Position numbers and translations under genes: made by a program. Below, piece by piece: positions 1-64,000 of a stretch of 64,000 bases of DNA (position 1 is its first letter; every line of letters begins with the position of its first letter). The notes under the pieces were generated by a model, which searched no databases, was not told where the DNA came from, and saw only the letters and a program-made list of their open reading frames with translations. Origin of the DNA: Bdellovibrionota bacterium (GTDB lineage: Bacteria; Bdellovibrionota; Bdellovibrionia; Bdellovibrionales; UBA840); contig JAYZXX010000009.1 in NCBI GenBank assembly GCA_036140815.1, positions 2,648 to 66,647 of the forward strand. Reading direction: 5' to 3'.

Positions 1-2113
1 GCTCATCCAAATTTGTACTTGCCCAAAAACCTAAAATTCTGGCTGATAAACTTGAATTGATCGCTTCCGAACCAGTTAAGAAATAGGCGGAAGATGGATT
101 GTGCCTACGAAACTCCCAAGCATCTAAGCCAAAAACAGCCTTCACCTTAGCTGCCTCATAAAGGTTAAATGTTTTCACCGGTGAATCATTTAAAATTTTC
201 GATCCAATTTCTTTTTTAGCAACCGATTTTAACTGATAGTAAAAATCTCTTGGCTCATATCTACTATCTTTTAAAGTTTTCATGATTGTATTTTCAATGA
301 TTTTATCAAAACGTGATAGTTCATCCGCCAAGCGCAAGCTAACCTTCTTTAAAAAGGCTTCATTTACAGATTGATCAATTTGATCAATAAACAAACCGAT
401 CCCCGTGTCGCTAACATGATCTCGAATCAATGCACTTGTGGTCTTTTTTATAGGACTGGTAATGTAGCGCCACCAATTGCTTTGCACCTCTGGATGGTCT
501 GCATCTACTTTCGCTAGCCAATCCAAGTCATCTTCGCTCATCATAAAAAGAGCATAAACCAAAGCCTTTCCCCCGAAAACCTTAGCAAGCTCGTCCACTT
601 TAAAAAAGAAACGCTGATAAGCCCACTCAAGATCTGGGTATTCATCACAGCTCCCTGCCTTTTCTCCATGAGTCATATAAAGGTTATAAGCAAAGTTTTG
701 CAAAGGGTTGGAATTAGGCAAAATCATTGAGCTTGGCATCACGCAACCTGCCGCCTTTACTTTTTCATAGAGAGCATCAAATTCTTTCTGCACCTGAGCC
801 CGCTTATAACGCCAAATTTTAATAATAATGGTTTGACTCAGAGCCAACCGCAAATCTTCAGAACTGCTTGATTTTTCAATAAGCTCAATTTGCCTTCGGA
901 TATCTTCTGGAAATTCAACCTCAGTGCGTACCATGCTAATAATACTTTCCGGGAAGAGTTTAGCATCCTCTAAGCGGTCCAATACCTGATTGAAAAGTTC
1001 AACGTTTTTTGGCAAGTTGGTGGTACGCATTTGATCCATATTGCTTTTCGCAAATTGAATTAAAGGACCCAATCCATCGATCTGCTTTTGCACAGCCGTA
1101 ACCGCTTTCTCATCCACACCCTCTCGCCTTAAAGCATCGACAAGTAGATCCAGTTCACTCTCTAGCTTTTGAATTACAAGAGCTGGACGAAGCCACTCCT
1201 CTTGGTTACTTGGACGCGGGATTTGGATGGATATATTCCTAAAAGCTTTACGAACCTGCTTTTTAATATCTTGAAAACTCTTTGACCAAAGTTGGTATAC
1301 ATCTCCACCATAAAGCCCCAAAGCTGTCTCGAGATAAGCAGAGTTTTCCACCTCGAACTTCAAGGAATTGGCTTCTTCCAAATAAAAACGATCTATCAAA
1401 CTCTGTGCCTGAAAACTTAACTGCTCTTCTGATGCACTCAATACTTCAAATTTTGATTTTAAAAAGCTTAAAAGCTCTTTCTCAAAACCAAAAGTAACTA
1501 CTTTATTCGAATTTCTTTTTGGCAACAGATTTAGCAAGTCTTGTTTTTTAGAGTTTACATCCCCATATAAAAAGCGAGTACTACTTAACTTCTTAGCAAA
1601 GCTTAGCCACTCTAGCTCAAGCTTAGAGACAGTCTGACTAAAAGGAGTGATCTCACCAAATTTCCCGTACACTCCATTTACTCGGTCTCGATAATTTTGT
1701 AAGCCTATTGCATCTTGGAGCTCAACAGCCAAAAGAAGTTCATTCAAATAGTCTAAACTTTTTGTGCTCAGACTTTGCGGCGGATTTGCCAATTTAGCCT
1801 CAAGCACTCCTAGTCCATAAATTTCCTTGCGAATTTTATAGGCCAATCTATGACTTCGCTCTTCTAGTGAATTTCTCTTAAACTGCAGGCTTTCTAAAAT
1901 ATCTAAACTTGTATAAAAAATTTGTTCAGAGCCAATGACTTCACGAAAATTCATTAGCTCAGATACATCTAAAGCATAGTCCCTATCTGCAACATCTGAC
2001 ATAACCGGACCGAATTCTTCAAACTCAGTTCGATCACCAAAGTCACGATCACTCGCCTGCGGACTGCAGGCCAAAACAAAAATCAGTAAAGTGATCAAGC
2101 CAGAGAAATGCAT
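1..2113 (-). CDS. Large predicted lipoprotein, function unknown (partial; C-terminus lies beyond the left window edge)
   Basis: This ORF is absent from the ORF track because it has no stop in the window. I translated the minus strand by hand from the ATG at 2113-2111 and found no stop at either checked end (2113-1861 and 121-59). The frame runs to position 1. The N-terminus MHFSGLITLLIFVLAC-SPQ is a lipobox-type signal. The ATG shares one base with the TGA of the upstream gene (TGATG), which suggests translational coupling. Confidence 0.6.
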   Translation of the reverse strand, partial: MHFSGLITLLIFVLACSPQASDRDFGDRTEFEEFGPVMSDVADRDYALDVSELMNFREVIGSEQIFYTSLDILESLQFKRNSLEERSHRLAYKIRKEIYGLGVLEAKLANPPQSLSTKSLDYLNELLLAVELQDAIGLQNYRDRVNGVYGKFGEITPFSQTVSKLELEWLSFAKKLSSTRFLYGDVNSKKQDLLNLLPKRNSNKVVTFGFEKELLSFLKSKFEVLSASEEQLSFQAQSLIDRFYLEEANSLKFEVENSAYLETALGLYGGDVYQLWSKSFQDIKKQVRKAFRNISIQIPRPSNQEEWLRPALVIQKLESELDLLVDALRREGVDEKAVTAVQKQIDGLGPLIQFAKSNMDQMRTTNLPKNVELFNQVLDRLEDAKLFPESIISMVRTEVEFPEDIRRQIELIEKSSSSEDLRLALSQTIIIKIWRYKRAQVQKEFDALYEKVKAAGCVMPSSMILPNSNPLQNFAYNLYMTHGEKAGSCDEYPDLEWAYQRFFFKVDELAKVFGGKALVYALFMMSEDDLDWLAKVDADHPEVQSNWWRYITSPIKKTTSALIRDHVSDTGIGLFIDQIDQSVNEAFLKKVSLRLADELSRFDKIIENTIMKTLKDSRYEPRDFYYQLKSVAKKEIGSKILNDSPVKTFNLYEAAKVKAVFGLDAWEFRRHNPSSAYFLTGSEAINSSLSARILGFWASTNLDE

Positions 2114-3435
2114 CAAAACATCACCGCCAGGTTAAATTCATGAGTCATTTGTCTTTCCACATTTTTTCCACTCACAAGATCTGAGTAGCTATAACTTAAA
2201 CTCAATGGAATAGGAAACTTCTTACGTAAGAAACGATCAACGGTACTATAAGCAAGACTTGCCTGAAATTTTAAAGACTCAACCGAGCTATTTCTCGACA
2301 ACAATGAATAATTTCTATCCTCATAGCTTCCGCGGTAAGAGTCTTTGCTCTTCCATTCTTTAGTAAATCCAGTCCCTAAGTTTAAGTCAGGGCTTATTTG
2401 ATAGAAGGCATTGAACTCATATTTCAAACTATCGCCAATTTTTCGCTGTAAATTCTCAGTTCGATCCTCATCCGGAAGAATGTCATTTTCGGACTCTGGA
2501 ACTCTCTTATTTACTCGATCAGGGATTTGCATCAAATAGGCCAAAGCGTTGTGAAACTTAAAGTCTCCCAAACTGTATCGACTTACAATTGCATGATCGA
2601 TAAAAGTGCGATGAAAAACAGGAAGATCCAACAAATTATTAGGATCATCCTCTGGACCTGTTGGTAAATTGATATGGGCACGATACATAAAAGCCCACTT
2701 AGGATCTTCGTGGATTAGAAAACGATTTACAAGTTGAATATCGCCGATACTACTTTGCTTCTCTTCACCAAGACACTTTAAGTTTTTCTCTGCACAAAGG
2801 TCAGCAATTTTAGCCGTCAAGTTAGCACTATCTTGTAATTGGCGATAAGCATCCTCTAAACGGGATGAAAAACTATAGGAATCCCCACGATAGGAAGAAT
2901 AGTCTGATGGCATTGCCGCTTTAATTTGATCGATATTATGCTGCCCCTCATGACGAGCCGTAATTCTCGCTTGGAAATCAACAATGGGAACCGCTACAGC
3001 AAAAGTATAGGAATTTGTGACTCCGTAAGCAATAATCGGCGCTTTAAAATCAATACTTGGACTACCGTCTAATATTAAATCTCCAAGATAAACTTTATCG
3101 CCAAGATTATAATCAGGAAATTCGTTGTTCATAATTTTAACCAATTCAACAAACTCAGTATTTATTTGCTGAATCATTTTTGCATCAACTCGACGACTCA
3201 TTCGATATTGAATGGAACCAAGTTGATAATTGGAGGAGTACTTATTGCCAATTTCAGAAATAACACCCTGACGATACATCAAAGCGCGCACGCCTTTAGG
3301 AAGAAGAGTAATATCTTCTAAGGCATATATTTCTGAATTTAGAAAAAGGATGGCCATCACAAAGATGACCATGAGCCTTTGGCAAACTGCTAGCAAAATT
3401 ACTCCTCTAACAAAATCCTTCGGGATATTAACCAC
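2113..3435 (-). CDS. Putative outer-membrane beta-barrel protein (hypothetical)
   Basis: 440-aa ORF with a hydrophobic N-terminal signal-like segment (VILLAVCQRLMVIFVMAILFLNSEIYA). It is rich in Y/S/N/G and has alternating-pattern C-terminal strands ending in ...NLAVMF, the terminal aromatic typical of OMPs. The start is uncertain (GTG at 3435 or ATG at 3372). No family was recognised. Confidence 0.45.
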   Translation of the reverse strand: MVNIPKDFVRGVILLAVCQRLMVIFVMAILFLNSEIYALEDITLLPKGVRALMYRQGVISEIGNKYSSNYQLGSIQYRMSRRVDAKMIQQINTEFVELVKIMNNEFPDYNLGDKVYLGDLILDGSPSIDFKAPIIAYGVTNSYTFAVAVPIVDFQARITARHEGQHNIDQIKAAMPSDYSSYRGDSYSFSSRLEDAYRQLQDSANLTAKIADLCAEKNLKCLGEEKQSSIGDIQLVNRFLIHEDPKWAFMYRAHINLPTGPEDDPNNLLDLPVFHRTFIDHAIVSRYSLGDFKFHNALAYLMQIPDRVNKRVPESENDILPDEDRTENLQRKIGDSLKYEFNAFYQISPDLNLGTGFTKEWKSKDSYRGSYEDRNYSLLSRNSSVESLKFQASLAYSTVDRFLRKKFPIPLSLSYSYSDLVSGKNVERQMTHEFNLAVMF

Positions 3436-3591
3436 TTGAGGCTAGGCTGCCAAGATTTTAGAAGCTATTCATAGGGTAAGTTTTATAGGAAAAAAATGAT
3501 GTGGTAATAATGCCACAGTTCTGATTCTATTCGCTTTATATTAGATTTGAGAGCCGATTTTCGGTGTCTTTATCAAACAAATTGTTTTGAT

Positions 3592-4365
3592 TTATAGGCC
3601 TTCGAACGCTCTGCGTCGAAGCATTTGCCTGTAAACTTCCGTTTGTTTACGCACTTTCTTCTTTTTTTCTACTTTTTTACGCTTTTTTTCAATAGCAGCT
3701 AATATGCGTTTTTGACCAAGATTTTGGTACTCTTCACTACTTGCATGCACCTGCGCCGCCCACTGCCTACGCATTAAGACCACACGATCTCTAAAGTTGA
3801 TTTTTCCTGAACGAAAAAATTGCGCCATTTTACGGATTTGTTTTTTAATTGAATAGGGCTTTGGAATACCAGTTTGAGCGTATCCCGTTTTTACACTGAC
3901 CCCTTTCATCCAATTTTCCATTTGTTTCGGCAAAAGAATTTTTCCTTTATAGTTTTTAGGAACCAAATAAACTTCGCCCCCCATTGAACTTACCAAAACT
4001 TGTTCCTTATCTCGTGAAATGTACAATACGCAATCCACACATTCTACGCTTCCAAATTCAGTGTGAAGGATACCACTACCCTCCCACCAAACTTCCCCCC
4101 TTATTAAGTGAAGGCTTTGATCTGCTTTTTTCAAAACACTACTATCACTACCGAGTTGTAAAACAGAGTGACTCAACTCGAGAGGATATTTTCTGTGAAA
4201 GTCGGTAGCCATTAAACAGTCTTGCTTTGTGTTCGCAAGACAGTCTTCTGGAAATTGACCTAATTTATTTTGCACAGGATAATTTACTACAGCGTTTACA
4301 TCAAGAACCTGTGCCCCTAAACTTAGCGCAAAACTTGAAAGCAAAAGGACCTTGAAAAGCATCAC
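3592..4365 (-). CDS. Secreted protein with a FecR-like beta-sandwich region and a Lys/Arg-rich tail (hypothetical)
   Basis: Signal peptide MMLFKVLLLSSFALSLGAQV. The segment LHLIRGEVWWEGSGILHTEFGSVECVDCVLYISRDKEQVLVSSMGGEVYLV resembles the FecR-domain pattern. The basic tail is KKRKKVEKKKKVRK. The start overlaps the upstream gene's stop by 4 nt (ATGA). Confidence 0.4.
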   Translation of the reverse strand: MMLFKVLLLSSFALSLGAQVLDVNAVVNYPVQNKLGQFPEDCLANTKQDCLMATDFHRKYPLELSHSVLQLGSDSSVLKKADQSLHLIRGEVWWEGSGILHTEFGSVECVDCVLYISRDKEQVLVSSMGGEVYLVPKNYKGKILLPKQMENWMKGVSVKTGYAQTGIPKPYSIKKQIRKMAQFFRSGKINFRDRVVLMRRQWAAQVHASSEEYQNLGQKRILAAIEKKRKKVEKKKKVRKQTEVYRQMLRRRAFEGL

Positions 4366-5033
4366 AATTCAATCCCCTCAAGCATTTTCTCCGCCTGCTG
4401 GCGAAGATCTTTTTGCTTAAATCTCTTACTAACTAACTGGTAATTTAAAATGGCATCGTCCGTTCTTTCATACTTTTCATTAATTCTTCCCAGACGAATC
4501 AATGCATAACCAGTAAGAATATGTTCAGGGAATTGAGAAACTAGAAACTCGATACTTGAAACTGCTTCTTCAAAATTCTTTAACTGATACTGGCACTCGG
4601 CTAAGAGAAAAACTGCTTCTGGTAAATGCACGCTATCTGTATAGAAATTTTGAATCTTTTTAAATTCCACAATGGCTAGCTCGTATTTTTTGTCTTTATA
4701 TAGCCGATCCCCTTTTTTAAACAATTGGGTCGCCGACTCAAGTTCGATTGGAATTGGACTATCAACAATAGATGCCAAATTACGAAGAGAATAATTGTAT
4801 GGCTGAGATTTTACCGCCTCTGGAATTAAGCTGGCTACATTTTGTTGAAACTCCCTATAGTGATAATTCACCAAATAGTTTTCAAGCCTCTCTTTTTCTA
4901 GTTGTGCATTGGTGTGATTTAGCTTTTCCTGTAAAAAGCGCTCCTCACTATAGTGGTCTTTGTAAATGTAAAAAACATTCATCAAACCTATCAAAAGCAT
5001 CAAAATAAAAGTATTAAAACTCCTCAAACTCAT
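4362..5033 (-). CDS. Membrane-anchored coiled-coil/TPR protein, CpoB(YbgF)-like
   Basis: N-terminal TM segment (FILMLLIGLMNVFYIY), then a coiled-coil segment. The C-terminal TPR-like repeats are KKGDRLYKDKKYELAIVEFKKI...AVFLLAECQYQLKNFEEAVSSIEFLVSQFPEH...ALIRLG. This is the architecture of Tol-Pal-associated YbgF. Confidence 0.5.
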   Translation of the reverse strand: MSLRSFNTFILMLLIGLMNVFYIYKDHYSEERFLQEKLNHTNAQLEKERLENYLVNYHYREFQQNVASLIPEAVKSQPYNYSLRNLASIVDSPIPIELESATQLFKKGDRLYKDKKYELAIVEFKKIQNFYTDSVHLPEAVFLLAECQYQLKNFEEAVSSIEFLVSQFPEHILTGYALIRLGRINEKYERTDDAILNYQLVSKRFKQKDLRQQAEKMLEGIEL

Positions 5034-5263
5034 GCTTTCTCATCGGTTTTTAATGTTTGGAACTAAATCCATTGAGGTCTAGTTTCGTATTCTCCATATC
5101 TTATTGAATCATTCTGAGTCGAACAAGAAACGGAACTAGTTTTCAAGACTAAAAACTCGCTATAAATTTGACAAAAAACTCTCACCTTTTTTCGAAGTCG
5201 CATGTTTTAAAAGCACTCCACACCACAGCATGATAATAGTTCATATTTTAAGGAGCTCTAATC

Positions 5264-5911
5264 GTGAAACTAGGATTTTTCTGTGCTTTGACATTCATAT
5301 TTTCATTCGCTTGTTTCGCTACGAAAAAGCCCGCAAAATCTTGCGCAATTTCTTTAGCAGAAAAAGTATATCCCCAACCAAAATCAGGGGTACTAATTTC
5401 AGAAGATGCGGATTATTGCCTAGCCAATGTTCCAAACCGCTATAAAGAACTAGAAAACTTCCATGAGCTGATTTTTGATCCTGATCAAGGAACAATCAAT
5501 CGAACTTCCATTCGAGAAGCTTTAGCCGCAATTAACTTGCTTGAAAACTTTCTATTTAAAGGCCCTATCACAAGAGCACCTAAACAATCTAGAGCAGATT
5601 TTTATGATGGATACGGACACCCCTTTGACATAAAACTTTATAGCAGCAAAAGAACGAAACAAGGAATCGACTTTGTCCCAGAAATTCTCATTAAAGAAAT
5701 GGACGCTAAGCTAAGAGCAAGAACTCGAAACCTAATTACCGGCGAAATGGAAGCCATTGGTCTTGTTGTTGATACAACTTATTTAAGCAAAAAAGATTTA
5801 AAAAGTTTAATGGATGAAATTCATAAACACTATGAGGCTAAAGATCTAGAGCTCATTCAGTTTGTAAAACTTCCTGAGCCCATTCGCTTTTTAAGACCAC
5901 CAAAAAAATAA
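5264..5911 (+). CDS. Secreted hypothetical protein
   Basis: GTG start preceded by AAGGAG. Signal peptide MKLGFFCALTFIFSFACFA. No recognisable catalytic motif. Confidence 0.5.
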   Translation: MKLGFFCALTFIFSFACFATKKPAKSCAISLAEKVYPQPKSGVLISEDADYCLANVPNRYKELENFHELIFDPDQGTINRTSIREALAAINLLENFLFKGPITRAPKQSRADFYDGYGHPFDIKLYSSKRTKQGIDFVPEILIKEMDAKLRARTRNLITGEMEAIGLVVDTTYLSKKDLKSLMDEIHKHYEAKDLELIQFVKLPEPIRFLRPPKK

Positions 5912-5932
5912 TAGCAACTGGCCTATTTAATA

Positions 5933-7465
5933 TTAGTTGAGTTGGGAGATATCAGAACGAATCTTTGAAACCAGCTTGGCCGTTTGCTCTTTATTGGCCA
6001 AACTTAGATCTTTCGTAGCCTTCCAAAGCTCTATTCTTAGAGTCTTTAAATCGCGGAATCTATCTGGATAAACATAGTTCTCACTGGTTTCCGGTCCAAA
6101 AGTTTTCAGTTCCGTATGGGCCGTATCGTAAAATTTTCTTTTCCAAGTATTATGGTAAGTTTTAAGATCCAAAGAGTTAAGTTTTTTACGATCTAACATA
6201 CGATTTAGCTCATCACTTCTTTCTACCAAACTTTCATTCACTTGCTTTAAGATTTTCTCTTCTAGATCAGCTCTTTTTCTCTTTTGCAGATTGAATTGCT
6301 TCAATTTCATTTCAAACTGAACGTCCTTAACTCCGATAAAAATTTCTTTTTCCGATTTTAGGTTACCAAGTCTAGCCTTAACCAAATAAAAGCCATCACC
6401 CATCTTTCCGTCAGCCAAAGAGATTTCTAGGTCTTCTCCTGGAATAAACGCGAGGCTTTTAGAACGATGAAATCGAAAGTTCTTCAATATTTTATTGTCT
6501 CGACCAATGATTTCTACATGCAATTGATCCTCTCGCTCATAGTTACTTCGAATCTCTAATCTTGGGCGTAAACTCTGAAGAGCCGTTCCGTAAATACGAA
6601 GATGAGTTTCCTGTAAATCTTTGAAACCTTTTTCCTCGGCTACAGCTTGAGTGCTAGGCTCTATTTTAACGAAATTATGCAATAAAACTCCTAAACAAAT
6701 CAATAAACTTGCCACGGCAAACAATCTTGGCAAAGGAATTTTAAAGGAAAAGCGAGTTTTAATATTTGGCAACTTCGGCAACCAGGCCTTGGTGCTTTCT
6801 TCAGCCACCTGGGTAACTGCACTTTTGTTTTTATTGTGGAAACTAAAACTCAGTTGATTAATTTCATCAATGCTAAGTTCCTTTTTCTCTTTCATTCTTT
6901 TCTTCGTTAGGTCTTCCGTTAAAGCCTCTGAGGGAGCTGCTTCTTCGGCATATTCTAATATATCGCGTCCTTCGAAGTTTGCCACTGACTGCAATAATTC
7001 TCGACGATCCGCACCTGATAAAATTGGTTCGTTTGGCAATTCCTGAATTGGATTCAGGCCTTCATCCAATTTACTTGGTAAAAAGCTACTTACATCCCCA
7101 ATTCTCTCCCATGTCTGAAAGCCTGGCTTCCAAATGCGGTGGGAATAATCCAAATCTCCAAGGGCAATTTTGGACAAAATCTCTCTAGCTGCATAGGGCC
7201 CATCCTGAACAAATTCGCCATCTTCTGATGCAACGAGAACAACCCAGTGTCGTTCCGGCATAGCATCTACTTCCAAGCTGATTTGCTCGCCAGAAAAATG
7301 ATCTCTTACAAAATCAAGCTGTAAAGCTGGGTACCAATTGGAATCCCCCTCCAGACAAAAATAACTGTCCGATGGTATTTGCGAGCTTTTGATATTTTTT
7401 TGAATTTCTTTTTCTGAAATTGGACCGATTAAACGTTCCCCAAACTGTACGTACCATTTATGCAT
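5933..7465 (-). CDS. Membrane protein with two N-terminal GYF_2 (DUF4339)-like domains
   Basis: First GYF_2-like copy: MHKWYVQFGERLIGPISEKEIQKNIKSSQIPSDSYFCLEGDSNWYPALQL. Second copy: HWVVLV...DGPYAAREILSKIALGDLDYSHRIWKPGFQTWERIGDV. A central TM segment (LFAVASLLICLGVLL) follows. ATG at 7465 is preceded by GGGGGAAAG, whereas the track start at 7480 is TTG. Confidence 0.6.
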   Translation of the reverse strand: MHKWYVQFGERLIGPISEKEIQKNIKSSQIPSDSYFCLEGDSNWYPALQLDFVRDHFSGEQISLEVDAMPERHWVVLVASEDGEFVQDGPYAAREILSKIALGDLDYSHRIWKPGFQTWERIGDVSSFLPSKLDEGLNPIQELPNEPILSGADRRELLQSVANFEGRDILEYAEEAAPSEALTEDLTKKRMKEKKELSIDEINQLSFSFHNKNKSAVTQVAEESTKAWLPKLPNIKTRFSFKIPLPRLFAVASLLICLGVLLHNFVKIEPSTQAVAEEKGFKDLQETHLRIYGTALQSLRPRLEIRSNYEREDQLHVEIIGRDNKILKNFRFHRSKSLAFIPGEDLEISLADGKMGDGFYLVKARLGNLKSEKEIFIGVKDVQFEMKLKQFNLQKRKRADLEEKILKQVNESLVERSDELNRMLDRKKLNSLDLKTYHNTWKRKFYDTAHTELKTFGPETSENYVYPDRFRDLKTLRIELWKATKDLSLANKEQTAKLVSKIRSDISQLN

Positions 7466-7795
7466 AAGACTTTCCCCCAAAAAGATCTTAAACTTTCTTA
7501 CCTAATAAAGTGTGGAACCTTATTAGCCCTTTGGCTAGCTCTTTTTTAGTAAAGCTAGACTTTTTCAGAAAACTTCTTAAGCCCTAAGCATTTGTTTTTA
7601 ATCTGAAAATAAAAAGTGGAAGCATTATTTTGCAGCTTGATTGGCGAATCACTTTATTGAAAACAGAAAACCAATTGCTCCAAATGAGCATGTCTTCATT
7701 TTAGTTTTGGCCATTTACTAAGCTTTTAAACAAGAACAATAAGCATTCCCCTCTTTTATTTTGCAATGCTCTGTTAACTAAGATTTAATATTGCC

Positions 7796-8965
7796 ATGGA
7801 AAAAAAGAACAAAAACATCATATTTTATACGTCGCTTATATTTTCAGCAATCGCTGTTTATTGTCTTTACTATTTGGCTGAACAACATTGGGCTCTAAAA
7901 TTAGGAGCTGCCGCCACAGAAAGTATGTGTAACTTAAATGCTACTTTTAACTGTGACGCCGTTAGTGCCAGTCGGTTTTCAAGTTTTTTCAATATACCCA
8001 TCGCTCTATGGGGCGCGGTCAGCTTCGGGATCTATTTAGTGGCTTTCAGTATGGGGGTAAGCGCTAACATCCCTCGTTTACTTAGACACAGCTTTTATCT
8101 AAGTAACTTCTTCATCGTAATGAGTATCATCATGGCAGTTATTTCATTAGCATTCATGAACACCTATTGTCTGTTTTGCATTGCTACCTATATATGTTCT
8201 GTCGTGATATTTTTCTGTACAAAAAGCTTAAACGAAGATGGCTACAGTAAGTTTTCTGACGACATTAAAGATATGTTTGGTCCAGCCAAGTCCTTTTTGG
8301 CCATTTACCTTCTAATTCCAGTACTAAGCTTCGTTTTTCAAGACATGGCTCACGGACAAAGCCTTAAAGCGATGAGTGATGCCGTTGCAGCTGCTAAGCT
8401 GGATTATCAAAACTCACGAACTTATCAATTTGAAGTAGAACCAAGTTACAAATTTGGCGCAAGTGACGCTGAAGCAAAAGTGATCGTTCACGAATTTGCC
8501 GATTTCCTATGTCCACATTGTAAATTTGCACTTCCAACTCTAAAGGCCTTTGTAAGCTCAAAGCCCGATGTACAATTGCGATTCTATGCTTTTCCACTTA
8601 GTGCTGAATGTAATGCAGCCATCGGAGGCTCAGGCCCAGATCGTTGCCGCTTAGCTCGAGTGTCTTACTGTGCTGAAAAAGAATTTTCAAAAGGAAAAGA
8701 GGTTACCACTGAGCTATTCGCCCAACAAGGCTATTACAGAAGTTCCAATGTAATTTCAGAAATCGCTACCAAATTTGCTATTGATGAAAAAAAACTGAGT
8801 GAATGTGAAGCTGATAAATCTGCCAATGAAGCCATATTAGCTCAAGCCAAGCTCGGTCAAGATGCCGGCATCCGTGGTACACCAGCTATTTTCATTAATG
8901 GAAAAAAATTGAGCTATGGAGCAAGGCTGCCAATATTAAATGGCGTCTACGAAATTGCAAAATAA
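7796..8965 (+). CDS. VKOR-DsbA fusion: vitamin K epoxide reductase-family membrane domain fused to a thioredoxin-fold thiol:disulfide oxidoreductase
   Basis: The loop cysteine pair CNLNATFNC and the TM CxxC (CLFC) sit in a multi-TM N-terminal half, as in VKOR. The C-terminal half carries FADFLCPHCKF (CPHC, DsbA-like). Confidence 0.8.
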   Translation: MEKKNKNIIFYTSLIFSAIAVYCLYYLAEQHWALKLGAAATESMCNLNATFNCDAVSASRFSSFFNIPIALWGAVSFGIYLVAFSMGVSANIPRLLRHSFYLSNFFIVMSIIMAVISLAFMNTYCLFCIATYICSVVIFFCTKSLNEDGYSKFSDDIKDMFGPAKSFLAIYLLIPVLSFVFQDMAHGQSLKAMSDAVAAAKLDYQNSRTYQFEVEPSYKFGASDAEAKVIVHEFADFLCPHCKFALPTLKAFVSSKPDVQLRFYAFPLSAECNAAIGGSGPDRCRLARVSYCAEKEFSKGKEVTTELFAQQGYYRSSNVISEIATKFAIDEKKLSECEADKSANEAILAQAKLGQDAGIRGTPAIFINGKKLSYGARLPILNGVYEIAK

Positions 8966-8971
8966 TTTTAT

Positions 8972-9562
8972 TCACTGAAAAAATATCCCCTCAAAGTGTT
9001 GCACCAACACACGGAAGGGATTTCCTAAAAAGGTGTAGGCCTCTACAACGGCCGACACCGATAAAATCACTGCCACACAAAAAGAGAAGGTTTTTAACAC
9101 CCAAATGGTTGAGCGAACGTCTTGAACCTTCAGATCGTGAATTACCTTCTCAACTCGCTTAAGTGTATTATTTAACTCATCGAAGTACCCAAATACCTGC
9201 TCATGAACTTTCTTTTGTTGCCCCGCTGGTAGTTGGTCAAAATTGGGTAAGGTTTTATGCTCTTCAATGGCTTCAATCAACTGAATAATATACCTAAAAT
9301 AACGTGAAGACTTCACTTCAAAGAATGGCATTTTATTTTTCTTCTCTTCGCGAAAAGCTTCAATCTCAGCCAGTACCGCACGATATTTTCCACCTGATAC
9401 CATTGTTAAAATATCGTGACGAAAACCTTCTGTATTTTTATGATCCGCATACTCCTTTGCAATATAACTCTGCAAATTTTCTGGTTCATTCTCTACAAGC
9501 TCAAGGTCAGCCCCTGTGCTTCCCACTTCTTCTTCAATTAGGTTTTCTGCTGCTTCTGCCAT
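8972..9562 (-). CDS. Hypothetical protein with acidic N-terminus and C-terminal TM anchor
   Basis: 196-aa ORF. C-terminal hydrophobic segment TFSFCVAVILSVSAVVEAY. No family recognised. Confidence 0.45.
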   Translation of the reverse strand: MAEAAENLIEEEVGSTGADLELVENEPENLQSYIAKEYADHKNTEGFRHDILTMVSGGKYRAVLAEIEAFREEKKNKMPFFEVKSSRYFRYIIQLIEAIEEHKTLPNFDQLPAGQQKKVHEQVFGYFDELNNTLKRVEKVIHDLKVQDVRSTIWVLKTFSFCVAVILSVSAVVEAYTFLGNPFRVLVQHFEGIFFQ

Positions 9563-9738
9563 ACTTAGGTATCGGACTAGACTTTGGTGGACTTAATAAA
9601 AGAATCCAAGACCTAAGCAAGCTAGACCATAGACTTGTATCAGGCTAGGACAAAGGCTTTGAGAGACCTTCGTCTTGCAAATAACAAGACTTTTGCCACA
9701 ATATAAATAGCGAGATCCACGCAAGGAGTGCAAAGGTC

Positions 9739-11211
9739 ATGAAAAAAAATATTTACGAACACATCGCCACACCAGACCAAATCCCAAATACAATCAAGGA
9801 ACCTGAGACACAGGATTTAACCTACTCCTTAACTGAATTCTCAAAACAAAACAAAGATCTGACAGCTCGTTTAAGCGTACAATTAAGACGCAATGGAGAA
9901 CTGGAACTGCAAATAAAAAAACTGGGCGAAGTTATCCAAAGCCTAAAACAACAAAATGAAGAAATCTCGAACAACTCTCTAAAAAACAGGGAATTGGCGA
10001 AATTAAATGCCGAAGAATTGTTTCAAAAAGAAGAAGCCTTCAAAAAAGCCGAAATTGAATTGGGGCAGCTGAGCATCGAGTACAGACAGCTAAAGGAAAA
10101 GCACGAACAGAGAAGCTCTGAAGTGGAAAAACGCTTGAAGCGTTTCGTAAAGTATCGTAAAAAAATCCAGCGAGAAATCAGACCACTCGTTAACCGTCTT
10201 TACGAGCAAAACTACGCCCTATTGCAACAAGTAGCAGAGGCTCAAAAAGATAGAGCCATTACTGTAGAACAGAAGCAAAACATTGAAAATCAAATGAAGC
10301 GCCTTGAAGGAAAGCATCATAAAAAAATCCTAGCCGCAGCAGATCTTCAAGAAGAAATCATTAGTACTTATGAATTCGAATTAAAGCAGATTCAAAACCT
10401 GTTAGACCAAAGAGATATAGAATTAACTCAATCCGAAGAAAAACGCAGATACCTTGAAACCTATCGCGATAAATATGTCGTGATGGAAAATAAAGCCATT
10501 GCCGCCGAAAGGGTTCGCTTTGAAACGGAAAGAAAATATGATGAAAAAATTAGTGAACTTAGAACCTATATTTTAGAACTCAAAGAAAAGCATAAACAAG
10601 AAGATGATGATTACCAAAAACAAGAGTCAATGCTTGAAAAATTGCGCGTAGAAAATCATGAACTCAGCACGAAATACTTTGAAGCAGCTAGCAAATCTAG
10701 TAGTGTTCGCGGTGAGAACCAAGCCAACTTTGTTCAATGGCAAAAAGAAAAAAGTAAAAACAAGAAATTAAGCGAGGAACTCATAGAGCAAGTTGCAAAG
10801 ATTCATCAATTAGAACAGGAGAACACAAGCTTACGCCTGAAAGTAGAAAAATTAACTCCTCCCCCACAAATACCAAGCCTAATCCCAGAAGATTTGAAAC
10901 AAAAAGAAGCAACGGAAGCTAAAATCGAAAAAAACACCGATGAGTCGTATCGATTCAATGATGAAAAACTGAATTTGCCTGACTTCATTGAAGACGATCT
11001 AGACAGTGAAAGCTTTGTTATCTTGAGCGAATCCGAAGCGAGAACCGAGCCCTTAGAAATAAAATCTCCACTTGCGATAAACGAACAAACAAAAGCTAAA
11101 AAGGCCAATGCAGATAGCAATAAACTTGGCTTCGATGAATTTGAAGAAATTGACAAACTCATTCGAGAAATTGAAACTGGTTACCCTGTTCGCAGCAAAA
11201 ACCTAGACTAA
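9739..11211 (+). CDS. Long coiled-coil protein (cytoskeletal/SMC-like heptad repeats), function unknown
   Basis: 490 aa, dominated by E/K/Q/L heptad-like sequence. SD AAGGAG lies upstream of the ATG. The stop overlaps the stop of the convergent gene (CTAA). Confidence 0.6.
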   Translation: MKKNIYEHIATPDQIPNTIKEPETQDLTYSLTEFSKQNKDLTARLSVQLRRNGELELQIKKLGEVIQSLKQQNEEISNNSLKNRELAKLNAEELFQKEEAFKKAEIELGQLSIEYRQLKEKHEQRSSEVEKRLKRFVKYRKKIQREIRPLVNRLYEQNYALLQQVAEAQKDRAITVEQKQNIENQMKRLEGKHHKKILAAADLQEEIISTYEFELKQIQNLLDQRDIELTQSEEKRRYLETYRDKYVVMENKAIAAERVRFETERKYDEKISELRTYILELKEKHKQEDDDYQKQESMLEKLRVENHELSTKYFEAASKSSSVRGENQANFVQWQKEKSKNKKLSEELIEQVAKIHQLEQENTSLRLKVEKLTPPPQIPSLIPEDLKQKEATEAKIEKNTDESYRFNDEKLNLPDFIEDDLDSESFVILSESEARTEPLEIKSPLAINEQTKAKKANADSNKLGFDEFEEIDKLIREIETGYPVRSKNLD

Positions 11212-12158
11212 GACTCCTTAATCGCTATTGCCTGGTGGCTATACAGAAAACTTTTATCTTCTTTTAAAAGCTCTTCACCCCAGGCTCTATCAATGGAAAA
11301 ATCTGACTTTAGAGAATCAACAAAAGGATCTTCATTTTTTAATGTTCTTAAAATAATAGCAGAACCCTTTGGCAGCCTTGTTTTTAATGCAACTTCTAGC
11401 TTTTTTGCATCTTCCTTACTTAAAAAGTCTACATAGTTACCTAGAGACAGCAACTGGTAGGACTCTATTTCTAAATCCCATAGCTCGGAATGAAATATCT
11501 CAAAGCTTTGTACTGAATCCCAAGATTTGAAATCTAAATATGGAGGGTAAGCATCCTCATCATATTCTCCTTTGAAAAGGTGCTTTAAAAACCAATTGCT
11601 GGAACGGTCTTCCCTAAGAAGCAAAGTTTCAATATTCTTTTTCACAAAACCACAAGAGTCATCCGACCACTGGCCACCGACAATTGCCTCTAGACTTTCT
11701 TTGGCAAAAAACATACTAAAAGCCCTTTGCCATGCAAGGCTTAAAAACAATTCATTTAATATCTTTTGTTTTTCAATTTCTTCCGCTTCCCAAAATCTTT
11801 CTAAAAAAGAATCATGCTCCAGAATAATTTCATAAACAAAGCGCCTAAAAATTCTAAGCAGACTTTCATAGCGACCACATTGATTTAATCCAACTTGCTC
11901 CGCACTCAAATAATTTAAACGATCTAAATCATTTCTTTTTAAAGCAGATAACTTACTTTTTAAATGATCTAGCCCTACAATATCAGCATCAAAACAATCA
12001 AGCTGAACATCCTTATGAGTGGCTAACAAATTCAAAAGGTTACACCCTCCTCCTACTTTGAGAAGTACTTTTTTAACATTCAATTTTTCAATGACTTTTG
12101 TTTCCGTCAAGAAATCATCGGCGGCGGAAGCAAATTTAAGTGGGTTCGATTGAAACAA
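11208..12158 (-). CDS. DUF3419/BtaA-like SAM-binding-fold protein (tentative)
   Basis: Rossmann-like VLLKVGGGCNLLNLLA...DCFD. Further motifs are NWFLKHLFKGEY..DAYPPYLDF and ...LSLGNYVDFLSKEDAKKL...LPKGSAIILR. These resemble the DUF3419 family, which includes betaine-lipid BtaA. The only start in frame is a TTG embedded in the upstream terminator's T-tract, so the start is uncertain. Confidence 0.45.
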   Translation of the reverse strand: MFQSNPLKFASAADDFLTETKVIEKLNVKKVLLKVGGGCNLLNLLATHKDVQLDCFDADIVGLDHLKSKLSALKRNDLDRLNYLSAEQVGLNQCGRYESLLRIFRRFVYEIILEHDSFLERFWEAEEIEKQKILNELFLSLAWQRAFSMFFAKESLEAIVGGQWSDDSCGFVKKNIETLLLREDRSSNWFLKHLFKGEYDEDAYPPYLDFKSWDSVQSFEIFHSELWDLEIESYQLLSLGNYVDFLSKEDAKKLEVALKTRLPKGSAIILRTLKNEDPFVDSLKSDFSIDRAWGEELLKEDKSFLYSHQAIAIKES

Positions 12159-12186
12159 AAAAGGCTCCTTTTTAATTTGGAGCCTT
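12155..12186 (-). terminator. Rho-independent terminator after the STAS gene
   Basis: The 8-bp stem AAGGCTCC (12161-12168) pairs with GGAGCCTT (12179-12186). On the minus strand it is followed by TTTTTTGTTT. Confidence 0.6.
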
Positions 12187-12196
12187 GGTTTTATAA

Positions 12197-12700
12197 TTAA
12201 TCTTCTGTGTTAGCAACTCCGAAGCCGGAAAACCTCGGGTAATTGACTTTATCGGGCCTTGCATCCAGCGTTGTGCCTGCTGGATAAGCACGACCAATAG
12301 GCTCCTCGGTCCCAGTCATCTGCATTGGTTTTTGATAAGAACTTCCAACCATATCTTCAGAGAATACATTTTTTACGCTAAATGACTTTAGGGCCATAAA
12401 TTCACTATCATAATAATCAAAAGTATTTCCAATCAGATTACTGATGCATTTTCTAAATTCTAAACCCATGCAACAAACCTTTGGGCGAACGCTACTTCTC
12501 TTGGCTAAATTCTCAATGGCGGAAAAGAAAGATGTGATTCCACTACTGCCCACAAAACTAAGGCCATCAAAGTTAAAGACCACTTTTTCATCCAATAATT
12601 GAGTACAAACAGCATTGAAGCGATCCACTTCTTCATAGCTTAAATGACCAAATATATGAATGATATTGATATCGCCGTCTTTTCTTAGCCTAGCTTCCAT
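12197..12700 (-). CDS. STAS-domain protein (anti-sigma-factor-antagonist-like) with C-terminal extension
   Basis: INIIHIFGHLSYEEVDRFNAVCTQLL...VVFNFDGLSFVGSSGITSFFSAIENL matches the STAS/SpoIIAA layout, including a Ser in GSSGI. Confidence 0.55.
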   Translation of the reverse strand: MEARLRKDGDINIIHIFGHLSYEEVDRFNAVCTQLLDEKVVFNFDGLSFVGSSGITSFFSAIENLAKRSSVRPKVCCMGLEFRKCISNLIGNTFDYYDSEFMALKSFSVKNVFSEDMVGSSYQKPMQMTGTEEPIGRAYPAGTTLDARPDKVNYPRFSGFGVANTED

Positions 12701-12840
12701 TCGACTCCCCCGTCCCTGTAATATTAATAATTTGTGAGCTTGGCTTGATCACCAAGCGGTATCTAATTATTATACAAGAATGTGAAGCCACTTACAATCG
12801 GCCCGAAAGCCTAGGTCTCATATTGAACAGGAAAGCTAAT

Positions 12841-13704
12841 ATGCAAAACTATACTGGTCGAATATCCGTTGTTGCTCTACCTATTGGAAATGACTTAGAT
12901 ATTTCAAATCGCGCTAAAGTAATTTTGGAGGAAGCGGATGTAATTGCTGCTGAGGACACTCGAATTCTTAAAAATTTAGGTCAAAAGTTGTGTATCAATA
13001 TGAAACAACTTATCAGCCATCACACCCACAATGAAACAGAAAGCCTTGATGGAATTAAAAATTTGCTGGCAAATGGGAAACATATCGCGTTGGTAAGTGA
13101 TGCCGGTACCCCTAATATAAGCGACCCCGGTTTCAAATTGTTGCGATTTTGTTTCGAAAACCAGATACAAATCACGGCTCTTCCTGGCGCAAGTGCACTT
13201 ACATGTAGTTTAAGCTTAAATCCCATTGGCGGTACCGACCATTATTTTGGAGCTTTCCTGCCAAGCAAACAGTCTGATCGCATCAAAAAATTAAATGGCT
13301 TAAAAAACATGGCAGGGATCTGCTCGAAAGCTGTGTTCTTTGAAAGCCCTCATCGCCTTCTAGACTGCCTAGCTGACATTAAAAGCTGCCTAGGAAACCC
13401 AATGCTTTTTGTATCAAGAGAACTGACGAAAACCTATGAAAGTTTTTATTTTGATCGCACAGATAGACTCATTAAACACTTTCAAGAAATTGCAGCCAAA
13501 GGGGAATTTGTAATTAGCATTGACCTAACTGAAGTCAATTCGGAAGTGGAACTAAATGAACAACAAATTCGACAAAGAATTAAGGAACTCCTTAAGCTAG
13601 GACTATCAAGCAAAGACGTTCAAAAGCAACTGCTAGACCAAAGCAAGTTAGGTAAAAAGGAAGTCTACGCCTTAATCCAAGAAGAAAAAAATAAAATAGA
13701 CTAA
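12841..13704 (+). CDS. rsmI: 16S rRNA (cytidine1402-2'-O)-methyltransferase RsmI
   Basis: GRISVVALPIGNDLDISNRAKVILEEADVIAAEDTR is the canonical RsmI N-terminus. This is followed by LVSDAGTPNISDPG. ATG at 12841 has AGGAAAG upstream, and the track's TTG at 12745 is probably too long. Confidence 0.9.
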   Translation: MQNYTGRISVVALPIGNDLDISNRAKVILEEADVIAAEDTRILKNLGQKLCINMKQLISHHTHNETESLDGIKNLLANGKHIALVSDAGTPNISDPGFKLLRFCFENQIQITALPGASALTCSLSLNPIGGTDHYFGAFLPSKQSDRIKKLNGLKNMAGICSKAVFFESPHRLLDCLADIKSCLGNPMLFVSRELTKTYESFYFDRTDRLIKHFQEIAAKGEFVISIDLTEVNSEVELNEQQIRQRIKELLKLGLSSKDVQKQLLDQSKLGKKEVYALIQEEKNKID

Positions 13705-13761
13705 GAAATAGCTGTCAATGTTCCGATATGTTTTCCAGAGAAACAGCAAGGATTTTACAGC

Positions 13762-16443
13762 ATGAAATTAAAAAAATATTTCTTTAAATTAATTGAGTTA
13801 ACCGCCTTTAAACTTGGCATTATTCTTACCATTGCCTTTTACTTAGTATCCAATCGATATTACAGAATCAAAGACGCTAGCTTAATGAAATATCAAGATG
13901 ATTTAAGCGTACATGCTATTCTCGAAAATTTTCATCAAAGATCAGTAGATCTAAAACTCCTTGCTCGTGGTCCTGAAGAGAGAGATTCAAAATTAGCCAT
14001 ATTGGCCATCGATGAAAAATCGGTAGAAAAATTTGGACGATGGCCATGGTCACGAACAATTATAGCTGAAGCCATAGAAAAAATCTTTGAACATGATGCT
14101 GCTGTTTTAGCTTTTGATGTCATCTTTTCAGAGCCTGATAACAACCAAGCCATCCGCTCCTTGAACAAACTTTCAGAACAAACCCAATTAAGCGATGAGC
14201 AAAAGCTATTTGTTGAAAAAGAATTGATCGAAGCAAATTCTGACATCCGCTTAGCTGAAGCCATTGAAAAGTACTCTGATCGAATCATCATGGGAACCTA
14301 TTTCGACAACCTTCTTTTCAATCTAGACACCTACCAAGAAAAGTGCGCACAAATCGCTTTTTCTAAAACCAAAGAATCGGACTTTTTGACACAAGAAGAC
14401 ATTCCCATGGCAGCTTTAGATCAAGTGGAACTTGATCTCCCCGAAGGCATCTATGATTTTGTAGACGAAAAATTAGATGACATCACTGCAAACTTAGACG
14501 AAGAAAAAAGCTTTGAAAAAGATAGCGATCGCTTACAAGCCATACGCCAAAGTCATCTTGAGTATTGTGCAAAATGGCTATACGAAGGAGAAGACCAATA
14601 CTTAGCAGAATTCAAAGAAATATGGGCAGAAATTGCAGAAGAAGATGAAATTGAAAAAAGCTATGAAGAATGGAAAAACGACCTACTGCAAAACACCGCG
14701 CAGAACCTAGTAAACATGAGTGGTCGCCTTTGGATGAACATTCCAATGATATCTGAAAACGCTAAACACACTGCTTATTTTAACGCCTTTCAAGACCAGG
14801 ATGGGACCATTCGAAAAAATCATTTGGTCTATCGATATGGCAACACCTATATGCCTGCCATGGGACTCAAAGCGGTAATGGTGGCTAGGCGTAATGGGGT
14901 TCTAATTAATGTGGAAAGAAATCCATACAACTACTTTTTGAAAGGCGTGAAAGAAATCACTTTTACTGACCAAGAAGGCTCCCCCACTACAAACATCCCG
15001 GTGGACTTTGAAGGAGCTTTACCGATTAACTATTCGGGTCCTCAGAAAATGTTTCCATATTTAAGTATCACAGAACTTTTTAACGGAAAAGATACTATGG
15101 TCATCGAACAAAGAAAAGAGGGACGAGTCAAAGAAATAGAAGTAAACAAAGCTGAATTCATAAAAGACCGTATCTTTTTGGTAGGTGCTACCGCAACAGG
15201 GATTTACGATTTACGTGTAACTCCATTTGAAGAAAACTTCCCAGGACCAGAAACTCACGTAAATATCATGGACAACCTTCTTCGTGGTGATTTCTTGAAA
15301 ACCCACCAGGATGAGCCTCCTTATATGTTAGGATTCATCTTATTCGCAGGTTTACTCTTAAGCTTTGCCATTAGTCATCTTGGGGCTCTTTCAGGTTTAC
15401 TAGTATCTTTTTTCTTAATTGCTGGAATGATATATCTAGACTTCAGCCTACTCTTTTCACAGGGCATTGTGGTTAGCATAGTTTTACCTCTTTTACTTTT
15501 TAGTTTTCTCTATGTGAGCCTAACTTTCTTTAAGTACTTTACAGAGGAAAAAAAGAAGAAAGAATTAAAAGGAACTTTCCAAAAATACGTATCACCTGCC
15601 ATTGTGGACGAAGTATTAAAAGACCCTGAAAACATTCAATTAGGAGGCCGCAAAGAACGAATGACCGTATTATTCAGTGATATTCGTGGCTTCACTACCA
15701 TCTCTGAACAATTAGATCCGTCCGCATTAAGTGATCTTTTAAACAGCTACCTAACGCCGATGACAGATTTAGTTTTTGCCAACAAAGGTACTCTGGATAA
15801 ATACATGGGTGATGCAGTTATGGCTTTCTTCGGAGCTCCTATCAGTTATCCAAACCACGCAAGCATGGGCGTTAAATGTGCTCTTGAAATGCTAGAAAAG
15901 CTCAGGGAGCTCCAAGCGCAATACAAAGAACAAGGCCTTCCCGATATTGATGTGGGAATTGGTTTAAATACTGGAGATATGTCAGTAGGAAATATGGGAA
16001 GTGAAACCGTAAGATCCTATACTGTAATGGGTGACGCTGTAAACTTAGGCTCTCGCCTTGAAGGTATTAACAAACAATATGGAACTCGAATTATAATTTC
16101 TGAATTCACTTATCAAGATATTATCGATTCAAAACTGTATGTTTGTAGAGAAATAGATTGGGTGAAAGTAAAAGGAAAACTAGAACCAGTAAAAATCTAT
16201 GAAGTGGTTAATTTTCAGTCGAAAATTAGTAACGAGAAACTTCAATGTGTTAACAAATTCAATCAAGCTTTTGAACTTTACCACAAGAAAAAGTTCTCCG
16301 AGGCTTTAGAAGTCTTAAAAGAAGCATTGAGAATTGACCCAGAAGATGGGCCAAGTTTGCTTTATGTAGAAAGGACAGAAAACTACCTACAAAGCCCACC
16401 GCCTGAGGATTGGGATGGTGTCTTCACAATGACAACAAAATAA
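13762..16443 (+). CDS. CHASE2-sensor class III adenylate/guanylate cyclase with C-terminal TPR
   Basis: CHASE2 signature: LAILAIDEKSVEKFGRWPWSR. A TM cluster follows. Cyclase motifs are ERMTVLFSDIRGFTTISE, KYMGDAVMAFFGAP and VMGDAVNLGSRLE. The tail is TPR-like (FSEALEVLKEALRIDPEDG). Confidence 0.9.
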   Translation: MKLKKYFFKLIELTAFKLGIILTIAFYLVSNRYYRIKDASLMKYQDDLSVHAILENFHQRSVDLKLLARGPEERDSKLAILAIDEKSVEKFGRWPWSRTIIAEAIEKIFEHDAAVLAFDVIFSEPDNNQAIRSLNKLSEQTQLSDEQKLFVEKELIEANSDIRLAEAIEKYSDRIIMGTYFDNLLFNLDTYQEKCAQIAFSKTKESDFLTQEDIPMAALDQVELDLPEGIYDFVDEKLDDITANLDEEKSFEKDSDRLQAIRQSHLEYCAKWLYEGEDQYLAEFKEIWAEIAEEDEIEKSYEEWKNDLLQNTAQNLVNMSGRLWMNIPMISENAKHTAYFNAFQDQDGTIRKNHLVYRYGNTYMPAMGLKAVMVARRNGVLINVERNPYNYFLKGVKEITFTDQEGSPTTNIPVDFEGALPINYSGPQKMFPYLSITELFNGKDTMVIEQRKEGRVKEIEVNKAEFIKDRIFLVGATATGIYDLRVTPFEENFPGPETHVNIMDNLLRGDFLKTHQDEPPYMLGFILFAGLLLSFAISHLGALSGLLVSFFLIAGMIYLDFSLLFSQGIVVSIVLPLLLFSFLYVSLTFFKYFTEEKKKKELKGTFQKYVSPAIVDEVLKDPENIQLGGRKERMTVLFSDIRGFTTISEQLDPSALSDLLNSYLTPMTDLVFANKGTLDKYMGDAVMAFFGAPISYPNHASMGVKCALEMLEKLRELQAQYKEQGLPDIDVGIGLNTGDMSVGNMGSETVRSYTVMGDAVNLGSRLEGINKQYGTRIIISEFTYQDIIDSKLYVCREIDWVKVKGKLEPVKIYEVVNFQSKISNEKLQCVNKFNQAFELYHKKKFSEALEVLKEALRIDPEDGPSLLYVERTENYLQSPPPEDWDGVFTMTTK

Positions 16444-16542
16444 TGCAATATTAATAAGCAAAGACCTGAGCAAATGCTTAGCCAAAGCCCTTTACGGGCA
16501 CAAATGCTTTACAGAGCCAACAGCCTGAGCCAAAATAGAATC

Positions 16543-17310
16543 ATGAATATTCGTGCCATTGGAGCCAGCGGAGGAGTGTCTGCTGGTTATAAGACAACAT
16601 GTTACCTCATCGGTGAAGATCTACTACTAGATTGTGGAGCGGCCGCGACCGGTTTAAATTTAGAAGAACAAAAAAACATAACAGACATTCTAATCACTCA
16701 CCCACATTTAGATCACATCAAAGACATTGCTTTTTTAATTGATAACACTTTTAATCCAGCACGAAAAAAACTTAGATTACATTCAAGCTCTGAAATCTTG
16801 AGTGATATCCAAGAAAACTTTTTTAATAATAAAATTTGGCCTGATTTTTCTAAAATACCCAGCCAAAAAAACGTAAAAGGCTCAGAGCTTTTAGTCTATG
16901 AAGCATTTAAAGGAAAAAAGGCCTTAAACCAATATCAAGTGGAAATGGCGGATGTTAATCACCCAGGAAATGCCGTGGGTTTCCTTCTAAGTAGCCAGGA
17001 AGCAGATGTTTTATTCACGGGTGACAGCTCTGTGACGGATCAAATTTGGCAACTAGGAAAAAACGCAAAGAACCTAAAAGCGGTTTTCACTGAAATTAGT
17101 TTTCCAAACAATATGGAACAACTTGCAGTGGATAGTGGACACTACACGATTAATTTACTATTGGAAGATATCAAAAAACTAGGATTCGAAACACCTGTAT
17201 ACATAAATCACTTCAAACCTCAGTTTTTTCAAGCCCTGGTTGAAGAGTTTCACAAACTTGCTCCAGAGAACTGGATACTCCTTCATCAAAACCATGAAAT
17301 CAGTTTGTAG
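16543..17310 (+). CDS. Class-II 3',5'-cyclic-nucleotide phosphodiesterase-like MBL-fold hydrolase
   Basis: The N-terminus MNIRAIGASGGVSAGYKTTCYLIGEDLLLDCGAA and the motif ILITHPHLDHIKDIAFLI match the class-II PDE signature H-x-H-L-D-H. It starts 100 nt after the cyclase stop. The track start at 16474 is probably too long. Confidence 0.6.
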   Translation: MNIRAIGASGGVSAGYKTTCYLIGEDLLLDCGAAATGLNLEEQKNITDILITHPHLDHIKDIAFLIDNTFNPARKKLRLHSSSEILSDIQENFFNNKIWPDFSKIPSQKNVKGSELLVYEAFKGKKALNQYQVEMADVNHPGNAVGFLLSSQEADVLFTGDSSVTDQIWQLGKNAKNLKAVFTEISFPNNMEQLAVDSGHYTINLLLEDIKKLGFETPVYINHFKPQFFQALVEEFHKLAPENWILLHQNHEISL

Positions 17311-19651
17311 AAAGAAACTCCCCCCTTCGGTATTTTCATTTTCAGAGAACACATTATTCTCGATTTTTTTCCTATGCGCTTTTTTATATTCTCTTTTATC
17401 ACCAATTAACTCCAATGCTCAGGTTAAAAGTTCAAAGGGATTGATTTTAAAAAATGCAAATTCCATGATTCGAAACGATCAGCAAAAACGAATTGATCTC
17501 TCTGGCAATGTAGAGTTGATCTTCCAGCAACAATATCTTTCCGCAGACAAAGTTACTGTTTATCTAGACCGCAAACAACTAGAGGCCAGTGGAAAAGTAA
17601 TTTTAGCAAGTCCCAATATTTACGCGGAGGCTGAAAAACTATTCTTCAACTATAAAACCAATCAAGGGGTGATGTACAAGGCCTTTGTACAATCTGACAA
17701 AACACATTTTACTGGTGAAGTAATTTATAAAACAGATGAAAATACATACAAAATAAAAAGCTCAGAGTACACCACATGTACAAACTGTTCCGCTAGTTGG
17801 AGTTTTAGCGGAAATGAAATCGAAGCGGTATTTGGTGAATCAGCCACTATCAAGCAAAGCTTTATGAAGATCAAAGGTGTACCCGTTTTATGGTTTCCCT
17901 ACTTTATAGTTCCCTTAAAAAATGAAAGACAAAGTGGACTTCTAGCACCAATCATTGAAAGCTCAAAAAATGGTGGTTTTACTTTTGGTTTAAATTACTA
18001 TCATGTAAATTCACAAAACTCAGATAGTCAACACAGCTTTACCAATTATGAAAAACGTGGTTTAAAATACAATTATCACTACCGCTATGCCCTCTCGCCG
18101 ACAGATCGAGGAGAGCTTCGCTTCGCCTACTTAGATGATGCTTACTTTGGAGAAGATTACGTAAATTACAATAGCAATCATAGTGGCGGTTCTATTGAAC
18201 GTTGGTTTTTTAATTATAACCATCGTTTTGATCTTCCTCAATCCTACACCCAAAGAACTCAACTTTTTTTAATTTCCGACAATCAATATCCTTTTGATTT
18301 TCCGTTAGATGTAGAATTGGAAGGATACGCAGCTCTAGAAAACAGGATTTCCGTAAGTAAATCTACAGGAGAAAGCACAAGATTCATTGAAGTTATCGCA
18401 AGCAAAAACTTACTTAGCTCTGACCCTCTAGAAGACAATGAAGATGCCGTCCACCGCTTTCCTGAGTTTCGTTTACAAACCAATATTAAAAACATTGCCT
18501 ACACAAAAGCATATTACCAAATGGATATGAGTTTCACTAATTTTGCTAGACCTGACAAGGCCTACCAAGATGTCGCCAGTGGCACCGCGGTAACAGACTC
18601 CTACGATGCAGGTACCGATTACATTCGGGCTGGACAAAGGATCGTTCTTCAACCTAAGATTTATTACCCGATTAAAACCAATAAATACATCGATTTACTT
18701 CCTTCCATTGAGCTACAAAGTAATTTCTATCAGTTTGGAGTTCCGGCAACTAGCTCGGAATACATTGCCACTGAAAACGTGAATGCCTTGGATGAGGGAA
18801 ACACTGCTGGACAACATAAAATTGAGTTAAAACTAGATGCTCAAAGCCGTTTTCATCGTATTTATGAAGCGGAAGGAGATCTCGCCTTTAAGCACGAGAT
18901 TATACCAAGAATTACCTACCAACAAACTCCTTTCCTCAGAAGAGACAATCATAGTTTTTTTGAAGATGATCCAGAAGACTATTTGTCCTCTTCATTGGGG
19001 GTATCGGATGGAGATAAAATTCAATTTGATTACGATGACCAAATGTTTGATCAGCGAACACTCCAAATTGGCTTAAAGAATTACATAACAAGAAGAAATA
19101 TCACTACTGAGGAAAAAAGAATCTATCAAAATACTTTTTTCTGGAACCTATACCAGTCTTATGATTTTAAAGAAAAAACGGAACCACTAAGTGACCTTAC
19201 CAGCATAATGAATTTTACTTTTGATCACTGGCGCTTTAATACTGAGCTCCATTACTTTCCTTATAAAAATATTACCAATTCGAACATTAGCCTAAGATAC
19301 AATGCCTTCACTAACTCTTTCATAGAAATGGGCTACAACAGTCACTATGAAGTCCGTAAAAACACCAGCCTTGATCCTAACACAAAAACAGAAAGTATAC
19401 GAACAGCACTCTACTACCTGACTGATAACTTCTCCTTTGGAGGAGCTGCGGACTATTCACTAATCACAAATGACTTTCAAAACTACCGCGTTGGGGCAAT
19501 GTTTCAACCAGCAGGAGATTGCTGGAGATTAGGCCTCAGCCATAATAGCCCAGTCCTGGGAGAACAAGTAACAAAGGCTATTTTTGAGTGGTTCTTTGAT
19601 GGTAAAAAATGGTCTGGAGACAATTTAAAGTCACACCTCGACCTAGACTAA
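17294..19651 (+). CDS. lptD: LPS-assembly outer-membrane protein LptD
   Basis: OstA-like N-domain: LSGNVELIFQQQYLSADKVTVYLDRKQLEASGKVILASPNIYAEAEKLFFNYKTNQGVMYKAFV. Also TTCTNCSASWSFSGNEIE and a long Y/N/F-rich barrel. ATG at 17294 overlaps the previous gene by 17 nt. Confidence 0.85.
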   Translation: MKSVCRKKLPPSVFSFSENTLFSIFFLCAFLYSLLSPINSNAQVKSSKGLILKNANSMIRNDQQKRIDLSGNVELIFQQQYLSADKVTVYLDRKQLEASGKVILASPNIYAEAEKLFFNYKTNQGVMYKAFVQSDKTHFTGEVIYKTDENTYKIKSSEYTTCTNCSASWSFSGNEIEAVFGESATIKQSFMKIKGVPVLWFPYFIVPLKNERQSGLLAPIIESSKNGGFTFGLNYYHVNSQNSDSQHSFTNYEKRGLKYNYHYRYALSPTDRGELRFAYLDDAYFGEDYVNYNSNHSGGSIERWFFNYNHRFDLPQSYTQRTQLFLISDNQYPFDFPLDVELEGYAALENRISVSKSTGESTRFIEVIASKNLLSSDPLEDNEDAVHRFPEFRLQTNIKNIAYTKAYYQMDMSFTNFARPDKAYQDVASGTAVTDSYDAGTDYIRAGQRIVLQPKIYYPIKTNKYIDLLPSIELQSNFYQFGVPATSSEYIATENVNALDEGNTAGQHKIELKLDAQSRFHRIYEAEGDLAFKHEIIPRITYQQTPFLRRDNHSFFEDDPEDYLSSSLGVSDGDKIQFDYDDQMFDQRTLQIGLKNYITRRNITTEEKRIYQNTFFWNLYQSYDFKEKTEPLSDLTSIMNFTFDHWRFNTELHYFPYKNITNSNISLRYNAFTNSFIEMGYNSHYEVRKNTSLDPNTKTESIRTALYYLTDNFSFGGAADYSLITNDFQNYRVGAMFQPAGDCWRLGLSHNSPVLGEQVTKAIFEWFFDGKKWSGDNLKSHLDLD

Positions 19652-19702
19652 GCCTTCGTGCTGCTCATTGACTTTTCGCTTCGCTTTTCAGAAAATAATA
19701 GC

Positions 19703-20110
19703 ATGAAGAAAATGATTCTAATCTTTTGTTGTCTAGTATTTTCAAGCCTAAACTTACAGGCTCAAACCGAACAAGCCAACTCACAAAAAAGAACCAGAGA
19801 ATTTATCATGAGCTGCACTTACGGAGTATTAACTGGTACATTAATTGGTGCAGCCTCACTAGCCTTTTCAGATAGCCCCGGTGATAACCTACACCGCATT
19901 GCCAGAGGCGCATCCCTTGGTCTTTACGCTGGAATCGCACTCGGCTACTACATAATGAACTTAGATGAAAATCCTGAAGTAATCGATCCACTTCAATACC
20001 CTGCTGGCGATATCCCACCGCCTCTTGAAGGTAACTTTCAAGTTTTACCCAAATTTGAACAAGCTAAACTCGATGGGATTGAATTGAAATTTCAATTAAT
20101 GAAATTCTAA
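19703..20110 (+). CDS. Small secreted/membrane protein with glycine-zipper segment
   Basis: Signal peptide MKKMILIFCCLVFSSLNLQA. Glycine-zipper segments GVLTGTLIGAASLAF and GASLGLYAGIALGYY. Ends in ...LMKF. It begins 7 nt after lptD. Confidence 0.45.
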   Translation: MKKMILIFCCLVFSSLNLQAQTEQANSQKRTREFIMSCTYGVLTGTLIGAASLAFSDSPGDNLHRIARGASLGLYAGIALGYYIMNLDENPEVIDPLQYPAGDIPPPLEGNFQVLPKFEQAKLDGIELKFQLMKF

Positions 20111-20793
20111 TTTCTCAGTTCAACATACTTCTTCGCCTGAGATATCACTTCAACAGAGGCTGTGATTTTAGAGTTCAATACAGCAACTATTTTTTGTTTC
20201 TCAACCTGACTACGATTTGAATTTTGAACCTTTCTAATTTCATATTTTAAATCTTCAATTTGCCCTGGCGCGTGTTTAACTACGTATCTAGCGATTCTAG
20301 CAAAACGAGGTGTTAGCGCGTAAAATCCTTCCGAGAATCCTGTGACATTTACCTCAATGATATGCCTAGAATTCTTGACTATTGAATATAGCCTATTCAC
20401 CTCTGTTAACAAATATTGAGGCTTCCCAAGTCTTAAAATATCTTGCTTAATTCTTGCGATTTGATTCAAAGATCTAGTATAATCCTCCATTGACCTTTCA
20501 TCGATCAATTCTAGGAGCAAAAAACTAAATTTCATCTTTATATATTGTTCATCAAAGTGACAATTGCTAGCCTCTTTACGACACTGACTAAGCATCTGAT
20601 GCACATTTTTCTCATATCTGTCCATTAATTTTAATTTGTGCTTATTCCAGCTATATCTTTTATTAGACCACTCCTCTAGCTGTTTAATATCCTCTAAAAC
20701 AGAACTCTCATCCATTGCCGACAAGCTCAAAGAGAATATCATTAAAGAAAAAATAGAAATTATAATTTTAAAAACCGTCTTAGATTGTTTCAT
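20107..20793 (-). CDS. Secreted hypothetical protein
   Basis: ATG at 20793 is preceded by GAGGGAGGG. Signal peptide MKQSKTVFKIIISIFSLMIFSLSLSA. Confidence 0.5.
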   Translation of the reverse strand: MKQSKTVFKIIISIFSLMIFSLSLSAMDESSVLEDIKQLEEWSNKRYSWNKHKLKLMDRYEKNVHQMLSQCRKEASNCHFDEQYIKMKFSFLLLELIDERSMEDYTRSLNQIARIKQDILRLGKPQYLLTEVNRLYSIVKNSRHIIEVNVTGFSEGFYALTPRFARIARYVVKHAPGQIEDLKYEIRKVQNSNRSQVEKQKIVAVLNSKITASVEVISQAKKYVELRN

Positions 20794-20935
20794 TTGCCCT
20801 CCCTCAAATAGAAAACTCCCCTCTAAGTAAAGCAAATAAGGTGCCATCCCTTCTTCAAATATTTTTGATCTGAGCCAAATTAAATTTTACATAGAAAATA
20901 AAAAAATGGCTAAAGGCCTTAAATTACGTATTTTT

Positions 20936-20972
20936 TAGAAAAAGACAGTTTTAAAAGCCTTAGACACTGTCT
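20936..20972 (-). terminator. Rho-independent terminator closing the rSAM operon
   Basis: The 7-bp stem AGACAGT (20943-20949) pairs with ACTGTCT (20966-20972). On the minus strand it is followed by TTTTTCT. Confidence 0.5.
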
Positions 20973-21048
20973 CAAAACATTCTTCTCAAAAATTGAAATA
21001 GATTTGAGTGATCCAGAAATAAAAAATCTCAAAATGATACCTAAAGAT

Positions 21049-22458
21049 TTAAAAAGTTATTTGAGAGTCCAATAGCTCAGAGTATTCATCAATTGTATCC
21101 ACATCCGAATAGACTCGCTTGGATTCCGATAGCCTACCTTGTTTTTTGAGAGCTGCAGCAAAACGTTCACCAGTCTCATTCACTGAATAAGGAATTGAAG
21201 TCCACAAGCTTTGACCTAGAACTTTCCTACCCGCAAACAAATAGTAGCCACCATCACTAGCATATCCAATATGGAAATCGGAACCTTTTCTCAAGGCGTG
21301 AATTGCTTCCTCTAAATCTGAAATGCTAATTTGCGGAGTATCGGCGCCAAGAAAAATAATTTGATCAAATTCAGTCTTTAATTGTTTGTACATATGGTGC
21401 AGACGATCCCCTAAGGCTCCGGCACTTTGTAGTTTCACAGGAAAACTACTCCATAGTGAGTGTTTTAGAGCCTGTTCTTCTGCGACTGCCCAAAAAGGAA
21501 AAATACCCAAGCTTTTTTGGGCATCTAAAAGTGTGGATTCAATTTTTTTACAGCTCAATACATGAAAAGATTCGGCTTTCAGTTTTCCAAGGCCTTTTGC
21601 CAGACGAGTCTTTAAAGGACTAAGACCGGGAGTTTTTACAAAAACAACTACCGCTGTTTTCTCATCAGTCTCAACAGCTTCCTTTAAAACTTCCTGCTCA
21701 TTGCCTTGTTCGAAATCAACTAACTCAGCACCCTTTAATAAAAATTGCCCCATGTATGGTATGGCTTGCTTGAATCCAAGAAAAATCCTTTGAAAACATA
21801 GCTTCAACCAGTTACGACCATAGGCCCTTCCCGCAGTAGAAATGCTGTGTGAAAAAGACTTCCACTTTCCACCAGATAAAACAAAACGCCAAACAAAATC
21901 ATGATCTTCGCCATAAGCTAGATTTTCTAAGAAACTTCCCAGCTCAATAAAGCTAGTTCGCGGAATCAAAAGAGCTTGATCCCCATAAATCATCCCTAAC
22001 AGCTTACAACGTAAATTAGCCCAAAAGCTAATAAACTTAAAATGATTTCCATGACTACTAAAACCCAATGGAAAGTACCAAGCCGTATTGACTTGCACTT
22101 TTTTATTTAACAATTGATATAGCTCTTGCCAATTTTTTCCTGATATACGTGTATCCACATGAACAAACCACAAGTAAGAGGAGTTTTTGCTCAAACTAGC
22201 CGCTGCATTCATTTGAATTGCTCTGCCCGGACCAGCCTGAACATATTGAAATCGATTTCCTGCTTTTTCTAAAATTTGATTTAAACTATAAGTAATCTCT
22301 TCACTCATCTCCATATGAAATTTTTTAAAACTTTTCGGACTTGATAAAATTAATTCAAATGGAAAAGGACAATTTCTAAGATCATAGAAGAGGGAACTCA
22401 AATAGCCCTCTTCTTCTGGCAAAAAAGGAACGATAATACTGATCGAACTCGTTAACAT
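21049..22458 (-). CDS. Fusion protein: GT2-type 'transferase 2, rSAM/selenodomain-associated' (N-terminal) plus DUF2064 'transferase 1, rSAM/selenodomain-associated' (C-terminal)
   Basis: N-terminal half: ISIIVPFLPEEEG, QAGPGRAIQMNAAAS and YLWFVHVDTRI, a GT2 layout matching my recollection of TIGR04283. C-terminal half: AVVVFVKTPGLSPLKTRLAKGLG, IIFLGADTPQISISDLEEA, ASDGGYYLFAG and WTSIPYSVNET, matching DUF2064/TIGR04282, a CofC/MobA-like nucleotidyltransferase fold. Confidence 0.75.
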   Translation of the reverse strand: MLTSSISIIVPFLPEEEGYLSSLFYDLRNCPFPFELILSSPKSFKKFHMEMSEEITYSLNQILEKAGNRFQYVQAGPGRAIQMNAAASLSKNSSYLWFVHVDTRISGKNWQELYQLLNKKVQVNTAWYFPLGFSSHGNHFKFISFWANLRCKLLGMIYGDQALLIPRTSFIELGSFLENLAYGEDHDFVWRFVLSGGKWKSFSHSISTAGRAYGRNWLKLCFQRIFLGFKQAIPYMGQFLLKGAELVDFEQGNEQEVLKEAVETDEKTAVVVFVKTPGLSPLKTRLAKGLGKLKAESFHVLSCKKIESTLLDAQKSLGIFPFWAVAEEQALKHSLWSSFPVKLQSAGALGDRLHHMYKQLKTEFDQIIFLGADTPQISISDLEEAIHALRKGSDFHIGYASDGGYYLFAGRKVLGQSLWTSIPYSVNETGERFAAALKKQGRLSESKRVYSDVDTIDEYSELLDSQITF

Positions 22459-22459
22459 A

Positions 22460-23299
22460 TTATCTACTCAATACTTCAAATAACTTTCTTTTCTCTTCGG
22501 ACATGGCCTCAATTGGAGTCATCACACTAGATTTTAAAATCTGGCGAAAATCAGACTGCGACTCATCCCACTCCAGTTCAAAAAGTTTTAACAATAATTT
22601 TTTAGCTCGACTGATACTTTGACCAAATTGCTGCAACACCTGCTCAACGCTGACAAATTCTTTTTCGCTTCTCCAACAATCGTAGTCCGTTGCAACAGCC
22701 ATGGTGCAATAAGCCATTTGCGCTTCTTTTGCTAAAAAGGCCTCTGGGGTATTGGTCATACCAACTAAGTCAGCGCCCCATTGACGAAATAGATGACTTT
22801 CCGCCTGAGTTCCCAACCTAGGACCTTCCACACAAATATAAGTTTTAGCCTCATGAATCCTTTCACCAGCAAGTTCGGCAGCTTTTGCTATTTGCTTCGC
22901 TAACAAACGACAGGTAGGATTCGCCGTTGAAATATGAGCAGCAATGCCATCACCAAAAAAACTAGCGTCTCTATTTTTGGTAAAATCAATGTATTGATCC
23001 ACAATAGAAAAGTCTCCTGGGGCAATTTCATCTCGTAAACTTCCCACCGCTGAAATAGAAACAATACTGGTAACACCAACACTTTTTAAAGAATAAATAT
23101 TGGCTTTGAAATTGATTTCACTTGGAAGGTATTTATGACCACTTCCATGCCTAGGCAGAAAAGCAATTTTCTTCCCCTTATATTCTCCAATAACAACTGG
23201 ACTACTAGCTTTACCAAATGGGGTATCCACCCATTTCTCTTGTTTATTTTCGATTTCGTCCATGGAATAAAAACCAGAACCGCCGATGACACCTAACAT
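22460..23299 (-). CDS. mtnP: S-methyl-5'-thioadenosine phosphorylase family protein (MTAP/MtnP-type nucleoside phosphorylase)
   Basis: MLGVIGGSGFY...VDTPFGKASSPVVIGEYKGKKIAFLPRHGSGHKYLPSEINFKANIYSLKSVGVTSIVSISAVGSLRDEIAPGDFSIVDQYIDFT...GMTNTPEAFLAKEAQMAYCTMAVATDYDCW is near-canonical MTAP. Confidence 0.9.
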   Translation of the reverse strand: MLGVIGGSGFYSMDEIENKQEKWVDTPFGKASSPVVIGEYKGKKIAFLPRHGSGHKYLPSEINFKANIYSLKSVGVTSIVSISAVGSLRDEIAPGDFSIVDQYIDFTKNRDASFFGDGIAAHISTANPTCRLLAKQIAKAAELAGERIHEAKTYICVEGPRLGTQAESHLFRQWGADLVGMTNTPEAFLAKEAQMAYCTMAVATDYDCWRSEKEFVSVEQVLQQFGQSISRAKKLLLKLFELEWDESQSDFRQILKSSVMTPIEAMSEEKRKLFEVLSR

Positions 23300-23313
23300 A
23301 TTAATCCCCTAAT

Positions 23314-24390
23314 TTAAGTAGTTGCTCCACCGCAAGAGCTTCCTGCACCTGCAGTACAACCATAACAATGATTCTCAGTAGCAAATTCTTTAAAATCAAA
23401 CTCCGCTAGACTGCGAATGTTCCAAATGCTTTTATCTGCTCCCGATTGTGGAATCTCTAGCATTTGATTAAAATCACAATCATAAATTTTTCCATCATAA
23501 CCGATAGAAACCAGATCTCGACACATCAGATTTTTAGCCGCCATTGGATTAAAGTTATCCACCAAAACCTGCATATACTCTTCCAGCTTACCTTGTTTTT
23601 CTAAATCGTCTAAAAACCTTTTGATTGGCATATTTGTAATAGTAAACAACTCATTGAATTCAACATCGATTTCGTCTTTCAAGCGCTTCTTATACTCTTG
23701 TTGAAGTGTGGCTTGATTTGGAGGTAAGAAAGCACCACCTGGATTGTAAACTAAATCTAACTTTAAGCCCGTTCCCTCTTTGCCGTAGCCTAAACCATTT
23801 AAAATCCTTAAAGCCTCAACTGATTTATTAAAAACCCCTCGCCCTCTTTGCGCATCCACATTCTCTTTAGAGTAACAAGGAAGAGAGGCGACGATGTGTA
23901 AACGTTGGTCTCTGAAAAACAGAGCCGTGTCTTCTTGCCCTGGTTCAAACAGAATCGTAAGGTTACAACGAACAATCACCTCTTTCCCTAACTTTCTTAA
24001 TGATTTTACAAAATATCGAAAATTAGGATTCATCTCTGGAGCACCGCCAGTAATATCTATTAACTTGATTGCAGGATTATTTTCAACCAACTCGATCAAT
24101 CTCTCTACAGTGTTCATAGACATATTTTCAGTACGAGTAGGACTGGATTCTACATGGCAATGATGGCAAGCCTGATTACACAGCTTACCAATATTAACTT
24201 GCAAAGTGCTAACGCGATTTCGCTTTAAGTTTAATGAATTCTCACGCATGGTTTCAGAAAAGTTTTTGAAGTTTTTAATCTTTTCTTTTCCCATTTGCTC
24301 GCGAATTTGTTTTTTTGTGTTTTCTTTTTCCACAGCGAGGACTCCCCTATAGAGATAAGTGCGATTTGGATGGATTCTATTACAAAGCAT
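23314..24390 (-). CDS. arsS: ArsS-type radical SAM/Cys-rich domain protein (TIGR04167-like; Cys rather than Sec form)
   Basis: LQVNIGKLCNQACHHCHV carries the CxxxCxxC cluster. ITGGAPEMNPNF is also present. The C-terminal Cys-rich tail is NHCYGCTAGAGSSCGGATT. The start is uncertain: maximal ORF at 24390, GTG at 24333 with GGGGAG 8 nt upstream, or ATG at 24294. Confidence 0.8.
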   Translation of the reverse strand: MLCNRIHPNRTYLYRGVLAVEKENTKKQIREQMGKEKIKNFKNFSETMRENSLNLKRNRVSTLQVNIGKLCNQACHHCHVESSPTRTENMSMNTVERLIELVENNPAIKLIDITGGAPEMNPNFRYFVKSLRKLGKEVIVRCNLTILFEPGQEDTALFFRDQRLHIVASLPCYSKENVDAQRGRGVFNKSVEALRILNGLGYGKEGTGLKLDLVYNPGGAFLPPNQATLQQEYKKRLKDEIDVEFNELFTITNMPIKRFLDDLEKQGKLEEYMQVLVDNFNPMAAKNLMCRDLVSIGYDGKIYDCDFNQMLEIPQSGADKSIWNIRSLAEFDFKEFATENHCYGCTAGAGSSCGGATT

Positions 24391-24395
24391 TGCAT

Positions 24396-24438
24396 AAAAA
24401 AAAGCTAGGAGAAATCAAAAGATTTCCTCTAGCTTTTT
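24396..24438 (-). terminator. Rho-independent terminator after the MCP gene, immediately upstream of the rSAM operon
   Basis: The stem AGCTAGGAGAAATC (24403-24416) pairs with GATTTCCTCTAGCT (24421-24434), with a 2-nt internal mismatch and an AAAA loop. It is flanked by an A8 run, which reads as T8 on the minus strand. Confidence 0.75.
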
Positions 24439-24463
24439 AGCTTTTGTTTAATTTTTAAAAACT

Positions 24464-27085
24464 TTATGCCGCTTTGTTTATTTTTTGATCATGTTGTTCA
24501 ATTGTGAAGTACTCCACCAGGCTATTTAATTTTTCAGCAAGACTCTCTAAGCTTTGTGCTGCCATTTTAGTTTCAGCAGCTCCCTCGTCAGTAGTTCGCG
24601 CTAGGCTTAGCACTTCTGTTAGGTTTTCTCTTATCACTTGTACGGATTGATTTACCCGACTGATACTGTTACTCATCTCAGCAGTCACCGAACTTTGCTC
24701 CTCCACGGCACTGGCAATGGATGAAGAGGCCTCGTCAATGTTTCCAACCAAAGTAGCACTTTTGTTTAAGGCGTCTGCCACTGCTGAGGTACTATTTTGG
24801 ATAAACTCAATTTTTGTACGAATTTCTTCAGTAGCTGTACTGGTTTGACCTGCTAACTCTTTCACCTCGCTCGCCACTACGGCAAATCCCTTACCAGCTT
24901 CACCCGCTCTAGCGGCCTCGATGGTTGCATTGAGCGCCAATAAATTTGTCTGCGAAGAAATAGAACTAATTATTTTAACAAACTCGGCAATTTCTTCGGA
25001 GCGTTTAATCAGTTCATTTAATTTCTTTTGAGCTTCGTTGGACTCTACCACCGCTTCATTTGCCAATTTAGCTGCGCTCACCGTACTACGGTTTACGTCC
25101 TTAAAGCTCTCTTGTAGCTGATCTGAACTAATATTAACTTCGTTAATTGCTGTGGCAACGGACTCCGCCGAATCATTTACCAAAGTCGTTTTATCCACAG
25201 TTAGTTTTGAATTAGCTCCCATTTGCCCTGCATATTCATTTAAGTTACTGGAAGAAGAGCCCAAGATCCCAGCGCTTTTTTTGATGTTTTGCAACCTTGA
25301 CTTCAGATCATCAAAAAATGACTTTAATCCCTCACCAACTTTACCAATAGCGTCACTCCCAGCCACAGTCACTTCGCTGCTTAGATCACCCGATTTTGAG
25401 GCTTCAACCACTTGTAAAATTTGGTCAACCTTAAATTGCAGTTCTTTCGCATTTTTAATCTGCTCCATCCCCAGTCTTTCTGCTTCCACTTTGGCAATGT
25501 CAGCTTCTTTGGCCGATTTTTCAGCATTTACCAAAGCTAACTGAGCCTCTTTCGCTGCTTGCTCCGCTTTCTCCAAAGCTTCTTTTTCTCTTTCTTTTTG
25601 TCTCTTTACATCATTCCAATCCACTCGATCGGCAGAAAAAACACCGCGTAGAGTCTCTAGGGTATTTTGTAATGAGCTAAGCATTTGCCCAACTTCATCT
25701 TTAGATTTTGCCACCACATCCGATTGAAGGCTTCCATTTGCCAGAGCTTCAATTGCTCTTGCAACACTTCGTATTGGACCGGAGATTTGCCCGGAGATAA
25801 AAATACTTAATAGGACGACCGCCAAAATGGAAAGTCCCATAACCAAAACATTGTCTTTTATCATTGAACCAACAGAAGAAAGAGCTTCACTAGCATTAAT
25901 TTCAGAGACCAAAACCCATTTCAAAGCATTAAATTCAAACTTAGTGTAGGCACCGATCACATCTTCACCCAGATGATTCTTGTATTCTGCAACCCCAGTA
26001 TGGCCCGCCAAAGAAGATTGAACCCCTTGCGAATTTACTTCGACACTTAACATAGGCGAGTACTGTGCCTTCGCAACTTTTATATCACTGCTTGACTCAT
26101 CAATTCTCTTTAAATAAGCCTCAAGATCATTTTCAAAAAAGCGATCCGTGGAACGCATTTTTTTATCAGCCCCAACCAAATACACCTGACCCGTTTTGCC
26201 GTAACCAGTCTTTTCCCACTCACGATCATTGGTCATTATTTCATTCAATTGATCTATGTTAAGTTGAAAAACTAGAGTTGCTATATTCTTACCATCTACA
26301 AAAATTGGTGAAGCCGCGAACATAGATGGGTAATCATAAGAAGATGGAAAACGCTCCACTTCCGAAAAAAACACTTCCTTAGAATCATCTGCGGATTTGG
26401 CTTGTTCCCAAACTTTATACAAGCCTGTTTTCTCATAAAGGTTGCCTTTAATTTTTTTTGCGAAGTCCGCCTCTTTAAAAACAGAATACAAAACACGATT
26501 ATCTGAATTTCCAATGATATAAATGTCATTATAGCCAAACTGTTTTTGATAGTTTTTGAAGAAGCCATGATAATAGGCGTGTTCATCAGAATAACTACTA
26601 CCGTCATCCGCTTTCATAAGATCACTGCGTATCTGACTTTGGTTATTTACTCTATAATGGTATTGTAAATAGTCAGTATAAAGATCATTGCCCTCGGATA
26701 ACAATGTACTATCTTTTGTTAAACCGTCATTTGCATCGGCATAAGCCTTAGTGAAGACCTCTTTCATATATTTAATATTTTTTTCTTTTATCTCTTGAAG
26801 ATTTGTATCCTTAAACTCAAACTCATTCATGGAAACACTAAAAGCTCTTGCCGCCTCTTGAGAAACCGAACTATCGGAGATCACTCCTACCTGCTTTTTA
26901 ACGGTGTTTAGAAAGAATTTTAATTCCTGCTTTTTAGAATCTCTAAGCGCCGTCACCTTTTCTTCAGCTGCATTCTCTAATGCTGACTCTGAAATCATAA
27001 CTGAAACAAAAAACAAAACAAACAGTGGCAAAACACTTGCCCCTAAAAAAGATAACATTAACTTCGCTTTTAAATTGAGATTCAT
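24464..27085 (-). CDS. Methyl-accepting chemotaxis protein with large periplasmic (Cache-like) sensor, HAMP domain and extended coiled coil
   Basis: N-terminal TM, roughly 380-aa periplasmic region, second TM ([20 protein letters not shown]), then HAMP. The signalling hairpin is [37 protein letters not shown]. Confidence 0.9.
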
Positions 27086-27178
27086 AGCTTCCCCAAACCT
27101 TTTTACTTTATAAATGCTTAAAATAAATCGGTTTTTCCTGTTTGAAGCTTTAGGCCTCGCTAGACCTTAATGAAAGTT

Positions 27179-27865
27179 TTATGAACGATATAGACTATCA
27201 AAAAATGGAGACAGCTCCGCATCGACCAAGGTCTTGGATTCTAATAAACCCCAACTTACCCTGGTAAAATACCTAGCTACCAAGTCTTGGTAAATTCGAT
27301 CCGGCCGTTTTTTCGCCCAAGGGTCCTTAAAGTCACTTTGCAATTTTAACTTTTGATAATCTTCTCGACTTGGAACATGAAGGTAAATAAATCGACAAGA
27401 ATAAGAAAGTCGTTCAAAAATCTGTTCAAGATCTTCATCTTGAACATATTGTAAAACCGAATTGCAAATTCCCAAATCAAAAGCCTTTTTAGGTGGAACA
27501 ATTTGAGACAGTTCTTTATGTTGCAGGTCAATGTTCCAGTCTTTCACCCATTTCTGTTTTTGTAATTCGTTAAATGCATATTCAGAACTATCTAAGGCCA
27601 TAACCCTTGACGGTCTAAATAACTTAAGCGTTTCATATAGGAGTTTGCCTTTACCAAAGCCAAAATCAGCGACAGAACTTACGTTTGCCTCTACTAGACT
27701 TAATATTTGAAATAGATAGCGCGCATGACTTTTAGCGTTATAGTCCCCGTCTATCAATTCAGATTTTGCATAAATTTTATCGAAGTAATCTTTTTCCAAA
27801 CTCATAGAAATTAACGCCCTGTGAATATCATTTCTTTTACAAAAAGTATTGAGATAGTCTAGCAT
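27179..27865 (-). CDS. Class I SAM-dependent methyltransferase (substrate unknown)
   Basis: Motif I-like VADFGFGKGKLL. Downstream acidic residue at ALDSS. Motif FDLGICNSVLQYV. Confidence 0.6.
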   Translation of the reverse strand: MLDYLNTFCKRNDIHRALISMSLEKDYFDKIYAKSELIDGDYNAKSHARYLFQILSLVEANVSSVADFGFGKGKLLYETLKLFRPSRVMALDSSEYAFNELQKQKWVKDWNIDLQHKELSQIVPPKKAFDLGICNSVLQYVQDEDLEQIFERLSYSCRFIYLHVPSREDYQKLKLQSDFKDPWAKKRPDRIYQDLVARYFTRVSWGLLESKTLVDAELSPFFDSLYRS

Positions 27866-27904
27866 TAATCTTGTTAGGGAAGAATAATAATTTAGGGGGA
27901 CGCA

Positions 27905-28279
27905 TTGAAAGCATTCATTCTTTTTACAATTAGTTGTGTTTTAGGCCTAAGCGCTTTTTCACAAACCGGCGACCAAATTTACAGAGCTTTTGGACAAATC
28001 CATTTCGAAAGAACTCTAATTAGCTGTGAAGTTCAAAATAACTTAGCATTCGAAGACGCCATTGTTCGCAAGATCACCTTTGATTTAATCTGTGAAGACC
28101 CTTATGGTCGACCTTATAACGAACTTCATACGATTCGCTGTGGTGAAGATTTCGAAAACTGTGAAATTCCTAACAACGATTATGAAATTTACGAAGGACC
28201 TAACTATCGTATTTGTCATCGAGTTGTAGCTGCCAGATGCCCTTTTACCTACACCATCATTGAAGACGAACAGCCCTAA
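27905..28279 (+). CDS. Small secreted cysteine-rich protein
   Basis: TTG start with GGGGGA upstream. Signal peptide MKAFILFTISCVLGLSAFS. The mature part contains seven Cys residues. Confidence 0.5.
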   Translation: MKAFILFTISCVLGLSAFSQTGDQIYRAFGQIHFERTLISCEVQNNLAFEDAIVRKITFDLICEDPYGRPYNELHTIRCGEDFENCEIPNNDYEIYEGPNYRICHRVVAARCPFTYTIIEDEQP

Positions 28280-28340
28280 TAGCCTAAGCCATATGGCACT
28301 TTAAAGCTTACCGATTCACCTTTAATTTCTTTAAGACATA

Positions 28341-28370
28341 AAAAACCTCAGTCAGTGGCTGAGGTTTTTT
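28341..28370. terminator. Bidirectional rho-independent terminator between convergent genes
   Basis: AAAAACCTCAG-tcagtgg-CTGAGGTTTTTT forms a perfect GC-containing stem, flanked by an A-run on one side and a T-run on the other. Confidence 0.8.
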
Positions 28371-28390
28371 AACATTAAAATATCTATTTT

Positions 28391-29086
28391 CTACAATAAA
28401 CTTGTTTCATAAAGAAATGGAAAGGTTGTACTTTCAAGTTGAACCTGTTTCATATCTTTGATCCAAACTTTGTTCGGTGCATCCCAACGAAATCCCGCAT
28501 CTTTCGCTTTACTTCTCTCATCATAACTAACAATCGCCTGAACACGAACAGTAGGTGATTTACTTAACTCTACCACTTCATTCCAATCATAGTTGGACAC
28601 AACTTCCATCATCGTTAAAACATCAAAAAGGGCTCTATGAGAAAATGGATTTAAAAACTTATGCTCAGTCGCTAAATAGGTAAGTTTTCTCGTTTTAACA
28701 TCATCACGATATGGAACATCATGAAGTGTATCAATCCAAGGAATATCCATTTGCAGGTCGTATCTTGCCATAGCTCTTTCAATAAAAATTTTATCAAATT
28801 GAGGGCCGTTATGGGCAACAACATACTCGCATCTTTCGGCAAGCTCTAACATTTCATTCACAGCCGTTAACTCAGAGATTCCAAACTCACGTAAATGCTT
28901 CTGTTCAATTCCAGTAAGCTCGATGATTTCCTCTTCCAGTTGACGAGGACCAATGTTGATTAGACGATTCATCATGCTTACAGGCTTATTTTCTCTAGTG
29001 TCCCAGACCACAGCACCAAGTTCGATAATTTGGTCTCTCTCTGGGCTTAATCCAGTAGTTTCTAAATCCAAACCTAAAACATACAT
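28391..29086 (-). CDS. DEDD-family 3'-5' exonuclease (DnaQ-like) with C-terminal DUF5710-like domain
   Basis: ExoI: LGLDLETTGL. ExoII: VVAHNGPQFDKIF. ExoIII: HRALFDVLTMMEV. The C-terminal AKDAGFRWDAPNKVWIKDM resembles the DUF5710 motif. Confidence 0.8.
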   Translation of the reverse strand: MYVLGLDLETTGLSPERDQIIELGAVVWDTRENKPVSMMNRLINIGPRQLEEEIIELTGIEQKHLREFGISELTAVNEMLELAERCEYVVAHNGPQFDKIFIERAMARYDLQMDIPWIDTLHDVPYRDDVKTRKLTYLATEHKFLNPFSHRALFDVLTMMEVVSNYDWNEVVELSKSPTVRVQAIVSYDERSKAKDAGFRWDAPNKVWIKDMKQVQLESTTFPFLYETSLL

Positions 29087-29096
29087 AAATTTCTCC

Positions 29097-29876
29097 TCAA
29101 CAAATCTGGCTACACAAAATTTCTTTGCCAGAAACTAAAAGTCTTATTTGATTCGACATCTCTTGTACCAGTTTTGTCCTCACAAAACTAGCGAAATAAA
29201 ACTGTCCCTGAAACTCAAAAGCATGAAAGTCTTTCACTTCTTTTGATTCAAGGAATGAAACAGTGTCAGCCTGAGAAATAGGCTCCGATGATCTTAAAAC
29301 AAGCAGTTTCTTAGGCACTTGGCCGATGCTTAAAATTTTATTTACAACTTCTTGCCCAGGATAACATCCTTTGTCATCAGAGACGAAATTAAGATAAGAA
29401 TCACTTTCGATGATAATATGATTCTCCATAAAATCCAGACTTGGAATTCCGATTAAAAACCTTAGTTTTTGGAAATCAGTAAAATCTAGCTTTATATAAC
29501 CAGTAGTATCCACCGGTATTGTATCAATCACCGAAAGGGAAAAAGCATTTTGCACCAATAGAGCAGACTCATCTTCACTAGTTTCAGCCTTAGTAATTAC
29601 GCAAAATCGATTATCAATAGATTCTTCAAATACTAGTTTTACATCTTCCGCAAAAATTCCATCTTCTAATATTTGCCAGGCCTTTTCTTTATAGACCTCT
29701 TCAAAAATCAATCGATACTCATTCTCTTTGATTGTTTCTACGAAAAATATCATTTTAGGATTGGCCTTATAATCAAGAATTGCCGCGCCAAATATTTTTT
29801 GTGAATTGGGCAACTTATTACTGAGCACTCGATTTAACCAATCCTGTGCTTCAGAGCCATTAACCACTATTGCCAT
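29097..29876 (-). CDS. ygfZ: YgfZ/GcvT-like folate-binding protein
   Basis: The KGCYPGQEVVNKI motif matches the K-G-C-Y-x-G-Q-E signature of YgfZ/CAF17. ATG at 29876 gives MAIVVNGSEAQDWLNRVLSN. The track start at 29915 is probably too long. Confidence 0.65.
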   Translation of the reverse strand: MAIVVNGSEAQDWLNRVLSNKLPNSQKIFGAAILDYKANPKMIFFVETIKENEYRLIFEEVYKEKAWQILEDGIFAEDVKLVFEESIDNRFCVITKAETSEDESALLVQNAFSLSVIDTIPVDTTGYIKLDFTDFQKLRFLIGIPSLDFMENHIIIESDSYLNFVSDDKGCYPGQEVVNKILSIGQVPKKLLVLRSSEPISQADTVSFLESKEVKDFHAFEFQGQFYFASFVRTKLVQEMSNQIRLLVSGKEILCSQIC

Positions 29877-29915
29877 ATATTTTGAAAAGTCATATAAATA
29901 CAAAAAACACCTCAA

Positions 29916-30656
29916 TTATTTTCCATTGGGAATTAGCTCAATTTCTAATCCCCCTAGATCCTCTACTTGAACTCCAGAAGATTCCTTAATTTTTTCAGTC
30001 TCCGACTTTTGCATCTTTTCTATGGAAAGTCTATCTGGGGCAGGAATTCGGCTGAGAATTTTTGCAGGCCTTTTTTCCTCAAAAGCACCTTCATACTGCA
30101 TTTTCTCAAATACACCAAAAGGATCTCTAGGCTTTAATATGTTTGAATAACTAAAATATTTTTCTAAAAACTTAGGAAACGAAATAATCATTTTACCAGA
30201 ATTCCAAGCAGCACTAACATCTAAGAGATACATCTTAAGGGAAGGGTCAATTTCTTCTAAATTCACTAGAGCCATTTTTTCCAGCAGAGTCTTCCAATCT
30301 TCATAACTCAAGACCCTTTTATCGAGCTGATTGCGTTTCTCTAGAAGGTGTTCAATGAAACTTGCCTCCAACTTTAACCTTTTCTTTTCCTGAAGGTTTT
30401 GTCCAAGCATAAAACTTTTTTGCCGATAGTATTTTGCCGATAACTTCTGATCTTGCATTTTATCAAAACTAGCTGAATTGGCTATTTCTGTATTAACCTC
30501 ATCGAGTTTCCGGTAAGTAGAATTGAGCATGAGCTCTAAAGCGGAAGTCTGCATAGTCTGAGAGCCAATCATAGCAAAACTCTCCCGTTCCAAAACAAAG
30601 AGGAAAAATATGAAAATCAGCAATTTATATTTTTTTTCATTCCCAGATTTATCCAT
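29916..30656 (-). CDS. Secreted hypothetical protein
   Basis: Hydrophobic N-terminal segment YKLLIFIFFLFVL...SFA. The stop abuts the ygfZ-like gene, consistent with the same operon. Confidence 0.5.
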   Translation of the reverse strand: MDKSGNEKKYKLLIFIFFLFVLERESFAMIGSQTMQTSALELMLNSTYRKLDEVNTEIANSASFDKMQDQKLSAKYYRQKSFMLGQNLQEKKRLKLEASFIEHLLEKRNQLDKRVLSYEDWKTLLEKMALVNLEEIDPSLKMYLLDVSAAWNSGKMIISFPKFLEKYFSYSNILKPRDPFGVFEKMQYEGAFEEKRPAKILSRIPAPDRLSIEKMQKSETEKIKESSGVQVEDLGGLEIELIPNGK

Positions 30657-30857
30657 TACCGCATTTTAACGATAAGTTTTAAAATCCCATAGAACTATAG
30701 ACCACTAATCATTCATAGAAAAAAAATTACAGCTGCCTGTCTAGAGATTAAACGCTGAACTCAAAAACCTCTTCTCAATTCTATATATTTTTCATTTTTC
30801 CCTAAGCTTTTAAAAAAACAAGAGAATCAATTCAAGCCATGCTTTATAAATAGATTT

Positions 30858-32210
30858 ATGAGAGGGAAACAATTAAGTTCTAGCATTAGAGGCATCGCTT
30901 TTTTAGCGTTTTCTATCTTATTTACCTCCCCTATATTTGCCCAAAACTATTCCTTTAAAGACCTAAGCCCTCAAGACTTCCAAGTTTTGCCAGAGGATTT
31001 ACAATCACTGCATAAACAAAATGCTTTGGTCAGAAATTTGATCATTCGATATCCGAATGGAGTTATAAAAAAATCAATCTTCATTGGATCTCCCAATGCT
31101 CCAATCATCAATGCCATGGGCGGCACCTTTACAAACAGTCTCTACATGAGAGAATATGCCTTAAGACAAGCTTTAAAAATAGAAAGCAATTTAAATTACA
31201 CATCTCAAAACTTAGCCATGGCGATTCGAAAGAAAAATTTTGCCATAAATTTGACAGAGCCAAGTGGCTTTGGAAATCAACTCACTGGTGTAATTCATTC
31301 TTCTGAGAGTCAAGAATTTGGAATGATAGAAATGATTGCTGAACACCTTTACACCGTTAATGTTCTATCAGAAATATCTGGTTACAAGGTTTTAAACATT
31401 GGACATAGTCTTGGTGGATTTATCATAGATTTCTCTTCTATCGGTGTAAAAACTGATTCCAGAGGGAGACTATTCTTAGATCATGATTATGGAAATGAAA
31501 TCGCAAAAAAAACAAAGGGAAACATATTATTAGGGACACCATTTGCATTGGCACATCATGACTTTGATGCAAGCTTAATTCCACTCCTAACTATCATCGG
31601 CCCCAATATCGTGGATCAATCTCCAAAGATTCAAAAAATCTATACTTGGTTATACGAAAATAAAATTTTAAAACCTAAATACCTACATTTGCCTTTAAGC
31701 CAACTTCAAAAAACTAGTTCCACCCTCTTACCAGGTTTATTTAGTAATTTAAGCTTAATCCCCCTGGTAGATTTAAAATATTTAAGGGCGCAAGATTTGC
31801 ACGAATTAGCAAGGAATACTCTCTCAAACAGCTACCCACTAAAAATACTGAAGGAATTTAGCCTAATGTTAACTGATGGCGACTTGAGGGTTCAGTTTGA
31901 AAACCATAAAGATATGAGTTTAAGAGCCTTATATAAATCAGGAAATGTCCAAGCAAAGATTCCTAGCTTTATCACTACTAATTTGCAAGATCCCGTTTCT
32001 CGCCCTAAAGACCTCCTTATGCATAGCACTTTTTTAAAAGCTTTAGGAGTCAAAAGCGAGGACCTTCTACAAGAAGGGGGGCATATGAATTCAGCGCTAG
32101 GAATATTAATCGTCGATAGCGTCGAGGCTGCGGCAAAAATGTTTCAAAAAATAGAGAGCTCTCTTGAAACACAAGAGAGCTCTAGATATTGTCGAAAGTC
32201 TGCGAGCTAA
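30858..32210 (+). CDS. Secreted alpha/beta-hydrolase (lipase/esterase-like)
   Basis: Signal peptide IRGIAFLAFSILFTSPIFA. Nucleophile elbow NIGHSLGGF (GxSxG). Confidence 0.6.
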   Translation: MRGKQLSSSIRGIAFLAFSILFTSPIFAQNYSFKDLSPQDFQVLPEDLQSLHKQNALVRNLIIRYPNGVIKKSIFIGSPNAPIINAMGGTFTNSLYMREYALRQALKIESNLNYTSQNLAMAIRKKNFAINLTEPSGFGNQLTGVIHSSESQEFGMIEMIAEHLYTVNVLSEISGYKVLNIGHSLGGFIIDFSSIGVKTDSRGRLFLDHDYGNEIAKKTKGNILLGTPFALAHHDFDASLIPLLTIIGPNIVDQSPKIQKIYTWLYENKILKPKYLHLPLSQLQKTSSTLLPGLFSNLSLIPLVDLKYLRAQDLHELARNTLSNSYPLKILKEFSLMLTDGDLRVQFENHKDMSLRALYKSGNVQAKIPSFITTNLQDPVSRPKDLLMHSTFLKALGVKSEDLLQEGGHMNSALGILIVDSVEAAAKMFQKIESSLETQESSRYCRKSAS

Positions 32211-34172
32211 CTAAGCTGTTTTTCTCGCTTTTTCTACAAGTTTATCTAAGAAGGTAGCCATCTCTGATAGTTCACTAGCAGCTGCAAGAGTTTGCTCTGC
32301 ACCCGCTGCGCTTTGAGCAGCCGCTTCATTCACTCCAGCAATTACTGAAGCAACTCCTTCTACCGCCACACGAGATTCAGCGATGATTCTGGAAACCTCA
32401 TTAGCCGTAGCACTTTGCTCCTCAACAGAACTTGCCGTACGAATAGAAATTTCACTCACTTGATCAATGGCCTGGTTTACGCCGGCAATAGACTCAACGG
32501 CAAGATCACTGTTGCTTTGAACATTGTTGATCTTAGAAATGATATCTTCTGTAGCTTCCGCAGTTTGCTTGGCTAGTTCCTTGACCTCATTGGCAACAAC
32601 CGCAAAGCCTTTTCCTGCTTCACCCGCTCTGGCCGCTTCAATGGTAGCGTTCAACGCTAAAAGATTTGTCTGCTGCGCAATGGACGAAATTACCTTGATC
32701 ACTTGACCAATTTCTTGCGAGGCAAGCCCTAATTCATTCATAATTTTAGATGCTTCCCCGGCTTTACTTCTTGCTTCCGTAGACATCTCAGAAGACTGGT
32801 TAGAGGCAACCGATACCTCTTTAATCGAAGCACTCATTTCCTCTGTATTTACGGCAACGGATGAGACTTTTTCTGTAACAAGTTTTGTGTTCTCAGAAGC
32901 CTCTAAAGAGTCTGCAGAAGTTTTCCTTGCTCCCTCAGCCATATTTGTAGAAGTGGCTGTTAACTCTTCAGCAGCGGCTGCAAGCTTTTGCGTAGCTTCA
33001 CCGAAACTATCTACCAAATGAGTATAAGCTTGTCTTTCCTCTGTTAAATCAGTGGCAAATTTGATCACTTTCACAACCTTACCATTCAAATCAAAAAGTG
33101 GGTTATAAGAGGCTTGAATCCAAACTTCCTTTCCACCTTTACCGAGTCGACGATATTTTCCAGCATCAAAAACTCCAGATCTTAATTTTTCCCAAAAAGC
33201 TTTGTACTCAGCAGATGCTGCGTATTCTTGATCGGCAAACATACTATGATGTTGCCCTTTTATCTCCTCTAAGCTATAGCCCACAGTATCTAAAAAATTC
33301 TTGTTCGCATCTAAAATAGTACCATCTGGTTCAAACTCAATGACTGCCTGGGCTTTATCGATGGCATCCATTTTTGCTACAAAATCATTATTTTTTACCT
33401 TTTCTTCGGTGATATCAGACGCAAATTTTACTACCTTGTATACCCGACCTTTTGGATCTAAAATTGGGTTGTAAGAAGCCTGAATCCAAACTTCTTTGCC
33501 ACCCTTTCCTATTCTTTTATACTCGCCAGAATCAAACTCCCCGGAGCGCAGCTTATTCCAAAGGGCTTTGTATTCAGGAGTATCTGCAATCCCCGGCTCA
33601 CCAAACATACTATGATGTTTTCCTTGGATTTCATTCAGGGAGTAACCCATCGTTGCCAAGAAATTTTCGTTGGCGGTTAAAATGGTGCCATTGGGTTCAA
33701 ATTCAATTACTGCTTGAGATTTATCAATGGCCGCTAACTTCCCTTCAAACTCAGCAAACTTTTCTTTTTGTTCAGTAATGTCCGTGGCAAATTTAACTAC
33801 ACTTACAACTTTTCCATTCTTAAACACTGGATTGTAAGAGGCTTGAATCCAAATTTCTTTGCCCGTTTTAGTATACCTACAGTATTGCTTTGCCTCGAAA
33901 TTTCCTTCTCGGAGATTCGCCCAAAAAGCTTCGTACTCAGCTGATTTAGCATAGTCTTTGTCTACGAAAATCCTGTGGTGTTGGCCTTGTATTTCTGATA
34001 ACTCGTAGCCTAATGCACTTAAAAAGTTTTGGTTGGCACTGAGAATATTTCCATGTGGATCAAATTCAATCACTGCTTGGGATTTATCCATTGCCTCCAC
34101 TCTTGCTTTATAATCAATTTCTACCTTTTCGTGTTTTTGATTTAAGTCTTCTGCTGCACTAGATTTCCACAT
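32211..34172 (-). CDS. Cytoplasmic methyl-accepting chemotaxis protein with three tandem PAS domains
   Basis: Three modules of about 120 aa repeat: (A)IDKSQAVIEFxPxGTIL.AN.NFL...GY.L.EI.G.HH..F...(K)E(V/I)WIQASYNP....G....VVKFA.DIT. No TM segment is present. The signalling hairpin is [37 protein letters not shown]. Confidence 0.9.
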   Translation of the reverse strand: MWKSSAAEDLNQKHEKVEIDYKARVEAMDKSQAVIEFDPHGNILSANQNFLSALGYELSEIQGQHHRIFVDKDYAKSAEYEAFWANLREGNFEAKQYCRYTKTGKEIWIQASYNPVFKNGKVVSVVKFATDITEQKEKFAEFEGKLAAIDKSQAVIEFEPNGTILTANENFLATMGYSLNEIQGKHHSMFGEPGIADTPEYKALWNKLRSGEFDSGEYKRIGKGGKEVWIQASYNPILDPKGRVYKVVKFASDITEEKVKNNDFVAKMDAIDKAQAVIEFEPDGTILDANKNFLDTVGYSLEEIKGQHHSMFADQEYAASAEYKAFWEKLRSGVFDAGKYRRLGKGGKEVWIQASYNPLFDLNGKVVKVIKFATDLTEERQAYTHLVDSFGEATQKLAAAAEELTATSTNMAEGARKTSADSLEASENTKLVTEKVSSVAVNTEEMSASIKEVSVASNQSSEMSTEARSKAGEASKIMNELGLASQEIGQVIKVISSIAQQTNLLALNATIEAARAGEAGKGFAVVANEVKELAKQTAEATEDIISKINNVQSNSDLAVESIAGVNQAIDQVSEISIRTASSVEEQSATANEVSRIIAESRVAVEGVASVIAGVNEAAAQSAAGAEQTLAAASELSEMATFLDKLVEKARKTA

Positions 34173-34178
34173 TTAGAT

Positions 34179-34270
34179 TCCCCTTTTTCTATTGTCACAA
34201 ACGATTTCACTCGATTTTTCTGAGCTTAAACTCTTTAAATTTCAAATAACTTTCGTAATAAAAAAGGGGA
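34179..34270 (-). promoter_or_regulatory. Possible SD-sequestering long-range pairing in the 5' leader of the PAS-MCP gene
   Basis: On the minus-strand RNA, UCCCCUUUUU (34270-34261) is perfectly complementary to AAAAAGGGGA (34188-34179). The latter contains the AGGGGA Shine-Dalgarno 6 nt upstream of the ATG at 34172. Confidence 0.3.
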
Positions 34271-34355
34271 AACTTTACCGATTGGCAAAAAGCTAACAAG
34301 TATATCTCAAATTAAAACATTATAAGGCTAGAAACTAGACTAAAAAAATAGAAAA

Positions 34356-36572
34356 CTATTCTCTTTCCACACCAATAACGCCTTTGATTCTTTGCACATT
34401 TTGAATCACCATGGCCAGTTGACTTGTATCTCTAACTTGAATGTCGAAATGAAAAACCGCTTTATGGTCCTTGGTAGTACGAATTCTGGCGTTAATAATA
34501 TTGGCATCAGCCGAACTAAATGCATCTGAAATCTTTCGCAATAATCCAGGCTCATCTTGGCTTAAAATTCTTACCTTCACATTATTAGTTTGGTTATGGT
34601 TATCTGACCAGTCCACATCGATCTGCCTTGAGGCATCGATCTCATAGGCTTTAGAGCAAGTAGATGTATGAATCGTCACCCCTCTTCCTCTAGAAATAAA
34701 GCCAACAATGGAGTCTCCAGGGATTGGATTACAACATTTTGCAAAGCGAACCATTATATCACTCATTCCATCAACACTAATGAGTGAGCCTTTTTTCTTA
34801 GACTTTTTCTGAGCTGATTTAAAAACCTTATCCAAGAAACTCTGGTTATCTTCTTCTGTAGTTTCAGGAGTGTTTTCCTGTGGTAATAAGTCTGGATTTA
34901 ATCCTTTTACGATGTCTTCAACAGAAACTTTTCCGTATCCAACAGCGATATAAATTTCATCCTCACTCTTATATCCATTTTTTCTTAAAAATTCTTCTAG
35001 GTGAGCTGCTTCAAAGAGCCTTCTCACCGAAATCCCCATTCGGCGCAGTTCCTTTTCGAACAAATCCTTTCCTAAAACCAAACTACGCTTTCTCTCTTCG
35101 GACTTAACATAGGCGCGGATCTTAGACTTGGCTCGAGCCGTGACAACGATATTTAACCAATCCTTACTCGGAGTTTGATTACTAGAAGTCATTACGCTTA
35201 CGGTATCACCGGAACGAAGTCGGTACTTTAAGGGTACAATTTTACCATTAACCTTAGCGCCAACGCATTTTGAACCAACGTCAGTATGAATTGCATAAGC
35301 AAAATCCAAGGGGCTAGAGCCTTCTGGTAGTTCTTTCACGTCCCCTTTTGGGGTGAAAACATATATCTCTGTTTCGAATAAATCGGTTTTAACATTTTCA
35401 AGATACTCATCAGAATCTTCACCCTGTACACCAGAGTTTTCTAAGAAATCCCTTAGCCAGCGAAATTTCTTTTCAGTGTCAGCGGCAATTTGACCTTTTT
35501 CTTTGTACTTCCAATGGGCCGCGATACCTCGCTCAGCAATCAAATGCATTTCTTCCGTACGAATTTGCACTTCAATTCTTTGCGCATTAGGACCAATCAC
35601 TGTTGTATGCAAACTTTGATAGTTATTACTTTTTGCCAAGGCAATATAATCTTTAAATCGGCCTGGGACAGGCTTCCATTTGGCATGAATGCAACCAAGA
35701 GCTGAGTAACACTCACCCACTGTATTGGTTATAATACGAAAAGCCATTAAGTCATAAATTTGTTCAAACTCTAAACCTCTTTGCTCCATCTTTTTATAAA
35801 TAGAGTATAAGTGCTTAGAACGCCCTTGAATTTCTGGGTTTAGCTGAACTTCTTTTAATTGTTCCTCTAAATCACCAATTACGTGGGAGACATACTCTTC
35901 ACGCTCTTTCTTTTTTTGATTTACCTTTTGCACCAAATCATAGTAAATCTCTGGACGCATATATCTAAATGATAGATCTTCTAACTCCACCTTCAATGAA
36001 CTGATACCGAGTCGGTTAGCAAGTGGCGCATAAATATCAAGAGTCTCTCGCGCGATACGCTCTTGTTTTTCATAAGGCATATGATTTAGCGTTCGCATAT
36101 TATGAAGGCGATCGGCAAGTTTTACTAAAATCACTCGAATGTCGCGGCCCATGGCTACGATCATTTTACGAATGTTTTCCCCTTGCTTGTGATGAGTGTT
36201 GCGAAATTTCATTTGCGAAATTTTCGTTACCCCGTCAACAAGGTCCATTACCTCTTCGCCAAATTCTCGCTTTACATCTTCAAGAGTAATGTCCGTATCT
36301 TCTACGGTATCATGAAGTAATCCGGTAATAATGGTTGCTTGATCTAAACCTAGATCCGCTATAATTCCGGCTACTCCTAATGGATGAGTTATATACGGGT
36401 CGCCACTTCTACGAAATTGACCTTCGTGGGCTTTTTCAGAAAATTGGTAGGCTTTTTTAAGAGTATCCGCATCAATGTTAGGAGAAAGCTCTTTGGCTCT
36501 CTCCACAAGTTGATCGATACTCTCTAGATGAATGGCGCTGATGTGTTCAACGCTGCGCTTACCAGCCATCAC
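34356..36572 (-). CDS. rel: Bifunctional (p)ppGpp synthetase/hydrolase (RelA/SpoT homologue)
   Basis: HD domain: HPLGVAGIIADLGLD...LLHDTVEDT. Synthetase: RFKDYIALAKSNNYQSLHTTV. TGS: VFTPKGDVKELPEGSSPLDFAYAIHTDVG. C-terminal ACT-like region. Confidence 0.95.
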   Translation of the reverse strand: MMAGKRSVEHISAIHLESIDQLVERAKELSPNIDADTLKKAYQFSEKAHEGQFRRSGDPYITHPLGVAGIIADLGLDQATIITGLLHDTVEDTDITLEDVKREFGEEVMDLVDGVTKISQMKFRNTHHKQGENIRKMIVAMGRDIRVILVKLADRLHNMRTLNHMPYEKQERIARETLDIYAPLANRLGISSLKVELEDLSFRYMRPEIYYDLVQKVNQKKKEREEYVSHVIGDLEEQLKEVQLNPEIQGRSKHLYSIYKKMEQRGLEFEQIYDLMAFRIITNTVGECYSALGCIHAKWKPVPGRFKDYIALAKSNNYQSLHTTVIGPNAQRIEVQIRTEEMHLIAERGIAAHWKYKEKGQIAADTEKKFRWLRDFLENSGVQGEDSDEYLENVKTDLFETEIYVFTPKGDVKELPEGSSPLDFAYAIHTDVGSKCVGAKVNGKIVPLKYRLRSGDTVSVMTSSNQTPSKDWLNIVVTARAKSKIRAYVKSEERKRSLVLGKDLFEKELRRMGISVRRLFEAAHLEEFLRKNGYKSEDEIYIAVGYGKVSVEDIVKGLNPDLLPQENTPETTEEDNQSFLDKVFKSAQKKSKKKGSLISVDGMSDIMVRFAKCCNPIPGDSIVGFISRGRGVTIHTSTCSKAYEIDASRQIDVDWSDNHNQTNNVKVRILSQDEPGLLRKISDAFSSADANIINARIRTTKDHKAVFHFDIQVRDTSQLAMVIQNVQRIKGVIGVERE

Positions 36573-36626
36573 AGTCCTTATAGTAAACTATTTAGTTACA
36601 GACCTATCGGCATAAATTGATAAAAA

Positions 36627-36866
36627 TTAACGGTTTAGATCCGCTTGAATTTGATCTTCCGGTTCTCCAAGCTCTAAATCTGGCTCAAAAAACACAGTTC
36701 CTTTGGCAACTTCACGTAAAGAAGTAACAACTTCTTTGTTTCCAGAGCCTTTTACAGTTGGTTCCGCACCACGAATGATTTGTTTCGCGCGCTTTGCCAC
36801 TAACATTACTAAAGAAAAACGATTGTATGTTTTATCCAAACAATCTTCAACGGTTACACGAGCCAT
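36627..36866 (-). CDS. rpoZ: DNA-directed RNA polymerase subunit omega
   Basis: [30 protein letters not shown] is the canonical RpoZ N-terminus. Confidence 0.9.
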
Positions 36867-36894
36867 AGGTCCTCCTGAGCGGCGTAGATTATCC

Positions 36895-37452
36895 TTATTT
36901 TAAAAGATTATCAATAATTTTGTCGAATTCAGCATAAGCCTGGTCAAAATTATCATTGGTAATTTGGTGGTCAAAATCTGGCGCCCGAAGCATTTCATCA
37001 ACAGCATTGGCTAATCTTAGCTCAAGATCATCGGTCTTACCTTTTCTCGAAGAAAGCCTATGACGCAGCGTCTCAATGGATGGAGGTAAAATAAACACAC
37101 TTACAGCCTCAGGGTATTCCTTTTTTAGGTTTTCAGCGCCCTTTACATCTACATCCATCACAACCCAACGATTAACCGCCCAATGCTTTTCTAACTGGGC
37201 TCTTCCTGTCCCGTACAAGTTTCCATGCACTTCGGCCCATTCCGCAAAAAAATTATCCGCCATTTTAGAGCGAAAATCTTCTTCCGTTAAAAAGTAATAT
37301 GGGTTTCCATCTACTTCGCCATCTCGAACATTTCTAGTGGTATAACTAATGGAATGAACAAAATGATCCGGTCGCTCTTGGATCAAGCGGTTGATAAAGG
37401 TGTTTTTTCCTGCCCCACTAGGAGCTGCAATGATTAACAGTTTAGCTTTCAT
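36895..37452 (-). CDS. gmk: Guanylate kinase
   Basis: P-loop: [12 protein letters not shown]. Also [19 protein letters not shown]. Confidence 0.95.
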
Positions 37453-37453
37453 C

Positions 37454-38335
37454 TTACTCTACATTCTGTACTATTTCGCGGATTCTTTCAATCATCCCTT
37501 TGGATTCTACAATGTGCTTGGTTATGGAAGAGTGTTGAGATTTAGATCCAATGGTATTCACTTCACGAAGCAGTTCTTGGGAATAAAAATCAAGTCGCTT
37601 ACCCACAACAGCTTCTTTTGCCTTTAAAAGCCTTTTAAACTCTTTAAAATGCTCTTTTAATCTTAAAAGCTCTTCGGTGATATCTGCCTTATCAATCTGA
37701 ATCACCACTTCTTGTGCGATTCTTGCTTCGTCCATATCTGATTTTAAACCAAATTTTTCTAGACGAGAGTGCAGGCGTTTTTCTAAATCAGCATTTGCCT
37801 CTTCTCTGTAGGCAGCAATTTGCTTCACCTCGTTCTCTAGAGAGCCAAGGATGGAATTTAAATCCTCAGCGATGGCCTTGCCTTCCCGAACTCTTTCTTT
37901 TTCACAAGCCGTCAGCAATTTCTCAAGGCTACTAAAAAGAAAGTTCTTTTCAAGCTTACTGAGCTTAAGATTTTCTTCCACATTAAAAACCCCAGGAACT
38001 TTTGCCAATGTGGGCATTTCTAATTCCTCAGAAATTTTTAAATTTTTTGCCAATGCCTTATATGCCTTAGCATAGTTTTTTGCTAAATTTTCATCAGCCA
38101 CCACATTGGCCGAAGCCGACTTACTAAGCTTTTTGCGATGTACATATAAGTCTACAGAACCGCGTTTTAGCTTTTCTTGAATATTCTTTTTAATCTCAGA
38201 TTCTACCGGATAAAAATCTGGCGGAAGATGTGGTTTAAATTCAAAGAAACGTGAATTTACACAACGCACGCGGAGACTCAATTTAAGAGTTTCTATTTCT
38301 GCCTCAAGGGCGGCAAAGCCAGTCATCGATTTCAT
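37454..38335 (-). CDS. yicC: YicC-family stress-induced protein
   Basis: N-terminus MKSMTGFA and C-terminus EVNTIGSKS...IVESKGMIERIREIVQNVE are typical of YicC. The yicC-gmk-rpoZ-rel order is conserved. Confidence 0.85.
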   Translation of the reverse strand: MKSMTGFAALEAEIETLKLSLRVRCVNSRFFEFKPHLPPDFYPVESEIKKNIQEKLKRGSVDLYVHRKKLSKSASANVVADENLAKNYAKAYKALAKNLKISEELEMPTLAKVPGVFNVEENLKLSKLEKNFLFSSLEKLLTACEKERVREGKAIAEDLNSILGSLENEVKQIAAYREEANADLEKRLHSRLEKFGLKSDMDEARIAQEVVIQIDKADITEELLRLKEHFKEFKRLLKAKEAVVGKRLDFYSQELLREVNTIGSKSQHSSITKHIVESKGMIERIREIVQNVE

Positions 38336-38509
38336 GAATGAAGTATAGGGATTTGGAAGCCGAAACGCAAGCCTAAGCTACTGAAATTGCTTCAAAGCAG
38401 AGCGATTCTCAAAGTTTTACCGAGACTTGATAAACCGGACAAATAGCCTTAGTTCATTCTTAAACCAATAAAATGCTCTGTCTTAGCCAATGCTTTTATA
38501 CTACCTCTA

Positions 38510-38750
38510 TTAATTGCGAATAATGAGTCTTCAAGTCTTCAAATCGCTGTGTGAATTTACAAAAACTAAGAAGCAGGTTCGGACAAAGAAAATGTTTTTA
38601 AGAAATACAAACCGGCCCCTTTAATTGCGGATACGCACTCCCTAAGTCATTGAACTATAAGACAGAAAATATACCATAGAAGTTCTTAATTTGAACAAAA
38701 CTGGAGATTCTAGGGAAATTAGTACTTTGCAGGTTTCCATCCGCAATTAA
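38510..38750. repeat. Three copies of the 12-mer TTAATTGCGRAT (two direct, one inverted) in a non-coding region
   Basis: The copies are TTAATTGCGAAT at 38510-38521, TTAATTGCGGAT at 38621-38632 and ATCCGCAATTAA at 38739-38750. Spacings are 111 and 118 bp. No ORF of 60 aa or more lies in 38336-38928. Confidence 0.5.
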
Positions 38751-38998
38751 GTAGACCAATTGAAGCCATTCATCCATGATCAAAGTCCCGATTATTTATG
38801 CCCTAAATATCTCAGCCTTCCAACAAAACAGCTTGTGCATTTTCTCCTAAGCAATATATAATTTATAAATCTTTTACATCCTTGAAATTACCATGTGGGC
38901 CACCAGAGTATTTTTTTTAGCAGGAAGCCTAAACCTGCAGCTTTTGTTGTGAAAGAACAAAAAACTTGTTAAAAAAACAAGCAACAAAAGAGGACAGA

Positions 38999-39205
38999 AT
39001 GAAACCTTGGTGGACGAGTTTAAAAGAGAGCTTACTTACAATCAAAACTGAAGTTGAGGCTACAAAAGACCTAGAAAACCGCAGTTCTAAGCTCAGAAAC
39101 AAAGAAGAAATTCTAAATGAATTCAATGCCTCTAGAAGTTTCGGAGCTTTCGGCCCCGGACAACAGAATAATTTCACAAATTCTCGCTCGCGAAAACAGC
39201 AGTAA
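38999..39205 (+). CDS. Possible small hypothetical protein (68 aa)
   Basis: ATG at 38999 is preceded by AAGAGGA at 4-nt spacing. The product MKPWWTSLKESLL... is charged, with a Q/N/S-rich tail. It lies antisense to a 96-aa ORF that lacks an SD. It may be non-coding. Confidence 0.3.
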   Translation: MKPWWTSLKESLLTIKTEVEATKDLENRSSKLRNKEEILNEFNASRSFGAFGPGQQNNFTNSRSRKQQ

Positions 39206-39304
39206 TAGAAAAGTTTCACACCTTAGAAAATAAAAAATAATTATTGAAGACCTAATAGAGCCCAGATATTCCAAAGCCAATCAACAATTAAACTGGGGGT
39301 ATTT

Positions 39305-39781
39305 ATGCTTAAGCTATCATCTGTGATTCTATTATTTATCATGTTTTCAACAGCCGCTTATGCGGAAGAAGTTTTCAAGCTAAATTTTTTCGACTCAAGA
39401 CTTATTTTAGATATAAATTACTTAGAGGACCAAGACTATTCCAGCATCGAATCACGTGCAAGATCTATAATAAGTCACGACAGCAGTGTAAGTTCGGATT
39501 ACTACCAAAGCTTTAACCGTGTACTCTGCCAAAGAAGTTCCACAAAAATGACCTGTAGTATCCCCCTTATGTTTTCTTTGCCTCCGATATCCACTATTTC
39601 AAATCCACCACAAAAACCTGATCCATCTAGTATCAAAGAAACAAAGCTTTTATTAAACATTGTCATTAACTTCACAGATCAATATCGTAGTAATATCGAG
39701 GATACTAGTTTTTCACTAAGATTTGTTGATGAAGAAAAAGAGTTTCCAACCAACGATTACTCCTATTACAGGGTATTTTAA
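39305..39781 (+). CDS. Secreted hypothetical protein
   Basis: GGGGGT lies upstream of the ATG. Signal peptide MLKLSSVILLFIMFSTAAYA. Ends ...YYRVF. Confidence 0.5.
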   Translation: MLKLSSVILLFIMFSTAAYAEEVFKLNFFDSRLILDINYLEDQDYSSIESRARSIISHDSSVSSDYYQSFNRVLCQRSSTKMTCSIPLMFSLPPISTISNPPQKPDPSSIKETKLLLNIVINFTDQYRSNIEDTSFSLRFVDEEKEFPTNDYSYYRVF

Positions 39782-39890
39782 TAGAACTAGCTCGAGCTTA
39801 AAATCTATAAACTAGTCCCACCAATTGCATATGGATTAACGGCGGATCATTCTCAAAAATGTGTGTTTTAGCCATTCCATATTTTAGCAA

Positions 39891-40090
39891 GAGGAGGCAC
39901 TGGAAGCTTTTTCTCGAAGGACCTCCGGTTAGCGTGAAGCGATCGATCCGCTAAAAGGACTTATTCAAAGCACGCTAGCAAACAATGAAGCTCTAAACTT
40001 GAATATTGGTATGATATTGAGCGGTCGAAACCGGCGAGTACATGGAGGGGCGCGTCCTTCGAGGAAAAGCTTCTAGGGACTCCGGGCTTC
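39891..40090 (+). ncRNA. Unclassified GC-rich structured element closed by a 20-bp inverted repeat (candidate ncRNA; MITE or inverton remain alternatives)
   Basis: GAAGCTTTTTCTCGAAGGAC (39903-39922) pairs with GTCCTTCGAGGAAAAGCTTC (40054-40073). The single non-Watson-Crick position is a U-G wobble only if the element is read on the plus strand. Internal helices are 39925-39930 with 40029-40034, 39931-39936 with 39971-39976, and 40002-40006 with 40014-40018. The element is visibly more GC-rich than its flanks. The strand call is tentative. Confidence 0.35.
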
Positions 40091-40365
40091 ATTTTCTTAT
40101 GACATTTCCTTTTTGAAAAACTAAGTCCGAAAATAGAGTTTCAAGGACTTACACTTTCTTGAAAAAGAGACGTTAAAGGCTAAAATATATGATAGTACAT
40201 GAAGAAATTTTATCAATTGCAATTGAGATTCAGTGAAATCGTAAATCGAACCTACTTAGCTTAACCTAAGTAAAGCCATCTACAATTCAGCGGGCCATTT
40301 TGTAAAAAAATAGAGCCTCGCTGAATTCTTAAAAATTTAAATACTACGAAAGCTCTTGAGTCCTG

Positions 40366-41268
40366 CTACTTTTCAAATATTAGTTTTTCAAAAAACGATG
40401 GTACATCAGAAGGTAAAGAAGGGATTTCAAAGCCTCCTTCTTTTTTAAACCAAGTTCTTTGTCTTTTCGCTAACTGCATACTCTTGGTTACAATCTTTTC
40501 AAAAAGTTCCCCCTCTGATATTTCCCCTTGAATATACTCTACACTTTCTTTGTACCCCACACTCTCTAAAGCTCGCCAATCACCTTTACCTTGATCCAAA
40601 AGCTTTTTGGTCTCCGCAATTAAGCCCTGGCTTAACATTTTCTGGGTTCGTAATTTTAAGCGCTCACGGAGTAAGTCTCGATCCGGATTTAAAAACACTT
40701 TTGCCAAAGGATAAGGAAAATTTGACTCTCTTTTAGCGAAAGCAAGACTTGGTTTTTTGCCGAGTGACTTTAACTCTAGAGCTCTGGCTAAACGGTAATG
40801 ATCATTTTCTGAAATCTTTTGCGCATATTCAGGATCAAAGCCTTTCAATTCTAAAAAAGATTCCTGAGGATTCTCTTCTACTTGTTTTCGGATGACTTCT
40901 TTTTCCTCAACAGGAAGCTCTTCTATTTCAACAAGCCCTAGCTCCAAGGCCCTAAAATAAAAACCCGTTCCACCAGCAATGATTGCGTAAGGAACCGCCC
41001 TTTTCTCCATATCCGTTAAGCTCTTCAGGGCATCTTCGCGAAATTTTGCCGCCGTATAATACTCTGGATATTTTATATGAGACACCAAATGATGTGGTAC
41101 TTCTGCTAATTCTTCTAGGCTTGGCTTAGCAGATCCAATGTCTAGATCTTCGTAGACACTTACTGAATCACAATTAACAATCTCGCCACCAAGCTCCTTT
41201 GCCAAACGGATGGCAAAGGCACTTTTTCCTGAAGCGGTGGGCCCGTAAAGAAATATTACTTTCATCAA
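40366..41268 (-). CDS. miaA: tRNA dimethylallyltransferase
   Basis: VIFLYGPTASGKSAFAIRLAKELGGEIVNCDSVSVYEDLDIGSAKPS is the canonical MiaA N-terminus. Confidence 0.95.
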   Translation of the reverse strand: MMKVIFLYGPTASGKSAFAIRLAKELGGEIVNCDSVSVYEDLDIGSAKPSLEELAEVPHHLVSHIKYPEYYTAAKFREDALKSLTDMEKRAVPYAIIAGGTGFYFRALELGLVEIEELPVEEKEVIRKQVEENPQESFLELKGFDPEYAQKISENDHYRLARALELKSLGKKPSLAFAKRESNFPYPLAKVFLNPDRDLLRERLKLRTQKMLSQGLIAETKKLLDQGKGDWRALESVGYKESVEYIQGEISEGELFEKIVTKSMQLAKRQRTWFKKEGGFEIPSLPSDVPSFFEKLIFEK

Positions 41269-43292
41269 ACGATACGCCCAAAGTCTTTATCAATTTTGGT
41301 AAACGGGTATTCGACAAAAACTGGTCTGCCGTGAGGACAAAAACTAGATAATGGGTATTCGTCCATTTGCTCTAACAAAGCTTTCATTTGATCTAAGCTT
41401 AGAGCTTGCCCTGCGCGCACCGAAGAATGACATGCCATGGTTGCGGCAATGTCTTTTAACTTTCTTTCTACAGCAGTTCCGCCACCGTTTTTAATCACTT
41501 CTTTGCTTAACTCAAACATGGCCAAGCTAATCGCCTTTTCTTTCATAAGGATCGGCGCAGAACTTACCCCTATCATTTCAGGCCCAAGTCTCTCTACTGT
41601 AATGCTGAGTTTTTGTAAATCTTCAGCAACCGACTCCACCGCATCCGCTTCCTCTTCTTCCATTTTTATTTCTAGAGGAAGTAAATAATTTTGTACATCA
41701 ATGTGACCACCCGCCCAGGCGTTGACGATTCTCTCAAAAGATATTCTTTCGTGAGCTGCGTGTTGATCTACCAAAATTAATGATTGTCTCGATTGTGCTA
41801 CGATATAACAATTATCCGCTTGCCCTAAAACCTGAAGCTTTGACCAATAATGTTTGTTATCAAAAAAGACTTCACTTTCTTTTTGTTCTCTAGGCTCATA
41901 AGTTTCTAATACTTGCGAGGAAGAAATAACTCTTGATTCGGTATCCGCAGGAGACACAAAGTTTTCTTCATGATTTGTTTTATTGGCATTAGTACTTGTA
42001 TTTTGCATAAATTCACCAACATCACTCAAATTGCCTTCGGAGGCAAATGAACTACGGCTAGAGCTATTTTCCAGACTCCTTTTATCTGATGAAATTTGCG
42101 TTGATTCTTTAGCTCGCGGACTAGCGTATTTAGCTAATATATCTAAAGTCGTGTCTGAAGCCTTATTCTCTTCGGGAGAATAAGAAACTTCTTTCTTTTG
42201 AAAGCTGGTTCTCTCAAAATCAAGCCCCCCAAAACTTTCGTTCACTTCTTCTTTTACTTGAGGCTTCAGTGTCACTTGTTTTTTCGGAGAATTATCCTCC
42301 AACATATCAGCCAACCAAGGAGCTTTAGCAACCCCTTTAAGAATACACTCTCGAACCACTCGAAAGGCCGCCCGAGGGTCTCTAAACTTCACCTGACTTT
42401 TTGTAGGATGAACGTTTACGTCAACTTCTTGAGGATCACAATGAATCCAAACTGCACAAATTGGATACTCCCCATGCATTAAGGTATTTTCAAAACCAGC
42501 AATTACAGCTGCCTGCAAACTACGATCTTGAATCCAACGATCCTGCACGAAGAACCACATATTTTGAGAATTTCTTGCCACCTCGTTAGGAGCACAATAA
42601 ACTACTTTACAGCTCATCAGTCCTAATTCAATTTCCGTTTCATACATTTTTTTTCGTTCTAAAACTTGCGTACACCGAGCAGCAAGATTTTCGCTTTTGG
42701 GATAGTAGGAAAGCTGCTTTCCCCCACTTTTTAAGCGAATAGATACATGCGGAAAACTCAAAGAAAAAGCTTTCAACATTTTTTTTATGGCTGTGGTTTC
42801 TGCTGTATCAGATTTTAAAAACTTTAACCTAGCAGGAACATTGGCAAACAACTCTTCCACTAATATACTTGTGCCTTGATCTAAGTTGGTTTCATAGGCT
42901 TCGGTTTTTTTACCAAACTCACTATGTACAGCATAAGCCTGATCTGCCTCGTTGGCTTTTGAGCTTAAAGTCAATTGGGAAACAGAGGCGATGGAAGCCA
43001 GTGCTTCTCCTCGAAAACCAAAGGTATCTAGAGCCCAAAGGTCACTCGCTTTATGAATTTTACTAGTAGCATGCCGATCTAGAGCTAATACTAAATCTTC
43101 TTTCTCGATACCATGACCATTATCCTTGATCAAAACTTTGCGGCCACCACTATCGATATCAATCTCGATTTCAGTAGAACCCGCGTCGACGCTATTTTCA
43201 ATTAACTCTTTGATCATATTGGCCGGGCGCTCTAAAACTTCTCCGGCGGCAATCTGATCCACTACATCATGTGACAATTTTTGGATTTTCAT
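41265..43292 (-). CDS. mutL: DNA mismatch repair protein MutL
   Basis: MKIQKLSHDVVDQIAAGEVLERPANMIKELIENSVDAGSTEIEI is the GHKL ATPase N-terminus. The C-terminal dimerisation region contains QHAAHERI. The stop overlaps the miaA start by 4 nt. Confidence 0.95.
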   Translation of the reverse strand: MKIQKLSHDVVDQIAAGEVLERPANMIKELIENSVDAGSTEIEIDIDSGGRKVLIKDNGHGIEKEDLVLALDRHATSKIHKASDLWALDTFGFRGEALASIASVSQLTLSSKANEADQAYAVHSEFGKKTEAYETNLDQGTSILVEELFANVPARLKFLKSDTAETTAIKKMLKAFSLSFPHVSIRLKSGGKQLSYYPKSENLAARCTQVLERKKMYETEIELGLMSCKVVYCAPNEVARNSQNMWFFVQDRWIQDRSLQAAVIAGFENTLMHGEYPICAVWIHCDPQEVDVNVHPTKSQVKFRDPRAAFRVVRECILKGVAKAPWLADMLEDNSPKKQVTLKPQVKEEVNESFGGLDFERTSFQKKEVSYSPEENKASDTTLDILAKYASPRAKESTQISSDKRSLENSSSRSSFASEGNLSDVGEFMQNTSTNANKTNHEENFVSPADTESRVISSSQVLETYEPREQKESEVFFDNKHYWSKLQVLGQADNCYIVAQSRQSLILVDQHAAHERISFERIVNAWAGGHIDVQNYLLPLEIKMEEEEADAVESVAEDLQKLSITVERLGPEMIGVSSAPILMKEKAISLAMFELSKEVIKNGGGTAVERKLKDIAATMACHSSVRAGQALSLDQMKALLEQMDEYPLSSFCPHGRPVFVEYPFTKIDKDFGRIV

Positions 43293-43556
43293 GAAGCAAA
43301 TATAGTCCAATTCCGAATTTCAGTCATCCAAACGGATGTTTTTTTCAAACTGCGTCAGCTTTCCATATTTTTGGTAATTACAGGCACTTACAGAAAACCT
43401 CAGCGACTCAAATCTAACTGAGATGCATTTGACCAAGAAAACATATGGAACACCAGGATAGGCCTAATTTATGCACCTATTTGTAGCGGATATAAAAATC
43501 GAAACCAAGCAAACTTTGTTAATTTAGCAAAGCTTTGTAGATAAAGGAGTATTTCA

Positions 43557-44360
43557 GTGAAACTAAACTTGAGACACATTGGCATTTGCCTATTAAGCGC
43601 AGGCCTTCTTATTTCTTGTACGGGTGAAAAAAAGTCTGCAGAAATCACCTCAGGCACTTACCTACCACTTAGCTCTCAAGAGCTAAACCAAAAAAAATTA
43701 AATATCGACTCTAAAACCGTTTACTACACAGACAACGAAAATCCATTTCGAGTGTATCGGGCAAATAAAAAATTAGATGGTAGCGCTGAAATTCAAACTG
43801 GTAGTTTTAGTATGGAAATTTCTAAAGACAAAAAAACCATTAAGTTTTCAGAAATGAGCCTCCAAGCGGGTACGCAAAATGAAAACCACAAAATTGATGA
43901 ATTCGCTAGTAACGATTTAGGAATGTTGGAGTATCAAAACCCACAAGCTCAAACTAAAGAGTACTCTTTAGAGAGCAGTCTCTACAAATTGAAAAAGGCC
44001 GCCTATGCTGACCTATCACAATTAGACTCTGGTAGCTTAAAAGCTCAATCTAAGGCTTTTCTAAGTGGTGAAGAAAATGAAGCTTTAAATCAACTTACCA
44101 CTTCAAAAGTGAACCTACAAAAAGCTCAAGACATCTTAGAAAACTCGGAAGATCAAAGTATTCGTATGAGTCTATTAGAAGGTGGTTTAATTCAATTGAG
44201 TATTCAAAACAAAAAAGGCAACGCCATTGCGACTGAACCTGTAGTTTATTACTACCAAAAAGTATCACCTGAACACCTAGAAAGAATCAACACAGAGTTT
44301 ATGAAAGACTTAGATAGAATTTCAAAAGCTAAAAATGAGACAGAAACTGAAACAAAATAA
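43557..44360 (+). CDS. Lipoprotein, function unknown (paralogue pair member 1)
   Basis: GTG start with AAGGAG upstream. Lipobox LLISC. The post-signal motif TSGTYLPLSSQELNQKK parallels AHGTYIEMTDSERLEKN in the next ORF. Confidence 0.55.
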   Translation: MKLNLRHIGICLLSAGLLISCTGEKKSAEITSGTYLPLSSQELNQKKLNIDSKTVYYTDNENPFRVYRANKKLDGSAEIQTGSFSMEISKDKKTIKFSEMSLQAGTQNENHKIDEFASNDLGMLEYQNPQAQTKEYSLESSLYKLKKAAYADLSQLDSGSLKAQSKAFLSGEENEALNQLTTSKVNLQKAQDILENSEDQSIRMSLLEGGLIQLSIQNKKGNAIATEPVVYYYQKVSPEHLERINTEFMKDLDRISKAKNETETETK

Positions 44361-44398
44361 GACTAAAAAAACATTTATAATATAAATAAGGAGAAGAA

Positions 44399-45394
44399 AT
44401 GAGATTAAAATCACTATTTAACACAGCATTGGTTAGCAGCATCGCCATCGGTATGGTCGCCTGTAACCAACAAGAAAGAGTAAATGAATTGGCCCATGGA
44501 ACTTACATTGAAATGACGGATTCAGAGCGCCTGGAAAAGAACCTACCTGTAGAAAGCCAATCAAACATACAAACAGGAGATTTCCTTCAAGATCAAAACA
44601 CGGCCTCTACGGATTGGTTAGCAAGCCTAGTGGTTAGCAAAGATAAAAAGACTATCACTTACACGAACGTTGTTAGTATTTATAACCCTTCTTCTGAAAA
44701 CTCAGACAGCATTCAGGAATACAAATTCGAATTAAACCAAATCAACGAAAAAGATGGTACATACAGCACTGGCGTTATTCCTTACGACAGTATATTAACA
44801 GTAGGAAATGTTGAGTCTTACCTAGCTAGCAAAGTAAAAAAAGAAGCTGAAAAGAAAGATGAAAAAGAAGATGAGGCTGAAGAAAAAGAAGAAGAAAAAA
44901 ACCCAAAATTAGCGGCCAAAGACATTGAGCCTGAAAATCGTTACAGAAGTAATTTTACAATTCATGCAGTCGCACCTCAGATTATCGCTGTGATCGTTGA
45001 AAACACTTATGGCCAAGCAAATGGAACTAGTCTTACTTCAAGAACAACTAAATACTACAAGTACGTGATCAATACACAAGCTGACGAAATCCACCAAGCC
45101 TTCAATGCAAAGTTAAATGCTAAGCAAAAGCTTGCTGTTGCAACGAGAACTAAGCTTGCGAAGCAAGAAGAAGCAAAGGCGCTAGCCGCTGAAGCTGAGG
45201 CAAAAAAGCTAGCCGAAACGGAAGAGGCAGCAGTTAAGGCCGCTCAAGAGGCAGATCAAGCTGCTGAAGAAGTAGAGAAAGCTAAAGAACAGGTGGATGC
45301 AGCTGCGACAAATTTAGAACAAACTAAAAATACTAATGTTCCAGTAGTTCCTGTACCTCCAGTTGAAGATTCCGAAGAAGGAAACGAGCAATAA
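44399..45394 (+). CDS. Lipoprotein with Ala/Glu/Lys-rich coiled-coil tail (paralogue pair member 2)
   Basis: AAGGAGAAG lies upstream of the ATG. Lipobox GMVAC. C-terminal tail KQEEAKALAAEAEAKKLAETEEAAVKAAQEADQAAEE. Confidence 0.55.
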   Translation: MRLKSLFNTALVSSIAIGMVACNQQERVNELAHGTYIEMTDSERLEKNLPVESQSNIQTGDFLQDQNTASTDWLASLVVSKDKKTITYTNVVSIYNPSSENSDSIQEYKFELNQINEKDGTYSTGVIPYDSILTVGNVESYLASKVKKEAEKKDEKEDEAEEKEEEKNPKLAAKDIEPENRYRSNFTIHAVAPQIIAVIVENTYGQANGTSLTSRTTKYYKYVINTQADEIHQAFNAKLNAKQKLAVATRTKLAKQEEAKALAAEAEAKKLAETEEAAVKAAQEADQAAEEVEKAKEQVDAAATNLEQTKNTNVPVVPVPPVEDSEEGNEQ

Positions 45395-45487
45395 ATAATT
45401 GAACTAAAAACTGCCGGGCTAAAATTCTCGGTCTGGGTAAACCTGTTCTTCATTTATTGAAACAGAAAAATAAAAGTTCCAACTAAC

Positions 45488-45523
45488 AAAATGCTTCCGA
45501 TATACTATCGGGGGCATTTTTTC
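45488..45523. terminator. Bidirectional rho-independent terminator
   Basis: ATGCTTCCGATA-tac-TATCGGGGGCAT (45491-45517) forms a stem with two G-U pairs. It is followed by TTTTT on the plus strand and preceded by AAAA, which gives TTTTGTT on the minus strand. It sits between convergent genes. Confidence 0.7.
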
Positions 45524-45533
45524 TGCTCTAAAT

Positions 45534-46358
45534 TCAGGCCTGAACCTTTTTACTTTCAACTCTTAACAAAAAAATTGCGAATACAATAAAAAGACTTCCA
45601 AAAATCAGACCATAGCTAAGACTTTCAGAGAAAAAGATCAAACCCCAAGTTGCACTAAATACCAAACGAATCATGGTAGTTACCGCAGCTGTAAGCGCGG
45701 TGGTGTACTTATAAGAATAGGTCAAAAAGAATTGACCAGCCACTCCCCCTAGGGAAGTTAAAAGAAAGACAATGGCCGTACTCGGGCTCATATTAAAATC
45801 AAAGGAAACAAATGGAAGTAATCCCACACTCCCCGTTAACATTACATAAAAAACGATTAACTCAGAAGAATCAAATTGCCTAGCTTTTCGTAAAGACATC
45901 AAACTAATAGAGGCAATGAACCCACAGATCAAACCATACAAATCGCCCTTCACCAGACCGGTAAACTCAAAATCCAAAACCAGTAACACACCGATAAAGC
46001 TGATCAAAACAGCCAACCAGTGATACTTGCCCGTAGCTTCTTTCAAAAGAAATGGGGCAAAAATAGCTATGAAAACGGGGTAAGTCATATTTAAGAGATT
46101 GGCTTTAACCAATGTACTGTGTTCAATGGCTAAATAAAAGAAACCGACAGCAACAAAGTTGGTTAAGGCCCTAAGCGCTAGCCATCCATAGTCATTGGGT
46201 TTCGGTAAAAGTGTTTTCTTCTTTAAGTTTAAAAAGACAAGAACAACAAAGCCCGAGAAAAACCTTCCCCAGGTAATTGTCATTGTAGGCACATTTTCCC
46301 CTACAAGAAACTTAACTCCTGCGGTAAAAGCACTCGCGATTAAGCCCGTAAGAAGCAA
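45534..46358 (-). CDS. EamA/DMT-superfamily transporter
   Basis: 274 aa, almost entirely hydrophobic helices with the two-half EamA-like layout. TTG start. Confidence 0.6.
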   Translation of the reverse strand: MLLTGLIASAFTAGVKFLVGENVPTMTITWGRFFSGFVVLVFLNLKKKTLLPKPNDYGWLALRALTNFVAVGFFYLAIEHSTLVKANLLNMTYPVFIAIFAPFLLKEATGKYHWLAVLISFIGVLLVLDFEFTGLVKGDLYGLICGFIASISLMSLRKARQFDSSELIVFYVMLTGSVGLLPFVSFDFNMSPSTAIVFLLTSLGGVAGQFFLTYSYKYTTALTAAVTTMIRLVFSATWGLIFFSESLSYGLIFGSLFIVFAIFLLRVESKKVQA

Positions 46359-46380
46359 TGAATAAAAAGCTTTTTTTTGG

Positions 46381-46923
46381 TTAGTGATTCTTGATTCCTA
46401 GACTTAGACTCTTATTAGCCTTTTCATCTTCCAACCAAATCAATTCACGAAAGCCCTCGGTTTGTGGAGACAAGAAATTACTCTGAAAGGCACATTCCAT
46501 TGTGAAACTAGGTCCAAAAAAACCTTCTTCTTTTGTTTCCTGGAAAGCCATGAAATCTAAAGAAATGATTGTGAAAAACACATTCACTTTTTCTGTGCTT
46601 TCCTCTGTCGGTCTCTTCAATTGCATTTCAAGTCTTCCAACAAAAGAGTTTTCCTTATCATTTTCTAGGTCTAAATCACGTAAACTTTGCTCTGCTTGAT
46701 TTGGGTCTAAATTAAACTTGTAACTATACTCTTGAGTACTTTGATCTAAAATTTTTGGTAAATTTTCTTTTACTAAAATTTCGGCACATTCTTTTCTAAG
46801 ACTAAAAAAGTTTCCAGAATCAACACGTATTTTTGCCTCTAATAATTCAGGATTTTTCACTTCCAGCATCGCTGCTGCATTTAAACTAAAAAACAGGGCC
46901 AACACCAAGCCATACTTTTTCAT
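46381..46923 (-). CDS. Secreted hypothetical protein
   Basis: The internal ATG at 46923 gives signal peptide MKKYGLVLALFFSLNAAA. The track start at 47004 adds a non-signal extension. Confidence 0.45.
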   Translation of the reverse strand: MKKYGLVLALFFSLNAAAMLEVKNPELLEAKIRVDSGNFFSLRKECAEILVKENLPKILDQSTQEYSYKFNLDPNQAEQSLRDLDLENDKENSFVGRLEMQLKRPTEESTEKVNVFFTIISLDFMAFQETKEEGFFGPSFTMECAFQSNFLSPQTEGFRELIWLEDEKANKSLSLGIKNH

Positions 46924-47486
46924 ATATTTACTCCAATCTTCCTTGGTATTTTTACCAGATTTCTCTCGAAAAATACAGGCACACAAAGCTTCTATGTAAT
47001 TCAAACAGGGTTTTTACGGCAAAATAAACCACTTATATATTCTGCAAACAATAGTACTTTTCCTAGCCTTCCAAAGCCCTCACCAATCGAAAAGTTTGCC
47101 TTGCCAAAAAGTGGTTGGTACATAGCAATAATGGGGGCCGTACCGCCTCAATTAACTGCGTATGACTTGCCACACATTAATGGAACTAGTTTTCATTACT
47201 GAGATCTTCTCACTTCAAGCTTTCTCAATAAAAAATTCCTTAAGATTATTAAATAGTTCTTAAAGACTTATCCGTAATAAAGGAGGTCAGCTTAAAAAAA
47301 CCAAAGATACATCTGTTAAATCTAAGCATCAGACTAACTAGCATCTAGAAGATTAGCCCCTCTATTTTTCAAAGCTGCAAGAAAGTACTCGATCAATGTA
47401 GTGGTAGTATGAATTATGCAAAAAAGTATTGTAGCCTTTGCTTGTGATCATCCTCAATTTATTAGGCTCGCCTATATACTAAATTG

Positions 47487-48167
47487 TCAAAAAGTATCGC
47501 CTGAGCTTGGAAGCTCTAAGAAAAAACGATCAGAGTCCGCATTGGGGATTGAGTTTGGCAACTTAACAAAACCTAACTTCTCCAATAGATTTTGCGAGGC
47601 TATATTTTGAGAATTTACAGTGGCAGCAAAGTACCTTAAACCATGATTTTTGTGGATAGAAGTTATCATTTCTCTAACAGCTTGTTCTACCAAACCCTGT
47701 CGCCGATATTCCCCAAGAATACTATATCCGATTAACATTATTGTATTAAGCTTTCTAATGCCAATATGTATACGCTCTTCTCGACTAAACCATGTAGGGA
47801 GATAACTAGCTATACTAACAAAGCCAATTACATTTCCCTCATTGATAATTAACTTGTTAAAATCATATTGGCCTTCATGTAAAGTAGAATAATTTCGAGC
47901 CCGTTCTAAATACTTATACAAAGAGTCTTCTGGTCGATTTTTACCTAGAAAAAATTGCTTAACCTCTGGGTCTTTAAAAAGTTCAAAAAGACCTTGTTCA
48001 TGATGATCTTTCAAATCTTCAAAATGCCAAGTCAAACCGGAGCTGGTCACACAACTTTTTTTTTGTTGTGCTTTCACAGGGGACCATTGGCTTAAAATTA
48101 AAAAAAAGAAACACAAGAACTTCAAAATACTCACCTTCAAATTACTGAGCAAGTATACTATAGGCAA
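47487..48167 (-). CDS. GNAT-family N-acetyltransferase (RimJ/RimL-like) carrying an N-terminal signal-like segment
   Basis: Acetyl-CoA motif: GYSILGEYRRQGLVEQAVREMI. Also ATVNSQNIASQNLLEKLGF. The N-terminus KVSILKFLCFFFLILSQWSPVKA looks like a Sec signal. Confidence 0.65.
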   Translation of the reverse strand: MPIVYLLSNLKVSILKFLCFFFLILSQWSPVKAQQKKSCVTSSGLTWHFEDLKDHHEQGLFELFKDPEVKQFFLGKNRPEDSLYKYLERARNYSTLHEGQYDFNKLIINEGNVIGFVSIASYLPTWFSREERIHIGIRKLNTIMLIGYSILGEYRRQGLVEQAVREMITSIHKNHGLRYFAATVNSQNIASQNLLEKLGFVKLPNSIPNADSDRFFLELPSSGDTF

Positions 48168-48416
48168 GTTGCAGCTGGCTTAAATTTCAAGAAAAACCCA
48201 AATCAATTTAAAAAACTTTTATCCCAACCAATAAAATTGATTTCAATTTGTATAAAAAATAACAGTTTGCATTAGCCGCTGAATCTATTTAAATGCTAGC
48301 TCCGCCCAAAAATGACATTTTTAGTATTTTTTTCATGGATTCTTTGTCTGATTCCATGTTTAATCGCAATGCTTTTGGCACTTAATTTGTATTTAAAGTG
48401 ACTAGCGAGGTAGAAA

Positions 48417-48620
48417 ATGACGAAGAAAAACACTAACTATTTATTGATCGGTTTAGTCGTATACGGACTAAGCTTTCTTCTAGCATGTTCAAAGCCAAGT
48501 ACAGCAGACAATAGAAAGCTAAGCCTTAAACAGGAAAACTGTGCACCTGCTGGCCTAAACCAAGCCAGCAAAGTCCCTCTCATAGAAGAAGCAACTTCCT
48601 GCTCTACAGAAAGCAAATAA
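48417..48620 (+). CDS. Small predicted lipoprotein (67 aa)
   Basis: GAGGT lies upstream of the ATG. Lipobox in LSFLLAC-SKP. Confidence 0.4.
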   Translation: MTKKNTNYLLIGLVVYGLSFLLACSKPSTADNRKLSLKQENCAPAGLNQASKVPLIEEATSCSTESK

Positions 48621-49186
48621 TCTTAGATTTTTTGGTTTCCCCCATTAATACTCATTCACTTTAGAAGCATTTGGATGAGTCCTGAATTAGACTGGAAGCT
48701 AATGAACCTTTCTAAAAAGAATTTTTTCAATTTCAAACGAAGGCCTTATATAGCCTTGTATTCTTACTTAGACCTAGAACAGCAATGACTTCGAGTACAC
48801 TATTTGATTAAAAACTAATGAATTGAGAGCGAAAGAAACTACCTACAATTTGATATGTGCCTTTCTCAAGGAAGTATTTCTATTAATGTTAGTAAGAAGA
48901 TTCTCAGGAAAACACTTAGATTTTTTTATAATAGGGAAACATTTCAATGAATCCGGGCTTCTTCCCCCCTAAGCTTTTCAATAAAAACCGAAATATCCTG
49001 ATCTTTTTAATCTCTAAATATATGTCTACCTATTTTAAGGTACTTACACAAAACTGAGAAAATGACTATTTGATATTAAAAATAACTTACACTGGAAAAC
49101 AATTTTTGTCAGATTGCCCAGCGCTCACTCTCAAATCAAAAATATAAGCACTAGAGCTGGCATTTTCATTGCTTTATATAGATGTA

Positions 49187-49231
49187 TCCCCCCTGTCAAC
49201 TTTGAGGTGGAGGCTATTCCCCCCTGGCAAC
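49187..49231. repeat. Direct repeat of a C6-containing 14-mer (TCCCCCCTGKCAAC)
   Basis: The copies are TCCCCCCTGTCAAC at 49187-49200 and TCCCCCCTGGCAAC at 49218-49231, spaced 31 bp apart. A third TCCCCCCT lies at 48963-48970. On the minus strand the first copy reads GTTGACAGGGGGGA and so contains TTGACA. Confidence 0.5.
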
Positions 49232-49275
49232 CGACGCTACCAATAATATTTGGGCCTCTTAGTTTGACTTTTTAA

Positions 49276-50511
49276 TCAGTAATACTTTTTCTCTAACTGA
49301 TTAATAATCTCACGACAGTCTTTTAGTTTTTTAGGAAAACTAGTCCCACATTGTTTTTTCAAGGCAGTAGGTAAATCTAAAACCTTTGGAGTCCTATTTC
49401 CATTAATGCTTCGAACTTCAAAACTAGAAGACAAAACAAAACGCCAAGCCTGAATATGACTTAATTTTAGTTTTTTAATCAGTTTATGATAGACCTTTCC
49501 CATAAACTGATAAGCAAAATCTCCTTTTTCTTCGAGCCAAAGCTTAGTTTCATTTTCAACCTCGGGAGAATATCGTTCAAACTCTTTTTCAAACTCCGCT
49601 TCATTGTAGCGGTTATTCACCATTCCAGGTAAACGAGTCCCAGCTTCTTTCAAAGGGCTCATCACGATAGAACTAAAAATACTATAGCTTTCAGCAAGCA
49701 TATTGGTTCTACACTCATTCATATAAGAGTCGGTTAATAAGTGGATGTACTCATGAAATATATTGGCTGGAATTAAACTTAAATCCATGGCCACACTTTC
49801 AGAATCTTTTGCGCATGGAATTTCATTTTTTAGCTCAGGAATCCAACAAATGGGTGCAAAGCCTAACTTCCCTCTTTTCCAATTCGGTTTATAAAATAGA
49901 ATTTCAGGCTTTTCTTTAAAACGATACTTATCCGTTTTTTCTAAATACCCACATGTGGTAGTTACGTAATTGTGCATCTTTTCTTTTTCAGAAAATCGAT
50001 TTGTAAAAGAATAGTCTTTTTCCATATTGATTCTGATATCAATAGGATAATGCTTCTCTAATTTTTCTTTTACGTCTTTTGGAAAGTATGGCAACATTTT
50101 TTGTTCAAACATTTCATGGATGTAATTTAAATGAAAATAAACGTTAGAAGCCCTTAGGTTTTCACAATCCAGGGCAATGACATTTTCAGTATCCGCTTCC
50201 AGTATGCGAAAATACTTTCCCACATAGTGAGTTCTGGATTCTAAGTTTTTCAATTCCACTTTTTGTGTAGAATATTTCCAACGAATTTTGTCTTTGGGTT
50301 TAATGCGAGATCCAGGTCTTCGTTGATCTTCCGCTTTAGTGATAAACTTTGTTAATACCACTGCCAATTGAGATTCAGGATCTTCTCCACAGATCTTTTG
50401 AGCGGATCGAATCAATGAATTGTCATCTGGATCAAAACCAGCGAACAAATTTAAACTAAAAATGAATATTAAAAAGGCTTTCCCCATAAGCAGAGGATTA
50501 GCAGCTTTCAT
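49276..50511 (-). CDS. Secreted putative zinc metallopeptidase (HExxH, gluzincin-like)
   Basis: Signal peptide GKAFLIFIFSLNLFA. FHEYIHLLTDSY...MLAESYS has HExxHxxTD plus a Glu 21 residues after the first His, which is thermolysin-like spacing. No further family assignment is possible. Confidence 0.5.
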   Translation of the reverse strand: MKAANPLLMGKAFLIFIFSLNLFAGFDPDDNSLIRSAQKICGEDPESQLAVVLTKFITKAEDQRRPGSRIKPKDKIRWKYSTQKVELKNLESRTHYVGKYFRILEADTENVIALDCENLRASNVYFHLNYIHEMFEQKMLPYFPKDVKEKLEKHYPIDIRINMEKDYSFTNRFSEKEKMHNYVTTTCGYLEKTDKYRFKEKPEILFYKPNWKRGKLGFAPICWIPELKNEIPCAKDSESVAMDLSLIPANIFHEYIHLLTDSYMNECRTNMLAESYSIFSSIVMSPLKEAGTRLPGMVNNRYNEAEFEKEFERYSPEVENETKLWLEEKGDFAYQFMGKVYHKLIKKLKLSHIQAWRFVLSSSFEVRSINGNRTPKVLDLPTALKKQCGTSFPKKLKDCREIINQLEKKYY

Positions 50512-50573
50512 GGAAAAAAGCGATCATTGACGCCAACAATGTTTGTTTTACAGCTTTTTGGCAGTTTTACCCT

Positions 50574-50603
50574 AAAAAAAAGAGAGACTATAATTGTCTC
50601 TCT
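50574..50603 (-). terminator. Rho-independent terminator
   Basis: AGAGAGAC (50581-50588) pairs with GTCTCTCT (50596-50603) around a 7-nt loop. On the minus strand it is followed by T8. Confidence 0.8.
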
Positions 50604-50633
50604 CAATGCTCTAGATAAATATTAAGTGCAAGT

Positions 50634-50996
50634 TTAGTAGTATGCTGGAGTAGTCAAAACGATCAAGGCTGCTAGCCACCACAAAGGGTTAGCCACTAAA
50701 TATCTACGGCGATGATAATGTGAAGCGTTTCCTGTCGGAACAGCTGTTTCCAAAACATGCTCTGGTTTTTCAAAAACCATTTGTCCTTCTTCAGCAGTGA
50801 TCAAACGTAAATCAACAAGTTCAGCAACAAAAGCCTCTTTGTCTTCTACGGCAAACTCGATCTCATCCGTAGTAAAATCACCGGCCAAAGTTTCAACAAA
50901 GCTTTGTGCATCAGATACAACAAACTTTTGATTTGCACTTAAGCTAAGGCTAGAAAGACCTACCACGAACGCTAATAGTAAATTGATTATTTTCAT
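50634..50996 (-). CDS. Small secreted/tail-anchored protein
   Basis: GGGGAGGAG lies upstream of the ATG. Signal peptide MKIINLLLAFVVGLSSLSLSA. C-terminal hydrophobic segment LWWLAALIVLTTPAYY. Confidence 0.45.
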   Translation of the reverse strand: MKIINLLLAFVVGLSSLSLSANQKFVVSDAQSFVETLAGDFTTDEIEFAVEDKEAFVAELVDLRLITAEEGQMVFEKPEHVLETAVPTGNASHYHRRRYLVANPLWWLAALIVLTTPAYY

Positions 50997-51239
50997 AAAA
51001 CTCCTCCCCTTTTTATTTGGATGAGGCCATTTTTAACAAAACTTCTTTCATTCGTGTATTTTTAGGAAGAAATGAAAGCTTTTCCCCGCTTTTAGCCTGA
51101 AGCTTTTACCGAGAGAACATAGCGTTAATCACCACTTTTCTTAACATTGACTGTTTTTTTACCAATTACTCGCTTTTGCAACAAAAAATAGAATAGGAAG
51201 CCAATGGAAAAATGAAAGTATTTTTAAGGCAACACTAAA

Positions 51240-52103
51240 TCAGAAAGCTCTTTGCAGCCCAAAGTGAAAGCCTAGATATCTCTCTTCTTCAAAATAATAT
51301 TTGGGTTCAAACTTTAATAAAAATTTACCCAGAGTGTATGCCCCTCCCCCACTAATACTAGCACCAACTCTAGTTTTACCAATTGGCAAATTGGTGCCAC
51401 TAACATAGAGATCAATGATGCTGTGAGAAGCCATTAAACCAGCTCCAAAATAGGTAAAGAAATTTTTCCCTCGCAAAAGATGCAAAGGCATCATCAAACT
51501 AGCATCGGTCAAAATCACATATCCACTAGATTGACTAGAAATATCCGTATAAATGCTCGGTGTAGAAGTACTAACACCAAAGTTAATATCTAAATTTACA
51601 ACGCCATCAAGCAATGAAAAAGGCGCTGTACGGTTTAGCATTAAAAATAAGCTTTGTGAGCTATAAGTAGCTTCGGTTGAGTCTGAGCCAGAAGTTAACT
51701 TAAATCTATCGGTGAAATTAACCATAGCCAAGCTCAAGCCCCAATAAGACTTTCCACGCACATCTTTCTGAGGTCTTTTGACACGACTGTTGGGCCTAGC
51801 ACCACTTCTTTTCGCAGCTCTAACTTTTCTTCCACCAGGGCCAGAAACAATTCGAATATCGATATCAGAAATATAGCCTATAACACCTTGCCTAAGTTTT
51901 ACCTTATAAAATGGGCCATAGTTTTTATTGGATATTTTTACCAATTTGCCTTTTCGCAAATAACCTAAGACAGGAGCTCCGAAGTCCCCTTTTTTATAAA
52001 CCATGGCCCCGTCAATTATCACTTCTGCTCTCTGCGCAGCAAATACAGATAATGAAATAAAAAAGAAAAGGATGCCTTTAAGTAAAACGGATTTTCCAAA
52101 CAC
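51240..52103 (-). CDS. SH3b-domain plus C-terminal beta-barrel outer-membrane protein (hypothetical)
   Basis: Signal peptide. SH3b-like segment: AEVIIDGAMVYKKGDFGAPVLGYLRKGKLVKISNKNYGPFYKVKLRQGVIGYISDIDI. A basic linker follows. The barrel-like C-terminal half ends ...GLQRAF. Confidence 0.5.
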   Translation of the reverse strand: MFGKSVLLKGILFFFISLSVFAAQRAEVIIDGAMVYKKGDFGAPVLGYLRKGKLVKISNKNYGPFYKVKLRQGVIGYISDIDIRIVSGPGGRKVRAAKRSGARPNSRVKRPQKDVRGKSYWGLSLAMVNFTDRFKLTSGSDSTEATYSSQSLFLMLNRTAPFSLLDGVVNLDINFGVSTSTPSIYTDISSQSSGYVILTDASLMMPLHLLRGKNFFTYFGAGLMASHSIIDLYVSGTNLPIGKTRVGASISGGGAYTLGKFLLKFEPKYYFEEERYLGFHFGLQRAF

Positions 52104-52803
52104 GATAAAGAGCCTCCACGAAGATTTTCATTCCCATTTTGCTCTGCCCACCTCTGCGGTCTTCAAAGCGAATTGGAACTTCCACTAATTTGAATCCTTT
52201 TTTGAGTGTACGATACTTTAGTTCAATTTGAAAACTATAGCCCTCGCTATTGATTTGGTCCAAACCAATGTCCTGTAAAACTTCCTTCCTGTAAGCATTA
52301 AATCCTCCAGTCCAGTCCTTTACTCTGCGCCATAAAATTAATGTGGAGTACAAACTTCCGCCCAAACTAATTAATTTTCTGTACCAGGTCCAATTGGCTA
52401 CACTACCACCTGGGATATAGCGAGAACCCACAACGGCATCACTTGATTCAATTGCATCACTGATTTTTTCTAGGTCTTCTACACGATGTGAAAAATCCGC
52501 GTCCATTTCGATTACTGCATCAAAAGAATTTTCTAATGCCCACTGAAAACCAGCAATATAAGCTCTGCCCAAACCCTGCTTGCCAGGACGATTTAAAATA
52601 TGGAGCTTCCCTGAGAAATCACTGGAAATAAGCTGTTCCACAATTTTTGCTGTTCCGTCTGGAGAATTGTCATCCACAACCAAAACATTTAAATTTTGAT
52701 TTTTGGCAAATATGTCTCTGACGAGAGCCTCAATGTTTTCACACTCGTTGTAAGTGGGAATGATCACTAGTTTTTTCATGTGCCCAAAGTAATTGGAATT
52801 CAC
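52078..52803 (-). CDS. Polyprenol-monophosphomannose synthase-type GT2 glycosyltransferase
   Basis: KLVIIPTYNECENIEALV...VLVVDDNSPDGTAKIV...GKQGLGRAYIAGF...MDADFSH matches the Dpm1/Ppm1 family layout. Confidence 0.85.
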   Translation of the reverse strand: MNSNYFGHMKKLVIIPTYNECENIEALVRDIFAKNQNLNVLVVDDNSPDGTAKIVEQLISSDFSGKLHILNRPGKQGLGRAYIAGFQWALENSFDAVIEMDADFSHRVEDLEKISDAIESSDAVVGSRYIPGGSVANWTWYRKLISLGGSLYSTLILWRRVKDWTGGFNAYRKEVLQDIGLDQINSEGYSFQIELKYRTLKKGFKLVEVPIRFEDRRGGQSKMGMKIFVEALYRVWKIRFT

Positions 52804-52842
52804 CTAAGGGGCAAGTGATACGAAAAATAGAGGAATCAGTGC

Positions 52843-53376
52843 CTAGAAAGGTGGCAGTTGTTTTACGTCTTGATTTTCTAGCAGGCTATTTTCTTGTTCA
52901 TTTAAGCTTGGAGAGTCTAAGCTGCCCAAAGCACCAATAGTTGCAGGGCTTGAAGGTTTTAAAGCCTCACTTAAGGCTTCTTTCTTTTCTTCCAACTCAA
53001 TCTTTCTACGCGCCAATTTGTCGTAACCTTTGTTGCTCAAATAAAACATAGGATCTTTTCGTCTTTGCTCCATAAAACCACTTACCTTTTGGCAAGCTGC
53101 CTGTGGATTTCGACGATATAAAATTGGATCAAAACCACAATAGGGGCAGATGATACCTAGGCGAAATTTAAAATGGGTACCTAGCTCCATCATTATTAAG
53201 CAAACTACAAAGAATGCAATGGCCTCAGGGCGAAAACTTTGCCAGAAAATGAAACTAAAAAGAGTACTTAAAACCAATCCAGTGAAAATCTCCATAAAGG
53301 AAATATGTCTTTTCAAATTCACTTTTCTTTCGTTCTTACAAAAAGCACAGTAACACTTAGACTGGACCTTGGTCAT
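52843..53376 (-). CDS. Membrane protein with split zinc-ribbon-like Cys pairs
   Basis: CYCAFC...two TM segments...CPYCGFDP. The tail is charged. Confidence 0.45.
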   Translation of the reverse strand: MTKVQSKCYCAFCKNERKVNLKRHISFMEIFTGLVLSTLFSFIFWQSFRPEAIAFFVVCLIMMELGTHFKFRLGIICPYCGFDPILYRRNPQAACQKVSGFMEQRRKDPMFYLSNKGYDKLARRKIELEEKKEALSEALKPSSPATIGALGSLDSPSLNEQENSLLENQDVKQLPPF

Positions 53377-53479
53377 ACTTCATCTCCCCTTCCTCTCCTC
53401 TAGTTTAGCAAAGGTTTAGGTTTTTGCAGAATTAAAAATTGGGACTAGGCCTTCGAGCTAGTCGTGTTAGGATAAAGCT

Positions 53480-54151
53480 ATGAAAAGGATTTTTTTAATT
53501 TCAATCATTTGTTTTTTTAGCCAGGGCCTCTTCGGTCAATCTTACAACGACAGTTCTCAAACGGAAGACATTATGGATTATGAATCCATTGTAAGAGAGC
53601 TATCAAAGTCTTCGGGAACAAATCGAGCCAGTGTGTACTCACCAGACCCTCTCGCGGCTGTTCGGTTTCATGTGGGCGTTGGTTTTACAAACTCTTTGAG
53701 CACGGTGGAAGACAGCGAAAGAGGACTTAGCTTACAAGCTCCACTAAAGGGAGTGGCTGCCAGGTTCGGTATCGACTTATTAAGTACAGAATGGCGTGCA
53801 GAAGCCGGAATCACCACTTATGAAACCTATGATGACAAAGAGACTTCTTCTAAAATTGATTTAAAAGAGTTTGACCTATCCATCTTAGGCATCACACCAG
53901 TTAGTCGTTTGTGGGCTTACAAAATCGGAATGGGTCTTAGTGCAAGATACTTAAATGTTGTTCAAGCCGAAGCCGACCTGAAAGAAATAGAATACACCAC
54001 ACCTGCATTGACAATTCAAACTGGTGTAGTTGCAAATGTAGGTCCTAAATTTAGCATAAGCACAGATCTACACTACCGAAAATCTCTAATCCAAGAAACA
54101 GCGGATAAGTCTGCTCTTGATTTTATGGTTCGCCTGGATGGACACTTCTAG
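53480..54151 (+). CDS. Small outer-membrane beta-barrel protein (porin-family-like)
   Basis: Signal peptide MKRIFLISIICFFSQGLFG. Alternating beta-strand pattern. Ends ...VRLDGHF. Confidence 0.5.
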   Translation: MKRIFLISIICFFSQGLFGQSYNDSSQTEDIMDYESIVRELSKSSGTNRASVYSPDPLAAVRFHVGVGFTNSLSTVEDSERGLSLQAPLKGVAARFGIDLLSTEWRAEAGITTYETYDDKETSSKIDLKEFDLSILGITPVSRLWAYKIGMGLSARYLNVVQAEADLKEIEYTTPALTIQTGVVANVGPKFSISTDLHYRKSLIQETADKSALDFMVRLDGHF

Positions 54152-54725
54152 TCTCTATTTTGTGGCTGTGGTTTGTGCCACAGTCTACCTAGGCGCTCTG
54201 CTCATATCTAGCTGGTTTCGAAAAAGCAATAAACCCAGCGGCCCTTTGATTCCCAATCAATTGCTTACTACCTACCCGATCATTTTAATTAAGGATCGAG
54301 CCAGCATTTACTATCCTGGTCACTATTGGAATCATTTGTCCTACTTTCTTCGAGAACATGGTTATGAGATTAAGGAAAAAAGCATGGAAGAAGTAATTTC
54401 TGAAAATATCACCGACGCCCATTTTTTTCTAAACTATTCAGACCTGCAGTATAATTTTGAGTATTTAGAAAAGAACTCTACTCAACTTAAAAGTATTAAT
54501 TATGTTCGCTCTAAAAGTTTCCCTAAAGAGGCTTTAAAGTGCAATGAGGTGGTAATACCTAAAGATATTCACCCAAAAACTCAGGCCTTACTCCTGTTAC
54601 AAAGTTTTCTTTTACCTTTCAGCAAAAAAGACTTCGCAGCTCTTGGATGTTTCCAAGAATTGCCTTATTATCTACAGATAATGAAACACATTAATCACTT
54701 AGCGGAAGAGGATCTAGTTTCTTGA
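54138..54725 (+). CDS. Hypothetical membrane-anchored protein
   Basis: ATG at 54138 overlaps the previous stop by 14 nt. N-terminal TM segment LYFVAVVCATVYLGALLISSWF. The track's TTG at 54117 is an alternative start. Confidence 0.4.
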   Translation: MDTSSLYFVAVVCATVYLGALLISSWFRKSNKPSGPLIPNQLLTTYPIILIKDRASIYYPGHYWNHLSYFLREHGYEIKEKSMEEVISENITDAHFFLNYSDLQYNFEYLEKNSTQLKSINYVRSKSFPKEALKCNEVVIPKDIHPKTQALLLLQSFLLPFSKKDFAALGCFQELPYYLQIMKHINHLAEEDLVS

Positions 54726-55288
54726 ACCAAAGTAGAAAAGACTTTTTAAAAGACAGCTTAATTGGTGGTTTTAACTTCCTACTTAATTTTTTAAAAAATC
54801 CCATTGGCGTCATGAAACAACTCCCCAAAGTCCCCCTCGGAGAACTGATCTTTGTGGGCGGAGCCTTTTTAGCCATCGTTGGCTTTGGTCACGGCGTTGC
54901 CAGTGAAAGCTTTTTCTCAATCCTTTGGGGAATATTCTTGTTTCCTTTTAGCGGCTTGCTTAGTGTGGCCATCGCTAGTTTGTATTTCTACTATGTTAGC
55001 AACTACTTAACAAAAGGCAGCTTTTCTTATGAAGAGTTTTTTATTGCCTGTTACTTCGCTGCAGTCCCTAGTTTTGTATCCTTTATGGTATCGCCATTTT
55101 TACCAGCCATTGGCTTTTTAGGTTTTTTAGTTTCTGCATTTTTAATGAGAATGTCTTTAGTGTATTCTTTTAAAATTGAAAAACCACTGAGCAACAAGAT
55201 CATTTTAAGCTTGTTTGCAGTTGTGATTTTGGGATACTTACTTCAACTCTTGCAAAGCTACCAATTGCATCAAGACCTTTTTAATTAA
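54722..55288 (+). CDS. Polytopic membrane protein (Yip1-like, tentative)
   Basis: There is a 4-nt start/stop overlap with the previous ORF. Four to five hydrophobic helices. The family call is weak. Confidence 0.4.
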   Translation: MNQSRKDFLKDSLIGGFNFLLNFLKNPIGVMKQLPKVPLGELIFVGGAFLAIVGFGHGVASESFFSILWGIFLFPFSGLLSVAIASLYFYYVSNYLTKGSFSYEEFFIACYFAAVPSFVSFMVSPFLPAIGFLGFLVSAFLMRMSLVYSFKIEKPLSNKIILSLFAVVILGYLLQLLQSYQLHQDLFN

Positions 55289-55841
55289 ATACATCAGGCC
55301 CCAATTGCACCCATCTTGTATCATTACAAACCGAAGACTTTCTGTAGCGAGGAATCCAAATCCTAATGTCATCTCCTTGCGCATCAGTCGCGGAACTAGC
55401 TGAAAACAAAAAATCACGACCAACGGAAGTAATTGCATCTCCTCTACAGTCAGACCATTCACCTTCGTTTTCATCTAATAAAAGATAGCTTCCCCAAGCG
55501 TCTGAAGGAACTCCCTCAAACCCAAGACTTCGATATCTCTGTTGCGCCAATAGATTTGGCCAATTAAAATTATAAGCGTAGTCTCCTGCAACCGCTATAC
55601 TACAACGACTACAAAGCGAACCAGAAATTTCAGTGGCTGTCTTATCTTCAACTACTCTTAAAGCAATTATTCCGTTTGCATGTGAAATCAGTTGTGAAAT
55701 AGTCAGCTTAACTCTAGTTCTGTATACAAACTCCTCATAACTTGGAATTGCCAAAGATGATAAAACACCAATGATTGCTACTGCTACAAGTAACTCAACT
55801 AAACTGAAACCATCTTGAGTAAGAGAAAACAAATTCTTCAC
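55281..55841 (-). CDS. Type IV pilin-like protein (prepilin-type N-terminal cleavage/methylation domain)
   Basis: MKNLFSLTQDG|FSLVELLVAVAIIGVLSSLAIPSY carries the class III signal G-F-S-L-V-E. Cys residues in the C-terminal half are consistent with a disulfide-bonded D-region. Confidence 0.75.
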   Translation of the reverse strand: MKNLFSLTQDGFSLVELLVAVAIIGVLSSLAIPSYEEFVYRTRVKLTISQLISHANGIIALRVVEDKTATEISGSLCSRCSIAVAGDYAYNFNWPNLLAQQRYRSLGFEGVPSDAWGSYLLLDENEGEWSDCRGDAITSVGRDFLFSASSATDAQGDDIRIWIPRYRKSSVCNDTRWVQLGPDVFN

Positions 55842-55859
55842 GTTAAACTATTGAAACAT

Positions 55860-56864
55860 CTAAATAGACTTTAGTCCATTCAATAATTTTTGAACAAAAT
55901 AAGGACCTTGAAATATCAATTCAGAATAAATCTGAACCAAAGAAGCCCCTTTATCCAATCGCCACTGAACTTCGTCAGCACTATCCACTCCACCAACACT
56001 AATAATTGGTTTTGTAGACCTAGCCTTTGCAAGCATTAACATCTCGCGACTTCTTAGCCTCAACACACGGCCACTAATCCCGCCAGGCCCTAGATCTTTT
56101 GCCCAGTTTGAATTTGATTTATCAATCGTTGTATTGCACAAAATCAGACCATCAAAGTCACTTTTATTAATATCCATAACCAAAGAATCTAAATCAGAAT
56201 TTTCAAGATCAGCAGCCAACTTTACCAATAATGGTTTTTGAAGAATCTTTTTTAATTCTTCAGCTGTTTTTAATAAAAAGGCAGACTCTTGCAGGTCTCT
56301 TAAACCTGGCGTGTTGGGACTAGAAACATTTACCACAAAATAATCGCCGTGATTTTTCAATCGACTTGCTAGCTTTGTGTAATCACTTAAAGCGTCTTCC
56401 GTTGCCGTTAATTTGTTTTTCCCTAGGTTTACTCCTAGAGGCGCCTTTAGTTTAAAATTAGCTCTGTGAGCTTCTATGTTTTTTGCAAGTGAATCCATCC
56501 CATAGTTATTGAAGCCCATACGATTTAAAATTTGATGAGTTTCTGGATGCCTGAAAAGCCTAGGTTTTGGGTTTCCATCTTGAGCCAAAGGCGTAACAGT
56601 CCCCACTTCAACAAAGCCAAAACCCAGTTGATCCAATAAAGGAACGATCCTCCCATTTTTATCAAAGCCTGCGGCCAAGCCCACAGGATTGGGAAACCTT
56701 AAACCAAAAACTTCCACAGGTTTCACTTCTTTCAAAGAAAAGTTTTTTTGAAATTGAGAAAATAAAAATTTAGAGTTTTGAATTTTTTCGCCCATAAAAA
56801 AAGCAAAATCGTGAGCATTTTCAGGAGACATCAAAAACAAGGATTTTTTCACTAGATCATACAT
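55860..56864 (-). CDS. pyrD: Dihydroorotate dehydrogenase (quinone), class 2
   Basis: N-terminus MYDLVKKSLFLMSPENAHDF. Motifs GLAAGFDKNG and VNVSSPNTPGLRDLQ. Confidence 0.95.
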   Translation of the reverse strand: MYDLVKKSLFLMSPENAHDFAFFMGEKIQNSKFLFSQFQKNFSLKEVKPVEVFGLRFPNPVGLAAGFDKNGRIVPLLDQLGFGFVEVGTVTPLAQDGNPKPRLFRHPETHQILNRMGFNNYGMDSLAKNIEAHRANFKLKAPLGVNLGKNKLTATEDALSDYTKLASRLKNHGDYFVVNVSSPNTPGLRDLQESAFLLKTAEELKKILQKPLLVKLAADLENSDLDSLVMDINKSDFDGLILCNTTIDKSNSNWAKDLGPGGISGRVLRLRSREMLMLAKARSTKPIISVGGVDSADEVQWRLDKGASLVQIYSELIFQGPYFVQKLLNGLKSI

Positions 56865-56908
56865 GTTATCTTGGGTACCAAAACTTGATCGACTTGTCAG
56901 GAGGAAAA

Positions 56909-57670
56909 ATGTTAAAGTGGGCACAAATTCCTGCGTGGGATGATAATTACATCTATTTGGTGCATAACGATAAAGAAGCTGTCGTCATAGACCCTACCGA
57001 AGCTGAGCCTTTGATTGATTTTCTCGAAGACAATCAGCTTACATTAAATCGAATCATCAACACTCACCATCACCCTGACCATATTGGTGGTATTAGTGAA
57101 TTGGTTAATAAGTATAGTATTAGCGTAAGCTGCTCAGAGTATGATAAAGATCGTGTACCTCACGCATCAATATTCTTTAAACCAGAGGATTCTTTTGAAG
57201 TTTTAGGCTCAAAAGTCAAAGTGATAGATGTTAGTGGACATACTTTAGGTCAAATCGCCTATCACTTCCCCGAGGAGAAACTCTTGTTTTCTGGCGACTG
57301 TTTATTTCGCCTTGGATGTGGATACATTTTTGAAGGCACCCCAGAGATGATGCAAAAAAGTTTTTCAAGAATTAAATCTCTGCCAGAAGAAACTTTAATA
57401 TGCTGCTCTCACGAATACACTTTAGCCAACGCCAGGTTTCAAGAAAGTTTAGACTACCGGCCAGAGTTTAAATACTATTTTGAATCTCTTAGGAAAATTA
57501 GAGCAGAAGGAAACTATACAGTTCCTTACCCCTTAAAAGAAGACCTGGAGTGGAATCTTTTCTTGCGATGGGATGATGAAAAATTAAAAGCTCACCTAAA
57601 TCTAGAACACTCAAGCCCCGCCGAATTTGTAGCGGAAATTCGTCAAAGAAAAAACCGCTTTAAGGCATGA
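56909..57670 (+). CDS. gloB: Hydroxyacylglutathione hydrolase (glyoxalase II)
   Basis: AGGAGGA lies immediately upstream of the ATG at 56909. N-terminus MLKWAQIPAWDDNYIYLV. Motifs THHHPDHIGG and CSHEYT. Confidence 0.9.
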   Translation: MLKWAQIPAWDDNYIYLVHNDKEAVVIDPTEAEPLIDFLEDNQLTLNRIINTHHHPDHIGGISELVNKYSISVSCSEYDKDRVPHASIFFKPEDSFEVLGSKVKVIDVSGHTLGQIAYHFPEEKLLFSGDCLFRLGCGYIFEGTPEMMQKSFSRIKSLPEETLICCSHEYTLANARFQESLDYRPEFKYYFESLRKIRAEGNYTVPYPLKEDLEWNLFLRWDDEKLKAHLNLEHSSPAEFVAEIRQRKNRFKA

Positions 57671-57853
57671 AGCACTTACACTGACAGAAGCACATAAAGA
57701 TTACAGCCTTTGACTTAATGAGCCATTTTGGTTCAAGCAAATCCTCATGCCATTTTCTATAACAATAGATATTCAAAAACTTAAAAGCATATCTTGAATT
57801 CCTCTAGTATTTACATTAATCATTAGCAATCCGTTAAATCTTGGGGGGATTTC

Positions 57854-58753
57854 ATGAGCAAAGTTTTATTTCTTATTTCAACTCTATTTTTAAGCCTACA
57901 AGTAAAGGCGAGTCGATATGACGACATTGTAAATCAGCTGCTCTTAATCAAAAAGAATTCTCCTAACTACGTAAACATAGTCAGCCTCGGTAAAAACGAT
58001 CAAGACCAAAACATCTTAGCCTTAAAAATAGAGTTTCCTATCCAAAACGAAAAAATAAATCAATTGGTCGTAGCGGCTCACCACGGAAACGAAACTCTTA
58101 GTGTACCAGTTAGCCTCGAGTTTGCTGGACAGGTATTAAATATTCTAAAAAATCCAGACCACCCATTTCACACAAATTTTAAAAATAAACGCTTTCATGT
58201 GATTCCCGCTTTAAACATTTCTGGCATCAATAACAATCGTAGGGAAGAATATGATATCGAAGGAATCAGTCATGATCCAAACCGAGACTATCCAGATGCT
58301 TGCAATAAAACAAAAAAGAACTTCAAATTAAAAAGCACGTCCTTACTAACAAGGTACATCTACAATAATAAGATTGTCAGTGCCGCCACCGTACATGGCT
58401 ATATTGGAACTTTAACTTTCCCATGGGGAATGTTCACAAAAAACACCCACACTCACGATCATCAATCCTTCCTTGATTTAACTCAATATGCAGTAAAAGC
58501 AAACTCCTATGAAGTGGGTACCCACGCAGATTTAATTTATCCAGCAGAAGGCAGCTTTGAAGACTATATGTACCTTGGTTTTGGAATATGGACTGTCTTA
58601 CTCGAAATTGACCACAACCCTAACATCAGCAAAGACGCCAACTCTTTAGTGAGATTCTTCTACGCATCTCCTAACTCCCGCTCAAATCAACACCAACACA
58701 CAGCAGACTGTAAGTCCATGCGCAGAAACTACACCCCAATGAGCCGCCCATAA
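57854..58753 (+). CDS. Secreted M14-family zinc carboxypeptidase
   Basis: Signal peptide. AAHHGNE carries the HxxE zinc motif. TVHGY supplies the third ligand His. DPNRDYP is also present. Confidence 0.75.
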   Translation: MSKVLFLISTLFLSLQVKASRYDDIVNQLLLIKKNSPNYVNIVSLGKNDQDQNILALKIEFPIQNEKINQLVVAAHHGNETLSVPVSLEFAGQVLNILKNPDHPFHTNFKNKRFHVIPALNISGINNNRREEYDIEGISHDPNRDYPDACNKTKKNFKLKSTSLLTRYIYNNKIVSAATVHGYIGTLTFPWGMFTKNTHTHDHQSFLDLTQYAVKANSYEVGTHADLIYPAEGSFEDYMYLGFGIWTVLLEIDHNPNISKDANSLVRFFYASPNSRSNQHQHTADCKSMRRNYTPMSRP

Positions 58754-59143
58754 TATCCGAATACACCTCCGAAAAAACAAAACACATCCACTCAGATCAA
58801 AACAGTCACCCCCAGAGGGTGGCTGCCACCCAAATGACAAACAAAATCCCCTTGAAGAGCAAAGCGAATTCAAAAGCCATCGGCGGCAAAGCCGCCCCAT
58901 TCCCCTGCCCCCGCGTCCAAAAAAAATAATGACGAGATTTAGCTCTAAAAAAATGAGAAAGAGGCCTCCTGAAGTAAAAGTGTTTTGATCAGACCTTTTT
59001 GGATCAGGAAGATCCAAAACGAGTAACATGGATGTGAGGGAAGAAGCCGCAGGCGAATGACCGGAAAACGCGTCTGAGCAAAATACTTTTGCTTCAGAAG
59101 GCCGAATCATTCGAAGGTCAAAACCGAGGAGTAAGCCAAAAAA

Positions 59144-60253
59144 CTAAAACAAATAACGCCTCATAGACACCGAAGACAAAATCCCCAGACCCAACATAGT
59201 GGTCAAAGTCCCCGAACCACCATAACTGAGCAAAGGCAAAGGAACTCCAACGATAGGCAACAAGCCTGTTACCATACCTATATTCACCGTCATATGCCAA
59301 AACACATAACTGATGGACCCAATAGCTACCAGCACACCAAACTTATCTCTAGCGTGGGAAGCAATTCGAATGGCCATAATGTACAATGACAAAAACAAAG
59401 TAATGGTAACAATGCTCCCCACAAAACCATGCTCCTCACTCAATACACTAAAAATAAAATCCGTATGACGCTCTGGAAGGAACTCTAACTGAGACTGAGT
59501 CCCTCGCTGAAAGCCCTTGCCAATCCATTGGCCACTTCCCACCGCAGTAATGGATTGAATGGTATTGTATCCAGCACCCTGTGGGTCTTTACTAGGATCT
59601 AAAAAGGTTAGCACCCTTTGTTTTTGATATTGCTTCATTCCAAAATTCCACGCCAGCGGTAAAGCCACCACTACAGAAATAATGGCACCTACTAAAATTT
59701 GCCTTTTTACACCAACAAATAAAAATAAAGTTCCAGCCATTGCTGCCAACATCAGAGCGGTACCCAAATCCGGTTGTTTCGCAACTAAAAGAAAAGGAAT
59801 TCCAGTCAAAACAAGAGGAAGCATTAAATCTTTGATCCCCATTCCATTGGGACTTGATTTTTGACTTAATACCCTAGCCAAAACAAACACCAGAGCTAAC
59901 TTCATGGTTTCCGATGGCTGGTAGCGAAAAAAGCCTAAGTCTAACCAGCGCTGAGCGCCGTAAAAACTTCTTCCTATGAATGGTACCAAAGCTAATAAGA
60001 CTAAATTGATACCGTAAAAAACGTAGGCTAACTTATTAAATATTTTGTAATCAAAAAAAGTACAAAACATATATACAACCCAACCAGCCGACAACCACAT
60101 TATTTGAGAACTAAAAGTTCTCCCCCACTCCAATGCCTCTGGAGCATGAGTGGCCGAATACAAATTATAAAGTCCAATCAAATTCAAAAACAAAACCACT
60201 AAGGTTAAATTGATATCAAATCGTTTTATTAGTGTGCGGTTTTCAATTTGCAC
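59144..60253 (-). CDS. rodA: Peptidoglycan glycosyltransferase RodA (SEDS family)
   Basis: FtsW/RodA layout with the motifs QPSETMKLALVFVLA, TDFIFSVLSEEHGFVG and PLPLLSYGGS. Confidence 0.95.
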   Translation of the reverse strand: MQIENRTLIKRFDINLTLVVLFLNLIGLYNLYSATHAPEALEWGRTFSSQIMWLSAGWVVYMFCTFFDYKIFNKLAYVFYGINLVLLALVPFIGRSFYGAQRWLDLGFFRYQPSETMKLALVFVLARVLSQKSSPNGMGIKDLMLPLVLTGIPFLLVAKQPDLGTALMLAAMAGTLFLFVGVKRQILVGAIISVVVALPLAWNFGMKQYQKQRVLTFLDPSKDPQGAGYNTIQSITAVGSGQWIGKGFQRGTQSQLEFLPERHTDFIFSVLSEEHGFVGSIVTITLFLSLYIMAIRIASHARDKFGVLVAIGSISYVFWHMTVNIGMVTGLLPIVGVPLPLLSYGGSGTLTTMLGLGILSSVSMRRYLF

Positions 60254-60256
60254 GTT

Positions 60257-62221
60257 TTACTCCTCAGCCTTAATCAATAGAGCTTGGCGATACTTTTTAG
60301 ATTTTAATTTTTCGGGATAGTATTTTTTCATATAGGCACGAATGATATCTCGAGCAACAGGCGCTCCACCAGTACTTCCATGACATGCATGTTCAGCAAG
60401 TACGGCTACCACAATTTTAGGATCTTCTGCTGGGGCAAAACCCACATACCAACCATGGTGACGCATTTTAATTGGTCGCTCTTCGCATTTGGCAAATACC
60501 TGATCGGAAGACAAATTAAACAACTGAGCGGTTCCAGTTTTACCGGCAATTTCAACTCCCGGAATTTTCCACCATTTAGCCGTTCCCCGCTCTCCATTGT
60601 TCACAAGATACAAACCTTTTTGTACAATAGAAAAAGCCTTTTTACCTATCTTAAAAGCTCCGCCTGTTTTGGGGCTATGGTCTTTTAAAACCTCTGGCTC
60701 AAGTTCTTGAATGATTTCATCTTTTGAATTTAAAACCTTTTTTACTAAATGAGGGCGATAAACCTTTCCATTTTTAGCAATAGAACTAAAAACAGTGGCC
60801 AATTGCAGAGGAGTAAAAAGAACATAACCTTGGCCAATGGCATTGGATAAAGTTTCTCCTGGCTGCCAAGCTTCTCTAAATTGTTTCTGCTTCCATTCGG
60901 TATCCGGGATCAAACCAGGAATTTCACGACTCAAATCAATTCCAGTTTTCGAACCAGCCCCAAGAGCTCTTGCATATTTGGCAATTTTATCCATTCCCAG
61001 TTGGTTGGCAATTTTATAGAAAAATACATTACAAGAACGCTCTAAAGCAGTATAAATATCCACTTTGCCATGACCATATCTTAAATGACAATGATAAGTC
61101 TTTCTCCCCAACCTAAACTTACCATTACAATTGTGCGTCGTCTTGTCCGTAATGACTCCTTCGTTTAAGGCTGCAAGTGCTACCACTGCTTTAAAAGTTG
61201 AGCCCGGGGGATTATGATCTTGAATTACTTTATTTCTTAATGGTTTAAAAGGATCATTCATCAAACTTTTCCAAAGCTTGCTTGAAATTCCAGTGGTAAA
61301 ATTATTGGGATCAAAACTAGGAGCATTCACCCAAGCTAAAACTTCACCATTGTTAGGATCTAAAGCTACGGCAGCTCCAATCTTATCGTTGAGGTTGAAA
61401 GCTTGATAGGCAGCCTCTTGAATATCAGCATCAATGGTCAGGCCTAAATGCTTGCCCGCCTTGGCCTCAATTTTTTCTTTGAAAGCACTAAAAAGCCCTG
61501 AAGTATTGAGGCGAGTTTCACGTCCAAATGCGTCCACTTGGATAAACTTTAAACCATCTTCTCCTCGCAAATTTTCATCGTAATTTAATTCCAGTCCCGT
61601 CTTACCAATGATATCCCCTTGATGAAATTTTTCACTTCGAGATCTCTCTTTATTGAGTACTGGCAATTCTCTTTCTGAAATCTCACCAACATAACCCAAA
61701 AACTGTGCTCCATTTTCATGGAAAGGATAGGTTCTTTTGATAAACATATTGATATCTAATCCAGGATGATCCAGTTGCAAGCGAGACAACCTTGTTACTT
61801 CATCTCTAGATAAGTTCTCTTTGATTCGCACCGGGCGATATTTACCATTTTGACGAGCTTCTTTTTTTACTTTTTTTACAATTCTTGCGGCTTGGAGATT
61901 TAAAATAGGAGCAATAGCCTTCGCCGTATCTTCTAATTTGGCAGCATATTGAGGTGTAATGATCGCTTCGAAGCCCGCTTGGTTGTCCACCAAAATTCGA
62001 CCTTCTCGGTCTAAAATTCTCCCCCTTGGAGCATAGATGGTAGATTTTTTAACAAGGTTTCTTTCTGATATATAACGGTGTTCATTTCCTTCATAAATTT
62101 GTAAATACCATAAACGAGCACCTAATATAGCAAAGGTAATAGCAACACTTGCATACAGTAAAGTATAACTACTAGAATATTCTTTAACTTCCTCTTCAGG
62201 AGTTTGAAGCTGATAACTCAA
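60257..62221 (-). CDS. mrdA: Penicillin-binding protein 2 (elongasome transpeptidase)
   Basis: SxxK: GSTFK. SxN: RSCN. KTG: GKTGTA. N-terminal TM anchor. Position between mreD and rodA. Confidence 0.95.
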   Translation of the reverse strand: MSYQLQTPEEEVKEYSSSYTLLYASVAITFAILGARLWYLQIYEGNEHRYISERNLVKKSTIYAPRGRILDREGRILVDNQAGFEAIITPQYAAKLEDTAKAIAPILNLQAARIVKKVKKEARQNGKYRPVRIKENLSRDEVTRLSRLQLDHPGLDINMFIKRTYPFHENGAQFLGYVGEISERELPVLNKERSRSEKFHQGDIIGKTGLELNYDENLRGEDGLKFIQVDAFGRETRLNTSGLFSAFKEKIEAKAGKHLGLTIDADIQEAAYQAFNLNDKIGAAVALDPNNGEVLAWVNAPSFDPNNFTTGISSKLWKSLMNDPFKPLRNKVIQDHNPPGSTFKAVVALAALNEGVITDKTTHNCNGKFRLGRKTYHCHLRYGHGKVDIYTALERSCNVFFYKIANQLGMDKIAKYARALGAGSKTGIDLSREIPGLIPDTEWKQKQFREAWQPGETLSNAIGQGYVLFTPLQLATVFSSIAKNGKVYRPHLVKKVLNSKDEIIQELEPEVLKDHSPKTGGAFKIGKKAFSIVQKGLYLVNNGERGTAKWWKIPGVEIAGKTGTAQLFNLSSDQVFAKCEERPIKMRHHGWYVGFAPAEDPKIVVAVLAEHACHGSTGGAPVARDIIRAYMKKYYPEKLKSKKYRQALLIKAEE

Positions 62222-62763
62222 ATTGCCTCCTCTACGTCACTGGTGTCAAATCCTCGAGTGGCCGCCTCTACACGAACAAAAATCCAATAAAATAAAGGCG
62301 CAAATAGTGCTGTACTCAATAATTGTAAAAGCCAAAATCCCCATTGAATACTAGCATAGCCACTAGCATCGTCTTCAATCATCCAACTGAAAAGATAATA
62401 GCAAAAGTGAAACAAAATTACTGAGATTCCTGACATCAGTGTAAAATAAGATGAGCCTGGCCAAAAAACTCTTTTCTTCACCTGATTCACCAATACATAG
62501 ATGCAGGCTAAGCAAAAAAACAAAATCTCAATAGGCACGATACTGTAGGAAGAGTAGAGAGCCACAGAAAAAATTAAAAAGGCAGCGCCAGTTTTTAAAT
62601 CATGAAATAACGCAAAAAACAAAAGACTATACATCAAAAAATGTGGGGATGGAATTGAACCTGCTATGCTTGGCCAAAGAGAAGATTGCAAACCCAACAA
62701 AAGAAGGTTCACGACGAAATAAATGATTAGATTTAGGCTTTCGTTTTTTGTTTCATCAGTCAC
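62218..62763 (-). CDS. mreD: Rod shape-determining protein MreD
   Basis: 181-aa polytopic membrane protein located between mreC and mrdA. It overlaps mrdA by 4 nt. Confidence 0.75.
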   Translation of the reverse strand: MTDETKNESLNLIIYFVVNLLLLGLQSSLWPSIAGSIPSPHFLMYSLLFFALFHDLKTGAAFLIFSVALYSSYSIVPIEILFFCLACIYVLVNQVKKRVFWPGSSYFTLMSGISVILFHFCYYLFSWMIEDDASGYASIQWGFWLLQLLSTALFAPLFYWIFVRVEAATRGFDTSDVEEAI

Positions 62764-62768
62764 GGAGC

Positions 62769-63638
62769 CTACCTTCCAAGATCCAGGGAGCTTAACTCTT
62801 CTGTTTTCTTCTCTTCAGGTGGACCAGCAAGAACTTGCTTTACAACAAAGACTTCTTCTAGCTGGCTAGTGTCAACCACCGGTCTAAGTAAAACCTCTTG
62901 AGTAATTCCTGATGACTCTTTTTGAACTCCATCCACGCGAGCAATTGGAAACCCCTCTGGAAAAATATTATCTAAGCCCGAACTAACAACTAAATCCCCG
63001 ATTTCAACTTCATCGGTTCTTTGCAAATAAACAAGCTCTGCGTGTGTGGGATTTAAGCCCTTAACAATTCCTCTTGCTCGGGAGCGCTGTACTCGAGCAT
63101 CTACTACTGCATAGCGATCGGTAACCAAAAGCACAACACTACTTCCCAAACTGGAAGACAAAACATAACCAACCACACCATTTGGATGCACTACAGCTTG
63201 GCCTTTTTTGATTCCTTGCGCACTTCCAACTGAAATTCGAATCACAGACCTTTCTGCGAAAATGTCTTGCCCTATCACTTGCGCTGGCACCAACACCAAA
63301 TGTTTCACATCTTGAAATTTCAACATCTCTCGATATCTTTGGTTTTCGAGATTTAAATCATCAAAATTTAACATCTTTGCTTTCAGCTGAGAGTTCTCTT
63401 CTTTTAATTTCTTAATCTGTTGATTAATATCAACTAAATTCAAGTAAGTTCTGGTGGTATTTTGAATACCACCAACAAAACCCATATATGCTTCTTGTAC
63501 GAATCCTGCCACCATGCTAAAGGGTCGCAAAACCCATGGGTTTTCTCCTGGTTTTTGTAAATTAAGTGAAAACACTGGTAAACTCAAAATAGCTAATAAG
63601 ACCAAAATAATTTTTAAGTTAATTCGATTGCGATTCAT
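62769..63638 (-). CDS. mreC: Rod shape-determining protein MreC
   Basis: N-terminal TM segment. Coiled coil: QIKKLKEENSQLKAKMLNFDDLNLENQRYREML. Beta-rich core with NGVVGYVLS and GLDNIFPEGFPIARV. Confidence 0.9.
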   Translation of the reverse strand: MNRNRINLKIILVLLAILSLPVFSLNLQKPGENPWVLRPFSMVAGFVQEAYMGFVGGIQNTTRTYLNLVDINQQIKKLKEENSQLKAKMLNFDDLNLENQRYREMLKFQDVKHLVLVPAQVIGQDIFAERSVIRISVGSAQGIKKGQAVVHPNGVVGYVLSSSLGSSVVLLVTDRYAVVDARVQRSRARGIVKGLNPTHAELVYLQRTDEVEIGDLVVSSGLDNIFPEGFPIARVDGVQKESSGITQEVLLRPVVDTSQLEEVFVVKQVLAGPPEEKKTEELSSLDLGR

Positions 63639-63874
63639 TAGATGCCCTTACTTCCCTTCCTTAGCAATATAGCACACAAATACAGCATTAGATGATTGCC
63701 TAAGGTCTCAAAAATTATAGTATTTTTGAAATTCCTTAGGCAAGACATTGGACCAAATGACTAGCTGCAGCCTGTTTGCGCTATATCTATACAATCCACC
63801 AAAAGTCCTTGGCAAAGACATAGATCCAATAGCAAAATTGAGCACTAAACAACTGGGATTACGGGAGTGAATGA

Positions 63875-64000
63875 ATGTTTGATATTTTAAAATACCCAAA
63901 TCGTCGCAAGACCATTACTGCTTACATTATTTTTGGTGCAATCTGTTTGGTATTTGTATTCATGGGAATGGATTACGGTGGAAACCCTACTGGTGGTCAC
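63875..64000 (+). CDS. PpiD/SurA-like periplasmic chaperone N-terminus (partial; continues past the right edge)
   Basis: GGGAGTGA lies upstream of the ATG at 63875. MFDILKYPNRRKTITAYIIFGAICLVFVFMG resembles the PpiD N-terminal anchor. Only 42 codons are visible. Confidence 0.4.
   Translation, partial: MFDILKYPNRRKTITAYIIFGAICLVFVFMGMDYGGNPTGGH

Follow-up and report, generated by a model that had tools for sequence, protein, structure and literature searches.

An operon for ArsS, an MTAP-family phosphorylase and a fused GT2/DUF2064 transferase in a marine Bdellovibrionota genome, with candidate enzymes for arsenosugar synthesis

We describe a compact chromosomal operon of three genes from the MAG of a marine, predatory-type member of the Bdellovibrionota. 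It is a typical representative of the ArsS-centred cluster of the arsenosugar type, which is widespread and already named. It was read from a 64,000-nucleotide stretch of DNA (hereafter the window), where its genes encode a radical SAM enzyme of the ArsS family, a nucleoside phosphorylase of the MTAP family and a pair of fused transferases. We regard it as an evenly balanced proposition that these enzymes form a single route, in which the product of ArsS is split by MTAP phosphorolysis, activated to an NDP-sugar by the DUF2064 domain and transferred by the GT2 domain.

Layout and boundaries of the operon

The ORF reading placed three minus-strand frames at 23314-24390, 22460-23299 and 21049-22458, separated by gaps of 14 nt (gene 1 to gene 2) and 1 nt (gene 2 to gene 3). 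This agrees with the first-pass annotation, whose motifs (CNQACHHC, CYGCTAGAGSSCGGATT, GRAIQMNAAA...FVHVDT and VFVKTPGLSPLKTRLA...DGGYYLFAG) were also all located in the sequence. An AGGGGA ribosome-binding site is found 7 nt 5' of the gene 2 ATG, and the junction of genes 2 and 3 reads stop-T-ATG, a 1-nt spacing which suggests that the two are translationally coupled. The open frame of arsS reaches upstream to an ATG at 24390, however, this start is disfavored because the U-run of the upstream terminator ends 5 nt before it. GTG 24333 is most likely the true start, giving 339 aa (23314..24333, minus strand), because it is preceded by AGGGGAG (24342-24348) and an 8-nt spacer, homologues span 317-340 aa and the nearest relatives are called at 339 aa.

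The strong terminator that had been described upstream is borne out. This intrinsic terminator (24396..24438, minus strand) consists of a stem at 24399-24438 and then U8, reaching 24396, with a folding energy of -19.7 kcal/mol and a z of -4.18, an equally good fold being found in 1 of 200 shuffles. It forms the operon's upstream boundary but belongs to the preceding chemoreceptor gene (24464-27085), since the hairpin starts 25 nt past that gene's stop. Between this terminator and GTG 24333 the promoter scan detected no consensus sigma-70 promoter; the short leader (24334..24395, minus strand) holds a TAGAAT -10-like hexamer, from which a promoter is only inferred, and no Rfam element was found in it. 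At the other end, a hairpin followed by a T-run does exist at 20936..20972 (minus strand; 7-8 bp stem, 16-nt loop, then CUUUUUC), as had been noted, but it is weak, its stability does not exceed that of shuffles (z = -0.65) and the terminator scan did not call it, so that its role as a terminator is doubtful. In relatives, which keep all three genes together with their flanks at 68-78% identity, a convergent small gene bounds the operon downstream. A 246-aa ORF at 20107-20847, on the operon strand, was uncalled in the matching stretch of every relative compared.

The three gene products

Gene 1 is identified by its profile match as ArsS, scoring 444 bits against TIGR04167 (cutoff 300) and carrying the Pfam domains Radical_SAM and DUF3641; the family assignment made in the first-pass annotation is thereby upheld. 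Across 25 homologues neither CNQACHHC nor the C-terminal C..C..SSCGG motif varies, and ArsS homologues across phyla are ~60% identical to gene 1 with all cluster-binding and C-terminal Cys invariant; the C-terminal motif of gene 1, CYGCTAGAGSSCGGATT, has Cys in place of Sec. A close known system is ArsM/ArsS of Synechocystis sp. PCC 6803, whose arsenosugar pathway was reportedly described by Xue and colleagues in 2019 and Cheng and colleagues in 2021. The curated model makes gene 1 an ArsS equivalog, and it has the same CxxxCxxC cluster motif and Cys-rich C-terminal DUF3641. However, whereas the Synechocystis arsS reportedly adjoins arsM in an ars operon, no arsM, arsR, arsC, arsenite-efflux or other ars gene was found in the 64-kb window, and the neighbors of gene 1 are the phosphorylase and the fused transferase pair.

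The 279-aa product of gene 2 (22460..23299, minus strand) scores 286.5 bits against TIGR01694, just above the cutoff of 274.85, and also matches PF01048. Among PDB entries it matches 4GLF and human MTAP best. Its phosphate and ribose residues and its adenine-specific Asp line up with those of human MTAP, and it keeps the adenine-specific ATDYDCW motif as well as the GMT, RHG and GGSG sites, so that its description as a near-canonical MTAP holds. It has the family, catalytic residues and adenine specificity of housekeeping mtnP, but is apparently coupled translationally to the ArsS/transferase operon, and elsewhere its equivalent is plasmid-borne or replaced by a PNP.

Gene 3 encodes a single polypeptide of 469 aa in which domain searches and a predicted model (mean pLDDT 88, pTM 0.85 for the whole protein) agree with the fusion of GT2 to DUF2064 that had been proposed. 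The GT2 domain (~residues 1-245; 21724..22458, minus strand) is TIGR04283-like, of a "type B" without the VDGGSxD motif, and has GR..QMN, F.H.D, GDQ, ED and S.R as invariant residues. A profile of this domain hits GT2 enzymes of known structure at 6e-18, and by fold the predicted model matches, among others, TarP and the synthases of chondroitin and heparosan. An acidic inter-domain linker (~residues 246-263; 21670..21723, minus strand; pLDDT <50 for residues 252-263) leads to the TIGR04282-like DUF2064 domain of nucleotidyltransferase fold (~residues 264-469; 21049..21669, minus strand), which matches PF09837 (58.9 bits, cutoff 25.8) and has invariant KTR, G.D.P, DGG and D.D residues. Both domains are homologous to the NCBIfam families to which they had been likened but score below the cutoffs, at 115.9 bits against 182 for TIGR04283 and 115.5 against 134 for TIGR04282. 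They have in common with these families the association with arsS, which on plasmids of Burkholderia glumae, Burkholderia thailandensis and Acinetobacter portensis extends to MTAP, and differ in being fused and in the absence of VDGGSxD from the GT2. The view that neither family has an assigned role is outdated, as NCBIfam and RefSeq name both as arsenosugar biosynthesis glycosyltransferase; the NCBIfam names rest on co-occurrence, and no paper assigning either family a specific chemistry was found in the literature.

Profile matches of the DUF2064 domain (3CGX at 2.7e-49, FbiD at 0.007, CofC at 0.016) and fold matches (3CGX, 2I5E, 6BWG/6BWH and 7P97, with TM on target of 0.69-0.77; KdsB 2Y6P, 0.52-0.54) support its earlier reading as a nucleotidyltransferase and make a CofC/FbiD-like activity the predicted one, since they point to CofC, FbiD, 3-phosphoglycerate guanylyltransferase and KdsB. 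The CofC/FbiD guanylyltransferases of coenzyme F420 synthesis and 3-phosphoglycerate guanylyltransferase share its fold along with KTRL, (G)xDxP and D.D, and they couple GMP to phosphorylated compounds, the type of reaction proposed for DUF2064. However, their sequence similarity to it is marginal (profile E = 0.007-0.016), and their substrates are three-carbon phospho-acids in place of the sugar-1-phosphates proposed here; the analogy would be equally compatible with a three-carbon phospho-acceptor, instead of a sugar, being activated. The first-pass annotation had taken the fusion as Rosetta-stone evidence that the two domains act together, and this is strengthened by the occurrence of both domain orders in different phyla: GT2-DUF2064 is found in ~54 database clusters and in the cultured Bacteriovorax stolpii, and DUF2064-GT2 in Jettenia, Thermoanaerobaculia, Planctomycetota and two further cases (P0012, P0013).

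ArsS loci in other genomes

Neighbors within 10 kb were counted at 80 ArsS loci from different species. Of these, 21 had DUF2064, 17 had GT2 and eight had a phosphorylase (absent from the remaining 72), compared with a chance expectation for a given gene of ~1-2% of genomes. A phosphorylase recurs in the company of ArsS and the transferases, and seven of the eight loci bearing one also have DUF2064 (Fisher p = 2.4e-4, odds ratio 29, the p-value being rough as the loci are not phylogenetically independent). By contrast with MTAP in the window, the Bacteroidota loci L054 and L066 have a trimeric PNP between ArsS and the DUF2064/GT2 genes. This protein scores 354 bits against NF006054 (cutoff 218), is only 23-24% identical to the window MTAP and is a non-orthologous replacement of it; it has Asp at the position where human PNP has its base-specifying Asn.

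Individual clusters show how the parts are combined. A single operon (L083) runs AhpD-like, ArsS, ArsM, aquaporin, MTAP, GT2, DUF2064, and an Acinetobacter portensis plasmid has the order arsS, further genes, TIGR04283, TIGR04282, methyltransferase, phosphate transporter, mtnP. Phosphorylase-transferase-ArsS islands are found on RefSeq plasmids of Burkholderia, Acinetobacter and Cupriavidus; among Burkholderia plasmid records, 54 bear ArsS and 72 bear MTAP, with 49 in both sets, and the plasmid-borne MTAP genes are accessory copies. In L084, L089 and L090, and on plasmids of B. thailandensis and B. glumae, MTAP and the transferases stay together although ArsS is farther off or absent. The operon of Bacteriovorax stolpii has ArsS and the fusion, with a metallophosphoesterase where the phosphorylase would be. 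AhpD-like and ArsM genes occur together near ArsS in one locus, against 21 with only one of each, an avoidance which hints at two kinds of ArsS context.

The proposed route and its alternatives

In the proposed route, ArsS would use SAM to place a 5'-deoxyadenosyl group on dimethylarsenite, yielding 5'-deoxy-5'-dimethylarsinoyl-adenosine, a step shown for the family elsewhere. A passage in one report likewise has ArsS adenosylating DMAs(III) to DDMAA (PMC13598754). The MTAP-family enzyme would then use phosphate to release adenine and leave a 5-substituted alpha-ribose-1-phosphate, to which the DUF2064 domain would couple the NMP of an NTP, and the fused GT2 would move the ribosyl unit of the resulting NDP-sugar to an acceptor, e.g., a glycerol derivative. 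Because GT2 enzymes invert anomeric configuration, the course would run from beta-nucleoside through alpha-1-phosphate and alpha-NDP-sugar to a beta-riboside, which fits natural arsenosugars as these are beta-ribofuranosides. The four-step chain of the first-pass annotation gains comparative support from the recurrent phosphorylase, its company with DUF2064, the PNP swap and both fusion orders, but no biochemical demonstration of the steps after ArsS was found in the literature. NDP-ribofuranose donors are rare and the GT2 subtype does without the usual nucleotide-binding VDGGSxD motif, both of which count against the route. To call it self-contained was too strong, as the 64-kb window holds no source of dimethylarsenite, which would have to be supplied by prey, by seawater or by an arsM outside the window. 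The chain is also not conceptually new, because the sequence MTAP, sugar-1-phosphate, nucleotide sugar, GT2 was reportedly already proposed for the methylthioxylose capping of Mycobacterium tuberculosis lipoarabinomannan, said to have been treated by Angala and colleagues in 2017. In that system the GT2 is MtxS (Rv0539), the substituent is methylthio and not dimethylarsinoyl, the sugar is epimerized to xylose and the acceptor is decaprenyl phosphate.

It is unlikely, but a serious contender, that the MTAP merely performs ordinary methionine/adenine salvage, perhaps clearing 5'-deoxyadenosine (an inhibitory by-product of radical SAM enzymes), and adjoins arsS without using its product, the transferases being two glycosyltransferases, in keeping with their database names, that act on a substrate made otherwise, e.g., by hydrolytic adenine removal. 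The idea of an MTAP dedicated to the pathway finds no sign of specialization in its sequence, and the enzyme may simply be a housekeeping one because its active site is canonical, the PRLGT variant it carries is found in L082, an unlinked homologue, and in almost all of its 120 nearest homologues, and standalone MTAPs away from ArsS (L082, L086, L088) are ~53-56% identical to it, comparable to linked ones. No residue separates ArsS-linked from unlinked homologues, whose branches are interleaved in the tree at similar identities (roughly 50-56%), and both the scarcity of phosphorylases among ArsS loci and the B. stolpii operon add to this side. Housekeeping would not, however, be expected of a slot that Bacteroidota fill with a non-orthologous PNP, of a phosphorylase that is far commoner with DUF2064 than with ArsS alone and that keeps its place next to DUF2064 when ArsS is no direct neighbor, of copies on plasmid islands, or of a gene 1 nt from the fused gene; ArsS, moreover, builds the adenosyl group into its product instead of releasing it. 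Were the MTAP/DUF2064/GT2 module instead to use 5'-methylthioadenosine, it would yield a 5-methylthio-pentosyl conjugate, with ArsS as a neighbor feeding it occasionally or never. The mycobacterial model, reportedly the same chain, fits this, as do an MTAP site canonical for methylthioadenosine and the two clusters (L084, L090) in which the module was found with no ArsS within the stretch read. A passage in one report has Rv0539 (mtxS) making the lipid-linked methylthioxylose donor (PMC12088412). We nevertheless consider this reading very improbable, given that arsS heads the window operon and has stayed linked to the module throughout the close relatives, and that the survey transferases were found by adjoining ArsS, the association for which curators named them.

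The element itself could also be other than arsenic, with ArsS adenosylating another soft nucleophile (Se or S species) toward a 5-seleno- or 5-thio-ribosyl conjugate, which we judge to be improbable. The first-pass annotation was correct that the window has no arsM or other ars gene, but its suggestion that the substituent may not be arsenic draws little from this, because such absence is the norm, arsM being missing within 10 kb in 58/80 ArsS loci. That norm can itself be held in favor of another element, as can the avoidance between AhpD-like and ArsM genes and the original definition of the ArsS family as a Sec/Cys protein. However, the score of gene 1 far over the equivalog cutoff, together with its conservation across phyla and invariant Cys, argues for one conserved reaction, and clusters of MTAP, type B GT2 and DUF2064 occur with arsM and aquaporin or with a methyltransferase and a phosphate/arsenate-type transporter. 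An arsM may also sit at another place in the genome, and seawater contains methylated arsenic. Under the arsenosugar reading, the composition of this operon singles out particular enzymes as candidates for the late steps of arsenosugar synthesis, a hypothesis that lends itself to testing.

The arsS operon and its chromosomal setting

The operon consists of three tightly packed minus-strand genes, as the first-pass annotation described, with open reading frames at 23314-24390 (gene 1, arsS), 22460-23299 (gene 2, an MTAP-family phosphorylase) and 21049-22458 (gene 3, a GT2/DUF2064 fusion). The spacings are 14 nt between genes 1 and 2 (TAA-attAGGGGAttaat-ATG) and 1 nt between genes 2 and 3 (TAA-t-ATG), the latter suggesting that genes 2 and 3 may be translationally coupled. 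Every motif cited in that annotation was located in the window. The true start of gene 1 is most likely the GTG at 24333 rather than the ATG at 24390, since the latter lies only 5 nt past the end of a terminator U-run, and ArsS homologues are 317-340 aa long, with the nearest relatives called at 339 aa. The GTG is preceded by AGGGGAG and an 8-nt spacer.

The operon had been considered terminator-bounded, a view that holds at its upstream end. The hairpin there (stem 24399-24438, with eight U after the stem in a run reaching 24396) has a predicted energy of -19.7 kcal/mol and is far more stable than shuffled sequence (z = -4.18). It begins 25 nt past the stop of a chemoreceptor gene (24464-27085) and is therefore regarded as the terminator of that gene. 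The downstream hairpin (20936-20972) is present, but its stability is no better than that of shuffled sequence (z = -0.65) and it was not called in a terminator scan. No consensus promoter was detected by scanning the 60-nt leader, and comparison of the leader with Rfam found no element; a riboswitch or other known RNA was dismissed, as the two sub-threshold matches correspond to the terminator hairpin itself. Between the operon and a convergent gene (19658-20110) lie 940 nt, filled by a putative 246-aa minus-strand ORF with a signal-peptide-like N-terminus (20107-20847). No gene is called in the corresponding stretch of a near-identical contig, and in two relatives the space separating the fusion gene from its convergent neighbour likewise has no called gene.

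The 64 kb of the window are ordinary chromosome, with relA/spoT, lptD, guanylate kinase, miaA, mutL, rodA/PBP2, pyrD, chemoreceptor and cyclase genes, and the genes around the operon have Pfam domains of housekeeping or signalling types. A compositional island was discounted, as G+C is even (0.33-0.41 over 15-31 kb) and thus gives no sign of recent transfer. The closest genome, the marine MAG Bdellovibrionaceae bacterium UBA6502, has identical synteny and an ArsS of 97% identity, and relatives with 68-78% protein identity retain all three genes within the same flanks, so the operon is vertically inherited in this lineage. The 64-kb window lacks homologues of three frequent companions of ArsS, namely ArsM, the AhpD-like TIGR04169 protein and the MerA-like FAD oxidoreductase, and next to the operon there is no arsM, arsR, arsC or arsenite efflux gene such as a classical ars operon or island would have. 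A methyltransferase gene two genes upstream (27179-27865) was rejected as arsM on account of its weak, BioC/TehB-type matches. Elsewhere in the window, a CHASE2-domain adenylate/guanylate cyclase (13762-16443) precedes a metallo-beta-lactamase-fold protein (16474-17310), whose counterpart in the near-identical contig matches two families, class II phosphodiesterases and Apyc1 (anti-Pycsar). Together they form a cyclase/phosphodiesterase pair (13762-17310) that is kept in relatives. VKOR and DsbA-like thioredoxin domains are combined in one plus-strand protein (7796-8965) that is unrelated to the operon.

The three encoded proteins

Gene 1 is a member of the ArsS family, as had been proposed. 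It scores 444 bits against TIGR04167 (arsenosugar biosynthesis radical SAM (seleno)protein; cutoff 300), spanning profile positions 2-302 of 303, and matches Pfam PF04055 (Radical_SAM) and PF12345 (DUF3641, 184 bits). The protein contains the CxxxCxxC motif (CNQACHHC) and is approximately 60% identical to homologues from many phyla, among which all cluster and C-terminal cysteines are invariant. The C-terminal C..C..SSCGG is unchanged in 25 homologues, and the window protein has Cys at the Sec position. Other ArsS members convert dimethylarsenite, by means of the 5'-deoxyadenosyl radical, to 5'-deoxy-5'-dimethylarsinoyl-adenosine (PMC13598754), and adenosylation of dimethylarsenite is likewise predicted for gene 1.

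The description of gene 2 as a near-canonical MTAP was borne out, with 286.5 bits against TIGR01694 (S-methyl-5'-thioadenosine phosphorylase; cutoff 274.85) and alignment of its active-site residues with those of human MTAP. Scores fall below the cutoffs of the narrower MTAP models NF006492 (311 vs 437), NF005657 (303 vs 453) and NF006334 (290 vs 382). GGSG, RHG, GMT and ATDYDCW line up with the human enzyme, such that the phosphate, ribose and adenine-specific Asp residues are kept. In human MTAP, T18, R60/H61, M196/T197 and D220/D222 are the phosphate-binding and adenine-specific residues. Human F177/S178 are replaced by L/G in gene 2; the resulting PRLGT segment was dropped as a signature of a specialised MTAP, since it also occurs in the MTAP of L082, which is not linked to ArsS, and in almost every one of the 120 nearest homologues. 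ArsS-linked and unlinked proteins did not separate cleanly in a neighbour-joining tree of 132 MTAPs, and the solitary MTAPs of L082, L086 and L088 are about as similar to the window enzyme as linked ones, so cluster membership cannot be read from MTAP sequence.

Domain analysis confirmed that gene 3 encodes a single-polypeptide fusion, with a GT2 domain (about residues 5-243) joined to a DUF2064 domain (about residues 264-466). The AlphaFold model (pLDDT 88, pTM 0.85) has two domains with a disordered acidic linker between them. Both halves are clear homologues of the transferase families to which they had been assigned, but neither reaches the curated cutoff: the GT2 half scores 115.9 bits against TIGR04283 (cutoff 182), and the DUF2064 half 115.5 bits against NCBIfam TIGR04282 (cutoff 134), although the latter exceeds the Pfam PF09837 threshold (58.9 vs 25.8 bits). 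Profile and fold searches both link the GT2 half to GT2 enzymes of solved structure, with the GT-A fold, and its GR..QMN, F.H.D, GDQ and ED motifs do not vary across 15 sequences, the window protein among them. The nucleotide-binding motif VDGGSxD is missing from this half, which has ELILSSPKS instead. It is also missing from the GT2 proteins of five other ArsS-associated loci (L003, L004, L005, L007 and L083), which form one subtype with the window domain (21724-22458) and have a distinct C-terminal YGEDH..VW...WLKTT..KQA.PE region. This subtype may account for the sub-cutoff TIGR04283 score and could use a different nucleotide donor.

The DUF2064 half has a KTRL loop and G.D.P, DGG and D.D motifs, residues that are invariant in 29 sequences. 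Profile searches matched it to 3CGX (2.7e-49) and to FbiD and CofC (0.007-0.016), and Foldseek matched 3CGX, 2I5E, 6BWG and 7P97 with TM scores on the target of 0.69-0.77, against 0.52-0.54 for KdsB. By profile and fold it therefore resembles the guanylyltransferases CofC, FbiD and 3-phosphoglycerate guanylyltransferase, and KdsB more distantly. From this likeness we infer that it would transfer a nucleotidyl group to a sugar-1-phosphate.

ArsS neighbourhoods in other genomes

The 10-kb flanks of the best 80 ArsS loci, each from a different species, were surveyed using purpose-built HMMs, with the GT2 model built from stand-alone proteins, and NCBIfam checks of representatives. ArsM and the AhpD-like TIGR04169 protein each occur within 10 kb of ArsS in 22/80 loci, DUF2064 in 21/80, the MerA-like FAD oxidoreductase in 20/80 and GT2 in 17/80. 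The phosphorylase-ArsS association seen in the window recurs, with a nucleoside phosphorylase in 8/80 loci, and DUF2064 accompanies it in seven of these eight (Fisher p = 2.4e-4 among the best 80 loci). Of the eight phosphorylases, six belong to the MTAP family and come from Bdellovibrionota, Burkholderiaceae, Methylophilaceae, Rhodospirillales and others. In the Bacteroidota genera Parafilimonas and Chryseolinea (L054 and L066), a trimeric purine nucleoside phosphorylase (PNP) lies between the ArsS and DUF2064/GT2 genes; it shares only ~24% identity with the window MTAP and has Asp at the position of the 6-oxopurine-specifying Asn of human PNP. The enzymes in this operon slot come from two unrelated branches of their superfamily, the phosphorylases, which argues that nucleoside phosphorolysis belongs to the pathway.

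The AhpD-like protein and ArsM are almost mutually exclusive across these loci (L002-L081), with one locus carrying both and 21 carrying only one of each (odds ratio 0.08, p = 0.004), which suggests two alternative cluster designs. An 'OlsE-like' neighbour cluster was set aside, as antisense ORFs lying within GC-rich arsS genes contaminate it and make its count of 49/80 meaningless; real same-strand, non-overlapping genes of this type occur in L003, L005, L007, L041, L042 and L047 only.

A HMMER search of 1.84 billion representatives returned 1663 relatives of gene 3 at E <= 1e-10, with GT2-DUF2064 fusions making up ~54 of the top-scoring clusters. Fusions in the opposite order, DUF2064-GT2, are present in ArsS loci of Jettenia, Thermoanaerobaculia and Planctomycetota (L010, L024 and L037) as well as in the proteins P0012 and P0013. 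With so many other clusters and organisms having them, such fusions are not special to the window. Both orders imply at least two independent fusion events in different lineages, which upholds the earlier reading of the fusion and is good evidence that the predicted GT2 and DUF2064 activities work together. The cultured Bacteriovorax stolpii has a metallophosphoesterase, ArsS and a 445-aa fusion. Its cluster (CP030035; L085:8823-12307) has no phosphorylase, and the metallophosphoesterase is membrane-anchored and LpxG/YaeI-like. LpxG-type enzymes cleave nucleotide-diphosphate sugars, so this gene fits nucleotide-sugar chemistry in the pathway.

Further loci were reached through MTAP homologues. 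They carry AhpD-like, ArsS, ArsM, aquaporin, MTAP, GT2 and DUF2064 genes (L083), GT2, DUF2064 and MTAP (L084), MTAP, GT2, DUF2064, an unknown gene and a CDP-alcohol phosphatidyltransferase (L089), or MTAP and DUF2064 (L090). A conserved 220-aa protein without a family match and a CDP-alcohol phosphatidyltransferase extend the MTAP/GT2/DUF2064 module in L083:630-10877 and L089:247-3716; neither has a homologue in the window. These two clusters might make arsenosugar phospholipids from CDP-diacylglycerol. RefSeq plasmids of the cultured bacteria Burkholderia glumae and B. thailandensis carry arsS and, 7 kb off, a hypothetical gene, MTAP, TIGR04283, TIGR04282 and an FAD oxidoreductase, and 3.6 kb separates arsS from MTAP on a Cupriavidus replicon. 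In Acinetobacter portensis, the plasmid pJNE5-X3_NDM-1 (L097, 129115-145978) combines arsS with genes for a TVP38/FAD oxidoreductase, DUF547, TIGR04283, TIGR04282, a methyltransferase and a phosphate transporter, and with mtnP. It is titled as an NDM-1 plasmid and bears the entire island, which thus travels on a mobilizable plasmid. A fusion of ~710 aa between a TVP38/DedA-type membrane domain and a MerA-like FAD oxidoreductase recurs in L004, L006, L083, L087, L094 and L097, adjoining ArsS or MTAP; in L087, ArsS is not adjacent.

A candidate route for the late arsenosugar steps

In marine algae, organic arsenic is present mainly as arsenosugars, which are also a significant source of dietary arsenic. 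The first-pass annotation described the two transferase families as named purely from co-occurrence with no assigned chemistry, which is outdated as regards the names: NCBIfam and RefSeq already label both, and ArsS, as arsenosugar biosynthesis proteins, so this type of cluster is known and widespread. The assigned enzymes, ArsM and ArsS, reach only 5'-deoxy-5'-dimethylarsinoyl-adenosine. The accessible text of literature as late as 2026 says of the adenine only that it 'can then be removed', and we found no paper tying MTAP or PNP to arsenosugars or proposing a nucleotide-sugar route. The same route logic was reportedly proposed earlier for methylthioxylose in M. tuberculosis. In that organism, MtxS (Rv0539) makes a lipid-linked methylthioxylose donor (PMC12088412).

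In the route considered here, ArsS would add the 5'-deoxyadenosyl radical to dimethylarsenite to give 5'-deoxy-5'-dimethylarsinoyl-adenosine, from which the phosphorylase would release adenine and a 5-substituted alpha-ribose-1-phosphate. The CofC/FbiD-like DUF2064 domain would then form an NDP-sugar, and the inverting GT2 domain would transfer the sugar as a beta-riboside. At the anomeric centre, MTAP-type phosphorolysis inverts, nucleotidyl transfer retains and GT2 inverts. Natural arsenosugars are beta-ribofuranosides, matching the predicted product, so the proposed route is stereochemically consistent. We consider the chances that the full chain operates here to be evenly balanced, and are somewhat more confident in the narrower view of the operon as one for arsenosugar-type biosynthesis. 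Weak points of the full chain are the atypical GT2 subtype without VDGGSxD and the rarity of NDP-ribofuranoses, and by analogy DUF2064 might activate a three-carbon phospho-acceptor instead of a sugar. A more far-reaching proposal is put forward tentatively: that a phosphorylase (MTAP or PNP), DUF2064 and a TIGR04283-type GT2 supply the missing late arsenosugar steps via an undescribed NDP-5-deoxy-5-(dimethylarsinoyl)-ribofuranose, and that in this predatory-lineage bacterium, with no arsM nearby, the pathway is fed by methylated arsenic from prey or seawater or handles a non-arsenic substituent.

A further weak point is that most ArsS loci have no phosphorylase nearby, and the MTAP could be a housekeeping or by-product-clearing enzyme, a reading we consider rather unlikely; no further copy of mtnP, or of mtnN, lies within the 64-kb window. 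It is less probable still that the substrate of the operon is something other than arsenic. The first-pass annotation raised that possibility from the lack of arsM and ars genes, which does hold for the 64-kb window; however, a missing arsM is the norm at ArsS loci, and related clusters do include the gene, leaving the non-arsenic reading with little support. We find it improbable that the module works on methylthioadenosine, in the manner of the mycobacterial methylthioxylose pathway.

By itself the window is no new kind of system. The locus and its relatives nonetheless offer concrete candidate enzymes for removing the adenine, activating the sugar and transferring the glycosyl unit, and with the window as a minimal example, the survey turns the open late arsenosugar steps into a concrete testable hypothesis. 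Cultured, tractable hosts with such genes include Bacteriovorax stolpii and the bearers of the Burkholderia glumae, B. thailandensis and Acinetobacter portensis plasmids. If the route is correct, it would provide a function for DUF2064 and a new nucleotide sugar, and many non-photosynthetic bacteria, a predatory lineage included, would make arsenosugar-type compounds.

What the first reader, a model, noticed from the sequence alone, without database searches (positions are those of the whole stretch)
39891..40090. GC-rich ~190-nt element closed by a 20-bp near-perfect inverted repeat, matching no RNA family I can recognise
**Seen in the sequence**
- 39903-39922 (GAAGCTTTTTCTCGAAGGAC) and 40054-40073 (GTCCTTCGAGGAAAAGCTTC) are complementary at 19 of 20 positions.
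- The one exception is T versus G. This is a U-G wobble if the plus strand is transcribed and an A-C mismatch on the other strand.
- Between the arms, further nested complementarities exist: CCGGTT/AACCGG, AGCGTG/CACGCT, TTAGCG/CGCTAA and AATAT/ATATT.
- The segment is conspicuously more GC-rich than the surrounding AT-rich spacer.
- It lies between the 3' ends of two convergent genes (39781 and 40366), so it is not a 5' leader or riboswitch of either.

**Inference**
- One possibility is an independently transcribed structured RNA.
- A second is a MITE-like element with 20-bp terminal inverted repeats.
- A third is an invertible DNA segment.
- A 20-bp uninterrupted helix is unusual for housekeeping RNAs.
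Basis: seen in the sequence. Interest (0 to 1): 0.6.

Follow-up and report, generated by a model that had tools for sequence, protein, structure and literature searches.

The report
Orphan GC-rich palindromic insert near miaA
A real 191-bp GC-rich segment closed by a long inverted repeat sits in DNA unique to one marine predatory-bacterium genome. Its interior is no more structured than random sequence and it has no relatives in any database searched, so it looks like an ordinary small palindromic insertion rather than a new RNA gene.

Summary
The inverted repeat is real and non-random. Arms 39903-39922 and 40054-40073 pair at 19 of 20 positions and extend to 30-nt arms (39893-39922 / 40054-40083, 26 of 30). 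It is the only such repeat in the window. The 191-bp unit is 49.7% GC against 38% for the window, the 99.8th percentile.

The 131-nt interior folds no better than shuffled sequence (z -0.10 on the + strand, +0.33 on the - strand). The "nested complementarities" are therefore chance-level, and all excess stability comes from the closing helix.

No Rfam family matches. No second copy turned up in the window, 25 fetched loci, phages, plasmids, viral contigs or JGI metagenomes. There is no target-site duplication, no promoter-like or terminator-like site, and no recombinase, transposase or reverse transcriptase among the 29 neighbouring ORFs scanned.

The host is an uncultured Bdellovibrionota MAG. 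In the eight relative contigs that reach past miaA (40-57% identity), yicC follows directly. The element lies in a 1.16-kb segment, together with an ORFan secreted-protein gene, that the closest relative (MiaA 74%) lacks.

Best reading (confidence 0.4): a solitary MITE-like palindromic insertion that would form a 23-bp RNA hairpin in the ORFan gene's 3' region. An independent sRNA or an inverton is not excluded. Interest is low.

The parts
39893..39922 (+). Left arm of the inverted repeat. 39900-39922 is the 5' strand of a 23-bp helix on the + strand. 39893-39896 (GGAG) forms an outer 4-bp helix.
   Evidence: (I1: 30-nt arms, 87% complementary)
39923..40053 (.). 131-nt core, 48.1% GC. It holds no ORF of 50 aa or more, has no promoter-like site, and shows no excess secondary structure on either strand.
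   Evidence: z -0.10; z +0.33
40054..40083 (+). Right arm of the inverted repeat. G40064 and U40074 make G.U pairs on the + strand only.
39209..40365 (.). Lineage-specific 1.16-kb segment that carries the element. It is absent from the closest relative, whose small-ORF stop overlaps the miaA stop. It contains the ORFan gene 39305-39781 (+), which encodes a 158-aa protein with a signal-peptide-like N-terminus.

Best explanation
The element is a discrete, non-autonomous palindromic DNA insertion of the MITE / small-palindromic-repeat kind. Two 30-bp terminal inverted repeats (26 of 30 matching; the inner 20 at 19 of 20) bracket a 131-bp non-coding core. The unit is embedded in a 1.16-kb stretch that only this Bdellovibrionota genome has, between the ancestrally adjacent genes miaA and yicC.

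No terminator-like site separates it from the upstream ORFan gene (39305-39781, + strand), and no promoter-like site lies directly upstream. It is therefore most likely transcribed as that gene's 3' untranslated region. There the arms must form a 23-bp helix that is continuous only on the + strand, closing a large floppy loop. The probable consequence is a passive one. The helix would act as a barrier to 3' exonucleases and read-through, and as a potential RNase III substrate, insulating the two convergent transcription units.

Shown:
- the repeat and its statistical significance;
- the GC block coinciding with the repeat boundaries;
- the lack of interior structure;
- absence from the syntenic site in all relatives;
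- absence of any Rfam match.

Inferred:
- a mobile origin;
- transcription from the ORFan promoter;
- any effect on RNA stability.
For: - Repeat: real and unique in the window.
- Stability: all excess folding energy comes from the arms, because the interior has z about 0 on both strands, against z -5.4 for the whole element.
- Composition: GC is 49.7% inside and 36.0% / 32.6% outside, with the step at the repeat boundaries, as expected of a discrete inserted unit.
- Synteny: yicC follows miaA within about 30-50 nt in all eight relative contigs that reach past miaA (L002-L004, L022-L025). The closest relative (MiaA 74%, L005-L010) has only the part homologous to window 38336-39208.
- Companion gene: the 158-aa protein has no homologue among 5.8 billion proteins.
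- Signals: no promoter-like or terminator-like site lies between the ORF stop and the element.
- Family definition: MITEs have terminal inverted repeats around a core without a transposase, are usually under 200 bp, and fold into long RNA hairpins; REP-type repeats favour sites between convergent genes (PMC3184786).
Against: - No target-site duplication at any of three candidate boundaries.
- No second copy in the 64-kb window, in 25 fetched loci, or in the phage, plasmid, viral-contig or JGI-metagenome collections.
- No parent insertion sequence with similar ends was found.
- Both transition mismatches are G.U on the + strand, and the + strand fold is 17.7 kcal/mol more stable. This hints at RNA-level selection rather than pure DNA symmetry, though it is statistically weak (p = 0.25).
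- GC content above the host average is unusual for a home-grown MITE.
Confidence: 0.4

Rival explanations
1. An independently transcribed, lineage-specific structured small RNA of about 190 nt on the + strand. Its 5' and 3' ends would form a long closing helix, and the interior would carry the functional, protein- or RNA-binding part.
For: - The + strand fold is -78.8 kcal/mol (z -5.4) against -61.1 (z -3.3) for the - strand.
- Both transition mismatches in the arms are G.U on the + strand.
- GC enrichment (99.8th percentile) is typical of RNA genes in AT-rich genomes.
- It is a discrete unit in an intergenic region.
Against: - The interior has no more structure than shuffles.
- There is no Rfam match, even at E<=10.
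- No promoter-like site lies upstream and no intrinsic terminator follows.
- It is absent from every relative at this locus, so it is not a housekeeping RNA.
- A perfect 23-bp helix is unusual for a stable RNA in a cell with RNase III (general knowledge).
Confidence: 0.2
2. An invertible DNA segment (inverton). A site-specific recombinase encoded elsewhere would flip the 131-bp core between the inverted repeats, switching antisense or read-through transcription toward the ORFan gene or miaA.
For: - Near-perfect 20-30-bp inverted repeats flank a short core, which is the defining geometry of invertons (PMC11602134).
- Contigs assembled independently from single runs stop inside the element or beside it: L001 ends at 39937 and L011 starts at 40092.
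Against: - No promoter-like site lies in the core on either strand.
- Both neighbours point their 3' ends at it, so there is nothing obvious to switch.
- No recombinase was found among the 29 ORFs scanned.
- The contig ends are 15 nt past the left arm's inner end (39922) and 9 nt outside the right arm's outer end (40083). A third contig (L012) ends at 40184, and L001's other end is mid-gene. Low coverage explains these ends as well as inversion does.
Confidence: 0.1
3. A functionless relic: a decaying fragment of acquired DNA whose inverted repeat is recent or accidental and has no role at either the DNA or the RNA level.
For: - It is an orphan with no homologues.
- It sits in a region that has grown by successive insertions.
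- No functional signal of any kind was found.
Against: A 19-of-20 repeat with GC boundaries this sharp is very unlikely by accident. If it is old, it would have decayed without selection. Its age cannot be bounded, because the nearest relative is distant.
Confidence: 0.25

Closest known systems
Bacterial MITEs such as Correia/NEMIS elements of Neisseria and ERIC elements of enterobacteria
   Same: - Size of 100-200 bp.
- Terminal inverted repeats of 20-30 bp around a non-coding core.
- Intergenic location.
- A long RNA hairpin when co-transcribed with a neighbouring gene.
   Different: - Those families have tens to hundreds of copies and flanking target-site duplications. Here only one copy is visible and there is no duplication.
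- There is no sequence similarity to any known element.
- GC content is above the host average.
REP / BIME / REPIN palindromic repeats
   Same: - GC-rich relative to the surroundings.
- Favoured position between convergent genes.
- Paired inverted units separated by a spacer.
- Proposed roles in mRNA 3'-end protection.
   Different: - REP units are themselves short hairpins and are highly repeated. The arms here have no internal hairpin and occur once in 64 kb.
- No RAYT transposase was seen.
Invertible promoters (invertons)
   Same: Near-perfect inverted repeats of about 20-30 bp flanking a segment of 100-200 bp.
   Different: - There is no promoter-like site inside.
- It is not upstream of any gene.
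- No recombinase is nearby.
- Orientation heterogeneity was not tested.
Retron msr-msd non-coding RNA
   Same: Long a1/a2-type inverted repeats close a non-coding unit of about 150-250 nt. Long arms are known from Myxococcus retrons (from my own knowledge).
   Different: - No reverse transcriptase gene lies downstream on either strand or among the 29 ORFs scanned.
- The interior lacks the strong msd hairpin.

Membership tests
MITE | Terminal inverted repeats bracketing a short core without a transposase gene | tested here: met
   30-nt arms, 26 of 30; 191 bp in total; longest ORF 43 aa
MITE | Flanking target-site duplication (direct repeat) | tested here: not met
   No exact direct repeat of 2-10 nt at the boundaries 39893/40083, 39900/40076 or 39903/40073
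MITE | Multiple dispersed copies in the genome or in relatives | tested here: inconclusive
   It is a single copy in the 64-kb window and is absent from the 25 loci and four public collections searched. The rest of this MAG and its reads could not be searched.
MITE | Ends resemble those of a parent insertion sequence | tested here: inconclusive
   blastn of the element against plasmids and phages gave only chance hits. No ISfinder-type library was available.
Inverton | Inverted repeats flanking the segment | tested here: met
Inverton | Promoter or other regulatory element inside, facing a regulated gene | tested here: not met
   No sigma-70-like site lies within 39893-40083 on either strand. 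Both neighbours present their 3' ends.
Inverton | Both orientations present in sequencing reads | not testable with these tools
   This needs the reads of SRR26496209, SRR26496220 and SRR26496232.
Known structured RNA family (Rfam, including 6S, SRP, tmRNA, Y-like and riboswitches) | Match to a covariance model | tested here: not met
   There was no hit at gathering score in the window and no hit over the element at E<=10. ARAGORN found nothing.
Novel structured RNA | Secondary structure beyond chance and supported by covariation | tested here: inconclusive
   The whole element has z -5.4, but the interior has z -0.10. No homologues exist for a covariation test.
Retron msr-msd | Adjacent reverse transcriptase gene | tested here: not met
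   Downstream on the + strand is non-coding sequence and then miaA. On the - strand it is the antisense of the ORFan gene. No RT domain was found in the 29 ORFs.
Integron cassette attC site | R''(RYYYAAC) and R'(GTTRRRY) boxes at the ends of the imperfect palindrome | tested here: not met
   Neither arm contains these motifs on either strand, by reading the arms. No integrase is nearby.
Intrinsic terminator | GC-rich stem directly followed by a U tract | tested here: not met
   The scan found 0 terminator-like sites in 38300-40450. The U-rich run starts 8 nt after the outer helix.

The most novel reading that the evidence does not exclude
The element is a new, lineage-restricted RNA gene or a trans-served DNA switch, acquired together with an ORFan secreted-protein gene by a marine predatory bacterium. 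In the RNA version, the 23-bp closing helix marks an RNase III-processed precursor, and the GC-rich 131-nt loop is the functional part.
Probability: 0.12. Interest if true: 0.45.

Novelty: new member of a known kind. Interest (0 to 1): 0.2.

Why it matters
If this is only a solitary palindromic insertion, it matters little. It would document how a conserved operon (mutL-miaA-yicC-gmk-rpoZ-relA) was split by stepwise insertions in one Bdellovibrionota lineage. It would also show that a striking hairpin need not be an RNA gene. If RNA-seq later shows a discrete transcript, it would be an orphan sRNA in a poorly studied predatory phylum. Even then it is confined to one uncultured genome and offers no handle on a wider question.

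Tried and rejected
- **6S, SRP, tmRNA and other housekeeping RNAs:** no Rfam or ARAGORN signal, and the element is absent from relatives at this locus.
- **Retron:** no reverse transcriptase.
- **attC cassette site:** no R boxes and no integrase.
- **Type I toxin mRNA:**
  - The GGAGG at 39893 is followed only by a 10-codon CTG frame.
  - The 43-aa minus-strand ORF has no hydrophobic helix, and its AAGGAA motif lies too far upstream of the ATG to serve as a ribosome-binding site.
  - None of the short ORFs in or beside the element is in the 15-billion-protein collection.
- **Intrinsic terminator:** no adjacent U tract.
- **Arm 20-mer scans:**
  - One viral locus and eight metagenome loci matched. 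I inspected L013, L016 and L019, which are unrelated sequence. None of the nine loci pairs the match with an inverted partner and an element-like core.
  - The several matches in L016 are a paralogous coding motif (KKLFLEGR).
  - nhmmer's E = 0.03 hit in L019 is high-GC sequence unrelated to the element.
- **Other viral scans:** an interior 20-mer and a gapped two-arm pattern found nothing.
- **Genome collection:** the genome-contig scan with MiaA returned only three distant relatives, so it gave no access to the host genome.
- **Logan contig ends near the element** (39937, 40092): considered as evidence for a repeat or an inversion. They fit neither the expected k-mer boundaries nor the third contig, which ends at 40184, so I treat them as low coverage.
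- **Boundaries of the 1.16-kb segment:** the 9-nt direct repeat AATAGAGCC (39254 / 40309) is compatible with chance.
- **Not attempted:**
  - A single-sequence covariance model, because only about 0.27 Mb of fetched sequence was available to search.
  - A protein search with the 43-aa ORF, because the prior was low and the cost high.

Full report
**1. The observation**

A search for the arm with up to three mismatches finds only these two sites. The expected count was 0.01, and none of 100 shuffles gave two.

A scan of my own finds no other 20-nt inverted repeat with at most one mismatch and a loop of at most 200 nt in the 64 kb. It is also the top-ranked local inverted repeat.

The repeat is longer than described. 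The arms run 39893-39922 and 40054-40083, with 26 of 30 positions complementary. Of the four mismatches, two are transversions. The other two are transitions that become G.U pairs on the + strand only (39902/40074 and 39912/40064).

The + strand RNA therefore has a continuous 23-bp helix plus an outer GGAG/CUCC helix. It folds at -78.8 kcal/mol (z -5.4). The - strand folds at -61.1 kcal/mol (z -3.3).

The unit is 49.7% GC against 38.0% for the window, which is the 99.8th percentile. Its flanks are 36.0% and 32.6% GC, so the GC block ends at the repeat boundaries. The convergent neighbours are confirmed.

**2. What does not hold**

The interior, 39923-40053, folds at -31.0 kcal/mol on the + strand. 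Shuffles average -30.65 (z -0.10; 82 of 200 shuffles fold as well). On the - strand z is +0.33.

The nested complementarities are thus what any sequence of this composition offers. Two of them share bases and exclude each other. The element is a long closing helix around an unstructured core, not an elaborately folded RNA.

**3. Known families**

- Rfam gives nothing at gathering score in the whole window, and nothing at E<=10 over the element.
- ARAGORN finds no tRNA or tmRNA.
- There is no promoter-like site inside the element or just upstream of it, and no terminator-like site in 38300-40450.
- The short ORFs in or beside the element (43, 33 and 31 aa) are not in the protein collection.

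**4. Context**

The flanking genes are mutL and miaA on one side and yicC, gmk and relA on the other, all on the - strand. The closest protein matches identify an uncultured Bdellovibrionota MAG.

In all eight relative contigs that reach past miaA (L002-L004 and L022-L025, MiaA 40-57% identical), yicC follows miaA within about 30-50 nt.

The closest relative comes from TARA ocean assemblies (MiaA 74%). It has a 720-nt gap holding a homologue of the 68-aa ORF (window 38999-39205) and of window 38336-38412. It has nothing corresponding to 39209-40365.

That 1.16-kb segment carries a 158-aa protein with a signal-peptide-like N-terminus, plus the element. The protein has no homologue among 5.8 billion proteins.

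The operon has therefore been split by at least two successive insertions, and the element belongs to the younger one. None of the 29 neighbouring ORFs scanned has a transposase, recombinase or reverse-transcriptase domain.

**5. Search for relatives or further copies**

- blastn (word size 7) and nhmmer of the element against the window and all fetched loci find only the element itself and the same-organism contig L001.
- Phage and plasmid collections give only chance matches.
- Exact scans for the arm in viral contigs and JGI metagenomes returned nine matching loci. None pairs the match with an inverted partner and an element-like core. The three I inspected (L013, L016, L019) are unrelated sequence.
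- Two further viral scans found nothing.
- The rest of the host genome could not be reached. The genome-collection scan returned only three distant relatives.

**6. Interpretation**

The anatomy is a pair of near-perfect terminal repeats, a core without structure or coding capacity, and a composition step exactly at the repeat ends. The unit lies in lineage-specific intergenic DNA between convergent genes. This is the anatomy of a small non-autonomous palindromic insertion of the MITE / REP kind, as defined in PMC3184786.

Two defining features are missing or untested. There is no target-site duplication, and only one copy is visible. I therefore file it as MITE-like, not as a proven MITE.

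Whatever its origin, any transcript crossing it must form the 23-bp helix. No terminator-like site separates it from the ORFan gene, and no promoter-like site precedes it. The simplest expectation is that it lies in that gene's 3' region. There it would act as an exonuclease or read-through barrier, or as an RNase III target. This step is inference.

The G.U asymmetry and the stronger + strand fold fit that orientation, but they are statistically weak (two of two transitions, p = 0.25).

**7. Rivals**

- An independent sRNA remains possible at 0.2. It lacks support from interior structure, transcription signals or conservation.
- An inverton (0.1) has the right geometry (PMC11602134). It has no internal promoter, no gene to switch and no recombinase.
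- The ends of independently assembled contigs near the element (39937 and 40092) are suggestive. They do not fall where a repeat or an inversion would break a k=31 graph, and a third contig ends at 40184.
- A functionless relic (0.25) cannot be excluded, because the age of the insertion is unbounded.

**8. Verdict**

The feature is real, statistically solid and correctly located, but its claimed internal structure is not supported. It is an orphan with no testable homologues. It most resembles a known kind of small palindromic insertion. Interest is low (0.2).

The decisive tests are copy number in the full assembly and reads, read orientation, and transcript mapping. None could be run here.

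Noticed in passing
window 38509-38521, 38620-38632 (+) and 38739-38751 (-); L005 7316-7336 / 7443-7463: There is a second module bounded by an inverted repeat in the same miaA-yicC gap. The motif TTAATTGCGGAT and its complement lie about 106-119 nt apart. In the TARA relative the arms are 21 nt and 95% complementary. The arm sequence is conserved between the two lineages while the interior has diverged, and the window has an extra partial left arm. It could be a conserved protein-binding pair, a MITE or an RNA stem.
   Followed up: partly
window ~38921-38950, upstream of the 68-aa ORF 38999-39205: A + strand terminator-like hairpin (GCAGG-N9-CCTGC followed by UUUUGUUG, preceded by a T8 run) sits just before the small ORF. 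It lies in the best-conserved stretch of the alignment with the 74% relative. It could be an attenuator or leader, or the end of an upstream + strand RNA.
   Followed up: partly
window 40084-40345: The AT-rich spacer to the right of the element folds better than chance (z -3.15). It has an imperfect long hairpin at about 40100-40176 and a miaA terminator-like hairpin at 40284-40330. The latter gave weak, sub-threshold Rfam hits to a plastid 3' UTR hairpin family.
   Followed up: partly
window 40110-40124 and 40380-40394: A perfect 15-nt inverted repeat (TTTTTGAAAAACTAA) links the spacer beside the element to the last codons of miaA. It is low-complexity sequence and may be chance.
   Followed up: no
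window 57880-57898 and 58017-58035: A 19-nt inverted repeat, 95% complementary, with a 118-nt spacer lies inside the ORF 57854-58753. Its geometry resembles the studied element, but it is AT-rich and in coding sequence.
   Followed up: no
L004 8059-8190: A Bdellovibrionales MAG has a hairpin with 43-nt arms (88% complementary, 46-nt loop) in the non-coding gap upstream of relA. Large palindromes in gaps of this operon are therefore not unique to the window's genome.
   Followed up: no
L001 (ends at window 39937), L011 (starts at window 40092): Contigs of the same organism assembled independently from single runs stop inside the element or beside it. No independent assembly covers 39938-40091. 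This probably reflects low coverage, but it is unexplained.
   Followed up: partly
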